Assembly: GCA_964493245.1 (NCBI GenBank)
Contig: CAZBNB010000011.1
Coordinates: forward strand, 1,124 to 65,123
Source of the DNA: an uncultured Legionellaceae bacterium
GTDB taxonomy: Bacteria; Pseudomonadota; Gammaproteobacteria; Legionellales; Legionellaceae
Reading direction: 5' to 3'
Length of the DNA: 64,000 bases
Position numbers and translations under genes: made by a program. Position 1 is the stretch's first letter, and each line of letters opens with the position of its first letter. Shown here in pieces: positions 1 through 64,000 of the stretch. The notes beneath the pieces were generated by a model, which worked only from the letters and a program-made list of their open reading frames with translations, had not been told where the DNA came from and did no database searches.

Positions 1-509
1 TGAAAACACAAACACTCGCTAACTTAGAACTCGCTCGCTTAGGATCGCGCAAAGATCGTATTACAGCACAGAAAGCCGCTGCATTTTCAGTTCAAAGCCA
101 TGTTGATTTATTGAAATGGGAAATTCAGCAAAAGCATTTATCTGCTCCCACCGCTGGCGTGGTGTTTGATACCTATTATCGTCCGGGTGAGTATGTGGCC
201 GGCGATCATCCTGTTTTGTCGATTGTTGCACCTGAAAATACATACATTGAGTTTTTTGTACCCCTAGATGAATTGAAAAACATCCATCTTGGCAAGGAAA
301 TTTACTTTAGTTACGAAACTCAAACGGAAAAACAACGCGCTAAAATCATTTATGTCTCCCCTGAGGCTGAGTATATGCCCCCATTGGTATACAGCCGCAG
401 TAACAGCGATAAAATTGTTTTTCGCATTAAGGCCAATATACTCAGTCATGGGCGTTTGATCCCTGGTGAGCCAGTCATTGTTTCGATTGGAACATCTCAT
501 GACAGCTAA
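1..509 (+). CDS. HlyD/YbhG-family periplasmic adaptor (membrane fusion protein), C-terminal part; 5' end lies outside the window
   Basis: Frame 3 is open from base 3 to the TAA at 507-509. The C-terminal sequence (GEYVAGDHPVLSIV .. IIYVSPEAEY .. VFRIKA .. PGEPV) is typical of HlyD-type adaptors. It is directly followed by an ABC ATPase and ABC-2 permease, as in ybhGFSR-type operons. Confidence 0.7.
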   Translation, partial: KTQTLANLELARLGSRKDRITAQKAAAFSVQSHVDLLKWEIQQKHLSAPTAGVVFDTYYRPGEYVAGDHPVLSIVAPENTYIEFFVPLDELKNIHLGKEIYFSYETQTEKQRAKIIYVSPEAEYMPPLVYSRSNSDKIVFRIKANILSHGRLIPGEPVIVSIGTSHDS

Positions 510-1416
510 TTTAATTATTGATGTCAATGCGTTATGCAAGTCTTTTCAAAACCGTATGGTTGTTAATCATGTCAATTTACAAGTTAAGAAAGGCGAAGTT
601 TTTGGATTTTTAGGGCCTAATGGCAGTGGCAAAACCACCACAATCCGTATGTTATGTGGTTTATTGACGCCTGATTCCGGAGACGGGACCTGTCTTGGTT
701 ACAATATTTTAACAGAATCATCCAAGATTAAAGCAAAAGTGGGTTATATGACGCAGCAGTATAGTTTTTATACGGATCTTTCCGTTGAAGAAAACTTACT
801 GTTTATTGCCAGTGTCTATGAAATTGATAATCGTAAAACACGTGTTTTGGCTATTATGGAAGAGCATGGTTTGATGGGGTACCGCCATACGTTAACTGGG
901 CATCTATCTGGCGGCTGGAAACAACGAGTCGCACTCGCGGCTTGCTTATTACATGAACCAGATGTTTTATTGTTAGATGAACCAACCTCTGGGATCGACC
1001 CCATCGCTAGACGCGAGTTTTGGGATAAAATTCATGCTCTCAGTGATAAAGGTATTACCACTCTCATGGCTACGCATTATATGGATGAGGCAGAGCGTTG
1101 TACACGATTAGCTTATTTGGCTTACGGTGACATTTTAATCACAGGCACGGTTGATGAAGTGATTGCTGCAACTGGTTTAAAAACCTGGACGATAGAAGGT
1201 GACGTGACCACTGGCTTGTTGCAAAAAATAAAAACAATGGAAGGTGTGACACAAGCGGCGTTATTTGGTCGTCATATCCATGTTTCGGGGTTTGATACAA
1301 GTGTAATAGAAGGACATTTAAAAGCATTGAAGTCCACAGATGCTATTCAATATCGACCCATCGAATCAACACTGGAAGATGCCTTTATCAGCTTGGTTGA
1401 GCGAGATAAAAAATGA
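499..1416 (+). CDS. ABC transporter ATP-binding protein (ABC-2 type exporter)
   Basis: Walker A GPNGSGKTT, ABC signature LSGGWKQR, Walker B LLLDEPTSGID. The ATG at 499 overlaps the upstream stop (cATGAcagcTAA context). The ORF track gives a longer ORF from 466. Confidence 0.9.
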   Translation: MTANLIIDVNALCKSFQNRMVVNHVNLQVKKGEVFGFLGPNGSGKTTTIRMLCGLLTPDSGDGTCLGYNILTESSKIKAKVGYMTQQYSFYTDLSVEENLLFIASVYEIDNRKTRVLAIMEEHGLMGYRHTLTGHLSGGWKQRVALAACLLHEPDVLLLDEPTSGIDPIARREFWDKIHALSDKGITTLMATHYMDEAERCTRLAYLAYGDILITGTVDEVIAATGLKTWTIEGDVTTGLLQKIKTMEGVTQAALFGRHIHVSGFDTSVIEGHLKALKSTDAIQYRPIESTLEDAFISLVERDKK

Positions 1417-2582
1417 AAAAAATACGCTTAAACTTGAGTAAGCTCCAACATTTCCGCACGTCATTTTCTCGTTTGGGTGCGATGATTGTCAAAGAGTTCA
1501 TTCAAATTCGCCGAGATAAGACCACGCTGGGGATGATGATAGGTATCCCCGTTATTCAATTGGTTTTATTTGGTTTTGCTATTAATTTAAACCCTCGTCA
1601 TTTACCTGCTGCTGTTGTCGGAGATGATTATAGTCCATTCACGCGACGTATCTTGGTGAGTATGGAAAACTCCAGCTATTTTCGTTTTTTACCGGGAACG
1701 ATGACAGAAAAGCAGGCTTTGCATGCATTAAAAATTGGTAAAGTACAATTTATTGTCAATTTTCCTCCCCATTTTTCACGTGATGTTATTAAAGGCATCC
1801 ATCCCCCTGTATTGTTACAAGCCGATGCCACTGATCCGGCAGCAACCAGTCGAGCCACATCGGTATTCAGTGACTTGTCGAGGATGGCTTTGACAAATGA
1901 GTTAGATGGGCCGCTTCGATATTTAGCAGATAAAAAGCCACCTTACGTACCGATAATACACGCGATGTATAATCCTTTGGCCATTACGTCTTACAATATT
2001 GTACCGGCTTTACTTGGCGTTGTATTGACAATGACTTTGGTGATTATCACCGCGCTTGCGATCACGCGAGAGTATGAAAGAGGCACCATGGAAAATCTTT
2101 TGGCGACGCCATTAAAGCCGCTGGAAGTCATGATTGGTAAAATTTTGCCCTACATTATGGTGGGTTATGTACAAATTATGTTAATTTTAGTGATCGCAAA
2201 ATTTGTTTTTGGTGTGCCGATGCAAGGCAGTATTTTGTTGTTATTGATTTTGTGCTTACCTTTTATTGCAGCCAATTTGGCTGTTGGATTAACTTTTTCT
2301 ACCTTGGCAACCAATCAATTACAAGCGGTACAAAGTGCGATGTTTTTCTTTTTGCCGTCTATTTTATTGTCTGGGTTTATGTTTCCATTTCGTGGCATGC
2401 CAGAATGGGCGCAATACTTAGGAAACGTATTGCCGCTAACGCATTTTGTTGTGATTGTCAGAGGAATTTTGCTGAAGGGAAATGGCCTATTGGATGTGTG
2501 GCGAGAAGTGATTCCTATTATTATTTTTATGTTGATCGCAATGTGGGTTGGTGTCAAACGTTATCGCAGTACGTTAGATTGA
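1413..2582 (+). CDS. ABC-2 family transporter permease (YbhS/YhhJ-like)
   Basis: ATGA start/stop overlap with the ATPase gene. One N-terminal TM, a large periplasmic loop and a C-terminal cluster of 5 TM segments fit the ABC-2 permease pattern. Confidence 0.85.
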   Translation: MKKIRLNLSKLQHFRTSFSRLGAMIVKEFIQIRRDKTTLGMMIGIPVIQLVLFGFAINLNPRHLPAAVVGDDYSPFTRRILVSMENSSYFRFLPGTMTEKQALHALKIGKVQFIVNFPPHFSRDVIKGIHPPVLLQADATDPAATSRATSVFSDLSRMALTNELDGPLRYLADKKPPYVPIIHAMYNPLAITSYNIVPALLGVVLTMTLVIITALAITREYERGTMENLLATPLKPLEVMIGKILPYIMVGYVQIMLILVIAKFVFGVPMQGSILLLLILCLPFIAANLAVGLTFSTLATNQLQAVQSAMFFFLPSILLSGFMFPFRGMPEWAQYLGNVLPLTHFVVIVRGILLKGNGLLDVWREVIPIIIFMLIAMWVGVKRYRSTLD

Positions 2583-2641
2583 ACAACTAAGCTCTTATTA
2601 AAGTGGGTTCAAAAAGTCATTATACGATGTTTGACTGAAGG

Positions 2642-2740
2642 GAAGTGTCTCTTGGTTGGGGGTTATCCTTTAAGGGCCGTTGGCCGCCATGGATGTGTCT
2701 AGCGTGTCCTTAAAGGATAACCCCAACCAAGAGACGCTTC
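2642..2740. repeat. Palindromic intergenic element, family C (copy C1)
   Basis: The arms gaagtgtctcttggttgggggttatcctttaagg and ccttaaaggataaccccaaccaagagacgcttc are reverse complements. Related copies lie at 23944-24000 (half copy) and 25478-25600 (opposite orientation, diverged). Confidence 0.8.
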
Positions 2741-2811
2741 TGGCACGATACTTTACGTTATTTTTTGATTACATTTTAATCAAATGGCTGTGATTCAATA
2801 AGGAGATCAGG

Positions 2812-3240
2812 TTGAATATTTTGCAATTTTCTAGCTGTAAACGCTTACAGTTGATTTTTTTGATAAGTTTCTTATTCGTTTCGTTTGCTTACGCGGATAA
2901 GAGCACTGAGCTTAAAAAGCTGTCTATGGCAAATAATCAGTTTGTGATTAGTTTTCCGGCGAACCCTTCAACAGGGTATACTTGGACCATCGTGTATTAT
3001 GATCAGAGCCGTTTTAACTTATTAAAAAGTGAATATATTACACCTGAAAAAATAAAGCGGATTGGTGCCGCGGGTAAAATGTTGTATGAATTTCAGGTGC
3101 GTGAATCGGGTACATTTCCATTTTCATCGAAAATAACATTTCGCTATGCCAGGCCTTGGGATAAAAACAGTGGTGTTAATAAAACCGCGACTATTACTGT
3201 GCGACAACCGCAACGGCGGCCATCAGTACAAATCCAATAA
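2812..3240 (+). CDS. Chagasin-family (MEROPS I42) cysteine peptidase inhibitor, secreted
   Basis: TTG start 8 nt after AGGAGA. N-terminal signal peptide (LIFLISFLFVSFAYA). Contains the three hallmark chagasin loops NPSTGYTW, GAAG and RPW (YARPWD). Confidence 0.75.
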   Translation: MNILQFSSCKRLQLIFLISFLFVSFAYADKSTELKKLSMANNQFVISFPANPSTGYTWTIVYYDQSRFNLLKSEYITPEKIKRIGAAGKMLYEFQVRESGTFPFSSKITFRYARPWDKNSGVNKTATITVRQPQRRPSVQIQ

Positions 3241-3976
3241 TAACAAAACTGAAATAGCGTAGGTTACAACAGCGCTCTACCATGACGCAGCGCTCTAAGC
3301 CGTGTAGTGTTCCTAAGTATAAAAAAGTACCAGCGGAAATAGCGAGCATGATAGGATCTATCAACGAGGTGTTTTTTAGTCCGTATTGGAACGCCCACCC
3401 TGTGTAAATGCCCAAAGGTGTCATTAAGGCAAATAAGCCGAATAAAATTAAAGCCGTGCTAAAACGCATGGAGGTTTTGTTAAGCTGTACAGCGATGGCA
3501 AAACTTTCGGCCCACTTGTGTGTGATAATCGCAAGAAACAACATAATCGCAATCGAGAGCTCATGTGCTAGCCCCAATGCGGTACCGAGAACAAAAGAAT
3601 GCACCGACAGCATTAACCAAGCCAAAACTGCAAATCCTGGATGTGGATCTGGATGATGACTATGATCAGCGTGATGATCATGGTGGTGATATAATTCTTT
3701 GGCTAGATGTTCTAACCACAAAAACAGTAAGAAAATGAGACCGGTAATGAGAGGGGCAAATGGGTATTGATATCCCAGTTGAGCAAACATCGTGCTTGAT
3801 TCTGGTAATAGGTGCAGTAATCCTGCTCCCAAAAACACCCCAGTCGCCAGCGTTTCTCCAAATGGGAAGTCAAAATGACTGGTTTTTTGTCGCTTACGAA
3901 ACGGATACCATCCAGCAAGAACAATGATGAGTAGAATGCTGCTTGCAAAAAATACTTTTAAGGTTGTTGCTGACAT
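3194..3976 (-). CDS. ZIP-family divalent metal (zinc) transporter
   Basis: Polytopic membrane protein with a central His-rich cytoplasmic loop (HHHDHHADHSHHPDPHPG) and a ZIP-like HKWAES motif in the following TM. Confidence 0.8.
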   Translation of the reverse strand: MSATTLKVFFASSILLIIVLAGWYPFRKRQKTSHFDFPFGETLATGVFLGAGLLHLLPESSTMFAQLGYQYPFAPLITGLIFLLFLWLEHLAKELYHHHDHHADHSHHPDPHPGFAVLAWLMLSVHSFVLGTALGLAHELSIAIMLFLAIITHKWAESFAIAVQLNKTSMRFSTALILFGLFALMTPLGIYTGWAFQYGLKNTSLIDPIMLAISAGTFLYLGTLHGLERCVMVERCCNLRYFSFVIIGFVLMAAVAVVAQ

Positions 3977-4010
3977 AAATTAATATCCGAATTTTGAATG
4001 ATTATGGTAA

Positions 4011-4150
4011 ATGTTCAGGCAATTGCGTCAACTTAAGACGTCATTGCGAGCTTTGTTAAGCAATCCCCGGTTCTGTGTACTATATCTGGCTTGCTTCGCG
4101 ATGCTCACAAAGACCTTTTTTCCTTAAGTTGACGCCATTGAGTGAACACT
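4011..4150. repeat. Palindromic MITE-like element, family B (copy B1)
   Basis: Terminal inverted repeats atgttcaggcaattgcgtcaacttaag / cttaagttgacgccattgagtgaacact. A second full copy lies at 6437-6545. Confidence 0.8.
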
Positions 4151-4156
4151 GACTGA

Positions 4157-5383
4157 TTATGAGTCTGGTTTGTTTTTAATATACTCAGAAACAGTGAAGA
4201 AGCGCCATTCTGTAACCTCAGAATGTTGTTTAAAATCATTGGTTAAGCGGTTTTGTAATGCTTCGCTTGCTGCTTGAGTCAGCAGAATATCAATGTGTAT
4301 CTTACCATCTAAGTAATGTAGCACCCATGTTTTTACTTGGGAAAAATCTTCTTTTAAGGGGGTTAAAACGCTTTGCTCTAAGATACGTCGACTGGGTAAA
4401 TGTAATGAGGGTGACACCACTTCATCGTCTTCTGGATCGATATGTACGGTCACATCCTTCACCTGCTTCATTTGTTTTGTCAAAGTATGATGGACAAACT
4501 GTGCAATGTAATGCCCCTCTGAGACAGAAATGTAAGGTGACACAATAACGTGAACATCAATAAAGATATCTTTTCCCATCATGCGACTGCGTAACTGATG
4601 AATGCGCTCAACCCCAGGGACTTCATGAATGGTTTTTTCTATTTCAGCGATTTGCGGGATTGAAACGCCCGTGTCAACCAATTCTTTGACACTGTCCCAG
4701 CCATAACGAATCCCCATTTTAATGATCATGCTACCAATGATGATGGCGGCGATAGGATCGAGCACATGGAATCCTGCCATGCTGCCGATTAAACCCAAAG
4801 TAACAACTAAAGATGCCGCTGCATCCGAGCGATGATGCCATGCATTGGCAATAATGAGAGCTGAGTCAATTTGTTTCCCAATGTAATGCGTGTAGTGAAA
4901 TAAGAGTTCATTGGTGATAATGGCACAAATGGCGATCGGTAATGCGGCACCTTGAGGTGTCGTGAGTTGATGGGACAAGACTTCGTGCAGTGAATCCCAA
5001 GCGATGCCTGCACCAGTTAAAATCAATAACATTGCCAGCAACAGCGTTGTGGCGGTTTCAATGCGCTGATGTCCATATGGGTGGAGTGTGTCAGCATCCT
5101 GACTACCGTACTTTGAAGCAACTAACACCATCGCGTCAGTTAAAAGATCGGAAAAAGAATGCACGCCATCGGCAATTAGAGCATGAGAGTGAAAATAAGC
5201 TCCGCCTACTATTTTTAAGAGGCCTAAACAAGCATTTGCAGCCGCACCAATCAAAGTGACTTTTTTCGCTTGGGCATAACGTTTTGATTGTGTCACGGTT
5301 AGCTCATGGTAGTTAAAAATGGATTTTAGCGCATCTTTTAAAATGCCATCGACGAAAAAATCGCTGGCATTTTCAATGATCAC
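4157..5383 (-). CDS. Cation diffusion facilitator (CDF) family metal efflux protein with an extra C-terminal domain
   Basis: CDF HxxxD metal-site motifs in TM2 (HSFSDLLTD) and TM5 (HHRSDAAAS), plus a cytoplasmic CTD. There are about 85 extra C-terminal residues compared with typical FieF-size proteins. Confidence 0.85.
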   Translation of the reverse strand: MIIENASDFFVDGILKDALKSIFNYHELTVTQSKRYAQAKKVTLIGAAANACLGLLKIVGGAYFHSHALIADGVHSFSDLLTDAMVLVASKYGSQDADTLHPYGHQRIETATTLLLAMLLILTGAGIAWDSLHEVLSHQLTTPQGAALPIAICAIITNELLFHYTHYIGKQIDSALIIANAWHHRSDAAASLVVTLGLIGSMAGFHVLDPIAAIIIGSMIIKMGIRYGWDSVKELVDTGVSIPQIAEIEKTIHEVPGVERIHQLRSRMMGKDIFIDVHVIVSPYISVSEGHYIAQFVHHTLTKQMKQVKDVTVHIDPEDDEVVSPSLHLPSRRILEQSVLTPLKEDFSQVKTWVLHYLDGKIHIDILLTQAASEALQNRLTNDFKQHSEVTEWRFFTVSEYIKNKPDS

Positions 5384-5467
5384 CGGTATATGTTAAAATA
5401 CCACAACGAATAAAGCTATAGAACGATAGATCAAAACCAGCATTTTGCATCATTAGGAGTATACACA

Positions 5468-6214
5468 TTGCGACATCGTGAAGGCCGCTCAGGCATTTAT
5501 TTATTACCCAATTTATTTACAACCGCGAGTTTATTCGCGGCGTTTTATGCCATTGTTGCAACCATGCATTCACATTTTGAAGTGGCTGTGGTCGCTATTT
5601 TTACCGGAATGGTTGCTGATGGTTTAGATGGTCGTATTGCCAGAATGACAAACACGCAAACGGCATTTGGTGCGGAGTATGATAGCCTGACGGATATGGT
5701 TACCTTTGGTGTTGCACCGGCTTTGCTTTTTTATAATTGGAGCTTACACTCCTTGGGTAAAGTAGGTTGGTTAATTGCTTTTGTTTACACCGCTGCTGTG
5801 GCGCTCCGTTTGGCCCGGTTTAATACGCAAATTGAAACAGCAGATAAACGCTACTTTCAAGGCCTAAGTTCAACGTTAGGCGCAGCATTGATGGCGTCTT
5901 TCGCATGGGTTTGCAACCAAAACCACTGGAATCAGCCGATTATTTCAGCATTATTAACGTTGACTACAGCTATTTTAATGGTGAGCAACATTCGCTACAA
6001 TAGTTTTAAGGAGCTCGATTTTAAAGGGAAAATTCCTTTTATTTACGTTTTGTTGATTGTTTTCTTGTTTGTTGCTGTGGCCGCAAATCCCTCCTTTATG
6101 CTGTTTGGAGCGTCATTGGTCTATGCGGCGTCAGGCCCCATGCAAACGTTGCGTGCTTTGCAGCGCGTTAGAAAGCATCGTCATCGTTTAATTCGATCGA
6201 AGAAACAAAAGTAA
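5468..6214 (+). CDS. pssA: CDP-diacylglycerol--serine O-phosphatidyltransferase (CDP-alcohol phosphatidyltransferase family)
   Basis: CDP-alcohol phosphatidyltransferase motif DGLDGRIAR..G..YDSLTD in a multi-TM protein. TTG start per the ORF track. Confidence 0.85.
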   Translation: MRHREGRSGIYLLPNLFTTASLFAAFYAIVATMHSHFEVAVVAIFTGMVADGLDGRIARMTNTQTAFGAEYDSLTDMVTFGVAPALLFYNWSLHSLGKVGWLIAFVYTAAVALRLARFNTQIETADKRYFQGLSSTLGAALMASFAWVCNQNHWNQPIISALLTLTTAILMVSNIRYNSFKELDFKGKIPFIYVLLIVFLFVAVAANPSFMLFGASLVYAASGPMQTLRALQRVRKHRHRLIRSKKQK

Positions 6215-6235
6215 CGAGTATTCATAACCTAACAT

Positions 6236-6409
6236 AACCCCAGTTCGGCGTTTTTATGCTTTTAAATCGAGAGAAATCAATGAGTACGAGGCAAACGCTC
6301 TAAAAAAGCGCAGCACTAGCAGCGCTAATGTGAGCATTTTTTAGAGCGTTTAACGAAGTAATCATTGATTTCTCTCGATTTAAAAGTATAAAAACGCCGA
6401 ACTGGGGTT
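6236..6409. mobile_element. 175-bp MITE, family A (copy A1) with 5-bp target-site duplication
   Basis: Termini aaccccagttcggcg / cgccgaactggggtt, with nested internal palindromes. Flanked by aacat on both sides (6231-6235 and 6410-6414). Confidence 0.85.
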
Positions 6410-6436
6410 AACATATGTAAGCCGTAACCGTTCATA

Positions 6437-6545
6437 CAATGGCGTAAACTTAAGACGTCATTGCAAGCTTCGCTTTCTGTGTGCTGTAATCTGGTTTGCT
6501 TTGCGAAGCTTGCAGCGACATTTTTTCCTTAAGTTGACACCATTG
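6437..6545. repeat. Palindromic MITE-like element, family B (copy B2)
   Basis: caatggcgtaaacttaagacgtcattgc ... ccttaagttgacaccattg aligns with B1 along its length. It sits 27 bp from MITE A1. Confidence 0.8.
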
Positions 6546-6736
6546 ACCGTGCATAGGGATCATGTAAGTGTTTACGCAATTGCGACAGCGTGCGCCTAGT
6601 TCTGGCTGCTTTTTTTGACAGAGTGAGCATTTACTTTTGAGTATTTTACTGTCGAAAAAGGAGCAGAATCATTAAAACTAATACGAGCAATACCTCATTA
6701 TTTAAAATATTATTCATCGCCAGCCTCGGTAGTGGC

Positions 6737-7933
6737 TTGGAAATGTATGATTTTGTTGTCTACATTTTCTTTGCCCCTTTTTTAGCAAAACAATTCTTTC
6801 CAACTGAAAGTCACTTTGCTTCGTTATTGTTGGTTTTTAGTGTCTTTGCGGTTGGTTTTTTTTGTCGGGTATTAGGTGCGCTAATTTTTGGGTATCTGGG
6901 TGATACCAAGGGTAGAAAAAAAACGCTTATTTATACCGTTACGCTGATGGCTTTTCCAATGGTCATTTTGACACTATTGCCGACCTATCAACAAATTGGT
7001 ATTGCTGCGCCTATTATTTTAACCGTTATGCGCTGTTTGCAGGGCTTGGCTGTAGGGGGAGAGTTCAGTGGTTCTCTGACTTTAGTAACCGAATATTTTC
7101 CGACAGAGCGGCGTGGTTATGTGTGTAGTTGGATTATTTTAGCATTGAATGCCGGTATTTTATTGGCATCTTTGGTCAGCATGTTGATTAATAAATTAAT
7201 GATAGAGAACCATGGTCTGCAATGGGGATGGCGCGTTGCTTTTTTTCTTGGCTGTATTTTAGCGATCATCATTGCCGTTATGCGACGACATTTTGCAGAG
7301 ACACCTTTGTTTTTAAAATTATCTCAGCAAGGTGGCGCGACCACGTCTCCCGTTCTTGAGCTATTTTTAGAGCAAGGCAAGAGTACGCTTCAATTAATAT
7401 TTGCTAATATTGGTCCGGCGTTAAGTGTGGGCATGATTATGTTTCTCCCGACTTATTTACAGAGCTTTTCACATATCAATCATCCAACGATTGTTTTTAT
7501 CAGCAACAGTATATTTTTATTTATTTTGTGTGTTTTACTCCCCATCTTTGGGCGACTGTCGGATAAAATAGGGCGCAAACCGGTTTTAGGTGTTGGATTA
7601 GTCAGTATTGCGGTATTGATACATCCTATCGGCCATGTATTATCATCGACACAAAACTACTTTATTATGTTGTTGTGTTTGTTCTGTTTGGCGGTGATGG
7701 TTGCGATGGTATTAGGTGCGTTTGGTGGCTTTTTAGCCGATAATTTTGCAACAAAATTTCGTGCTTCCGGAATTGGTCTGAGCTATAACATTCCCTTTGC
7801 ATTGATAACCGGAACCTTCCCAATGCTTTCTTTAGCAATTATTCATCACACCCATACGCTGATATACCAGTATGGCTATGTTAGTTTGTTGGCTCTTATT
7901 TCATTGATTTTTGTGATGTCAGTTAAGCGGTAA
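6737..7933 (+). CDS. MFS transporter, metabolite:H+ symporter (ProP/MHS-like) family; true start probably upstream at a non-canonical codon
   Basis: 12-TM pattern, E(M/W)YDF motif at the end of TM1, MFS loop motif GYLGDTKGRKK. The frame is open back to 6641 and encodes the rest of TM1 (see findings). Confidence 0.8.
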   Translation: MEMYDFVVYIFFAPFLAKQFFPTESHFASLLLVFSVFAVGFFCRVLGALIFGYLGDTKGRKKTLIYTVTLMAFPMVILTLLPTYQQIGIAAPIILTVMRCLQGLAVGGEFSGSLTLVTEYFPTERRGYVCSWIILALNAGILLASLVSMLINKLMIENHGLQWGWRVAFFLGCILAIIIAVMRRHFAETPLFLKLSQQGGATTSPVLELFLEQGKSTLQLIFANIGPALSVGMIMFLPTYLQSFSHINHPTIVFISNSIFLFILCVLLPIFGRLSDKIGRKPVLGVGLVSIAVLIHPIGHVLSSTQNYFIMLLCLFCLAVMVAMVLGAFGGFLADNFATKFRASGIGLSYNIPFALITGTFPMLSLAIIHHTHTLIYQYGYVSLLALISLIFVMSVKR

Positions 7934-8029
7934 ATATTCATTCCGTACGCTGAAACGGTTGGGTTCAGTAAGTGCAGCGATGAGCTGTTCTGAGGTCATT
8001 GTTCACTCTTGCGGGGTGGACAATGGCTG

Positions 8030-8299
8030 CTATTCTTGCTCGTGAAAGCGGTCGTTAATCAATTGTATCAACGCACTTTCCATCTCTTGTTCGTCAGGGC
8101 CATCAATTTTTAACATTAATTCTGTGCCTTGATTGGCTGCTAACATCATCACGCCCATGATACTTTTGCCATTAATAATGTGTGATGCTTTGTGTACTTC
8201 GAGGCTACTCTGAAAGCGTGCGGCAGTGGAAACAAATTTGGCAGAAGCACGGGCGTGCAAACCTAATTTATTCACTATTTTGATAGTTACTTCTCTCAT
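8030..8299 (-). CDS. ptsO: HPr-family phosphocarrier protein NPr
   Basis: 89 aa with the HPr active-site context KLGLHARA. Sits immediately downstream of ptsN. Confidence 0.85.
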   Translation of the reverse strand: MREVTIKIVNKLGLHARASAKFVSTAARFQSSLEVHKASHIINGKSIMGVMMLAANQGTELMLKIDGPDEQEMESALIQLINDRFHEQE

Positions 8300-8757
8300 G
8301 GTATTTGAAATCGCATTTGTAAGGTATGAAATAAAGCTTCGTTATCTGATGCGGTGCGACAATCATCACGCAACGAGGCATCGCTAAATTCTTTGACAAT
8401 TTTGGCCAATGTTTTTAAATGTATATCCGCTTTGTGTGCAGGGACCACTAATCCAAAAACCAAATCAACCGGTTGTTTATCTTCGGCATCAAAATCAAGG
8501 GGATTTTGTAGGCGCAGAAAACAGCCATAAGGTGATTCAAGCTGATCTAACCGAATATGTGGAATCATGACACCATGGCCAATCGTCGTGCTACCAAGAC
8601 GCTCTCTTTCCCAATAAGCGTCAAATAGGTGCTTCTCATTTAATATTTCGTGCTGCCGACTCAGCAAGTGGCTTATGTTTAAAAACACAGCCTTCTTGCT
8701 GCGAGCAGTCATGTCAATCATAACATGTTTTGAGTTTAAAAAATTAAAAGATACCAT
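8296..8757 (-). CDS. ptsN: PTS IIA-like nitrogen regulatory protein
   Basis: EIIA(Ntr/Fru) fold with the phospho-His motif GHGVMIPH. Conserved position between hpf and ptsO. Confidence 0.85.
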   Translation of the reverse strand: MVSFNFLNSKHVMIDMTARSKKAVFLNISHLLSRQHEILNEKHLFDAYWERERLGSTTIGHGVMIPHIRLDQLESPYGCFLRLQNPLDFDAEDKQPVDLVFGLVVPAHKADIHLKTLAKIVKEFSDASLRDDCRTASDNEALFHTLQMRFQIP

Positions 8758-8758
8758 G

Positions 8759-9052
8759 CTATTCGCGGTGATTTTCCATTTTTTCTTTATGTTTAATCAA
8801 TTGTTTATCGAGTTTATCGATGAGTAAATCGATAGCTGCATAGAGATCGTCTGATTCAGAGCTGGCATGAAGCTCGGCTTTATTGACTAAAATAGTGGCT
8901 TCAGCAATTTGACGAAGTTTTTCAACTTTAAATACGGCATTCACGGCTGTAATTCTATCAAAATGTCGAATGAGTTTATCAAATTTTTTTTGCGCAAAGT
9001 CTTTGAGCGCAGGGGTTACTTCCATATTGTGTCCAGTATAATTGATTTGCAT
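8759..9052 (-). CDS. hpf: Ribosome hibernation promoting factor (short HPF/YhbH)
   Basis: MQINYTGHNMEVTPALKDFA.. is a typical HPF N-terminus. GGAGA lies 8 nt upstream of the ATG at 9052. The ORF-track start at 9082 adds 10 unlikely residues. Confidence 0.85.
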   Translation of the reverse strand: MQINYTGHNMEVTPALKDFAQKKFDKLIRHFDRITAVNAVFKVEKLRQIAEATILVNKAELHASSESDDLYAAIDLLIDKLDKQLIKHKEKMENHRE

Positions 9053-9417
9053 AATAATTCTCCAAATGCTAACAAATTGCAAAATCCTTTAAAACGCTGA
9101 CACAGTGATACACATCATTGTCATTCAGGCGCTTACTTTAAGTTTAAACGATTCTGAGAAATCATCCAGTACGAATGCGAAATATTTCGATGCTGGTTTC
9201 GTTCAGAGGGCATACTTGAATTTTGAGGAGCGGCTGGTGAGCGAAAAAGTTGTTGAACAAGCACGAACATTTACCATGGTTCAGAGGCAATGCGGTAGCT
9301 CTATAAATGGGCTTTTACTAATGGCACACACACTCGTGTGTTATGACGAACGATTTTTATTTATCTGCCACGATTTGTTCGTGGCAGAAAGAGGGGAGAA
9401 AAGAGAGGAACCAGAGG

Positions 9418-9582
9418 TTACTTAACTTTCTTTTCTTTAAAAATAACGTGCTTACGAATAACCGGATCGTACATTTTCAATTCCATCTTTTCAGGATGGT
9501 TACGTGGGTTTTTCGTTGTGGTTTTATAGTATCCAGTGCCTGCACTAGATTCCATTTTTACTTTAACGGTCACAGCTGCCAT
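9418..9582 (-). CDS. rpmG: 50S ribosomal protein L33
   Basis: Hand translation gives [54 protein letters not shown] (54 aa, below the ORF-track cutoff). It has the L33 pattern SSAGTG.Y.T.KN...PEK.EL.K.DP..R.HV and lies downstream of rpmB. Confidence 0.9.
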
Positions 9583-9651
9583 AGTAGTCGTGTCTCCAAA
9601 ATAGTTATTTACGTGATTGAGTCAGCTGATAAATCAGTGACGGGCGCTTCA

Positions 9652-9888
9652 TTATTGAGCTTTATTTTTTTCACGTATTCTTTTAAGTACAACATCAATA
9701 CCCAATTTATCAATGGTACGCATACCACGGGCACTCAACTTTAGGGTAACAAATTTACCTTCACTTTCTACCCAATAACGATGCGTTTGAATGTTCGGTA
9801 GGAAACGTCGCTTCGTTTTGTTATTGGCATGTGAAACCTTATGGCCTGTCATGGGGCGTCTACCCGTAACTTGACATACTCTTGACAT
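9652..9888 (-). CDS. rpmB: 50S ribosomal protein L28
   Basis: [32 protein letters not shown].. is the canonical L28 N-terminus. Confidence 0.95.
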
Positions 9889-10123
9889 GTTGTGACTCCA
9901 AATTATCTTTTATAAAGTATCTTTCATGGATGCGTTTTATACCAAAAAAATAGTCTGACTGCAAGGTTTTACACTTAAGACTTCAAGGCTTTCTGATTAA
10001 AAACCTCAGCACGGGCAGATCGAGACTAGTGAATTTTAAGTTACAATCTTGTATAATGCTTCGCCTAAAGCTTGTTTTGGTCGCGAAACAAGTATTTAAA
10101 TTTACGATTATTAGGAGTTTACA

Positions 10124-10843
10124 GTGTCTACAGTTCATTTAGAAGCAGAAACAAGAGACGTTCAGGGGAAAGGTGCGAGCCGCCGTCTGCGTCGTGACAA
10201 TAAAGTACCAGGCGTTATTTATGGTGGGGATAAAAAAGCACAATCTATTAATTTATCCGCAAATAAAGTGACAAAAGCACTGGAAACAGAAGCAATATAT
10301 ACTGGTATATTCCATTTGTTGTTGGATGGTAAAGAAGAGCAAGTGATTCTGAAAGACATACAGCGTCACCCGTACAAGCCTGTTGTATTACACATGGATT
10401 TTCAACGTGTATCAGATAAAGACGTGTTGGTACGAATGATACCATTACATTTCATTAATGGTGAAGATTCTCCTGGCCATCTTGCTGGTGGTGTTGTGAA
10501 TCATACTTTGACGCAAGTTGAAGTACGTTGCCAAGCGCGTTATTTGCCTGAGTTCATCGAAATTGATTTGATTAACATGCAATTAGATGACGTGTTACAT
10601 CTCTCACACATTAAATTACCTAAAAATGTTGAGTTTGCAATCGACCCATCTGATCATGAACATGATCTGCCCGTCGTTGGTATTCATATTAGTAAGGCAG
10701 CATTAAGTGAAGAAGCACTTGAAGCCGCTGAAGCAGAAGCTGCGGCCGCTGCAGAAGCCAGTGAAGGGGCTGAAGAGGGCCATGCAAAAGCTGATGCAGG
10801 GTCTGATACAGATGCTGACTCAGAAGCAGATAAAGCGGAGTAA
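10124..10843 (+). CDS. rplY: 50S ribosomal protein L25/general stress protein Ctc with an acidic Ala/Glu/Asp-rich C-terminal tail
   Basis: GTG start after AGGAG. The N-terminus has the RRLRR..KVPGVIYG motif of the L25/Ctc family. The last 45 or so residues are low complexity (EEALEAAEAEAAAAAEASEGAEEG..). Confidence 0.9.
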   Translation: MSTVHLEAETRDVQGKGASRRLRRDNKVPGVIYGGDKKAQSINLSANKVTKALETEAIYTGIFHLLLDGKEEQVILKDIQRHPYKPVVLHMDFQRVSDKDVLVRMIPLHFINGEDSPGHLAGGVVNHTLTQVEVRCQARYLPEFIEIDLINMQLDDVLHLSHIKLPKNVEFAIDPSDHEHDLPVVGIHISKAALSEEALEAAEAEAAAAAEASEGAEEGHAKADAGSDTDADSEADKAE

Positions 10844-11441
10844 TATCATTTCCAGCAGCGCGATTAAGCTTATTGTCGGATTACGTAATCCGGGTGATGC
10901 TTATTCACAAACCAGACACAATGTAGGTGCTTGGTTTGTGGAGGCGCTTGCACAAATGAGTCGCGCTTCGTTTAAAGCGGATAAAAAATTACGTGGTGAA
11001 TTAACCACTATACAAGAGGGAGAAACAGCCGCGATGTTGTTTCTCCCTTTGTCATTTATGAACTTAAGTGGCGAGTGTGTTCGCGCCATATGCCAATTTT
11101 ATCGTATTTTACCGCATGAAATTTTGATTGCGCATGATGAACTTGATCTCCCTGTTGGGACCATTCGTTTGAAAACAGCCGGTGGTCACGGTGGCCATAA
11201 TGGGTTGAGTAGCGTTATTTCGCAATTAGGCAGCAATGCTTTTCATCGTTTACGTATTGGTATTGGTCATCCTGGTCACCGAGAATTGGTTTCAGATTAT
11301 GTTTTGAGCAAACCATCCCAGGCTGATCGCCAACAGATTGTTGAGGCGATTGAGCGAGCTTTGATGATGGCATCGAAAATATTATCAGGTGACGTGGCAC
11401 AAGCAATGAATTTATTAAATAGAGGAAATCATGGGATTTAA
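10812..11441 (+). CDS. pth: Peptidyl-tRNA hydrolase
   Basis: [18 protein letters not shown], then HDELDL and GGHGGHNG motifs. Start assigned to the last in-frame ATG (10812), which overlaps rplY by 32 nt. No canonical start lies nearer the conserved core. Confidence 0.85.
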
Positions 11442-12522
11442 GTGTGGAATTGTTGGGCTACCAAATGTGGGAAAATCAACGCTGTTTAATGCATTGACCA
11501 GAGCAGGCATTGAAGCCGCTAATTATCCTTTCTGTACCATTGAACCTAACGTTGGTGTGGTAACGGTTCCTGATCCACGCTTGAATGCTTTAAGCGACAT
11601 TGTTCATCCTGAGCGCGTTGTGCCGGCTGTGATGCAGTTTGTAGATATTGCGGGTTTGGTAAAAGGCGCGGCTAAGGGAGAAGGCTTAGGCAATCAATTT
11701 TTAGCCAATATTCGTGAAACCGATGCTATTGCCCATGTTGTGCGTTGTTTTGAACATCAGGATGTCGTGCATGTCGCTGGAAAAGTTGATCCTATACATG
11801 ATATCGAGGTAATTAACACTGAGTTGGCTTTGGCAGATATGGAAGCGGTTGAAAAAGCGCTTTTCAAAGCGAACAAGAACAGCAAAAGTGGTCAAAAAGA
11901 CGCGCAACTGGAAAAACAAACATTAGAAAAAATTAAAGCGCATTTGGATGCGGGGCATCCCGTGCGAACCTTGTCATTGACCGCGGATGAAATGGCTTTA
12001 CAACAGCGTTTGTTTCTTATCACTGCAAAGCCCGTTTTATACATTGCCAATGTCGATGACGATGGTTATACCAATAATCCATTACTTGATAAAGTGCGTG
12101 AGTTGGCTGCTACAGAGGGGGCCGGTGTTGTGGCGTTGTGTGCAGCAACAGAATCAGAGTTAGTTGAATTAGACGATGCTGATCGCGATGAATTTATGGA
12201 TAGTTTGGGATTAGATGAACCTGGTTTACATCGTGTTATTCGTGCGGGTTATGATTTATTGGGTTTACAAACCTATTTTACGGCGGGTGTGAAAGAAGTG
12301 CGTGCATGGACCATCGAACGTGGTTTTACCGCACCGCAAGCGGCAGGTGTGATTCATACTGACTTTGAAAAAGGTTTTATCCGTGCCGAAGTGATTGCTT
12401 ATGATGATTTCATAACGAATAAGGGCGAGCAGGGCGCTAAAGAGGCGGGTAAACTGCGCTTAGAAGGCAAAGAGTATCGCGTCGTCGATGGTGATGTGAT
12501 GCATTTTCGTTTTAATGTGTAG
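11431..12522 (+). CDS. ychF: Redox-regulated ribosome-binding ATPase YchF
   Basis: [23 protein letters not shown].. P-loop with a C-terminal TGS-like domain. Conserved pth-ychF order. Confidence 0.95.
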
Positions 12523-12536
12523 TTTTGCCATAACAC

Positions 12537-12576
12537 GGATAAGTGTTCACGCAATCAATGACATGAACACTTATCC
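12537..12576. terminator. 13-bp-stem hairpin between convergent ychF and the kinase gene (bidirectional terminator candidate, B-family-like termini)
   Basis: ggataagtgttca / tgaacacttatcc arms with a 14-nt loop. No strong U-tract on either side. Confidence 0.45.
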
Positions 12577-12605
12577 CAAATTAGATGAAAAGTTTTTGAG
12601 TGTCG

Positions 12606-13604
12606 TCACCTGATGTTAGCGACAGATGGCGGTGTTAAACCAGTGGCATTAGGTTGCTGTTGCTCATTTTTTTTAAACCAAGCGTAATGAGACTGGGTGC
12701 CGCCAGATGGTCTTTTAATAGGTGGTTCGCCATTTTCAGCCATGGATGTCATTTTATTTGTATCGCCGCCTGTGCGGTTTTTCAATCCCTCATATGTCGG
12801 TGATGGCTGGCTTTCAAAAAACGCAATACGACTAACCAGGGTTTGTGCTGATGCGCGCTTATTTTCCTGATTTTCTAAGCATTGCCGAGTGATATCAACT
12901 AAAAAAGGTGATGCGTGATCTGGGATAGGATCGTGGTTATTTTGAACAATAAGCTTACAGTGCTTTGTCAAATCCGGCTCATTTTTATAGGGGGTTTTTC
13001 GAAGTAGCATTTCCAGAATAACGATGCCGAGTGCCCAGATATCTTCGGCTTCATTATAATTAAATAAGACAAATTGATTGTCAATTACGTGGTTGGCGAG
13101 TTTCGGTGATATATAGTATGGCGTGCCTTGAAGTTCATTACTTGCAGCGTTAGAAGTCGTTTTAGCGAAACCAAAATCTGTAATTTTAACTTCGTTGTTG
13201 CAATCTAGGAGAATGTTGGCTGGTTTTATATCAAGATGAATGATACCGGTATTGTGAAGATAACGTAAACCGGCAATTATACCTTTAGCAATAGACTCGC
13301 ACAATGAGAGTGGTAAGCGCCTGGATTGGTCTTTGATCAGTTCGGCTAAAGACCCATTTTCTATCAACTCGAATACAATGTAATGGAAACGATTTGATTC
13401 GATAGTGTCTTTAATAAAAGAAACAATATTAGGATGATTTTTTAATTGTTTTAGTATTTTAATTTCTTTTTGGGCAATTGTTTTTATATATGATTTAGAC
13501 CAATAATCCATTTTTTTGATGGCGACGCGTTTGTCAAGATATCTTCCTGCATACACCGTGCTATAGTTGCCTGCGCCGAGAATCTTATCGCTTTTGTATA
13601 TCAT
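12606..13604 (-). CDS. Eukaryotic-like (Hanks-type) serine/threonine protein kinase, soluble
   Basis: Subdomain I GAGNYSTVYAG, II VAIKK, VIb HLDIKPANILL, VII DFG, VIII GTPYYISPK, IX DIWALGIVILEML. No signal peptide or TM. About 60 aa of Gly/Pro/Gln-rich C-terminal tail. Confidence 0.85.
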   Translation of the reverse strand: MIYKSDKILGAGNYSTVYAGRYLDKRVAIKKMDYWSKSYIKTIAQKEIKILKQLKNHPNIVSFIKDTIESNRFHYIVFELIENGSLAELIKDQSRRLPLSLCESIAKGIIAGLRYLHNTGIIHLDIKPANILLDCNNEVKITDFGFAKTTSNAASNELQGTPYYISPKLANHVIDNQFVLFNYNEAEDIWALGIVILEMLLRKTPYKNEPDLTKHCKLIVQNNHDPIPDHASPFLVDITRQCLENQENKRASAQTLVSRIAFFESQPSPTYEGLKNRTGGDTNKMTSMAENGEPPIKRPSGGTQSHYAWFKKNEQQQPNATGLTPPSVANIR

Positions 13605-13636
13605 GGCATCTCTTTTACTATTAAAAAGATTGTACC

Positions 13637-13642
13637 ATTATA
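13637..13642 (-). promoter_or_regulatory. Candidate -10 box (TATAAT) for the kinase gene
   Basis: On the minus strand, a perfect TATAAT lies about 30 nt upstream of the kinase ATG, in the 52-bp gap after the ispB stop. The -35 match is poor. Confidence 0.3.
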
Positions 13643-13656
13643 CAACAAAATAATTC

Positions 13657-14625
13657 TTAATATTGACGTTTTGCAGCAAAATCAGCGATTTTTTCTAAAT
13701 TATCGCGATAGACCGATGTTGGCAGGATGGCGAGTGCTGCATGTGCGCGCTCTATTTCATCGGTTGCAACTTGCTGTGTGTATTGGATAGCGTTGGTTTC
13801 TGTAATGATCTCTAAAATTTCGGTTAAGTTGTCTCTAGAGCCTGTTTTTAAGCTTTGACGAATCAATGTTTGCTGCGCAGGCGTTCCCAGTTGTAGGGCG
13901 TACAGAATGGGTAAAGTCGCTTTGCCATCGGCTAAATCATCACCAATATTCTTACCTAAGGTGTGGGCATTGGAACATAAATCCAGCGTATCATCGATTA
14001 ACTGAAAAGCATTCCCCAAATGCAATCCATATGCGTACAGCGCATTTTCAATGGTTTTGTCGCAACCACTGATGATGGCGCCGATCGCAGCTGATGCGGC
14101 AAATAATAAGGACGTTTTTGCACGAATGACATCAAAGTAGTCTTCAATCGCTAACTCATCCTCAAAGCGATGAGAGAGTTGTTTTAACTCTCCACATGTG
14201 ACTTGATGGGTGATGTTTGCTAGCAAATGCATGATATCGAGGTTTCCTACTTCTAACATGAGTTTCAAATAAATGGTAAATAAATAATCTCCTACCAAAA
14301 TACTGGCTTTACTTCCCCAAATTGTATTGGCAGTTTGTCGACCACGACGCAATGTCGATTCGTCAACCACATCGTCGTGTAGTAGGGTCGCTGTATGAAA
14401 AAATTCGATCATCGCGGCCAGTTTAATGTGTTGCTGGCCTGAGTAACCGCAAGCGAGACTCGATAATAACACAATCAGTGGGCGTAAGCGTTTTCCACCG
14501 CTTTGAATCACATGATGAGCTAAGTCATCGACCAAACTAATTTCGTTTTGAATCATTGAAAGTATCAATTGATTCATGGCTTCAAAATCATCTTGAACGA
14601 CTGATCGAATGTCGAGAATGGACAT
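13657..14625 (-). CDS. ispB: Octaprenyl-diphosphate synthase (trans-polyprenyl diphosphate synthase)
   Basis: First and second Asp-rich motifs LLHDDVVDES and QLIDDTLD. Length is typical of IspB. Confidence 0.9.
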   Translation of the reverse strand: MSILDIRSVVQDDFEAMNQLILSMIQNEISLVDDLAHHVIQSGGKRLRPLIVLLSSLACGYSGQQHIKLAAMIEFFHTATLLHDDVVDESTLRRGRQTANTIWGSKASILVGDYLFTIYLKLMLEVGNLDIMHLLANITHQVTCGELKQLSHRFEDELAIEDYFDVIRAKTSLLFAASAAIGAIISGCDKTIENALYAYGLHLGNAFQLIDDTLDLCSNAHTLGKNIGDDLADGKATLPILYALQLGTPAQQTLIRQSLKTGSRDNLTEILEIITETNAIQYTQQVATDEIERAHAALAILPTSVYRDNLEKIADFAAKRQY

Positions 14626-14739
14626 AAATAAAGATATCCTAAAAATAAGCGTGCTTGAAATGAGTTATTTGTTGTTTTAAGCACGGAATGCTAAGCGTCA
14701 CCTGGGGGCTTGTCAAGTTATTCGCATTTTAAAATGATA

Positions 14740-14788
14740 CAGGCCTTACGCAAAAAAACGATCTCTTCGTTGTTTTGCGTGAGGCCTG
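14740..14788. repeat. Short hairpin derivative of repeat family F (copy F3)
   Basis: caggccttacgcaaaaaaacgatctcttcgttgttttgcgtgaggcctg carries the two termini of the F element (see 63615-63737) without the central part. Confidence 0.7.
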
Positions 14789-14857
14789 TGATAGTCACCA
14801 CAGATTATGGTAGGATGTTAAAGAGGCCTTTTTCTAAGGGCAAGCACAGGACAGTAG

Positions 14858-16045
14858 ATGAGAATGGATAAAAACAAAAAAAAATTAATTGTAAAATATA
14901 AAGCTCAAATAACCGTTTTAATGTCAATAATTTTATTATTGGGTTACGTTATCTTTAGTTGTTCTGACAATTTATTTCAATCTTATACCTCAGAGCATCA
15001 TGTTTCTGCTTTATTTCCCAGGCTGAGTATTTTGGGGATGATTTTAACCATGATCGTAATGGTTTTGAACATTTCTGCGAAAATGCAACGATTCATGTAT
15101 CAACAAATTTTATTGTTTATCATGCTTATTTCTTTTGTTGTGATACCCGTTACGCTTGACACGTACCCAGTCATTGCCGGAATAAGTAATGTTATTTTTA
15201 ATTTAGTAGAGCCATGGCGTCAGCTTTTCGTTATCCCCGCTTTTAGAGCAACGATTGTGGGCATTACAACGGCTCTTTGTGGTGCTGTTGACATTCGGGC
15301 TACTGCTCTAGAAAATCTTTGGTTATTTGATCTTTTTCGTTATAAACAAGTTGCAATTATTTTGATGGTGTTTGCGTTTTACTTTTGGTTTTTAGCAAAA
15401 AAAATACAACATTTAGACGCGAATGAAATTAATAGGACATTAGAGCAACACTTACCTAAGCTGAGTGTGCTTTTCCGAACTTATCCATATATATTCGTTT
15501 CGTGTGTATTGAGTGGTCTCAATGGCGGGATTTTTTATTATACTTATATGTTGGCTCTAAAAGCCATGCCAAATCAACAACCCAGTACCTATCAGTATGT
15601 CATTTATATTGGCAGTGTTGTGGGGCCAATCATCATTGGATATCTTGCTGATAGATTGGGAATATTTTTGATGATATTGATTTCAAGCATTTTGTTAACG
15701 TTATTGGCGCTTATTGGCGCGGGTTTATCTTTTGCTTCGGTTCATGTCCCGTTAGCTTATTATATCACGGCATTTATTGAAGCCGCTCTGGCGACGTCTC
15801 TTTGGGTAATGAGCGCGGGATTAATCGGAGAGCGCCTACTTTCACAGGGAATTTTTCGTTCATTTGCGATATCTAATGTATTGTTTATCTGTGGTAACAT
15901 CTTATGTGGGTACATTTTTGAGGTTTTCTTGTCCTTTGAATACATTAAGTTGGCTTTTTTTGTATTGGATTTGATATTGCTTCTTCTCATGTACTTCACA
16001 TATTTAAAAACGGCATCTGGTTTACCTGTTGATGCTATATCGTGA
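14858..16045 (+). CDS. Polytopic membrane protein of unknown function (C-terminal half MFS-like)
   Basis: 395-aa ORF with about 10 hydrophobic segments. The MFS-like loop GYLADRLG sits in the second half. No other recognisable motif. Confidence 0.55.
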   Translation: MRMDKNKKKLIVKYKAQITVLMSIILLLGYVIFSCSDNLFQSYTSEHHVSALFPRLSILGMILTMIVMVLNISAKMQRFMYQQILLFIMLISFVVIPVTLDTYPVIAGISNVIFNLVEPWRQLFVIPAFRATIVGITTALCGAVDIRATALENLWLFDLFRYKQVAIILMVFAFYFWFLAKKIQHLDANEINRTLEQHLPKLSVLFRTYPYIFVSCVLSGLNGGIFYYTYMLALKAMPNQQPSTYQYVIYIGSVVGPIIIGYLADRLGIFLMILISSILLTLLALIGAGLSFASVHVPLAYYITAFIEAALATSLWVMSAGLIGERLLSQGIFRSFAISNVLFICGNILCGYIFEVFLSFEYIKLAFFVLDLILLLLMYFTYLKTASGLPVDAIS

Positions 16046-16111
16046 AGTAGATGTTCTTTAGGATTCAAGCATTCATCTCTGGATGATTGCCTGTGATAAG
16101 AGGTACGAAGC

Positions 16112-17014
16112 TTATCGATTCGCTAAAAGTGCATTGGCTACTTTAGATTGATTTTTTTTACCCAATTGTTTGCAGATTTCATTTCCTGCCGCAACAACCT
16201 TATAAATATCCACACCGGTTTCAATGCCGAGACCATGCATGAGATAAAGCACGTCTTCTGTTGCCACGTTCCCGGTTGCACCACGTGCATAAGGACATCC
16301 ACCTAATCCTGCGACTGAGCTATCAAAGTGTTGAATCCCCATTTCTAATGAGGCATAAATGTTGGCAATCGCTTGACCGTAGGTATCATGAAAATGCATG
16401 GCTACTTTACTAAGCGGAACAAAAGCAAGTAATTTCTCCAGCAGTGTCTTGGTTTGCTTGGGTGTACCGACGCCGATGGTATCGCCTAACCCCAACTCAT
16501 CGACGCCGATTTCCATGAGTTGATGGGTAATATCCACCACTTTATTGGGTGAAATTTGTCCCTCATATGGGCAGCCGAGCACACAAGAGACATAACCTCG
16601 CACACGAATGCGATGTTGTTTTGCTAATATCATGACGGGTTTAAAACGCGCGATACTTTCAGCAATCGAGCAATGGATATTGCGTTGATTAAAGGCTTCA
16701 CTGGCTGCAGTAAAAATGGCAATTTCTTTTAATCCAGCAGCCAGTGCTTGCTCCATGCCACGCTCATTCGGAACCAATGCTGAAAAATGCACGTCCGCTG
16801 GCTTTTGAATGGCTTGACAAACATCATCGTGATCAGCCAATTGTGGAATGGCTTTAGCAGAAACAAAACTGGTTATTTCAATGTGTTTTAGACCTGTTTG
16901 GCTCAATAAGTCAATCAAAGCAACTTTGTGTTTGGTTGCCACAAAGTTTGCTTCGTTTTGTAAGCCATCGCGAGGACCAACCTCGGTGATAGTGACAGCG
17001 TGAGGAAAACTCAT
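16112..17014 (-). CDS. Hydroxymethylglutaryl-CoA lyase
   Basis: N-terminal EVGPRDGLQNE motif and TIM-barrel HMGL-like sequence including the GCPYA motif. Overlaps the upstream carboxylase stop by 4 nt. Confidence 0.9.
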   Translation of the reverse strand: MSFPHAVTITEVGPRDGLQNEANFVATKHKVALIDLLSQTGLKHIEITSFVSAKAIPQLADHDDVCQAIQKPADVHFSALVPNERGMEQALAAGLKEIAIFTAASEAFNQRNIHCSIAESIARFKPVMILAKQHRIRVRGYVSCVLGCPYEGQISPNKVVDITHQLMEIGVDELGLGDTIGVGTPKQTKTLLEKLLAFVPLSKVAMHFHDTYGQAIANIYASLEMGIQHFDSSVAGLGGCPYARGATGNVATEDVLYLMHGLGIETGVDIYKVVAAGNEICKQLGKKNQSKVANALLANR

Positions 17015-18987
17015 GCTTCCTCCAAATCGACTAGCGTGACACCTTCGTTCACTTGGGCGCCAATGCCATAAAAAATATCACGAATGGTCCCATTGTGTGG
17101 TGCTCGAATAGTGTGCTCCATTTTCATGGCTTCTAATATCAACAACGGTTCACCTGCCTCAATAACATCGCCTTTTTTCTTAAACAACGCAATAATCGTG
17201 CCAGGCATCGGTGCTGTGAGCTGATTCTCTGATGCATGCTTTTGGCCCAATTGATGTTGATAATCGGTATAAGCTTCGATAATGACAGGACCTTTTTCTG
17301 TAAAAATAGTCCATTCATTGTGCCGATGCTGTGCAATCACACGGTGTATTGTTTTGCCATCATTTAATGATAAGTGATTTCCTTCGAGACTGATTTGATA
17401 ATATTGTGCTGCCGTTTGCAGATGTTCGGAGGTTAAAATCGTTAACTCAACTTCGTTCGCTGTGATAGGTGTGACATGGATATCTATTTTTTCTTGTTGA
17501 TACTGGTACGATCGTATCCAACGGCTTTGTAAGTGGGATTGCCAAGCAAATGTATCTTGGTATAGCGGTTCGGGATGGGCGGTACAAAACCAATAATCTA
17601 AGCAAGCAGCTGCATGCAAAGCAAGGGTGGGGGCCTGCTGATCTTGAACAAAGGTTTCTTCTTGTAAGAAATGCGTGCTCAACTGATTTTGAATGAATCG
17701 AGGGTGCTTGAGTATGGCTTGCAGTATGGGTAAATTGGTTTTTACACCACCGATATAGTAGTGTTGCAGTGCTTGTAATAGGCGGGTACGGGCTTGCTCA
17801 CGGGTTTCTCCCCAAGCAATGCATTTCGCGATCATGGAGTCATAATACCGGCTGATGACCGCATGTTCGGTAATCCCGGTGTCGATGCGAACGTGCTCAC
17901 CTTGAGGTTCCTTTAAGAAGGTAATTTCACCAATAGATGGCATGAAATCATGGGCGGGGTCTTCTGCGCAAATACGGCACTCAATCGCATGCCCATGAAC
18001 TTGAATCTGGTTTTGAGACAGCGGGAGCTTTTCATTGGCAGCAATGCGTAGTTGCCATTCCACCAAGTCCAGGCCGGTAATCATTTCCGTGATAGGATGC
18101 TCTACCTGTAACCGCGTATTCATTTCCATAAAATAAAAAGTACCCTTTTTATCCATAATAAATTCAACAGTGCCCGCACCACGGTATTCTATGGTTTTAG
18201 CGACCTCTATGGCTGCATTGGTTAATTGTTGACGACGGTCTTCAGGTAAATGACTGGCTGGTGCTTCTTCAATGATTTTTTGGTGTCGGCGTTGAATGGA
18301 GCAATCTCGTTCGTATAAATGCACCACCTGACCATGATTGTCTGCCATAATTTGTACTTCTATGTGGCGTGGCTCTTGAACCAGTGTTTCAAGAATCATG
18401 GTGTCATCGCCAAAGCTGGCTTTGGCTTCGCGGCGTGCACTGTCTAGCGCGCTCTGAAAATCGTCTGCTTGAAAGACCGCGCGCATACCTTTACCGCCAC
18501 CGCCATTGGCTGCTTTTAACAGCACTGGAAAGCCGATTTCTTCCGCAGCTTGGAGTAGACGTTTGTCGGATTGATCTTGGCCATGGTATCCGGGTGTTAA
18601 AGGAACGGCGCTATTTTGTAAGCGTTGTTTAGCCAATTGTTTTGATGCCATCGATTCCATGGCTGAGACACTGGGGCCGACAAATATCAGCTTTGCTTGC
18701 TTACAGGCTTGTGCAAACGCCATGTTTTCGGATAAAAATCCATAGCCCGGATGAATGGCTTCTGCGCCAGATTGTTTGGCAATGTCGATGATTTTTTCTA
18801 TATTCAAATAACTGGCACTGGCGGTTGCCGGGCCAACACAAAAAGCCTGGTCAGCCAATTTGACATGCAGGCTTTGGGCATCTGCTTCGGAATAAATCGC
18901 GACGGTAGATAGACCCATTTGACGCGCAGTGCGTATGATTCGACAGGCTATTTCGCCGCGATTCGCAATCAGTAATGTTGTAAACAT
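17011..18987 (-). CDS. 3-methylcrotonyl-CoA carboxylase alpha subunit (biotin carboxylase + BCCP)
   Basis: Biotin carboxylase N-terminus LLIANRGEIACRIIRTA, ATP-grasp region, and C-terminal biotinylation motif EAMKME. Confidence 0.9.
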   Translation of the reverse strand: MFTTLLIANRGEIACRIIRTARQMGLSTVAIYSEADAQSLHVKLADQAFCVGPATASASYLNIEKIIDIAKQSGAEAIHPGYGFLSENMAFAQACKQAKLIFVGPSVSAMESMASKQLAKQRLQNSAVPLTPGYHGQDQSDKRLLQAAEEIGFPVLLKAANGGGGKGMRAVFQADDFQSALDSARREAKASFGDDTMILETLVQEPRHIEVQIMADNHGQVVHLYERDCSIQRRHQKIIEEAPASHLPEDRRQQLTNAAIEVAKTIEYRGAGTVEFIMDKKGTFYFMEMNTRLQVEHPITEMITGLDLVEWQLRIAANEKLPLSQNQIQVHGHAIECRICAEDPAHDFMPSIGEITFLKEPQGEHVRIDTGITEHAVISRYYDSMIAKCIAWGETREQARTRLLQALQHYYIGGVKTNLPILQAILKHPRFIQNQLSTHFLQEETFVQDQQAPTLALHAAACLDYWFCTAHPEPLYQDTFAWQSHLQSRWIRSYQYQQEKIDIHVTPITANEVELTILTSEHLQTAAQYYQISLEGNHLSLNDGKTIHRVIAQHRHNEWTIFTEKGPVIIEAYTDYQHQLGQKHASENQLTAPMPGTIIALFKKKGDVIEAGEPLLILEAMKMEHTIRAPHNGTIRDIFYGIGAQVNEGVTLVDLEEA

Positions 18988-19087
18988 AATGTAAACGCGT
19001 CCTTATTTCGTTTAAATCCAGTCTTTACGTTGAGCGCTCTCTTTTTGTCGCCGTTCTCTCGTGCGTGTAACCAAATGTCAACAGACC

Positions 19088-19849
19088 CTATTTCTTGTGT
19101 AAAAATGCTTGCAACGCTTGTTGTGCCTCGTTCGATACTCTTTTTTTCGCAATTAATGTCGCGGTTAAGTCTTTTATCGCTGTATCAATCGGTTGCTTTG
19201 CAACTTGTTTTACCAATGATTTTGCATCTATGACGGCTTGCGAGGGCCATTTTGCTATTTGGCATGCTAATTCAGTCGTAAAGGATTGTAATGTGTCGTT
19301 TGGTACACAATGTTGCACTAATTGTAGCTCGACAGCTTTGTGTGCATCGATGACTTGGGCGCTCATGAATAACCAAGTGGCCGCTCTTTCACCGATTGCA
19401 CGAATGACATAAGGACTGATAACGGCAGGAATCAAACCCAGCTTCACTTCGGAGAAGCAAAATTGGGCTTGGTGCGCGGCAACAGCAATGTCACAGGCTG
19501 CAACCAAGCCTGCTCCACCACCAAATGCTGCGCCCTGGACCATGGCAATGGTTGGTTTAGTGCAGTGGTATAGGGTGTATAAGGTCTGCGCTAAAATATC
19601 AGCGTCAGCTTTGTTTTCTGCTTCGGTGTAACCAATCATGCGTTGCATCCATTGTAAGTCTGCACCCGCTGAAAAATGTTTACCGTGTGCACTGATAACA
19701 ATGACGCGGACATCTGGATTCGCTTCAGCTTGCTGAATACTTTGGCATAAATCGGTTAATAAAATATCATCGAAAGCATTGTGTTTATCAATGCGATTAA
19801 AGGTTATCCATTGTATCTGATTGTGTTGATGTGTGAGTAAGTGTGTCAT
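19088..19849 (-). CDS. Methylglutaconyl-CoA hydratase (enoyl-CoA hydratase/crotonase family)
   Basis: Crotonase fold (FSAGADL, AAFGGGAGL). Lies between the two carboxylase subunits as in liu/MCC operons. Start set to the ATG at 19849, just after the upstream stop. Confidence 0.8.
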   Translation of the reverse strand: MTHLLTHQHNQIQWITFNRIDKHNAFDDILLTDLCQSIQQAEANPDVRVIVISAHGKHFSAGADLQWMQRMIGYTEAENKADADILAQTLYTLYHCTKPTIAMVQGAAFGGGAGLVAACDIAVAAHQAQFCFSEVKLGLIPAVISPYVIRAIGERAATWLFMSAQVIDAHKAVELQLVQHCVPNDTLQSFTTELACQIAKWPSQAVIDAKSLVKQVAKQPIDTAIKDLTATLIAKKRVSNEAQQALQAFLHKK

Positions 19850-19853
19850 GGGC

Positions 19854-21464
19854 TTACATCCTAAAAACACCAAATTGGGTGGCTTCGATGGGGGCATTTA
19901 AACTGGCAGATAAACCCAAGCCCAGCACGCGGCGTGTATCTTGTGGCGCAATGACACCATCATCCCACAACCGCGCGCTTGCGTAATAAGGGTTGCCTTG
20001 AGCTTCATATTGGGCTCGCATGTTTTGTTTAAACGCTTCTTCATCCGCGGCACTCCATTGAGTATCGCGTTTGGCATATTTTTCGCGGTGTATTTGTGCC
20101 AATACATTGGCGGCTTGTTCGCCACCCATCACAGAAATACGTGCATTCGGCCATGACCAAAGAAAGCGAGGGCTAAATGCACGACCACACATGGCATAAT
20201 TACCGGCCCCGAAGCTACCCCCAACAATCACGGTCAGTTTAGGAACAGCTGCATTGGAAACTGCGGTGACCATTTTTGCACCGTGCTTTGCGATGCCACT
20301 GGTTTCGTATTTACTACCGACCATAAAACCCGTGATATTTTGTAAAAACACCAAGGGAATACGTCGTTTCGCACATAATTCAATAAAGTGAGCGCCTTTA
20401 AGGGCACTTTCGCCAAATAAAATACCATTATTAGCGACAATGCCAATAGGGTAGCCGTACAAATGTGCAAAACCACAGATCAAGGTTGTGCCATACAAGG
20501 CTTTAAATTCATCAAACTCGGAAGCATCGACAATACGTGCGATGACCTCTCGAATATCATAAGGTTGACGCGTATCAACAGGAACGATGCCCAAGAGCTC
20601 TTCCGGATTATAGGCTGGTTCGCGGCTTTGAATGCGATGTAAAGAATGCGGTTTGGTACGATTGAGTTGTCGTACCGCTTGTCTGGTTAAGTACAATGCG
20701 TGTGCGTCGTCATCGGCATAATGATCGGCAACCCCTGATTGTCGGCAATGCACATCAGCACCGCCCAAATCTTCAGCACTGATGACTTCTCCGGTGGCCG
20801 CTTTCACTAAAGGAGGGCCGCCTAAAAAAATAGTGGCTTGATTTCGCACCATGATCGATTCATCTGCCATGGCCGGTACGTAAGCGCCTCCGGCAGTACA
20901 GGAACCCATTACCACGGCAATTTGTGGAATATTTCGTGCGGACAAGTTCGCTTGGTTATAAAATATACGACCAAAATGATCGCGATCCGGGAAAACTTGA
21001 TCTTGCAGTGGTAAAAACGCGCCACCAGAGTCAACCAGATAGATACATGGCAAGTGATTTTCCGCGGCGATTTCTTGTGCTCGCAAATGCTTTTTAGCGG
21101 TGAGGGGATAATAAGTACCGCCTTTGACAGTTGCGTCATTAATAACAATCATACACTCTTGAGAAGCAATGCGACCAATGCCTGTAATAATACCCGCTGC
21201 CGGTAAATCGTCTTCATACACTTGGTAGGCGGCGAGTTGTGATAATTCTAAAAACGGGCTACCGGGATCTAATAATTGATGTAACCGCTCTCTTGGTAAC
21301 CATTTGCCATGCTGACGATGGCGCTCTCTCGCACTTTCGCTACCGCCTTCTGCAATTTTCGTTACGGTTTGCTGCAATTGTTCGACCAGTGCTTGCATGT
21401 TTGTTTGATTGGTTTTAAATGCCTCGCTGGCTATATTTAATTGACTGACAATTTGCGCCATCAC
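19854..21464 (-). CDS. 3-methylcrotonyl-CoA carboxylase beta subunit (carboxyltransferase)
   Basis: 536-aa carboxyl-transferase domain protein, recognised by overall similarity to acyl-CoA carboxylase beta subunits. Operon context supports the call. Confidence 0.9.
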
Positions 21465-21471
21465 TGCTTCC

Positions 21472-21801
21472 TTATCGCACTAAAATTTTACTGAGTACCA
21501 AGATAATCCATATTAACCAGGTTGCTTCAAGATAGTAAGGCATCATGCCTCCTTTTGTGAAGCGATAAACCAGTGCGGGGATTCCAGTTAGAATCAAAGG
21601 GCAGATAACCAAAGTAAAAACATGGCGTAAATTTAATCCAGAGGGTGAGGTACTAAAAAAGACGGCAATCTGGGTATCAACAAATTGGTAGAATTGCAGT
21701 ACAAGGCGAGCAAAATCCTGTGTGTAATTAGAAAAAAGCACAACAAGAATGCTTAAGCCCAAATAGATAAGATAGGGTAAGTAACGCTTACTCATGATCA
21801 T
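21472..21801 (-). CDS. Small integral membrane protein, unknown function
   Basis: About 109 aa with 3-4 hydrophobic helices. Its ATG overlaps the thiolase TGA (ATGA), suggesting translational coupling inside the operon. Confidence 0.5.
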
Positions 21802-22988
21802 GCTCCCCAAGATTCAATGGCCATTGCAACCGCTTCACCACCACCAATACAAAGCGATGCGATACCGCGTTTTTTTCCATGGCGTCGCAACGCGTGTATT
21901 AATGTGACTAAAACACGCGCGCCAGAGGCACCGATGGGATGGCCTAGCGCACAGGCCCCACCATGAATATTCACTTTATCTGCGTCAAGCTTCAATGTTT
22001 GTATGGCGACCATGGTAACGACGGCAAAGGCTTCGTTAATTTCGAATAAGTCAACACTGTCTAATGCCCAACCGGCGCGATCAGCGACTTGTTGTATGGC
22101 TTGAACCGGTGCGGTTGTAAACCATTCAGGTGCTTGAGCATGTGTGCTACTGGCAACGATACGAGCCAGTGGTGTAAGCTGTCGTTTTTGAGCTTCTTCT
22201 AGCGTCATCAGCAGCAAGCTGGCAGCACCGTCTGCAATCGAACTTGAGTTAGCCGGTGTCACTGTACCGTCTTTAGAAAAGGCAGGATTAAGGCGCGTTA
22301 CTTTATCAATTTTCGCAGCATCCGGAGCCTCATCTTGTTGAATGGTTTGTGTTCCTTGCTTACTGGTGAGCTGAACCGGGACAATTTCTTTTGCAAAAGC
22401 GCCTTCCTTTTGAGCGGCGATGGCACGCTGCATGGAGCGAATAGCAAAATTATCTTGGTCTGCGCGGGACAATTGGTATTCTTGCGCCGTTTTGTCTGCA
22501 AAACAACCCATTAAAGTTCCAGATTGATACGCATCTTCTAGGCCATCGAGAAACATATGATCTTTGATCTCACCGTGGCCTAAGCGATATCCGGTCCTTG
22601 CTTTACTTAACAAATAAGGTGCCTGACTCATGCTTTCCATGCCACCCGCTAATACAATACGCGCACTGCCAGCTTTAATCGCATCGTGTGCTTGCATGAC
22701 CGCCTTCAGACCCGAGCCACACATTTTGTTAATGGTGGTTGCGCCAACACTTGCTGGTAAGCCAGCCGCTAAAGCGGCTTGTCTTGCTGGTGCTTGACCG
22801 ATCCCGGCTTGGAGTACACAACCACTAATGACCTCATCTATTTCATTTAACGGGATACCCGTGTCGCTTAAGACCGCTCGGTGTGCGATCGCACCTAATT
22901 CGGGTGCTTTCAAAGAAGATAATTGACCAAGTAAACTACCGATGGGAGTACGTTTGGCGGCAACAATAACAATATCTAATGGGTTCAT
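21798..22988 (-). CDS. Acetyl-CoA C-acetyltransferase (thiolase II)
   Basis: Active-site Cys context [11 protein letters not shown]-terminal [16 protein letters not shown] and CIGGGEA motifs. Confidence 0.9.
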
Positions 22989-23221
22989 GTTGTTCCTGAA
23001 TGTGGTTACAAAACAAGTAAATGTTCACGCCTGTTCACCGAACGGCTGTATTTGGCGCTATCAAAAAAGTTGACAATACATGTATAAGCTGTGCAACATT
23101 CTGAGTTATGTGCACCTCTCGTATCTTGGTTAAATGACTATACCGTGAGCTAAGCGAATTGTGAAGCTAAATGTGTACGAAAGCAAAGCTGCATAGCGGC
23201 GATAAACAGGGAGTATAACGC

Positions 23222-23920
23222 ATGCGTAGATTGGTATTGTGGGGACATCATCTTGATGAGTTTATTGATATGTTTGCCTTGTCGAAAGCCGATTTGCAAA
23301 AGCGTTTTTTGGAGTATGCCTGTGGCGCAACGGCTGTCAATGCTGAGCTTAAACAATTAGGTGGGCATTGCTTGAGTTATGATGTTTGGTTTAAATCAGA
23401 TAAGAAGCGGTTGTCACAAGAAATTGATCAACAATTTGCAGCGAGAGTTCGCGAGTTTGAAACACAATCACAGATTTTGGATTTAAATCGGTATGGTGAT
23501 CTTGAGCAGTTAATCGCTTATCGTCGTGATGGTATCGATACTTTTTTGAATGACTACGAACAAGGTTGTTTGGAGGAGCGATATGTTGCCGATCTCACTG
23601 CGCATCATACATCACAAAAATTACCGTTCGAGTACGGTGCATTTGACTTTGCATTAGTAGCCCATACTTTTTTTTCAGATGTACCTTATCAAACCATCGA
23701 TGATCATGTATTAAAAATACAAGAATTAGCCCGTGTGGCAAAAGATGTGCGTATTTTTCCTTTGGTTGATGCTAAGGGAATCCCTTCACCTTGTTTAGGT
23801 CCGGTATTATTGGGATTACAACAAGCCAATTTGGGTGTGGAAGTACGAGAAGTTTCTTACCATTTACAACCCCGAGGCAATGCCATGTTGCGTGTTTGGG
23901 CAAAACAGTGTGATGTGTGA
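23222..23920 (+). CDS. Hypothetical protein, possible class I SAM-dependent methyltransferase
   Basis: Weak motif-I-like FLEYACGAT and a distal FDFALVAHTFF / VRIFPL pattern seen in some small methyltransferases. No stronger evidence. Confidence 0.45.
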   Translation: MRRLVLWGHHLDEFIDMFALSKADLQKRFLEYACGATAVNAELKQLGGHCLSYDVWFKSDKKRLSQEIDQQFAARVREFETQSQILDLNRYGDLEQLIAYRRDGIDTFLNDYEQGCLEERYVADLTAHHTSQKLPFEYGAFDFALVAHTFFSDVPYQTIDDHVLKIQELARVAKDVRIFPLVDAKGIPSPCLGPVLLGLQQANLGVEVREVSYHLQPRGNAMLRVWAKQCDV

Positions 23921-23943
23921 GAGCGCTGCTTGTTATGCCTGTG

Positions 23944-24000
23944 ATCTTTAAAAGAGTCGCTCCAACCAAGAGTCGCTTTTGGCACGATACCTTTCGTTGT
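23944..24000. repeat. Half copy of palindromic family C (C2)
   Basis: ..aaaagagtcgctccaaccaagagtcgcttttggcacgatacctttcgttg matches the right arm and flank of C1 (ccttaaaggataaccccaaccaagagacgcttctggcacgatactttacgtt). Confidence 0.65.
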
Positions 24001-24018
24001 TTTGGGGGATTTTGAATT

Positions 24019-25383
24019 TTATAGTGAATATTGGTTAATCATTAATTCTGCACTGCCTGTTTGATAGGCAATTTTCTCTACATTTAAGTAAATTATGCGG
24101 GCTTCAGTATCGACCCGAACCTCTTTTACGCCTGGAATCAGTGATAGTTTTTGTCGTAACTGTGTTGGAGATAGTGTCGTATTTGATAGTGGAATAATGA
24201 CGGAATAACAATAAGATAACGGTTTCATGCCTGTGGCAATCACAATCCAAATCAAGGTTAAGATAATATTTAAGATAAAGACACCTTGGTAACCCCATAA
24301 TCCAAAAAGAAAACCGGATAAGCTACCCCCCACGAAAATGCCTAAAAATTGACAGCTTGAATAGACTCCCATCGCACTACCACGATAGGTTGCTACAGCT
24401 TGTCGAGAAGCAAGAGAAGGTAAGAGCGCCTCTAGGGTATTAAATACGGTAAAATAAATCAGTAAACTGGCAGTGATCATTTCAAAAGAGTGGTGATTCA
24501 ATGCAAGCAAAATTTGCGCAAAACTAATCAAGGTAACACAGGTGATAAAGATGGTTTTAATACGCTGTTTTCGCTCGGCTAAAAAGAGCAGTGGAATCAT
24601 AAAAATAAAGCTCAATATGACCAATGGAAAATAAAATAGGCCTGAGTTGTTGAGATGATAAAGGTGTAACATCGGTTGTAAGAGCGTCGGAATGGCAAAA
24701 AAGGTTGTGGTTAAAACCAAATGCTGTAAAAAAATACCGGCATTAATGCGTAAAAGGTGCGGGTTACGTAACACTTGTTTAAAGCGTACGACGTCCATTT
24801 TTTGTGGGGCATCAAATTGTAATGGTGCGGGCGAGGAGGGGAATAAAAAGACCAGCCCCATACCCAATAAAGCCAGTATGGTTGTGAGCATAAAAATACC
24901 AGCTAATCCAAATGACGCGCTGATGATAGGACTCAGAATAATGGCCAGACTAAATGATACACCAATGGTTAAACCAATAACGGCCATGGCTTTGGTGCGA
25001 TGCCGGTCGGCGGTTGTGTCTGCTAACAAGGCCATCAAAACACTGCCAATTGCCCCACTTCCTTGTAAGGTTCGAGCAAGAATCATGCCGGCTATCGAAT
25101 GTGTCAATGCGCCGATTAGGCTGCCGATGGCGAATAAAGCCAGACCGATGAGCAGCAGCGGTTTACGCCCGTAACGATCGGATAAAAGGCCAAATGGGAT
25201 TTGTAAAAAACCTTGACTAAAACCATAGCAACCCAGTGCAATGCCGGTTAATAAAGGCGTAGCGCCAGAAAGTTGATGCGCATATAGTGTGAATACAGGT
25301 ATGAGCATAAACAATCCTAACATGCGAAATGAGAAAATCGCGGCGATTGATATTGTTTGTTTTATCCACCTGTCAGAATTCAT
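24019..25383 (-). CDS. MFS transporter with an extra C-terminal soluble domain (YajR-like architecture)
   Basis: 12 TM, MFS motif A GLLSDRYGRKP, plus about 65 C-terminal residues (..LRQKLSLIPGVKEVRVDTEARIIYLNVE..) resembling the ferredoxin-like YAM/HMA-type domain. The ATG at 25383 is preferred to the TTG at 25407. Confidence 0.8.
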   Translation of the reverse strand: MNSDRWIKQTISIAAIFSFRMLGLFMLIPVFTLYAHQLSGATPLLTGIALGCYGFSQGFLQIPFGLLSDRYGRKPLLLIGLALFAIGSLIGALTHSIAGMILARTLQGSGAIGSVLMALLADTTADRHRTKAMAVIGLTIGVSFSLAIILSPIISASFGLAGIFMLTTILALLGMGLVFLFPSSPAPLQFDAPQKMDVVRFKQVLRNPHLLRINAGIFLQHLVLTTTFFAIPTLLQPMLHLYHLNNSGLFYFPLVILSFIFMIPLLFLAERKQRIKTIFITCVTLISFAQILLALNHHSFEMITASLLIYFTVFNTLEALLPSLASRQAVATYRGSAMGVYSSCQFLGIFVGGSLSGFLFGLWGYQGVFILNIILTLIWIVIATGMKPLSYCYSVIIPLSNTTLSPTQLRQKLSLIPGVKEVRVDTEARIIYLNVEKIAYQTGSAELMINQYSL

Positions 25384-25477
25384 GAGGCTGTCTGTTGAAA
25401 AAACCAAGACCGAATTGTATTAACTTGGATGATTTAATACAAGATCACAGGTATACTTCCTTGCAAAAGCGGCGGAA

Positions 25478-25600
25478 AGTATTGTGCCAGAAGCGTTTCA
25501 GGATTGGGATTTGCTTTAGTACACGCTAGACACGTCCATATTGCTCTGTGACCACCATTCCTGGCGGTCGACGTTTCTAAAGCATGCTCTCCAACCTTTT
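25478..25600. repeat. Diverged copy of palindromic family C (C3), opposite orientation to C1
   Basis: Shares gtgccagaagcg and acacgctagacacgtccat with the reverse complement of C1. Confidence 0.6.
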
Positions 25601-25717
25601 AGAGGTTTCCATTCAAGCATTGCCTTAGTTTTTTAAGATCTTTTAACCATTATCATTAAAAAGTGAGAAAAGATTTTCTGAGACGTATTTATGACAGTTG
25701 TCGTGGAGTTCAAAGAT

Positions 25718-26473
25718 ATGCAGTTAATTTTTACAGGAAAAGTCGCGTTAATTACGGGTGGTGCGCGTGGAATTGGTCGTGCAACTGCTTTAAAGTTGGC
25801 TGATAACGGGGCCGATATCGCGATTGTTTATTACAACAGTTCAGATGAGGCCAGTCTGCTTGTGAAAGAAATTGAGCAGAAAGGACGGCGCGCGGTTGCG
25901 ATTCAAGCGAATGTTGCGGATCATCAATCTGTGAAAGAGCTATTTACAACGTTTAAAACGCATTTTCAAAGATTAGACTTTTTAATTAGTAATGCAGCCA
26001 GTGGTGTTTTGAAACCCGCGATGAAAATGTCTACCAAGCACTGGCGTTGGTGTTTAGAAACCAATGCATTGGCATTGAATCACCTGGTTTGTGAAGCTGA
26101 GACCTTGTTACAGCGAGGTGGTCGTGTGATTGCTTTGTCTAGCTTGGGTGCACAACGTGCGATTCCCAATTATGCTTTTATTGGTGCTTCTAAAGCGGCT
26201 TTAGAGGCATTAGTGCGTTCGTTGAGTATTGAATTGGCGCCTATGGGGGTGACAGTCAACACGGTCTCTGCGGGTGTGGTTGATACGGATGCATTAAAGC
26301 ACTTTCCCAATCGGGAGCAGTTATTACAATCATACCAAGCTCAATCATTGTCTGAGCGTCCTTTGTTACCCGATGATGTTGCGAATGCTGTTTACTTATT
26401 ATGTCGCCCGGAAGCAGATATGATTCGTGGACATACCTTATTTGTTGATGCTGGCTACAGTGTGGTGGGATAA
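25718..26473 (+). CDS. fabL: FabL-type enoyl-[acyl-carrier-protein] reductase (SDR family)
   Basis: TGGARGIG cofactor motif. NAASGVLKP..HW and DTDALKHFPNRE match my recollection of Bacillus subtilis FabL nearly residue for residue. Ends with ADMIRGHTLFVDAG. The start could alternatively be the ATG at 25691. Confidence 0.75.
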   Translation: MQLIFTGKVALITGGARGIGRATALKLADNGADIAIVYYNSSDEASLLVKEIEQKGRRAVAIQANVADHQSVKELFTTFKTHFQRLDFLISNAASGVLKPAMKMSTKHWRWCLETNALALNHLVCEAETLLQRGGRVIALSSLGAQRAIPNYAFIGASKAALEALVRSLSIELAPMGVTVNTVSAGVVDTDALKHFPNREQLLQSYQAQSLSERPLLPDDVANAVYLLCRPEADMIRGHTLFVDAGYSVVG

Positions 26474-26475
26474 GT

Positions 26476-27795
26476 GTGGATAATGTCCTCTCTGTCACGC
26501 AACTGAATCATCACGTTCGCTTGCTGCTTGAGCAAGAGATCGGGCCTATTTGTGTGCAAGGCGAGTTATCTAATTTAAGCCAACCGGCATCTGGTCATCT
26601 TTATTTCACCTTAAAAGATGCAGGTGCTCAGCTTCGTTGTGTCTTTTTCCGTAATCGACACACACGAAATCAGGCGTTGCAAAATGGTCAACAAATTATC
26701 GCGCGAGGCACGTTAAGTGTGTATGAGCCTCGTGGCGATTATCAATTGATGGTATCAGCGGTTGATGAGGCAGGTATTGGTGATCTGCATCAATTATTTG
26801 AGGCGTTAAAATTAAAGTTAGCGGCGTTGGGTTTATTTGAGCCCAGCCGCAAAAAGGCCCTGCCGCGTTTTCCGGCTTGTATTGGTATCATTACGTCTAG
26901 CAGTGGTGCGGCGTTGCGTGACATTTTAACCACACTAGACCGGCGCTTCCCTCAAGCCCGTGTTTTGGTTTATCCCAGTGATGTGCAAGGCAAAGCAGCT
27001 GTTCCTCAGCTTATCGCCGCGATGACACGCGCAAACCAAGATGCGCGTTGTGATGTCATTATTCTGGCACGAGGGGGGGGCTCAATTGAGGATTTGTGGG
27101 CTTTTAATGATGAGGCGCTTGCTTATGCCATTGCGGCGAGCCATGTTCCGGTTGTGACGGGTATCGGGCATGAAACTGATTTTACCATTGCTGACTTTGT
27201 TGCGGATTGGCGTGCAGCTACACCGACGGCAGCAGCGGAATCAGTTACCCCGGATTATACGGAGTGGGTGGCTTATTTGCAGGTAATACGCAATCGACTG
27301 TTAATCCTTATTAACCGTGTATTGCAGCATCGACATTTGTTATTACAACATCGCATACAAACATTGGCATCTCCTGAGCGTTTGATTGCAAATAATTATC
27401 AAAAGTTAGATTATCTAGAGCGTCATTTACGTGCGGCGATGCAACAGTTTTTAATGCGAAAGCATCAACGATGCCAAGTTATATTCACACAATTATCGGC
27501 GAAGCATCCCAGTGCGCGTTTAATACAAGTTGGTATGGTATTAAACCAACTTAAAACCCGATACTTGCAAGCCATGCAAACGATTCTTTTGCGTTACCAA
27601 CAGCGCTTTCAAGCGCAATTGACGACGTTAAATGCAGTGAGTCCACTGGCAACCTTGGACAGGGGCTATGCTTTGGTGATGCATGATAAGCATTTGGTAA
27701 TGAGTAGCCACGATGTTGTGATAGGGGATGTGATTCGCGTTCGTTTAGCTCAGGGTGAGTTAGCGTGTGCTGTCACAGATATATCTGGAGAATAA
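26476..27795 (+). CDS. xseA: Exodeoxyribonuclease VII large subunit
   Basis: N-terminal OB-fold sequence (SVTQLN..LLE....V.GELSN......GH.YFTLKD), catalytic core (ARGGGSIEDLWAFN, TGIGHETD) and a long helical tail. Confidence 0.9.
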   Translation: MDNVLSVTQLNHHVRLLLEQEIGPICVQGELSNLSQPASGHLYFTLKDAGAQLRCVFFRNRHTRNQALQNGQQIIARGTLSVYEPRGDYQLMVSAVDEAGIGDLHQLFEALKLKLAALGLFEPSRKKALPRFPACIGIITSSSGAALRDILTTLDRRFPQARVLVYPSDVQGKAAVPQLIAAMTRANQDARCDVIILARGGGSIEDLWAFNDEALAYAIAASHVPVVTGIGHETDFTIADFVADWRAATPTAAAESVTPDYTEWVAYLQVIRNRLLILINRVLQHRHLLLQHRIQTLASPERLIANNYQKLDYLERHLRAAMQQFLMRKHQRCQVIFTQLSAKHPSARLIQVGMVLNQLKTRYLQAMQTILLRYQQRFQAQLTTLNAVSPLATLDRGYALVMHDKHLVMSSHDVVIGDVIRVRLAQGELACAVTDISGE

Positions 27796-27796
27796 T

Positions 27797-35356: not shown

Positions 35357-35617
35357 ATGAGACGAATAACTCAATTGTTGGCTTGTATTGTGTTTGCATC
35401 TGTCACAACAAATGTCATGGCATACGCGACATGTGGCCCTCATACTTGTCATTGCTCGGTGTCGATTAACGGTGACTGTGGCAGTTCCGACGACTCCTCT
35501 TCCTACTGCAGCACAATCAAGGGGGTTACTCAATCCTGCCAAGCGTTTTGTTTGAAACTTGGAGCTAATTGTACTGCTACTATTAAGACACTTCAGACTG
35601 ATGGAAATCTTGAGTAA
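35357..35617 (+). CDS. Small secreted Cys-rich protein (8 Cys), paralog of 29777-30028
   Basis: GAGGAGA RBS 6 nt before the ATG at 35357. Signal peptide MRRITQLLACIVFASVTTNVMAYA, then TCGPHTCHC..NGDCGSSDDSSSYC..SC..FC..LGANC... Confidence 0.6.
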   Translation: MRRITQLLACIVFASVTTNVMAYATCGPHTCHCSVSINGDCGSSDDSSSYCSTIKGVTQSCQAFCLKLGANCTATIKTLQTDGNLE

Positions 35618-35624
35618 TCAGTTT

Positions 35625-35657
35625 GTAAATGTTCGGTCAACTGGCTTGAACATTTAC
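35625..35657. terminator. 10-bp-stem hairpin between the convergent Cys-rich gene and trkH (bidirectional terminator candidate)
   Basis: gtaaatgttc / gaacatttac arms with a 13-nt loop. The arms resemble B-family MITE termini. Confidence 0.5.
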
Positions 35658-35697
35658 CATCCGTTTGAATGTGTGTAGCTCACAGTGAAGCAGGGCA

Positions 35698-37149
35698 TTA
35701 TTTTTGCCAAAATTGCCGTGTAAACAGAATGAGAATAGAAAATATTTCTAATCGCCCAGCCAACATAGCAAAAATCAGCGTCCATTTACTTTGAGCGTCT
35801 AACGTTGCAAATGGCACGGTTAGGTTGCCAAGACTAGAGCCTGCGTTGGCTAGGCCTGCTGTGATGGCAACAAACGCAGTATCAAAGTCGTGACCGAAAG
35901 ACATAAATAATAGCAGTAAAACGATATATAACGCGATAAAAGCGGATATAAAGCCCCACATCGACTGCAAAATCGAGTCTGATAATGAGCGCTTGCCCAG
36001 TTTGATTGGAATAATGGCTTGCGGATGTAATAGGCGAATCAGTTCTCGTTTGCTTTGTTTGTAGATAATCAGTGCTCGCAAGATTTTAATACCACCACTT
36101 GTGGACGCAGCACATCCACCAATCAGCATGAGAAACACAATCAGTACAGGCATAAAGTTTGGCCAAGACGGTGCTAAATCCAGCTCAAAACCGGTGGTGG
36201 TTGCATAAGATATAATGAGAAAAAGACTGGTCATGAACGTGTGAGGACTGAAACTGAATAATTGATGTTTCATCAGAGCCATCATCATGATCAAACTGGT
36301 TATCCCAAGTAATCCTAGATAATATCGAAACTCCTCATCTTGAAAGTAATGTCTAATACTATGCCGTTTTAACGCCACAAAATGTAATGCAAAATTCGTG
36401 CCACCCAATAGCATGAATAAAGAGGCTGTCAACAAAATGGCATCACTGTGATAATAAGCAAAACTATTGGGATGCATGGAAAAACCACCGGTGGAGACGG
36501 TACCAAAGCTTTCTCCCAATGCATCGAACCAATTCATGCCTAACCACCAATAACTCAAAGCACAACACAATGTTAGAATGACATAAATCGACCATAATGC
36601 TTTTGCCGTTTGTGCAATGCGTGGTGTCAGTTTTGTATCTTTCATCGGGCCAGGTGTTTCCATTCGATATAGTTGCATGCCGCCGACGCCTAATAAAGGT
36701 AAAATCGCGACAGCCAAGACGACAATCCCAATACCTCCCATAAATTGCAGCTGCTGGCGATAAAACAGCAGTGCACGTGGCATGGTATCGAGTTCAGTCA
36801 AGGTACTGGCGCCGGTCGTTGTTAAACCGGACACGGTCTCAAATAGCGCGTCGGTTACAGAGTGGGTGTCACCCAATGTGAGTAAAAATGGCAAAGACCC
36901 AAAAAGACATAAAATGAACCAAAATAAAACCACAATCAGAAATCCATCTCGATTTTTTAGTTCCGCTTGATGCTGTCGCGTCAAAACCCAAAGCAATGTC
37001 CCAAAACCCGACGTTAAAGTAAACGATATTAAGAAAGGAGAAAAAACATGCTCCTGATAACAAAAACAAATGATAATCGGGGTGAGCATGCTTGGACTAA
37101 ATAAAAGAAGAATCAGTCCAATTAGCCGAAAGATGGTTTTATATTGCAT
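35698..37149 (-). CDS. trkH: Trk-type potassium uptake protein, membrane subunit
   Basis: 483-aa polytopic protein with repeated pore-loop motifs (GLTTTGAST, STGGF, TTTGF, STSGGIK) typical of TrkH. Adjacent to trkA. Confidence 0.9.
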   Translation of the reverse strand: MQYKTIFRLIGLILLLFSPSMLTPIIICFCYQEHVFSPFLISFTLTSGFGTLLWVLTRQHQAELKNRDGFLIVVLFWFILCLFGSLPFLLTLGDTHSVTDALFETVSGLTTTGASTLTELDTMPRALLFYRQQLQFMGGIGIVVLAVAILPLLGVGGMQLYRMETPGPMKDTKLTPRIAQTAKALWSIYVILTLCCALSYWWLGMNWFDALGESFGTVSTGGFSMHPNSFAYYHSDAILLTASLFMLLGGTNFALHFVALKRHSIRHYFQDEEFRYYLGLLGITSLIMMMALMKHQLFSFSPHTFMTSLFLIISYATTTGFELDLAPSWPNFMPVLIVFLMLIGGCAASTSGGIKILRALIIYKQSKRELIRLLHPQAIIPIKLGKRSLSDSILQSMWGFISAFIALYIVLLLLFMSFGHDFDTAFVAITAGLANAGSSLGNLTVPFATLDAQSKWTLIFAMLAGRLEIFSILILFTRQFWQK

Positions 37150-37164
37150 GTGGGCCCCATAGGG

Positions 37165-38541
37165 TTAGCTCATAAACGTTAAGTTCACTTGAAACAGTGC
37201 CTCAACTTGTTTGACATAGCGTTTTTTTAATAACAATAAAATCACATGATCTTGATTTGCGAGAATTAAATCGGTTTCAGCGATATAAACATCATTTTGA
37301 CGTACCACAGCAGCCAATATGCAACCAGTCGGCAACGTGATTTCGGAGATACGTCGACCGATGACGCGAGAGGTTTCTTTATCACCGCTCAGTACCAACT
37401 CAATGGCTTCAACATCATCGTGTTGCAAGCGTGATACTTTGATCATGTTACCGCGACGGAGTTTTGTTAAAATAGAACCGATGGTAATTAATTGTGGTGA
37501 AATCGCATGATCAATCGAGCTTTCGTCGATGAGATCAACATAAGCATCTCGATTCACCAAGGCCATGGCATAACGAGCGCCCAAACGTTTAGCTTGTAGG
37601 CAACTCATGATATTCGCCTCATCATCGTTGGTCACGGCACAAAAGACATCGGTAAACTCAATATTTTCATTGACCAATAAATTTCTATCGGCGATATCAC
37701 CTTCCAAGACGGTGGTTTTATGTAAATGTGAGGCAAGTGTCAGGGCTGATTGCGGGTTGTGTTCAATCACTTTAATATGATACCGATTTTCGAGGGCCTC
37801 TGCTAAGCGTCTGCCAATATGCCCGCCACCTGCGATCATGAGGCGACGATTGGGCGCCACTTGTTTACCAAGCAATACCAATGTCGCTTCAATCGCATCG
37901 GATGAGGTAATAAATACCACGTCATCACCCAATTGAATGATTGAATCATCGACGAGTGGCTGTGCACTTTTATTGCGAAACAAAGCGACGATACTGGCTT
38001 GTGTGTCATGGATAATATGTTGTATGTTTTTGATCGTTTGATTGACCATCAGGTTGTTCGCGCTGGCTTGGACTGTGACCAGTAAAACGTGGCCATCAGC
38101 GAAATCATGGACCTCTGTTGCGCCTGGATAATCGATGAGGTTCACAATGTGCTCAGTGACCAGTTTTTCAGGACTAATGCACACATCGATGGGAATACAA
38201 TCGTTGGTAAAGAGCATGGGATAAGCATAGTAGTTTTCAGAGCGAATACGCGCGATTTTACTCGGGGTACGAAACAACGAGTACGCAATAAAACATCCCA
38301 TCATGTTAATTTCGTCACTGCTGGTGACCGCAATTAGCATATCAGCCTGTTGAATACCGGCTTCAATTAAGACATTGGGATGCGAGGCATTGCCTAACAC
38401 TGTCTGGATATCAAGACGATGTTGTAACTCGTATAAGCGTGTTTCATCAACATCGATTAAAGTAATATCATTGTCTTCGTTAACTAAATTTTTAGCCAGT
38501 GTGCCACCAACTTGTCCAGCACCTAAAATGATGATACGCAT
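37165..38541 (-). CDS. trkA: Trk system potassium uptake protein, NAD-binding peripheral subunit
   Basis: Two RCK/TrkA-N Rossmann units (IIILGAGQVGGTLA and MIAGGGHIGRRLA). 458 aa, as for TrkA. Confidence 0.9.
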   Translation of the reverse strand: MRIIILGAGQVGGTLAKNLVNEDNDITLIDVDETRLYELQHRLDIQTVLGNASHPNVLIEAGIQQADMLIAVTSSDEINMMGCFIAYSLFRTPSKIARIRSENYYAYPMLFTNDCIPIDVCISPEKLVTEHIVNLIDYPGATEVHDFADGHVLLVTVQASANNLMVNQTIKNIQHIIHDTQASIVALFRNKSAQPLVDDSIIQLGDDVVFITSSDAIEATLVLLGKQVAPNRRLMIAGGGHIGRRLAEALENRYHIKVIEHNPQSALTLASHLHKTTVLEGDIADRNLLVNENIEFTDVFCAVTNDDEANIMSCLQAKRLGARYAMALVNRDAYVDLIDESSIDHAISPQLITIGSILTKLRRGNMIKVSRLQHDDVEAIELVLSGDKETSRVIGRRISEITLPTGCILAAVVRQNDVYIAETDLILANQDHVILLLLKKRYVKQVEALFQVNLTFMS

Positions 38542-39368
38542 AGGCTCTCCGTGCCCTCATAAATAAATTCAGCAGGACCTGTCAGATAAATGTGACCCTG
38601 TTTATCGGGCCAAGTAACCGTGAGTTGTCCGCCTTGCATGTGCACTTGAGTGGGATTGGTTAACTGATAAAACAGATGACCAATAGCTGCCGCTGCCACC
38701 GCACCACTACCACACGCGTGTGTTTCGCCGCAATCACGCTCATAGACACGTAAATGAATCGTGTGGGTATTTTCAATTTGCATAAATCCGACGTTGGTTT
38801 GTTCGGGAAACAGAGGGTGCTCACTGATGGATTGTCCCAACAAGGCAACATCAACCGTGTTCAAATCCGGAACCACAATCACGGCATGTGGATTTCCCAC
38901 ATTAATGGCATGCACGGCTTCATTGTGATGGGTGAGCGGAATGTTGTAATGACGTGCCTCTTCTTTGGCTAGCAAGGGGATAGCGGTGGGTGCTAAGAGT
39001 GGTTTGCCTAAGTCGACAGTGACCGTTTGATCCTCATGCACTTGTAGCGTCATCTTTGCCGTCATAGTGGCAACTTGTATCGTGGTTTTGTCTATCAGCC
39101 CTTCTTTGAGTAAAAATCGGGCCAAGCAACGTGCGCCGTTACCGCATTGACCAACTTCGTGACCATTCGCATTAAAAATACGATAAAAAAAATCAACGTC
39201 AGGTGTGTTGCTGGACTCGACTAATAAACATTGATCAAAACCAATGCCTGTGTGTCGATGACTCCACGCTTGAATCAACGGAGGTGTTAGATTGATTTTT
39301 TGCCGAACACCATCAATCACCATAAAATCATTCCCAAGACTGTGCATCTTCGTGAAACGAATTCCCAT
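38523..39368 (-). CDS. dapF: Diaminopimelate epimerase
   Basis: N-terminal FTKMHSLGNDF and the two catalytic Cys contexts GQCGNGARC and ETHACGSGA. Confidence 0.9.
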   Translation of the reverse strand: MGIRFTKMHSLGNDFMVIDGVRQKINLTPPLIQAWSHRHTGIGFDQCLLVESSNTPDVDFFYRIFNANGHEVGQCGNGARCLARFLLKEGLIDKTTIQVATMTAKMTLQVHEDQTVTVDLGKPLLAPTAIPLLAKEEARHYNIPLTHHNEAVHAINVGNPHAVIVVPDLNTVDVALLGQSISEHPLFPEQTNVGFMQIENTHTIHLRVYERDCGETHACGSGAVAAAAIGHLFYQLTNPTQVHMQGGQLTVTWPDKQGHIYLTGPAEFIYEGTESLCVSSF

Positions 39369-39370
39369 GG

Positions 39371-39484
39371 TTATTTCACTCCCTGAGGTATTGGTTTGGG
39401 TGTCGGTTCAGGAAGATATAATGGTCCTCTTTGTCCACATGCTGTGAGCATACAGCATATCAATAACCAGCAGAGTTGTTTCAT
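39371..39484 (-). CDS. lptM: LPS-assembly lipoprotein LptM (YifL family), 37 aa
   Basis: Hand translation gives MKQLCWLLICCMLTACGQRGPLYLPEPTPKPIPQGVK. It has a lipobox LTAC and the conserved CGQ(K/R)GPLYLP motif. The position immediately upstream of dapF is conserved. Below the ORF-track cutoff. Confidence 0.7.
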   Translation of the reverse strand: MKQLCWLLICCMLTACGQRGPLYLPEPTPKPIPQGVK

Positions 39485-39608
39485 AGAATGAGGTCTTTTA
39501 TGGATTACACCAAGTTAATCACTTTACGCAGCGGCGTCTTTGTTTGCGATGTATTTCGACAATCTGCTAAAAATACTGTGCTGCGTAAGATGTGTGAGTT
39601 AACTACTT

Positions 39609-39783
39609 AACCCCAGTTCGGCGTTTTTATGCTTTTAAACCTTCGATAAATCAATGATTACTTCGTTAAACGCTCTAAAAAATGCTCACATTAGCGCTGC
39701 TAGTGCTGCGCTTTTTTAGAGCGTTTGCCTCGTACTCATTGATTTCTCTCGATTTAAAAGCATAAAAACTCCGAACTGGAGTT
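39609..39783. mobile_element. 175-bp MITE, family A (copy A4), same orientation as A2
   Basis: Near-identical to A2. Flanks are tactt (39604-39608) and (t)actt. This fits a 5-bp TSD if the right terminus lost one base. Confidence 0.8.
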
Positions 39784-39870
39784 ACTTAGAATATCGATCG
39801 TAAACACAAAAAACAAGTGGTGAGGCAACTCAAGCGGATGAGTAGCTTGAGTGCTCATACAGTAGATTGA

Positions 39871-40473
39871 TTAATTGCAGTTGTTGTTTTTTGGATCCGA
39901 TGTTACTTCGTTTTCTGAATCATTCGAAGTATCTTCTTTTATCCGAAGAGCATTTAATTCAGACAGATCCTCTAAAAAAATATTTATAACACGTCGTTGT
40001 GAAGATTGAACGCTATTAGAAATATAAGCTTGTGAAGATTGAACGCTATTAGAAACATAAGCATGTGAAGATTGAACGCTATTAGAAACATAAGCAAGGG
40101 AGCGCTCAATGATATTTTCTTTTGAGCAATCGCCACTCGTAATGATGTTTGATATGGTGTCGCCAATTGTCTTTGTCGATGACGCGAGTGCTTGACTTAA
40201 TCCGGTTGCTTTTTCTGTAATGAACGAGAGTACAGTGTTATCTAACGGAGTATGTAAATGTTCTTTTAATAATCCTTGTATCCTGTCATGAAGCGTTTTT
40301 ATGTTTTTTTTCCATAACATTAATGAATATTGTTTGGTATCAGAAACGTATTGCGTTACTTGCTGCGTTATTTGTTTACGTAATTCATCGATATTGTTTA
40401 CATAAGGTTTCACACGCTCAATAATATCATTACTAAATTCAATAATTAGTTTTTGGATCATTTCTGAAGACAT
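39871..40473 (-). CDS. Hypothetical soluble protein with three 11-aa tandem repeats and an acidic C-terminus (secretion-substrate candidate)
   Basis: 200-aa ORF with no signal peptide or TM. Repeats AYVSNSVQSSH/AYVSNSVQSSQ/AYISNSVQSSQ. The C-terminal 25 aa are rich in E/D/S/N (KEDTSNDSENEVTSDPKNNNCN). Confidence 0.6.
   Translation of the reverse strand: MSSEMIQKLIIEFSNDIIERVKPYVNNIDELRKQITQQVTQYVSDTKQYSLMLWKKNIKTLHDRIQGLLKEHLHTPLDNTVLSFITEKATGLSQALASSTKTIGDTISNIITSGDCSKENIIERSLAYVSNSVQSSHAYVSNSVQSSQAYISNSVQSSQRRVINIFLEDLSELNALRIKEDTSNDSENEVTSDPKNNNCN
39998..40096. repeat. Three tandem 33-bp repeats inside the CDS
   Basis: tgtgaagattgaacgctattagaaa(t/c)ataagc(t/a) at 39998-40030, 40031-40063 and 40064-40096. 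The copies differ at only 2 positions. Confidence 0.95.
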
Positions 40474-40577
40474 TGATATCTCTGGTTAGTTTTTTAACGA
40501 GGGCGGATTCTATTTGAAAAAGGAGAAATGATCAATATAAGTGCTAGATTTCTATTTTTTAGCATCGAACCAGACTT

Positions 40578-40736
40578 GGGTCTGTTGACATTTGGGGGCG
40601 CGAGTCAAAAATCAAGATAATTTGCGCAAATTTTAACTTGAGTGAGGCGAATAGCCAGCCAATTTGAACGAGTTTAAGCTGAAATTCGTTCAAATTGGCT
40701 TTATTTTAATCCTCTCCACCAATTGTCAACAGACCC
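40578..40736. repeat. Palindromic MITE-like element, family E (copy E1)
   Basis: Termini gggtctgttgaca / tgtcaacagaccc. Shares the internal gggggcgcgagtcaaaaa(t/c)caagataattt segment with E2 (59544-59639, opposite orientation). Confidence 0.8.
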
Positions 40737-40775
40737 TTGCTATCATAAGGCGGTTTAGGGATAATTTCCCCCAAT

Positions 40776-41456
40776 TTGATAACCTGTGGAGATGCTTTGA
40801 GCTCGCATATTCAAGACCCTCATCAACCAGCAAAAGCATGTATTATTTGGTTGCATGGATTAGGTGCTAACGCGGCTGATTTAATGGGGGTAAAAACGAT
40901 TTTTTCTGCTAATACACCGGTACGGCATGTGTTTATGAATGCACCCGTGCGGCCAGTGACGTTAAACAATCACATGCCCATGCAAGCTTGGTATGATATT
41001 ACCGGTTTGAAAGCCAGTGATCGCGAAGACAGAGCGGGTATCTTGCAGTCTGAAAAGCACATTCTTGACGAAATCGCACAACAACAAGCGGCTGGCTTCA
41101 CACCCGAGCAAATTTATTTATTTGGTTTTTCTCAAGGTGGTGCTATGGCACTGGTGGTGGGGTTAAGAGCGACGCTGCCATTGGGTGGGGTTGCTGCTTT
41201 ATCGGCTTATTTACCCATGCGTGCTGAGTGCGAGCCTATTTATGTCCCTAACACCCCTATTTTTATGGCGGCAGGGGAGAATGACATGGTCGTTTTACCC
41301 GATTGGACCAGACAAAGCTATGAATGGATTGCAAAGCGGATGCCGCATGTTTTATGGAAGCAATATCCGATGGAGCATGTGATTAGTTATGATGAAATGA
41401 AAGACCTCTCACACTGGTTTGATGAGCAGGTTATGTTACGTGGAGAGAGGGGATGA
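40776..41456 (+). CDS. Phospholipase/carboxylesterase family alpha/beta hydrolase
   Basis: IIWLHGLGA oxyanion region, nucleophile elbow GFSQGG, later GENDMVV and MEHV (Asp/His). TTG start per the ORF track, uncertain. Confidence 0.8.
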   Translation: MITCGDALSSHIQDPHQPAKACIIWLHGLGANAADLMGVKTIFSANTPVRHVFMNAPVRPVTLNNHMPMQAWYDITGLKASDREDRAGILQSEKHILDEIAQQQAAGFTPEQIYLFGFSQGGAMALVVGLRATLPLGGVAALSAYLPMRAECEPIYVPNTPIFMAAGENDMVVLPDWTRQSYEWIAKRMPHVLWKQYPMEHVISYDEMKDLSHWFDEQVMLRGERG

Positions 41457-41899
41457 CTGAAGTTAAAAAATCACGAGTGACTGAATACTCATGCGCTCAA
41501 ATGTACGATTTGGTAAATGATGTTGAGCGATACGCTGAATTTTTACCTTATTTTTCTGCCGTAGAAGTTCACCATCGTGATGAGGATGAAATACAAGCGA
41601 CTGTGCATATTTCCGCAGCGGGGATGCAAAAATCATTTACAACTCGCAATCGATTACAGCCGAATAAAATGATAGAAATGCGCCTGGTAGAGGGGCCTTT
41701 TAGCCATTTAGAAGGCTTTTGGCGTTTTGATGAAGTTCCTGAAGGTTGTTTGATTTCATTTGATCTAGAGTTTGATTTTGCAGGGCGTATGTTTTCCATG
41801 CTTTTAGGTCCCGTATTCGAGCAAGTCACAGATAAAATGGTGGATGCGTTTTGCGATCGTGCTACAAAAATTTATGAGCGTGTGGCCAGTGGAAGTTGA
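41453..41899 (+). CDS. ratA: SRPBCC-family ribosome association toxin RatA / CoQ-binding Coq10-like protein
   Basis: 148 aa. Has the pattern ..YS..QMYDLV.DVERY.EFLP.. and lies directly upstream of rnfH and next to convergent bamE, as in enterobacterial ratA-rnfH/bamE loci. Confidence 0.85.
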   Translation: MTEVKKSRVTEYSCAQMYDLVNDVERYAEFLPYFSAVEVHHRDEDEIQATVHISAAGMQKSFTTRNRLQPNKMIEMRLVEGPFSHLEGFWRFDEVPEGCLISFDLEFDFAGRMFSMLLGPVFEQVTDKMVDAFCDRATKIYERVASGS

Positions 41900-42149
41900 G
41901 CTGGTTTACATGCCAACAGCGAATACAGTTATTCGTAAAAAGGTGGCATTTACTCCGGGCTTGACGGTTTTAGATGTGTTGAACCAAACAAAACTGACCA
42001 AAGATTATCCTGAAATATCTCAGTGTACGCTCGGTATTTTTTCTATCCCAGCGAGCCTGGAGACATCAGTACATCCAGGTGATCGCATCGAAATTTATCG
42101 CCCGCTACTGATTGACCCAAAAGAAAAGCGACGTCAACGCGTCAAATAG
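41874..42149 (+). CDS. rnfH: RnfH-family ubiquitin-like protein
   Basis: VEVELVYMP.. N-terminus and the C-terminal GDRIEIYRPLLIDPKEKRRQR signature of RnfH. ATG at 41874 preferred. Confidence 0.8.
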   Translation: MSVWPVEVELVYMPTANTVIRKKVAFTPGLTVLDVLNQTKLTKDYPEISQCTLGIFSIPASLETSVHPGDRIEIYRPLLIDPKEKRRQRVK

Positions 42150-42171
42150 GCTTATGCGGAGTGAAAATTTA

Positions 42172-42501
42172 TTAATGTGGTTTATCCATACGCTCAATAT
42201 TGATCAAATGATCATGCTTAAACGTTAAAATTAAATGGCGCCGTAACAACGGTCCATTGGCTTTGCGCCAGGTATAGGCATAGTCCCAACGATCGTTATT
42301 AAACAGTGGGCTGATAGAGCTCGTGCCCATGAGGATGGCCGCATCTGTTTTACTCATTCCTAACTTTAATCGATCAATACGTGGCTTAGATAAAATATTC
42401 CCTTGCTGTATGTATTTTTTAGAAAAATCATAACCAGCGCAGCCGGTGAATAGTACAGTCAAAGAAACAAGTGTTAACAGGAGTCGAATAGAAGGCTTCA
42501 T
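42172..42501 (-). CDS. bamE: Outer membrane protein assembly factor BamE (SmpA/OmlA lipoprotein)
   Basis: Lipobox LFTGC after the signal peptide MKPSIRLLLTLVSLTV, then the QQGN.L......L..GMSK..V...LG pattern. Confidence 0.85.
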   Translation of the reverse strand: MKPSIRLLLTLVSLTVLFTGCAGYDFSKKYIQQGNILSKPRIDRLKLGMSKTDAAILMGTSSISPLFNNDRWDYAYTWRKANGPLLRRHLILTFKHDHLINIERMDKPH

Positions 42502-42549
42502 AGTGAATTGATAAATAGACAAATTTGCCGCGTAGTATAGCATGGAGCT

Positions 42550-43254
42550 TTATAACAGCGCTATTAATTCACCTAAACTGTGTGATAAAGCGGATGTCAC
42601 TTCATTTATTGCTGTCGATGTTTTTAACAGCGCTTGATTAACTTCCATTTCAATGCCTAAATAATCTTTTTCGGCATAAGTGTGTCGCAATGTTTTGGTA
42701 TAACTGTCACTGTTGCCAGGAAAAGGATAATTGTAACGGATGCGATAAGAAGGGGTTTCTTGTAACAATAAGCCGTGCCAGATACGCGCGACCTCTTTTT
42801 CTCCATGACGTTTTGTGTCATATAATAAACCAATCCCGGCATTTTGCCGAAAGCCTCTTAGTATCGGCGAAAAAGTATGTATGGAAATATGTAAAACCTG
42901 TCGATTGGCTTCAATATGTTGGTCTATAAGCGCTTTTGTTTGTTGACGAAAAGGGGTGTAATATTGATCAATCAATGTTTGTTTTTCTGCCTCAGACAAT
43001 GTGTTTGAGTATTTAGAAAAACAGCGTTTGTTTGCTAGGCTGCGATTACAATCGATGAGTAATCTAGATACGCTGTTTTGTGTGAAATCACAATGTAGGA
43101 TTTGGCTAATTTGTTTGGTAATGTTCAGGGCGCCATGGTCCATGGCTTTTTTTTGCAGCCTCGAAGATAAGGGTTTTTGAAATAAATCACGGTATTTATC
43201 AGGAATAGTGTCGACTGCATGTTCACAACTCAAAACCAATACCGTTTGTTTCAT
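42550..43254 (-). CDS. N-formylglutamate amidohydrolase family protein
   Basis: N-terminal VLSCEHAVDTIP motif and later IHTF/HSF-type His characteristic of the FGase family (recognised by eye only). Confidence 0.65.
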   Translation of the reverse strand: MKQTVLVLSCEHAVDTIPDKYRDLFQKPLSSRLQKKAMDHGALNITKQISQILHCDFTQNSVSRLLIDCNRSLANKRCFSKYSNTLSEAEKQTLIDQYYTPFRQQTKALIDQHIEANRQVLHISIHTFSPILRGFRQNAGIGLLYDTKRHGEKEVARIWHGLLLQETPSYRIRYNYPFPGNSDSYTKTLRHTYAEKDYLGIEMEVNQALLKTSTAINEVTSALSHSLGELIALL

Positions 43255-43835
43255 TACGACCCCATGATTTCTAAATGTGAGACAACCCTTTTTACGCCAT
43301 GTACGCGATTGACACGTTTTAAAATGGCATCTATCGCCTGACTTGATTGTAGCTTGCCAGATAAATACACGACGCCATTTTTTGTCTTTGCGTTGATTCC
43401 GACTAAAGGAATCGCCTCATTATCGAATACTTTTGCTTCTAAAACCGCGGTCTCTACTTTTGCTGTAATGTATGCATCTGCAAAGGCTGAGTTGACGTGT
43501 TTAATTTCTAAGTCAGCCGTATTGACACCTTTCACGCCATTGGTTGATGTGGCAATGCGTAGCGTATCAACAAACGCTTGTTTGTTTTTCGCATAACCAC
43601 GGAGTGTGACAATACCATCATGTGTTGATACCGATATTTTCAGTGGATTTAAATTTTTATTTTTAGCAATCCTGGTTTTAACTTTAGTGGTAATCATGGT
43701 GTCGGTCAAGTTCTGCTCTATTGTGTGTAATTCACTGGCCCACACAATAGCAGGGTTCGCAATCATAAAAAAAACAAGTATGAGGCAAAAGGTATAGGAT
43801 GTAATAGATAGATACTGAGCAGGTGTTTTCATCAT
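43254..43835 (-). CDS. Periplasmic BON-domain protein (OsmY-like, two BON domains)
   Basis: Signal peptide plus two repeats of the form D..I...VK..........I.V....G.V.L.G.......A......V.GVK.V. Confidence 0.8.
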   Translation of the reverse strand: MMKTPAQYLSITSYTFCLILVFFMIANPAIVWASELHTIEQNLTDTMITTKVKTRIAKNKNLNPLKISVSTHDGIVTLRGYAKNKQAFVDTLRIATSTNGVKGVNTADLEIKHVNSAFADAYITAKVETAVLEAKVFDNEAIPLVGINAKTKNGVVYLSGKLQSSQAIDAILKRVNRVHGVKRVVSHLEIMGS

Positions 43836-43899
43836 CAGAAATGGTTAGAAATAGTTGGCAAATTGTAACATACTTAAAACATTTGATGACAGGTTTTAT

Positions 43900-44898
43900 A
43901 TGATGTATCGACTGCTACGCTTTTTTTTGTTTTTATTCGAGCCTGAGTTGGTTCACGCTCTCAGCTTGCAATGTTTACGCTGGTTTTCTCGGTCTTTTTT
44001 TGTACAACCAAAGACAACGATACCTCTTGAGGTGATGGGGTTAACTTTTCCACATCGTATTGGCTTGGCTGCCGGATTAGATAAAAATGCGGCTTTTCTG
44101 GATGCGCTATCGAAGTTAGGTTTTGCCTTTATTGAAGTGGGAACCATCACACCAAAACCACAAAGTGGAAACCCAAAACCACGGTTGTTTCGCCTTCCCA
44201 AAGCACAAGCGCTTATTAATCGTATGGGATTTAACAATCAGGGGGTAGATGCCTTAATACGCCATATTCAGCAAGCCGATTATCAAGGTATTTTAGGCAT
44301 TAATATTGGTAAAAACAAAGAAACCCCACTTGATCAGGCAGTTGATGACTATGTCTACTGCTTGCAACGTGTTTATCCTTATGCATCTTACGTAACCATC
44401 AATATTTCTTCACCGAACACACCGGATCTAAGGCAGTTACATCAAGCTGATTATTTTGAGCATTTAATTCAAAAGTTGCAAACCGCTAGACAACATTTAG
44501 AAATCGAATATGGGCGGCGCGTACCCTTGGTTGTAAAGCTATCTCCAGATGAGTCTTTACCGATATTAAAGCACATGGTTGATGTGATGATAAAATATGG
44601 TATTGATGGTCTTATTGCAACGAATACCACCTGTGATCGAGATGCTGTAAAACATTTATCTCACGGTCATGAAGCGGGTGGGTTAAGTGGTGCACCATTA
44701 CGCCATCGAGCCACCGAGACTGTAAAAATATTGAAATCGTTGGTTGGGGATAAATTGGTACTGATCGGCGCCGGCGGAATCGACAGTCCTGAGGCGGCCC
44801 AAGAAAAACTGGTTGCCGGTGCGGTGTTACTGCAAATTTATACCGGGCTTATTTATCAAGGACCTGGTTTGATACGGCGTTTAACGGCACTAAGTTGA
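43900..44898 (+). CDS. pyrD: Dihydroorotate dehydrogenase (quinone), class 2
   Basis: N-terminal membrane-association helix region (MMYRLLRFFLFLFEPELVHAL), GLAAGLDKN, GFAFIEVGTITP, NISSPNTP and GGLSG motifs. Confidence 0.9.
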   Translation: MMYRLLRFFLFLFEPELVHALSLQCLRWFSRSFFVQPKTTIPLEVMGLTFPHRIGLAAGLDKNAAFLDALSKLGFAFIEVGTITPKPQSGNPKPRLFRLPKAQALINRMGFNNQGVDALIRHIQQADYQGILGINIGKNKETPLDQAVDDYVYCLQRVYPYASYVTINISSPNTPDLRQLHQADYFEHLIQKLQTARQHLEIEYGRRVPLVVKLSPDESLPILKHMVDVMIKYGIDGLIATNTTCDRDAVKHLSHGHEAGGLSGAPLRHRATETVKILKSLVGDKLVLIGAGGIDSPEAAQEKLVAGAVLLQIYTGLIYQGPGLIRRLTALS

Positions 44899-44938
44899 GT
44901 GTAAATATTCACGCCTGTTGACCGAAAACGATTACAAC

Positions 44939-46162
44939 TTACCCAAAAGAGACACCATAATCGAGCGCGGGTATCTGCAAGTAATGCGCAAGGCTTTGTC
45001 CAATATCAGCAAATGTGTCGCGTCTACCGATAAATTGACTTTTAATTTGGGGGCCAAATAATAAGACTGGGATATGCTCTCGTGTATGGTCTGAGCCTGG
45101 AAGAGTAGGATCGCAGCCGTGATCCGCTGTAATCACGACAATGTCATTCGGTTGTAGCCGCGACACTAACTCTGGTAAGCGCACATCAAATGTTTCCAAT
45201 GCGTGTGCATAACCTATTACATCACGACGATGACCATAAGAAGAATCAAAATCTACAAAGTTAGTAAAAATGAGTCCGCCTGGGTTTAACGTTTCCATCG
45301 CTTCAAGTGTTGCGTCAAACAAAGCCATGTTGCCATCCGCTTTGATGGTGTGTGTGATGCCCTGATGGGCAAAAATATCAGCGGTTTTACCGATACTAAT
45401 CACGTCTCGTTGCGCTGCTTTTAAATGATCGAGTAGCGTAGGTTTTGGTGGTGGGACTGCATAATCACGACGATTGCCTGTACGCTTAAATGCCCCTGCT
45501 TCACCGATAAAAGGTCGGGCAATGACGCGGCCAATGTGCAATGGATCCAGTAATTTACGGGCAATTTCACATAACTGATATAATTTTTCTAATCCAAATG
45601 TTTCTTCGTGTGCTGCGATTTGAAACACACTGTCAGCGGATGTGTAAACAATCGGTTTACCGGTACGTTGATGTTCAGCGCCTAATGCTTCGATAATGTC
45701 AGTTCCTGATGCGTGTTTTTGTCCTAAAACGCCAGATAGGCCTGCAAGCTTAATGAATTCATTGATTAAAGACGCTGGAAAACAATTGGGTTCATCGGGA
45801 AAATATCCCCAAGCGTTTAATACCGGTACGCCAGCAATTTCCCAGTGGCCGCTGGGCGTATCTTTACCGAGGCTTTGTTCTACAGCGTAACCATACATGG
45901 CTGTTGGTTCCGAGAGAGTTGCTAAATCGCAGAGCTTTAATCCAGAGCTCGCGATAGCGGCATGATATAAGCCGTATTTTGCTAAATTGGGGATATGTAA
46001 GGGGCCTTGACGCAGTGTCGGGTGATCAGCTTTCCCCGCTTCACATGCTTGGACAATATGTCCGAATGTATTGGCATCACTGTCACCATATTGGTATGCA
46101 TCTAAGCTTGCTCCGATGCCTAATGAGTCCATTAGTAAAATACACACTCGTGCTTGATTCAT
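44939..46162 (-). CDS. deoB: Phosphopentomutase
   Basis: Alkaline-phosphatase-superfamily DeoB pattern ([10 protein letters not shown].., [18 protein letters not shown]). Confidence 0.9.
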
Positions 46163-46171
46163 AATACGTCC

Positions 46172-47455
46172 CTACGTTGTTAATCTTCGGCAATGTGTTT
46201 CTTTTAATCCAATTAATGTAAGCAATGCGACTACGATTCCCAATGGAAATAAAGTGGCTGCATATTGGTAGTCACCTAAAGAATAGACGGGCACATGCTT
46301 AATCAACATCATGCCACCATGTGATGACAGTAACCAACTAAAAATATTTTGGTAAATCACATATCCACTTTGTGTAAAAATAGACACAATACTCACGGCG
46401 GTGGCTGTCATGGCTTGTGAGGCGCTTTCAGCAACCAAGGCATAACTAATAATTTGGCTGGCGGTAAAAAATCCCAGTAAGAAAAACAAACCGTACATCA
46501 TGTTTAAAGAAACGGGCAAGTATAAAAAAACAACCATGATTATCAATGATAGCAGCGCACCCAGTTTCATGGGGAAAACACGTCGATTTAATTTGTCTGA
46601 GCACCAACCCATCACTGGTCCGCCGATAATGGCACCTAGAAACAACATCGAGTTAATCAGCGAAGCCGTTTCTTTGGAAATATCCATGCGTTGCATCAAA
46701 TATAACGAACCCATAACAGCACCAAAAACCGCGACAACCATGTTCATTAAACTGGCATAAGCAGCTGCACGTAAGGTTTGTGGATTAAGATAAGCGAGTT
46801 TAATGCGAGTTAGCAACGGCAAATGAGTATGTTGGCGTTCGACATAAGAAGCGGGTTTATCACGAATCACTTTCAACATGATAAAAATAATAACGACTCC
46901 TAGCCACCCAATGATCGTCAACGCATTGCGCCATCCCATGTACATCACCAATTTGGTGAGCGGATATTGAGCCAACATACCGCCTGTCATGGCAATGGTG
47001 ACAATCATTCCTGTGACCAAAGCCATGCGTTTGGGTGCAAACCAGCAGGATGCAATGCGAATGGGACCTAAGAAACAAAAAGCACTGCCAATTCCAGTTA
47101 CAAAGCGACATGCCAGCGCAACGTAGAACGATTGAGCATGTGCGAGTATAAACGTGCTGATGACACACAATAGCATCGCAAAGCAGATAATTTTTTTAGG
47201 AGAAAATCTATCTAAAGTAATACCCGCCACAAATAAGAAAATCACATTGGATGCATAATAAATACTCGATAAATACGTCATTTTATCGACCTCGATATGA
47301 AAGTCGGTCATGAGGTTATCTGCGATCGAAGCAAACATATTGCCTTGAATAAATTCATAAAAGAAAAACAAAGAAGTCACGAAGCAAATGCACCACGGTA
47401 GCCAATTAGCATGCGTTGCCGTTTTTTCAGTTGCGTAATGATTTGTCATTTCCAC
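46172..47455 (-). CDS. MFS transporter, Pht (phagosomal transporter)-like, copy 2
   Basis: 12-TM MFS about 427 aa long. Paralogous to the adjacent gene and immediately upstream of deoB, as reported for Legionella phtC-phtD. Confidence 0.8.
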   Translation of the reverse strand: MEMTNHYATEKTATHANWLPWCICFVTSLFFFYEFIQGNMFASIADNLMTDFHIEVDKMTYLSSIYYASNVIFLFVAGITLDRFSPKKIICFAMLLCVISTFILAHAQSFYVALACRFVTGIGSAFCFLGPIRIASCWFAPKRMALVTGMIVTIAMTGGMLAQYPLTKLVMYMGWRNALTIIGWLGVVIIFIMLKVIRDKPASYVERQHTHLPLLTRIKLAYLNPQTLRAAAYASLMNMVVAVFGAVMGSLYLMQRMDISKETASLINSMLFLGAIIGGPVMGWCSDKLNRRVFPMKLGALLSLIIMVVFLYLPVSLNMMYGLFFLLGFFTASQIISYALVAESASQAMTATAVSIVSIFTQSGYVIYQNIFSWLLSSHGGMMLIKHVPVYSLGDYQYAATLFPLGIVVALLTLIGLKETHCRRLTT

Positions 47456-48709
47456 TTAGTATCCTCGTTGTTCATTTTTGGTTTCACGCATTAAAAAGAC
47501 CATGAATATCGCAATAATGGCGCTACTTGGAAATATCCACATTGCAAATTGATAATCTGCGCTGGTGTAATGTGTTTGCATGATTGGCGCATGATATTGT
47601 AGCAGCGCGCCAAATAAAACTTGTGCGATACCGCCACCGCCCATGACCAAAATAGAAGCGATGGCGGTAGCGACACCGGTTAGATGCTTTTGGTTGTTAT
47701 CAGCGATAAAGGGGTAACTTAAAACTTGTGTGCTGGTAAAGAGCCCAATGGCAAAAAACAACAGCTGTAACTCTTTGTCTGATAAGGTCACTGGAAGGAC
47801 AAGTAAAAGGGTTAAGCCCAACGTGGCAACAGCGCCGATTAGCATGGTTGGTTTACGTTGTCCGTGTTTGTCTGATAACCATCCAACCAAAGGACAGCCA
47901 ATGATGCTCCCCATAAATAATTCGCTGATGATATTGCTAGCAGAGAAGCTAGAAACATGATGCACTTGGTGTAGATAACTGTCGCCCCACAAAGCACATA
48001 AGACCATAATCGGTAAATTAAGACAGGCGGTGTAAAGACCCGCATAGCTGTTTTGGAGGTGGCCCAATGCTTGGGAAAAGTCGCGTTTCAATGACGATCG
48101 TGCGAGCACGTGTGGCGTGGTGGGGGATTTGTCTTTCACGATACAGAAAATCCACACCATGATAATCAAGCCAAGAAAACCATTCACCAAGACCGCATGT
48201 CGCCACCCATAGTGCGCATTGAGGTATGCAAAGGGTGTGTGTGCTGCCATCCCACCTAAGAAAGCCATCGTGACAATACAGCCAATCACCAACGCTTGCT
48301 TTTTGGGAGGAAACCAACGAGAGACGAGTACTACACAAGATAAAAAGCAGAAAGCGTTTCCTATACCGGTTAATCCATGAAAAAACGCGGCACTGCTAAA
48401 TGAATGACTAAATCCAAACCCAAAAACCCCTATAATACAGATAGACAACGCCCCTAAAATGACGTGACGAGCAGAATAGCGATCGATAATTAAGCCGGCA
48501 GGTAACAAAAATAATACATTTCCCCAGACAAAAGTGCTGGACATCCAACCCAATGCTGTTGCATCTAGTAGAAATTCTTGTCTTAAGAGTTGATTGATAA
48601 CGTCAAATAGATTAAGTTGAAAAAACTCATAGAAGAAAAACAATCCCGCAGATAAACAAACAAGCCAGGGTAATAAGTTGTTTTTGAAGCGAGCATGTGG
48701 GGTTGGCAA
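47456..48709 (-). CDS. MFS transporter, Pht (phagosomal transporter)-like, copy 1
   Basis: 12-TM MFS, 417 aa. Shares the N-terminal motif F(F)FYEF(F/I)Q.N(L/M)F and the loop W(L/C)SDK..(Q/R)R with the neighbour. Its stop abuts the next start. Confidence 0.8.
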   Translation of the reverse strand: MPTPHARFKNNLLPWLVCLSAGLFFFYEFFQLNLFDVINQLLRQEFLLDATALGWMSSTFVWGNVLFLLPAGLIIDRYSARHVILGALSICIIGVFGFGFSHSFSSAAFFHGLTGIGNAFCFLSCVVLVSRWFPPKKQALVIGCIVTMAFLGGMAAHTPFAYLNAHYGWRHAVLVNGFLGLIIMVWIFCIVKDKSPTTPHVLARSSLKRDFSQALGHLQNSYAGLYTACLNLPIMVLCALWGDSYLHQVHHVSSFSASNIISELFMGSIIGCPLVGWLSDKHGQRKPTMLIGAVATLGLTLLLVLPVTLSDKELQLLFFAIGLFTSTQVLSYPFIADNNQKHLTGVATAIASILVMGGGGIAQVLFGALLQYHAPIMQTHYTSADYQFAMWIFPSSAIIAIFMVFLMRETKNEQRGY

Positions 48710-48827
48710 AATCTCTCCTTGGGTGATAAGGATGTGTGCGCGCGAATTATAACAAACTGCCTAAGGGATTGTAAGTTGAATCTCTCGGTCTGCGATAAAA
48801 AATGTAATCCGATACGGAGATAATGCG

Positions 48828-50399
48828 ATGAGAAGGAAGTGGTATTTGGCTTTTGGGTTTGTTGTCGTTTTTTTTATGTTACGCGCTGTGGTGTGGGGAC
48901 ACGATGATTGGATCCCGGTATTTATTATTCCGCTCATGATAGTGGGCATTTATGATGTCATGCAAACCAAACATACGATTTTGCGAAATTTCCCGATTTT
49001 GGGACATTTTCGTTTTATGGCAGAGTTTGTTCGTCCCGAAATTCAGCAGTACTTCATTGCCAATGATGAGGAAGAGCTTCCCTATAGTCGAGAAGTTCGT
49101 TCGTTGGTTTATCAACGCGCCAAAAATGTCCGTGACACGATTCCTTTTGGCACTTCCCGAGATATTTTAGCCATTGGTTATACCTGGGTATTGCATTCTT
49201 TGGCACCCAAGTCGGTTGTGGAGGTTGAGGCTCGTATTCTTGTGGGTGGACCTGATTGTACCAAACCTTATCTGGCATCGCGATTAAACGCATCTGCCAT
49301 GAGTTTTGGCGCGTTGTCTGCACCAGCCATTATGGCCATTAATATGGGTGCTAAGCTTGGAAATTTTGCACAAAATACAGGAGAGGGTGGTTTAACAACG
49401 TATCATTTGCAAGGTGGTGATTTGGTTTTACAACTGGGGACTGCATATTTTGGTTTTCGTGACGAAAACGGTCATTTTGATGAAAAATTATTTAAAGAAG
49501 CAACCCGTCGTGATGAAGTCGTGATGACAGAAATAAAATTATCTCAAGGTGCTAAGCCATCGGAAGGCGGAATTTTACCGGGTGTTAAAGTCACGGAGGA
49601 AATTGCTCAGTTTCGTAAAATTAAGCAAGGACAGGATGCTCTATCACCGGCAGCACATTCGGCGTTTAATACCCCGGTTGAGTTACTTAAATTTGTTCAA
49701 AAACTTAGAAATCTATCGGGTGGGAAGCCAGTTGGATTCAAACTGTGTGTTGGGCGCAAAGAAAATTTCTTTGCCATTTGTAAAGCCATGTTAATGACTA
49801 ATATTTACCCTGATTTTATTACGGTTGATGGTGCTGAAGGTGGGACGGGTGCTGCACCGGTTGAGTTTGCGAATCATGTTGGAGAGCCGCTAGATGCGGG
49901 GTTATTTTTTGTTCACAATGCTTTGGTGGGAATAGGTCTACGCGATAAAATTCGAATTATCTGCAGCGCTAAAATTGCCAGTGGATATGATATGGTTTTG
50001 AGAGTTGCAATGGGAGCAGATCTTTGTAATTGCGCGCGTCCTATGATGATGGCGGTGGGGTGTGTGCAAGCAAAACAATGCCACTCTAATACCTGTCCTA
50101 CTGGCGTGACGACACAAAACAAGCGTTTACAGCGAGGCTTGGTTCCTGAAGAAAAGAAATTGCGTGTGGCGGCTTATCATCACAATACAATGTACAGCTT
50201 TTTACAAATTGTCGGTGCTATGGGATTAACCAACCCCAGTCATTTATCACCCGATTACATTATGCGCCGTATTTCAACCCAAGTCGCGAAGCCATTGAGT
50301 GAAATTTATGAGTATTTAAAGCCTGGGGAGTTACTCGGCGACAAGATACCGGAGTTGTATAAAAAGACTTGGGCCTTGGCTGATCCAGAGGCATTTTGA
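48828..50399 (+). CDS. FMN-binding glutamate synthase-family protein (GltB domain-2-like) with N-terminal membrane anchor
   Basis: Two N-terminal TM helices followed by a GltS FMN-domain-like TIM barrel (..MSFGALS.., GEGG, VDGAEGGTGAAP). Confidence 0.8.
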   Translation: MRRKWYLAFGFVVVFFMLRAVVWGHDDWIPVFIIPLMIVGIYDVMQTKHTILRNFPILGHFRFMAEFVRPEIQQYFIANDEEELPYSREVRSLVYQRAKNVRDTIPFGTSRDILAIGYTWVLHSLAPKSVVEVEARILVGGPDCTKPYLASRLNASAMSFGALSAPAIMAINMGAKLGNFAQNTGEGGLTTYHLQGGDLVLQLGTAYFGFRDENGHFDEKLFKEATRRDEVVMTEIKLSQGAKPSEGGILPGVKVTEEIAQFRKIKQGQDALSPAAHSAFNTPVELLKFVQKLRNLSGGKPVGFKLCVGRKENFFAICKAMLMTNIYPDFITVDGAEGGTGAAPVEFANHVGEPLDAGLFFVHNALVGIGLRDKIRIICSAKIASGYDMVLRVAMGADLCNCARPMMMAVGCVQAKQCHSNTCPTGVTTQNKRLQRGLVPEEKKLRVAAYHHNTMYSFLQIVGAMGLTNPSHLSPDYIMRRISTQVAKPLSEIYEYLKPGELLGDKIPELYKKTWALADPEAF

Positions 50400-50436
50400 T
50401 TGTGAGTGCTCTCCGAATTTTAGTGGGTGGGGAGAA

Positions 50437-50644
50437 GGGCTTATCGTTCAGGCTACGTTGCTTTATTTAGCGGAGGCGTCCGCTTGATCCACTTTTCAGG
50501 CTGTTTTAAGGGGCCCGCGCCTATTCGCTCCCGCTCAAAGGCGCTAAAAAGCACATCCCTGTGCTTTTTACCCCGTAAAACAGCCTGAAAAGTGGCGCTT
50601 CCGCAATCCGCTAAATAAAACAACGCAGCTTGAACGATAAGCCC
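50437..50644. repeat. About 208-bp palindromic MITE-like element, family D (copy D1)
   Basis: Terminal arms gggcttatcgttcaggctacgttgctttatttagcgga / tccgctaaataaaacaacgcagcttgaacgataagccc. A second copy lies at 63776-63981 in inverted orientation. Confidence 0.85.
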
Positions 50645-50802
50645 GCCAGATCGATGTTTGAATGATTCGGCGCCCAGTAAATGTTCAGGCTTGTTCAACA
50701 ACTTTTTCGCTCAACCCGCACTCTCTAATAACCGTGTAACCAAATGTCAACAGACCCTAGAGCGGCTCAAATATAGCCGCTCAGTCACAGTTACCAATTA
50801 AT

Positions 50803-52122
50803 TTATTTGTCGCTTATGACTTCACCTATTAAGTCATACTCCAGACTTTTTGTTATATTAACTTCCACAAATTGACCGACACGTACGTTTGGATTCGGAT
50901 CTAAGTAGACCAGGCCATCGATTTCAGGTGCATCAGCACTGCTGCGTGCGATGATATGCTCATCTGTAATCGCATCAACCAAAACCGTTTGTTGTGTGCC
51001 AATTTTTTGTTTTAGTTTACGTTGGCTAATACGTGATTGTACTTGCATGAATTGATGATAACGTTCTTCTTTAACCGCGTCATCCACTGGATCAGGGAGG
51101 TCGTTGGCTTTCGCGCCTTCCACCGGCGAATATTGAAAACACCCGACGCGATCTAATTGTGCGGCTTCTAAGAAATCCAATAACTCATTAAATTCGGCGT
51201 CTGTTTCGCCAGGAAAGCCGACAATGAATGTCGATCGTAATGTGATATCTGGGCAGATGCTTCGCCATGTTTCAATGCGTTTTAAGGTATTTTCACTGTT
51301 AGCAGGGCGCTTCATGGCTTTGAGTACACGTTGATTCGCGTGTTGTAAAGGGATATCTAAATACGGTAAAAGTGTGCCTTGTTGCATAAGTGGAATAATG
51401 TCATCAACATGCGGATATGGGTAGACATAATGCAATCGGACCCAAATACCCAGCTCTCCTAGTTGCTCGCAGAGATCATAAAAGCGTGTCTGCACGGTTT
51501 TATCTTGCCAAGTTGTTTCTGCATAACGTGTGTCAATACCGTATGCACTGGTATCTTGTGAAATCACCAATAACTCTTGAACCCCGGCCTCTTTTAAACG
51601 TTTTGCTTCGGTTAAAACCTGTGTCATAGGATAGCTTTGTAAACGCCCACGCATGCTTGGAATGATACAAAAAGTGCACTTTTGATTGCATCCTTCCGAA
51701 ATTTTCAAATACGCATAGTGCCGTGGTGTGAGTTTGATGCCTTGAGGTGGAACCAATTGTGTAAATGGGCTGGTTGGGGGTGGAAGATGCTCATGGACTG
51801 CTTTGACAACTTCTTCATAGGCATGTGCGCCACTGATATGTAATACATCAGGACAGGCTTCACGAATCAAATCGGCTTTTGCACCCAAACAACCGGTCAC
51901 AATCACACGACCATTTTCAGCAGCTGCCTCTTGAATGGTTTCTAACGACTCTTGAATCGCATCATCAATAAAACCACAGGTATTGACGACCACAACACCG
52001 GCATCTTGGTAATTAGAAACCAACTCATAACCTTGGGCACGTAGTTGGGTAATAATTCGCTCAGAATCAACCAACGCCTTGGGGCAACCTAAACTGACAA
52101 AGCCAACTTTGTGATTTTCCAT
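50803..52122 (-). CDS. rimO: Ribosomal protein S12 methylthiotransferase
   Basis: UPF0004 N-domain ([16 protein letters not shown]), radical-SAM cluster motif CNQKCTFC and a C-terminal TRAM domain. Confidence 0.9.
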
Positions 52123-52485
52123 GATATGTGATATCTCAGATAAAAATGGCGGACATTATACACCTGAATGACTTCAAAATGCTATGTTTTGGACGATTCG
52201 ATCGCAAATTTCTCACTGCTATTCTTTTATTTAGAAAGCGTGTGATTTGACAGAACGTCTCAATGTGGACTAGACAGTAATCTACGCCTTGTAGGGCCGC
52301 ATTGGTAAAAAAACAGGTTACTTTATCTGCACAAGAAAACAAAAAAAAGATCACCATGTCTGTATGCATATCAAAATGAAGGTGTGTTAGTATACGCCGG
52401 ATTCTAATGATTAACCTGTCTTACGCAGCACAGTATTTTTTAAAGCGTGTGATATGGACTTAAGCCGTACACTGAAGAAAATAAA

Positions 52486-55400
52486 ATGAATGATCATAAT
52501 AAAGAAGTGGTTCATGATGAGGATGTTGCCGAGCCTGTGCTGGATCTTCGTGATTCGATAACGAACGATTTGAAAGCTTTTAAAGCGGGTATCAAGTTGA
52601 CTAGAAGTGCTATAAAGTGGGGGAAACCCATTCTTAAGCATGAGTTAAAGCTTTTACCTAAAGCGATTAGTCAAGATGAATTAGACGCACTGAAAAACTT
52701 AGCCAATCAATCTCGTATCAGTGGTAAAAAAGGACGAGCGATTACCAGTGTGATTAAAAATAACGCTCTCAAGGCAAGTACTAAAAAAACATTACAAGTT
52801 TCAATCGATAAATTTCAAGAGCGTATGCTGGTTGATAAAGTCTCCAAAAGTATAGGCATCGTAGATAATTTGCTAAAAAGCTATAACTCTGCATTAACAG
52901 CGTGTATTAATTTAACCGATCCAGATGGAATCAGAGGTATGCCTGCATTGGTATTCGAGATGCTGGCGCGTTCTGGTGAAATTTACTTTGTGGATGGTTT
53001 GAGTAATCTTGTGGTTGCAAGCCTTGGAGCGACACAACTTCCTGTTGTTGTATCTATATTGGCCCCGGTTGCTATCTCTATTCTGTTGATAAAACCATCT
53101 TGGGACTTAATTGAATCTACCGCCAGATCTTTGGTCAAGCAACTGCAATCACAGATTGATGACAAACATATTTTGCCTAATCTCCAAGTCCTCAGTCACG
53201 CAGAAATTATTAATATGCTCCCCAATCCAATTGCGTTGATTTATGATCGCAATATGGAGGATTTGGCACAAAAATGGCTCCCTGTTATTCAGCCGACACT
53301 CGCTGTAGGGCTTCATTTGGGAGAAACTGACAGTGTTTCTCAACAGGCCGTGAATAAGCATACTTTGCCAGAAGTGACGGTCCCTCAATCAAAAAAGAAT
53401 CAAAACAGTACGCCAAAACCAGCATTTAAGCGGCATACGACGGTTAATGCTGGTATTAAAACAGATATATTTGGTCAGCCAGGTTTGGGTTTTGAAAGTC
53501 AAACACAAATGAGTGAACAATATCATCTGAAAGTGGCTGCAAATTTAGCTGGATTGACACCGCAGACAAGGGCAATCAGTGTCAGTGGCGATGTCATGTA
53601 TCTAGGCGATAAATGTTCTATTCATGGGGGTGTCTCGGTATATAAAACCACGACTGGAGCCGGCGCTGCGGCTGTTGGTTCTATTCTCACTGCCGATGGC
53701 GCTGTTTCTGTCGGTTTTTCAAGTACTTATGGTTGGTTTATTTCTTTTTCTGCTATGACTCCATGGGGCGTAGTGGCCTTATCGGCAGCTATTGTTGGGA
53801 TTGGCGCTGGCTTATTAACAAAAAAACTGCTTGATAAAAGAGCAGAGAACTTTTTTCCTTTCTTGGATAATCAATTAAAACCTAATAAAAAAATAGCTAA
53901 ATTTGTCGCATTATCTTGTGAAAAATCGCTAACAAAAAAAGCACAAGAAAAACTACAGCAGGCATTTCAACAAAGCAAAATGTCGGCGGATGCTGCCGGC
54001 CGAGAATTTTTGTCAATCCTTCAGTACTTTCAAACGCATCGATCGATAGAAGCCATCGCTGCTTTAAAAAATCATGATTATCAACAATTGATCGCGTTAT
54101 ACGATCATGCGTTTCGGGCTGGTACAGCGCCTATTTATAAAGATATTGAAGCAGGGCGCTTTCAAGATGCCTATCAAAAATGCGTACAATCACAACAAAA
54201 CTTTCTTGAGAACGATTCGTTATTGGTATTAAAAAACAGCATATTAGATATCATCAAGTTTCAGGAAATGGTGGAACCTATTTATGCAGAAATAGAGGCA
54301 AGTCATTATCAAGAAGCTTATCAAAAATGTATACAAGCTCAGCAAATATTTCCTGATAATCCATCATTAATGGTATTGAAAAAAAATGTGTCGACTCAAA
54401 TAGCCTATTATGAAGCATTGCATATTTTAGATAAGCAAGGTTGTGATGCGGCTATGCAGCATTTCGTTGGCCATACGGATATGCAAGAAAATCTGGTAAG
54501 GCATCAATTTGCCTTATCGGTCGCATTTGTTAATCACGGAAATTTATCTGATAGCACCATCGATTATTGTAAAGAATCTATTCAACGGTTTTTAGAAATT
54601 CCAGATATTTCTGATGTAGAAAAAGGAACCGCCCATTTTTGCCAAGCATATTTTTTGAGCTTAAAAAAAGACTATGCCTCTCGACAGACTATGCTGACAG
54701 AACTTGAGACGGCGCATAAATGGAATAAAGCGAGCGCGTCGATTGCTTCGCTTCTCGCTAAAGAGTACGCGCGACGGTTTCAATATGAACAAGCGCGGAC
54801 AACGTTGCAACATGCTGGAGAACCGACAACGATTGTTGACTTAGCGATGATTGAACATCATCAGTTGAGTCTAATGATTTTTTCAAACATGATTGACTAT
54901 GTCATGCCTTTTTTAAAGTTTATGCAACCTAATCATGTGCGTGGGCTATTAAAAGCAGAACAAATAATCGCGTTAACGAGCTCTGGTGCATTTTTATTAT
55001 GGCGTTATCAGGCTGAGCTTCATATTAATGCACAGCAGCAACGTGAGTTAGCCTATTTCTTCGGTCATTGTAGTGCAGAGGAAAAAGCGATATACGAGGC
55101 ATTACTACCCTACGATCAAAATTTACAGCAATTACGTAAATTGCAGCTAAGTATCTCTGTATTGATTTTTGTTCATCATATTGTTGCTCACTTAGCACCA
55201 AAAGATAAATCATGGGATACCAGTTTACGGTATTCAGGAGCAGGGTTGGATGTTGCTAATACAGCGGCTTTATCTGCTCTTTCATGGGTGAATATGCAAC
55301 GTGCTTTTGAAAAACGCTCACAAGCGTTGGGTGTTTACCGTGCGGCTATAGAGCAATCTGATACAGCCGTGGCTCTCAGCTCTTCAATGGATTCTATGCT

Positions 55401-63981: not shown

Positions 63982-64000
63982 TTTCTCCGATCTCGTGTTT

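Follow-up and report, generated by a model that had tools for sequence, protein, structure and literature searches.

Our analysis indicated that a short repeat in this Legionellaceae DNA (family A) is very probably a non-autonomous transposable element, a MITE of 174–175 bp that is mobilised by a transposase encoded elsewhere. The window, by which we mean the whole stretch of 64,000 nucleotides that was analysed, holds four copies. An earlier sequence-only reading of this DNA had also described a MITE, and this identity is borne out by the small size of the repeat, its inverted repeats, the lack of an open frame, the dispersal of copies in both orientations and the 5-bp duplications specific to each site. 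The copies (read from the sequence and from their alignment) and the direct repeats that flank them are:

Copy A1: positions 6236–6409, plus strand, MITE of 174 bp; duplication AACAT at 6231–6235 (left) and 6410–6414 (right)
Copy A2: positions 28861–29035, minus strand, MITE of 175 bp; duplication GGATA at 28856–28860 (left) and 29036–29040 (right)
Copy A3: positions 30108–30282, plus strand, MITE of 175 bp; duplication ATCCT at 30103–30107 (left) and 30283–30287 (right)
Copy A4: positions 39609–39783, minus strand, MITE of 175 bp; repeat TACTTA at 39604–39609 (left) and 39783–39788 (right)

Three of these locations (A1, A2, and A4) agree with the earlier reading, and the fourth is corrected here, as A3 had been placed at 30118–30292, 10 bases away from its position. 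The near-identity reported for the copies was upheld by alignment within the window: A2, A3, and A4 share 98.3–98.9% pairwise identity, and A1 matches those three at 95–96%. The interior of the element is asymmetric, so that orientation can be assigned to each copy; two copies lie each way (A1 and A3 on the plus strand, A2 and A4 on the minus strand), as had been claimed. All four near-identical copies fall within 33 kb. Searching the window and all fetched loci with an nhmmer profile revealed no further copies, degenerate or diverged. The source genome carries at least four copies, a count that covers its accessible part (the window and short contigs).

The element is bounded by terminal inverted repeats of ~33 bp that start AACCCC(A/T)GTTCGG, and the stem at the termini runs through 33 consecutive paired columns; the inverted ends read AACCCCWGTTCGG. 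The proposal of shared termini held for every window copy, with CCCCWGTTCGGNGTTTTTATGC present at 8/8 ends with at most one mismatch and 0 matches in 100 shuffles. Each 17-base tip is also a small palindrome of its own (AACNCC-AGTTC-GGNGTT), followed by a T-run. All six frames of every window copy contain stops, and the element in the window has no open frame. As RNA, the element is predicted to fold into a single hairpin (−94.5 kcal/mol, z = −14.6; −91.9 kcal/mol for the opposite strand), and as DNA the fold reaches −64.3 kcal/mol (z = −16.6), which agrees with the one long hairpin that had been read from the letters. At the centre of the element lies a weak terminator-like hairpin with a T-run, in one orientation. 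Consensus scans found no promoter inside any copy, and reading of the sequence found the motif GTAG/CTAC to be absent from the element. An AATCAA-N4-TAC motif, noticed by eye, is one base short of the IHF consensus WATCAANNNNTTR, and for this reason we make no claim of an IHF site. With regard to known RNA families, Rfam 15 gave no match at gathering score in the whole window and only chance-level matches at relaxed thresholds (E > 2), which rules out such a family as the identity of the repeat.

The direct repeats around the copies carry much of the argument for mobility. A different 5-bp duplication had been claimed for each site, and this is exact for A1–A3. At A4 the two copies of the repeat TACTTA each include the outermost base of the element, equivalent to a 5-bp duplication with a 1-base ambiguity in the boundary, an offset that the earlier reading had also recorded. 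Across seven copies in three species (the three copies outside the window are described below), five duplications are clean 5-bp repeats, one is 6 bp, and the remaining one, of 5 bp, is shifted by a single base. As a background rate, 0.16% of window positions have the same 5-mer on both sides of a 175-bp span (1.1% when a slop of ±1 base is allowed), and the joint probability of finding duplications at all seven copies by chance is ~1e-18. Duplications at 7/7 copies at this chance level settle the question in favour of transposition over REP-like spread. The earlier reading had argued for this choice, and it is further supported by the copies in Legionella impletisoli and L. yabuuchiae, which occupy unrelated sites, each with its own 5- or 6-bp duplication.

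In the mechanism that we propose, a transposase encoded elsewhere and presumably supplied in trans would bind the terminal inverted repeats (~27–33 bp, AACCCCWGTTCGGNGTTTTTATGCTTT...). This enzyme would most likely be of the DDE type, making target cuts staggered by 5 bases. The element would then enter intergenic, AT-rich targets, and the 5-bp duplication would arise as the staggered cuts are repaired.

As the earlier reading had stated, the window itself holds no transposase: none was found among ~60 ORFs by Pfam/NCBIfam scan or by Pfam annotation on the retrieved contig. The search for an IS with matching ends, which that reading expected elsewhere, was negative in species genomes, metagenomes, viral contigs, plasmids, and phages. 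Specifically, a 24-base end pattern was scanned in one genome per species (185,579 species), where only MITEs matched and no gene-bearing element had the same ends. JGI metagenomes gave two chance 22-base end matches with no further similarity. Viral contigs and phages yielded no match, and in plasmids the whole element had none and its end only chance-level ones. Translations of the element were also compared with 5.8 billion proteins; one frame matched only the two pseudo-ORFs of L. impletisoli, and the other matched nothing. We infer that the partner may be an IS generating 5-bp TSDs, as the sequence-only reading had put it. Among families that make 5-bp duplications, the outer ends are GGGG in Tn3 and TG in IS2, Tn7, Mu, and Tn402, and the AACCCC outer end of family A appears unlike any of these. 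These unlike ends count against the MITE reading, as do the absence of any autonomous element with matching ends from the searches above and the fact that 2/7 duplications are not clean 5-bp repeats. In structure, family A shows every property expected of a MITE, and a partner with matching ends is the sole exception.

Beyond the window, the end pattern matched just two of the 185,579 species genomes: that of L. impletisoli, with two full copies, and that of L. yabuuchiae, with a single one. Along all 175 bp these copies share 76–81% identity with those of the window; they lie at unrelated loci, with the duplications CCATT and CCATAT (6 bp) in L. impletisoli and TTCGT in L. yabuuchiae. In L. 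impletisoli, ~95 kb separate the two copies, whose surroundings are ordinary chromosomal DNA with no transposase close by. In these two copies (9981–10155 of each retrieved locus) one reading frame is open from end to end, which accounts for the annotated 'hypothetical proteins' of 71 and 77 aa; we regard these as spurious genes. Synteny between L. impletisoli and the window is limited to the liu genes, and the MITE sites of L. impletisoli have no counterpart in the window.

The conservation of the element between these hosts exceeds the neutral level. Orthologues of the window organism and L. impletisoli share 58–70% protein identity, and identity at four-fold degenerate sites is 32–34%, which indicates saturation. 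Set against the 79–81% identity of the element between these hosts, the saturated sites exclude its neutral vertical descent. The comparison of sequences thus suggests that the element spread horizontally, that its hairpin is under selection, or both, and family A probably reached its distant hosts L. impletisoli and L. yabuuchiae by horizontal transfer. An element identity of ~80% across synonymously saturated hosts suggests exchange of mobile DNA between distant Legionella lineages.

The closest relative that we retrieved (Logan run SRR33557407; DUF333 protein 78% identical) retains MFS-SDR-xseA-nagZ-DUF333 as its gene order. Between nagZ and DUF333 it has a spacer of 106 bp, vs. 327 bp in the window, with no trace of the element. 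The empty-site comparison suggested by the earlier reading was thus achieved in part: the element is absent from this spacer, but the divergence of the spacer is too great for an exact empty site to be delimited. This absence, together with the 98–99% identity of A2, A3, and A4, supports the recent activity that had been proposed. We conclude that family A was recently amplified in the source Legionellaceae genome and is present at low copy in L. impletisoli and L. yabuuchiae. The repeats also have a practical effect, as short-read assemblies are broken at the element: the proteins of the window are otherwise found only on short contigs from Logan run SRR13608702 of the source genome, and these contigs end 28–29 bases inside the element, where the repeat interrupts the assembly.

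The differences between lineages fall mostly in the stems and are compensated. Both sides have changed with pairing kept in 14/73 stem pairs, and 97.7% of cells are paired; in slid controls, where the partner was shifted by 1–3 columns, only 1–3 pairs had changed on both sides with pairing kept. An internal bulge that is asymmetric (GAGTACGAGGCAAA opposite TTTAACGAAGTAATC) has stayed almost unchanged in 7/7 copies from three species. Copy A1 differs from the others by a cluster of changes and a one-base deletion at columns 137–144, where the sequence of the right arm has been replaced by the exact complement of the left arm. This is an arm conversion tract, and it shows that a neutral route to 'compensatory' changes exists. 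Moreover, the covariation comes from essentially one split (the window vs. the impletisoli/yabuuchiae lineage), so that selection on the hairpin structure is possible and should not be put more firmly. The compensatory changes and the A1 tract together offer a small view of how palindromic elements stay palindromic.

These observations bear on two related alternatives. We consider it unlikely, if worth keeping in view, that the element is a selected structured RNA/DNA module, and/or that it is mobilised by a transposase outside the characterised IS families, with self-palindromic ends of the AACCCC type. Such a module, its covarying stems and near-invariant bulge retained across very distant Legionellaceae, could be, for example, an RNase III-processed regulator or a source of small RNA that was spread by transposition. 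Distinctly unlikely, in our judgement, is the reading in which the repeats are a functional structured RNA/DNA hairpin (a small RNA, a cis RNase III target, or a terminator module) whose mobility is secondary or ancient. The excess of compensated pairs over the slid controls, the near-invariant bulge, the conservation far above the neutral level and the central terminator-like hairpin with its T-run in one orientation would all be consistent with that reading. However, the copies face both ways and their settings are unrelated (one follows a stop codon, one separates divergent genes, and one lies upstream of dapF), and each has its own target duplication. The element also has no promoter-like site inside it and no Rfam match at either gathering or relaxed thresholds. 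In addition, the covariation reflects a single split and can be produced neutrally by arm-to-arm conversion, as seen in A1. Under the MITE reading that we prefer, a co-transcribed hairpin of ~73 pairs could still be a plausible RNase III substrate, by analogy with Correia elements, or act as a block to transcription.

The copies are placed close to genes. Copy A1 lies 22 bp downstream of a pssA-like gene; a palindromic repeat of another kind is 14 bp away from it. This repeat belongs to a second palindromic family (4007–4141 and 6424–6546; ~125–135 bp; ends GTTCAnnCAATnGCGTnAACTTAAG), whose two copies are ~85% identical, fold into hairpins of −55 and −44 kcal/mol, and show no clear target duplication. 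The first base of A2 is the last base of the stop codon of a nagZ-like ORF (27767–28861, TAA at 28859–28861), as the earlier reading had observed, and the original TAA has been rebuilt by the A2 duplication. Equally in accord with that reading, A3 sits in a divergent region between a Cys-rich 83-aa ORF (29777–30028, minus strand) and the ACP/FabZ/KAS operon (30414 onward, plus strand). Copy A4 is 240 bp upstream of dapF (38523–39368, minus strand) and 87 bp downstream of the ORF at 39871–40473 (minus strand). Positions against gene ends and between divergent genes make a change of expression possible, and the copies may influence how strongly the ACP/fatty-acid-type operon and dapF are expressed; we infer any such effect on neighbouring genes from position.

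Several neighbouring genes have features of their own. The 83-aa ORF, a putative gene divergent from the ACP operon, has a signal-peptide-like start and 11 cysteines. The operon (30414–35168, plus strand), directly downstream of A3, encodes an unusually long ACP (137 aa) together with two ketoacyl synthases, a double FabZ-like dehydratase and an acyltransferase of the lipid A type; its gene set resembles a pathway dedicated to fatty-acyl compounds or lipids. Near A4, ~4 tandem 33-bp units (TGTGAAGATTGAACGCTATTAGAAAYATAAGCW) occupy 39965–40116 inside the 200-aa ORF at 39871–40473 (minus strand). This ORF has no family match, and the units could be a binding-site array and not coding sequence.

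The wider gene content of the window is typical of Legionellaceae and includes a eukaryotic-type protein kinase, a leucine-catabolism cluster, the ACP/FabZ/KAS operon and large ORFs without domains. The kinase gene (eukaryotic-type Ser/Thr) is at 12606–13604. Between 52486 and 63561 lie ORFs of 1819, 523, 137, and 852 aa for which Pfam gave no match and NCBIfam no meaningful one; the only gene to break this run is of the YGGT family, on the minus strand (60039–60704). These ORFs and the kinase are plausibly secreted effectors of the Legionella type. The large ORFs without known domains are flanked by copies of a third palindromic family (~125 bp, ends CAGGACTTACGCAAAACAACGA), found at 60699–60829, 63608–63738, and 14733–14800. 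The copy at 63608 folds at −66.8 kcal/mol, that at 60699 is degraded, and that at 14733 is a short form that looks like two ends joined.

Family A can be compared with several known systems. An origin as a Tn3-family-derived miniature (TIME), moved by a Tn3-type transposase, is very improbable. TIMEs resemble family A as non-autonomous miniature elements with a 5-bp duplication, the length made by the Tn3 family. Tn3-family ends, however, are ~38 bp long with GGGG at the outer tip, and this also holds for TIMEs, whereas both tips of family A begin AACCCC; furthermore, one copy has a 6-bp duplication, and the window contains no Tn3-type transposase or resolvase. We give next to no credence to a REP/BIME-like or IS200/IS605-derived palindrome that owes its spread to recombination or to a tyrosine (HUH) transposase: the repeat is indeed extragenic and highly palindromic, down to its 17-base tips, but to our knowledge such elements have neither target-site duplications nor long terminal inverted repeats, so the duplications at 7/7 copies effectively refute this origin, and the long inverted repeats and the lack of GTAG/CTAC also speak against it.

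The Correia elements of Neisseria (NEMIS/CREE) are non-coding, ~100–155 bp long, and have terminal inverted repeats of ~26 bp; they lie in intergenic positions close to genes, and their transcripts form long hairpins that are processed by RNase III. We know of no autonomous partner for them. Family A shares the small non-coding form, the inverted repeats, the long hairpin and the intergenic location near genes. Correia elements nonetheless differ in their ends, in duplicating the dinucleotide TA, and in having promoters and an IHF site. Family A, in contrast, makes varied duplications of 5 bp (5–6 bp) and has no consensus promoter. Its duplications and its other ends rule out membership in the Correia group.

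A closer parallel in terms of host is QMITE2 of Coxiella burnetii, also a member of the Legionellales, which shares the long stable hairpin with family A (PMC5896051). QMITE2 elements are 150–190 bp long, with terminal inverted repeats of 17–29 bp and a unique direct repeat at each copy, and are found mainly in intergenic regions and at gene 3' ends, where they sometimes overlap the last bases of the ORF (Wachter et al. 2018, PMC5896051). Their direct repeats are 7–13 bases long, as opposed to 5–6 in family A, and they carry the GTAG REP core that is the target of IS1111, which family A lacks (PMC5896051). Moreover, the copies of QMITE2 are old and fixed between strains (PMC5896051), whereas the window copies of family A, 98–99% identical, look recent. 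Compared by description, membership in QMITE2 is ruled out by the 5–6 bp duplications and the absence of GTAG/CTAC.

No searchable paper contains the end sequences of the element. On this basis family A is an undescribed family of an ordinary element type, and the current understanding of MITEs is unchanged by it. MITEs were found in 99.6% of Legionella genomes in a 2024 survey (NAR, PMC11602168) and are, as such, to be expected in the genus. Family A differs from the conserved MITEs of that survey (PMC11602168) in that its end pattern is confined to L. impletisoli and L. yabuuchiae in the species genomes scanned here. For the Legionellaceae, whose MITEs have been listed in large numbers and seldom studied one by one, it provides a clean example of a recently active element.
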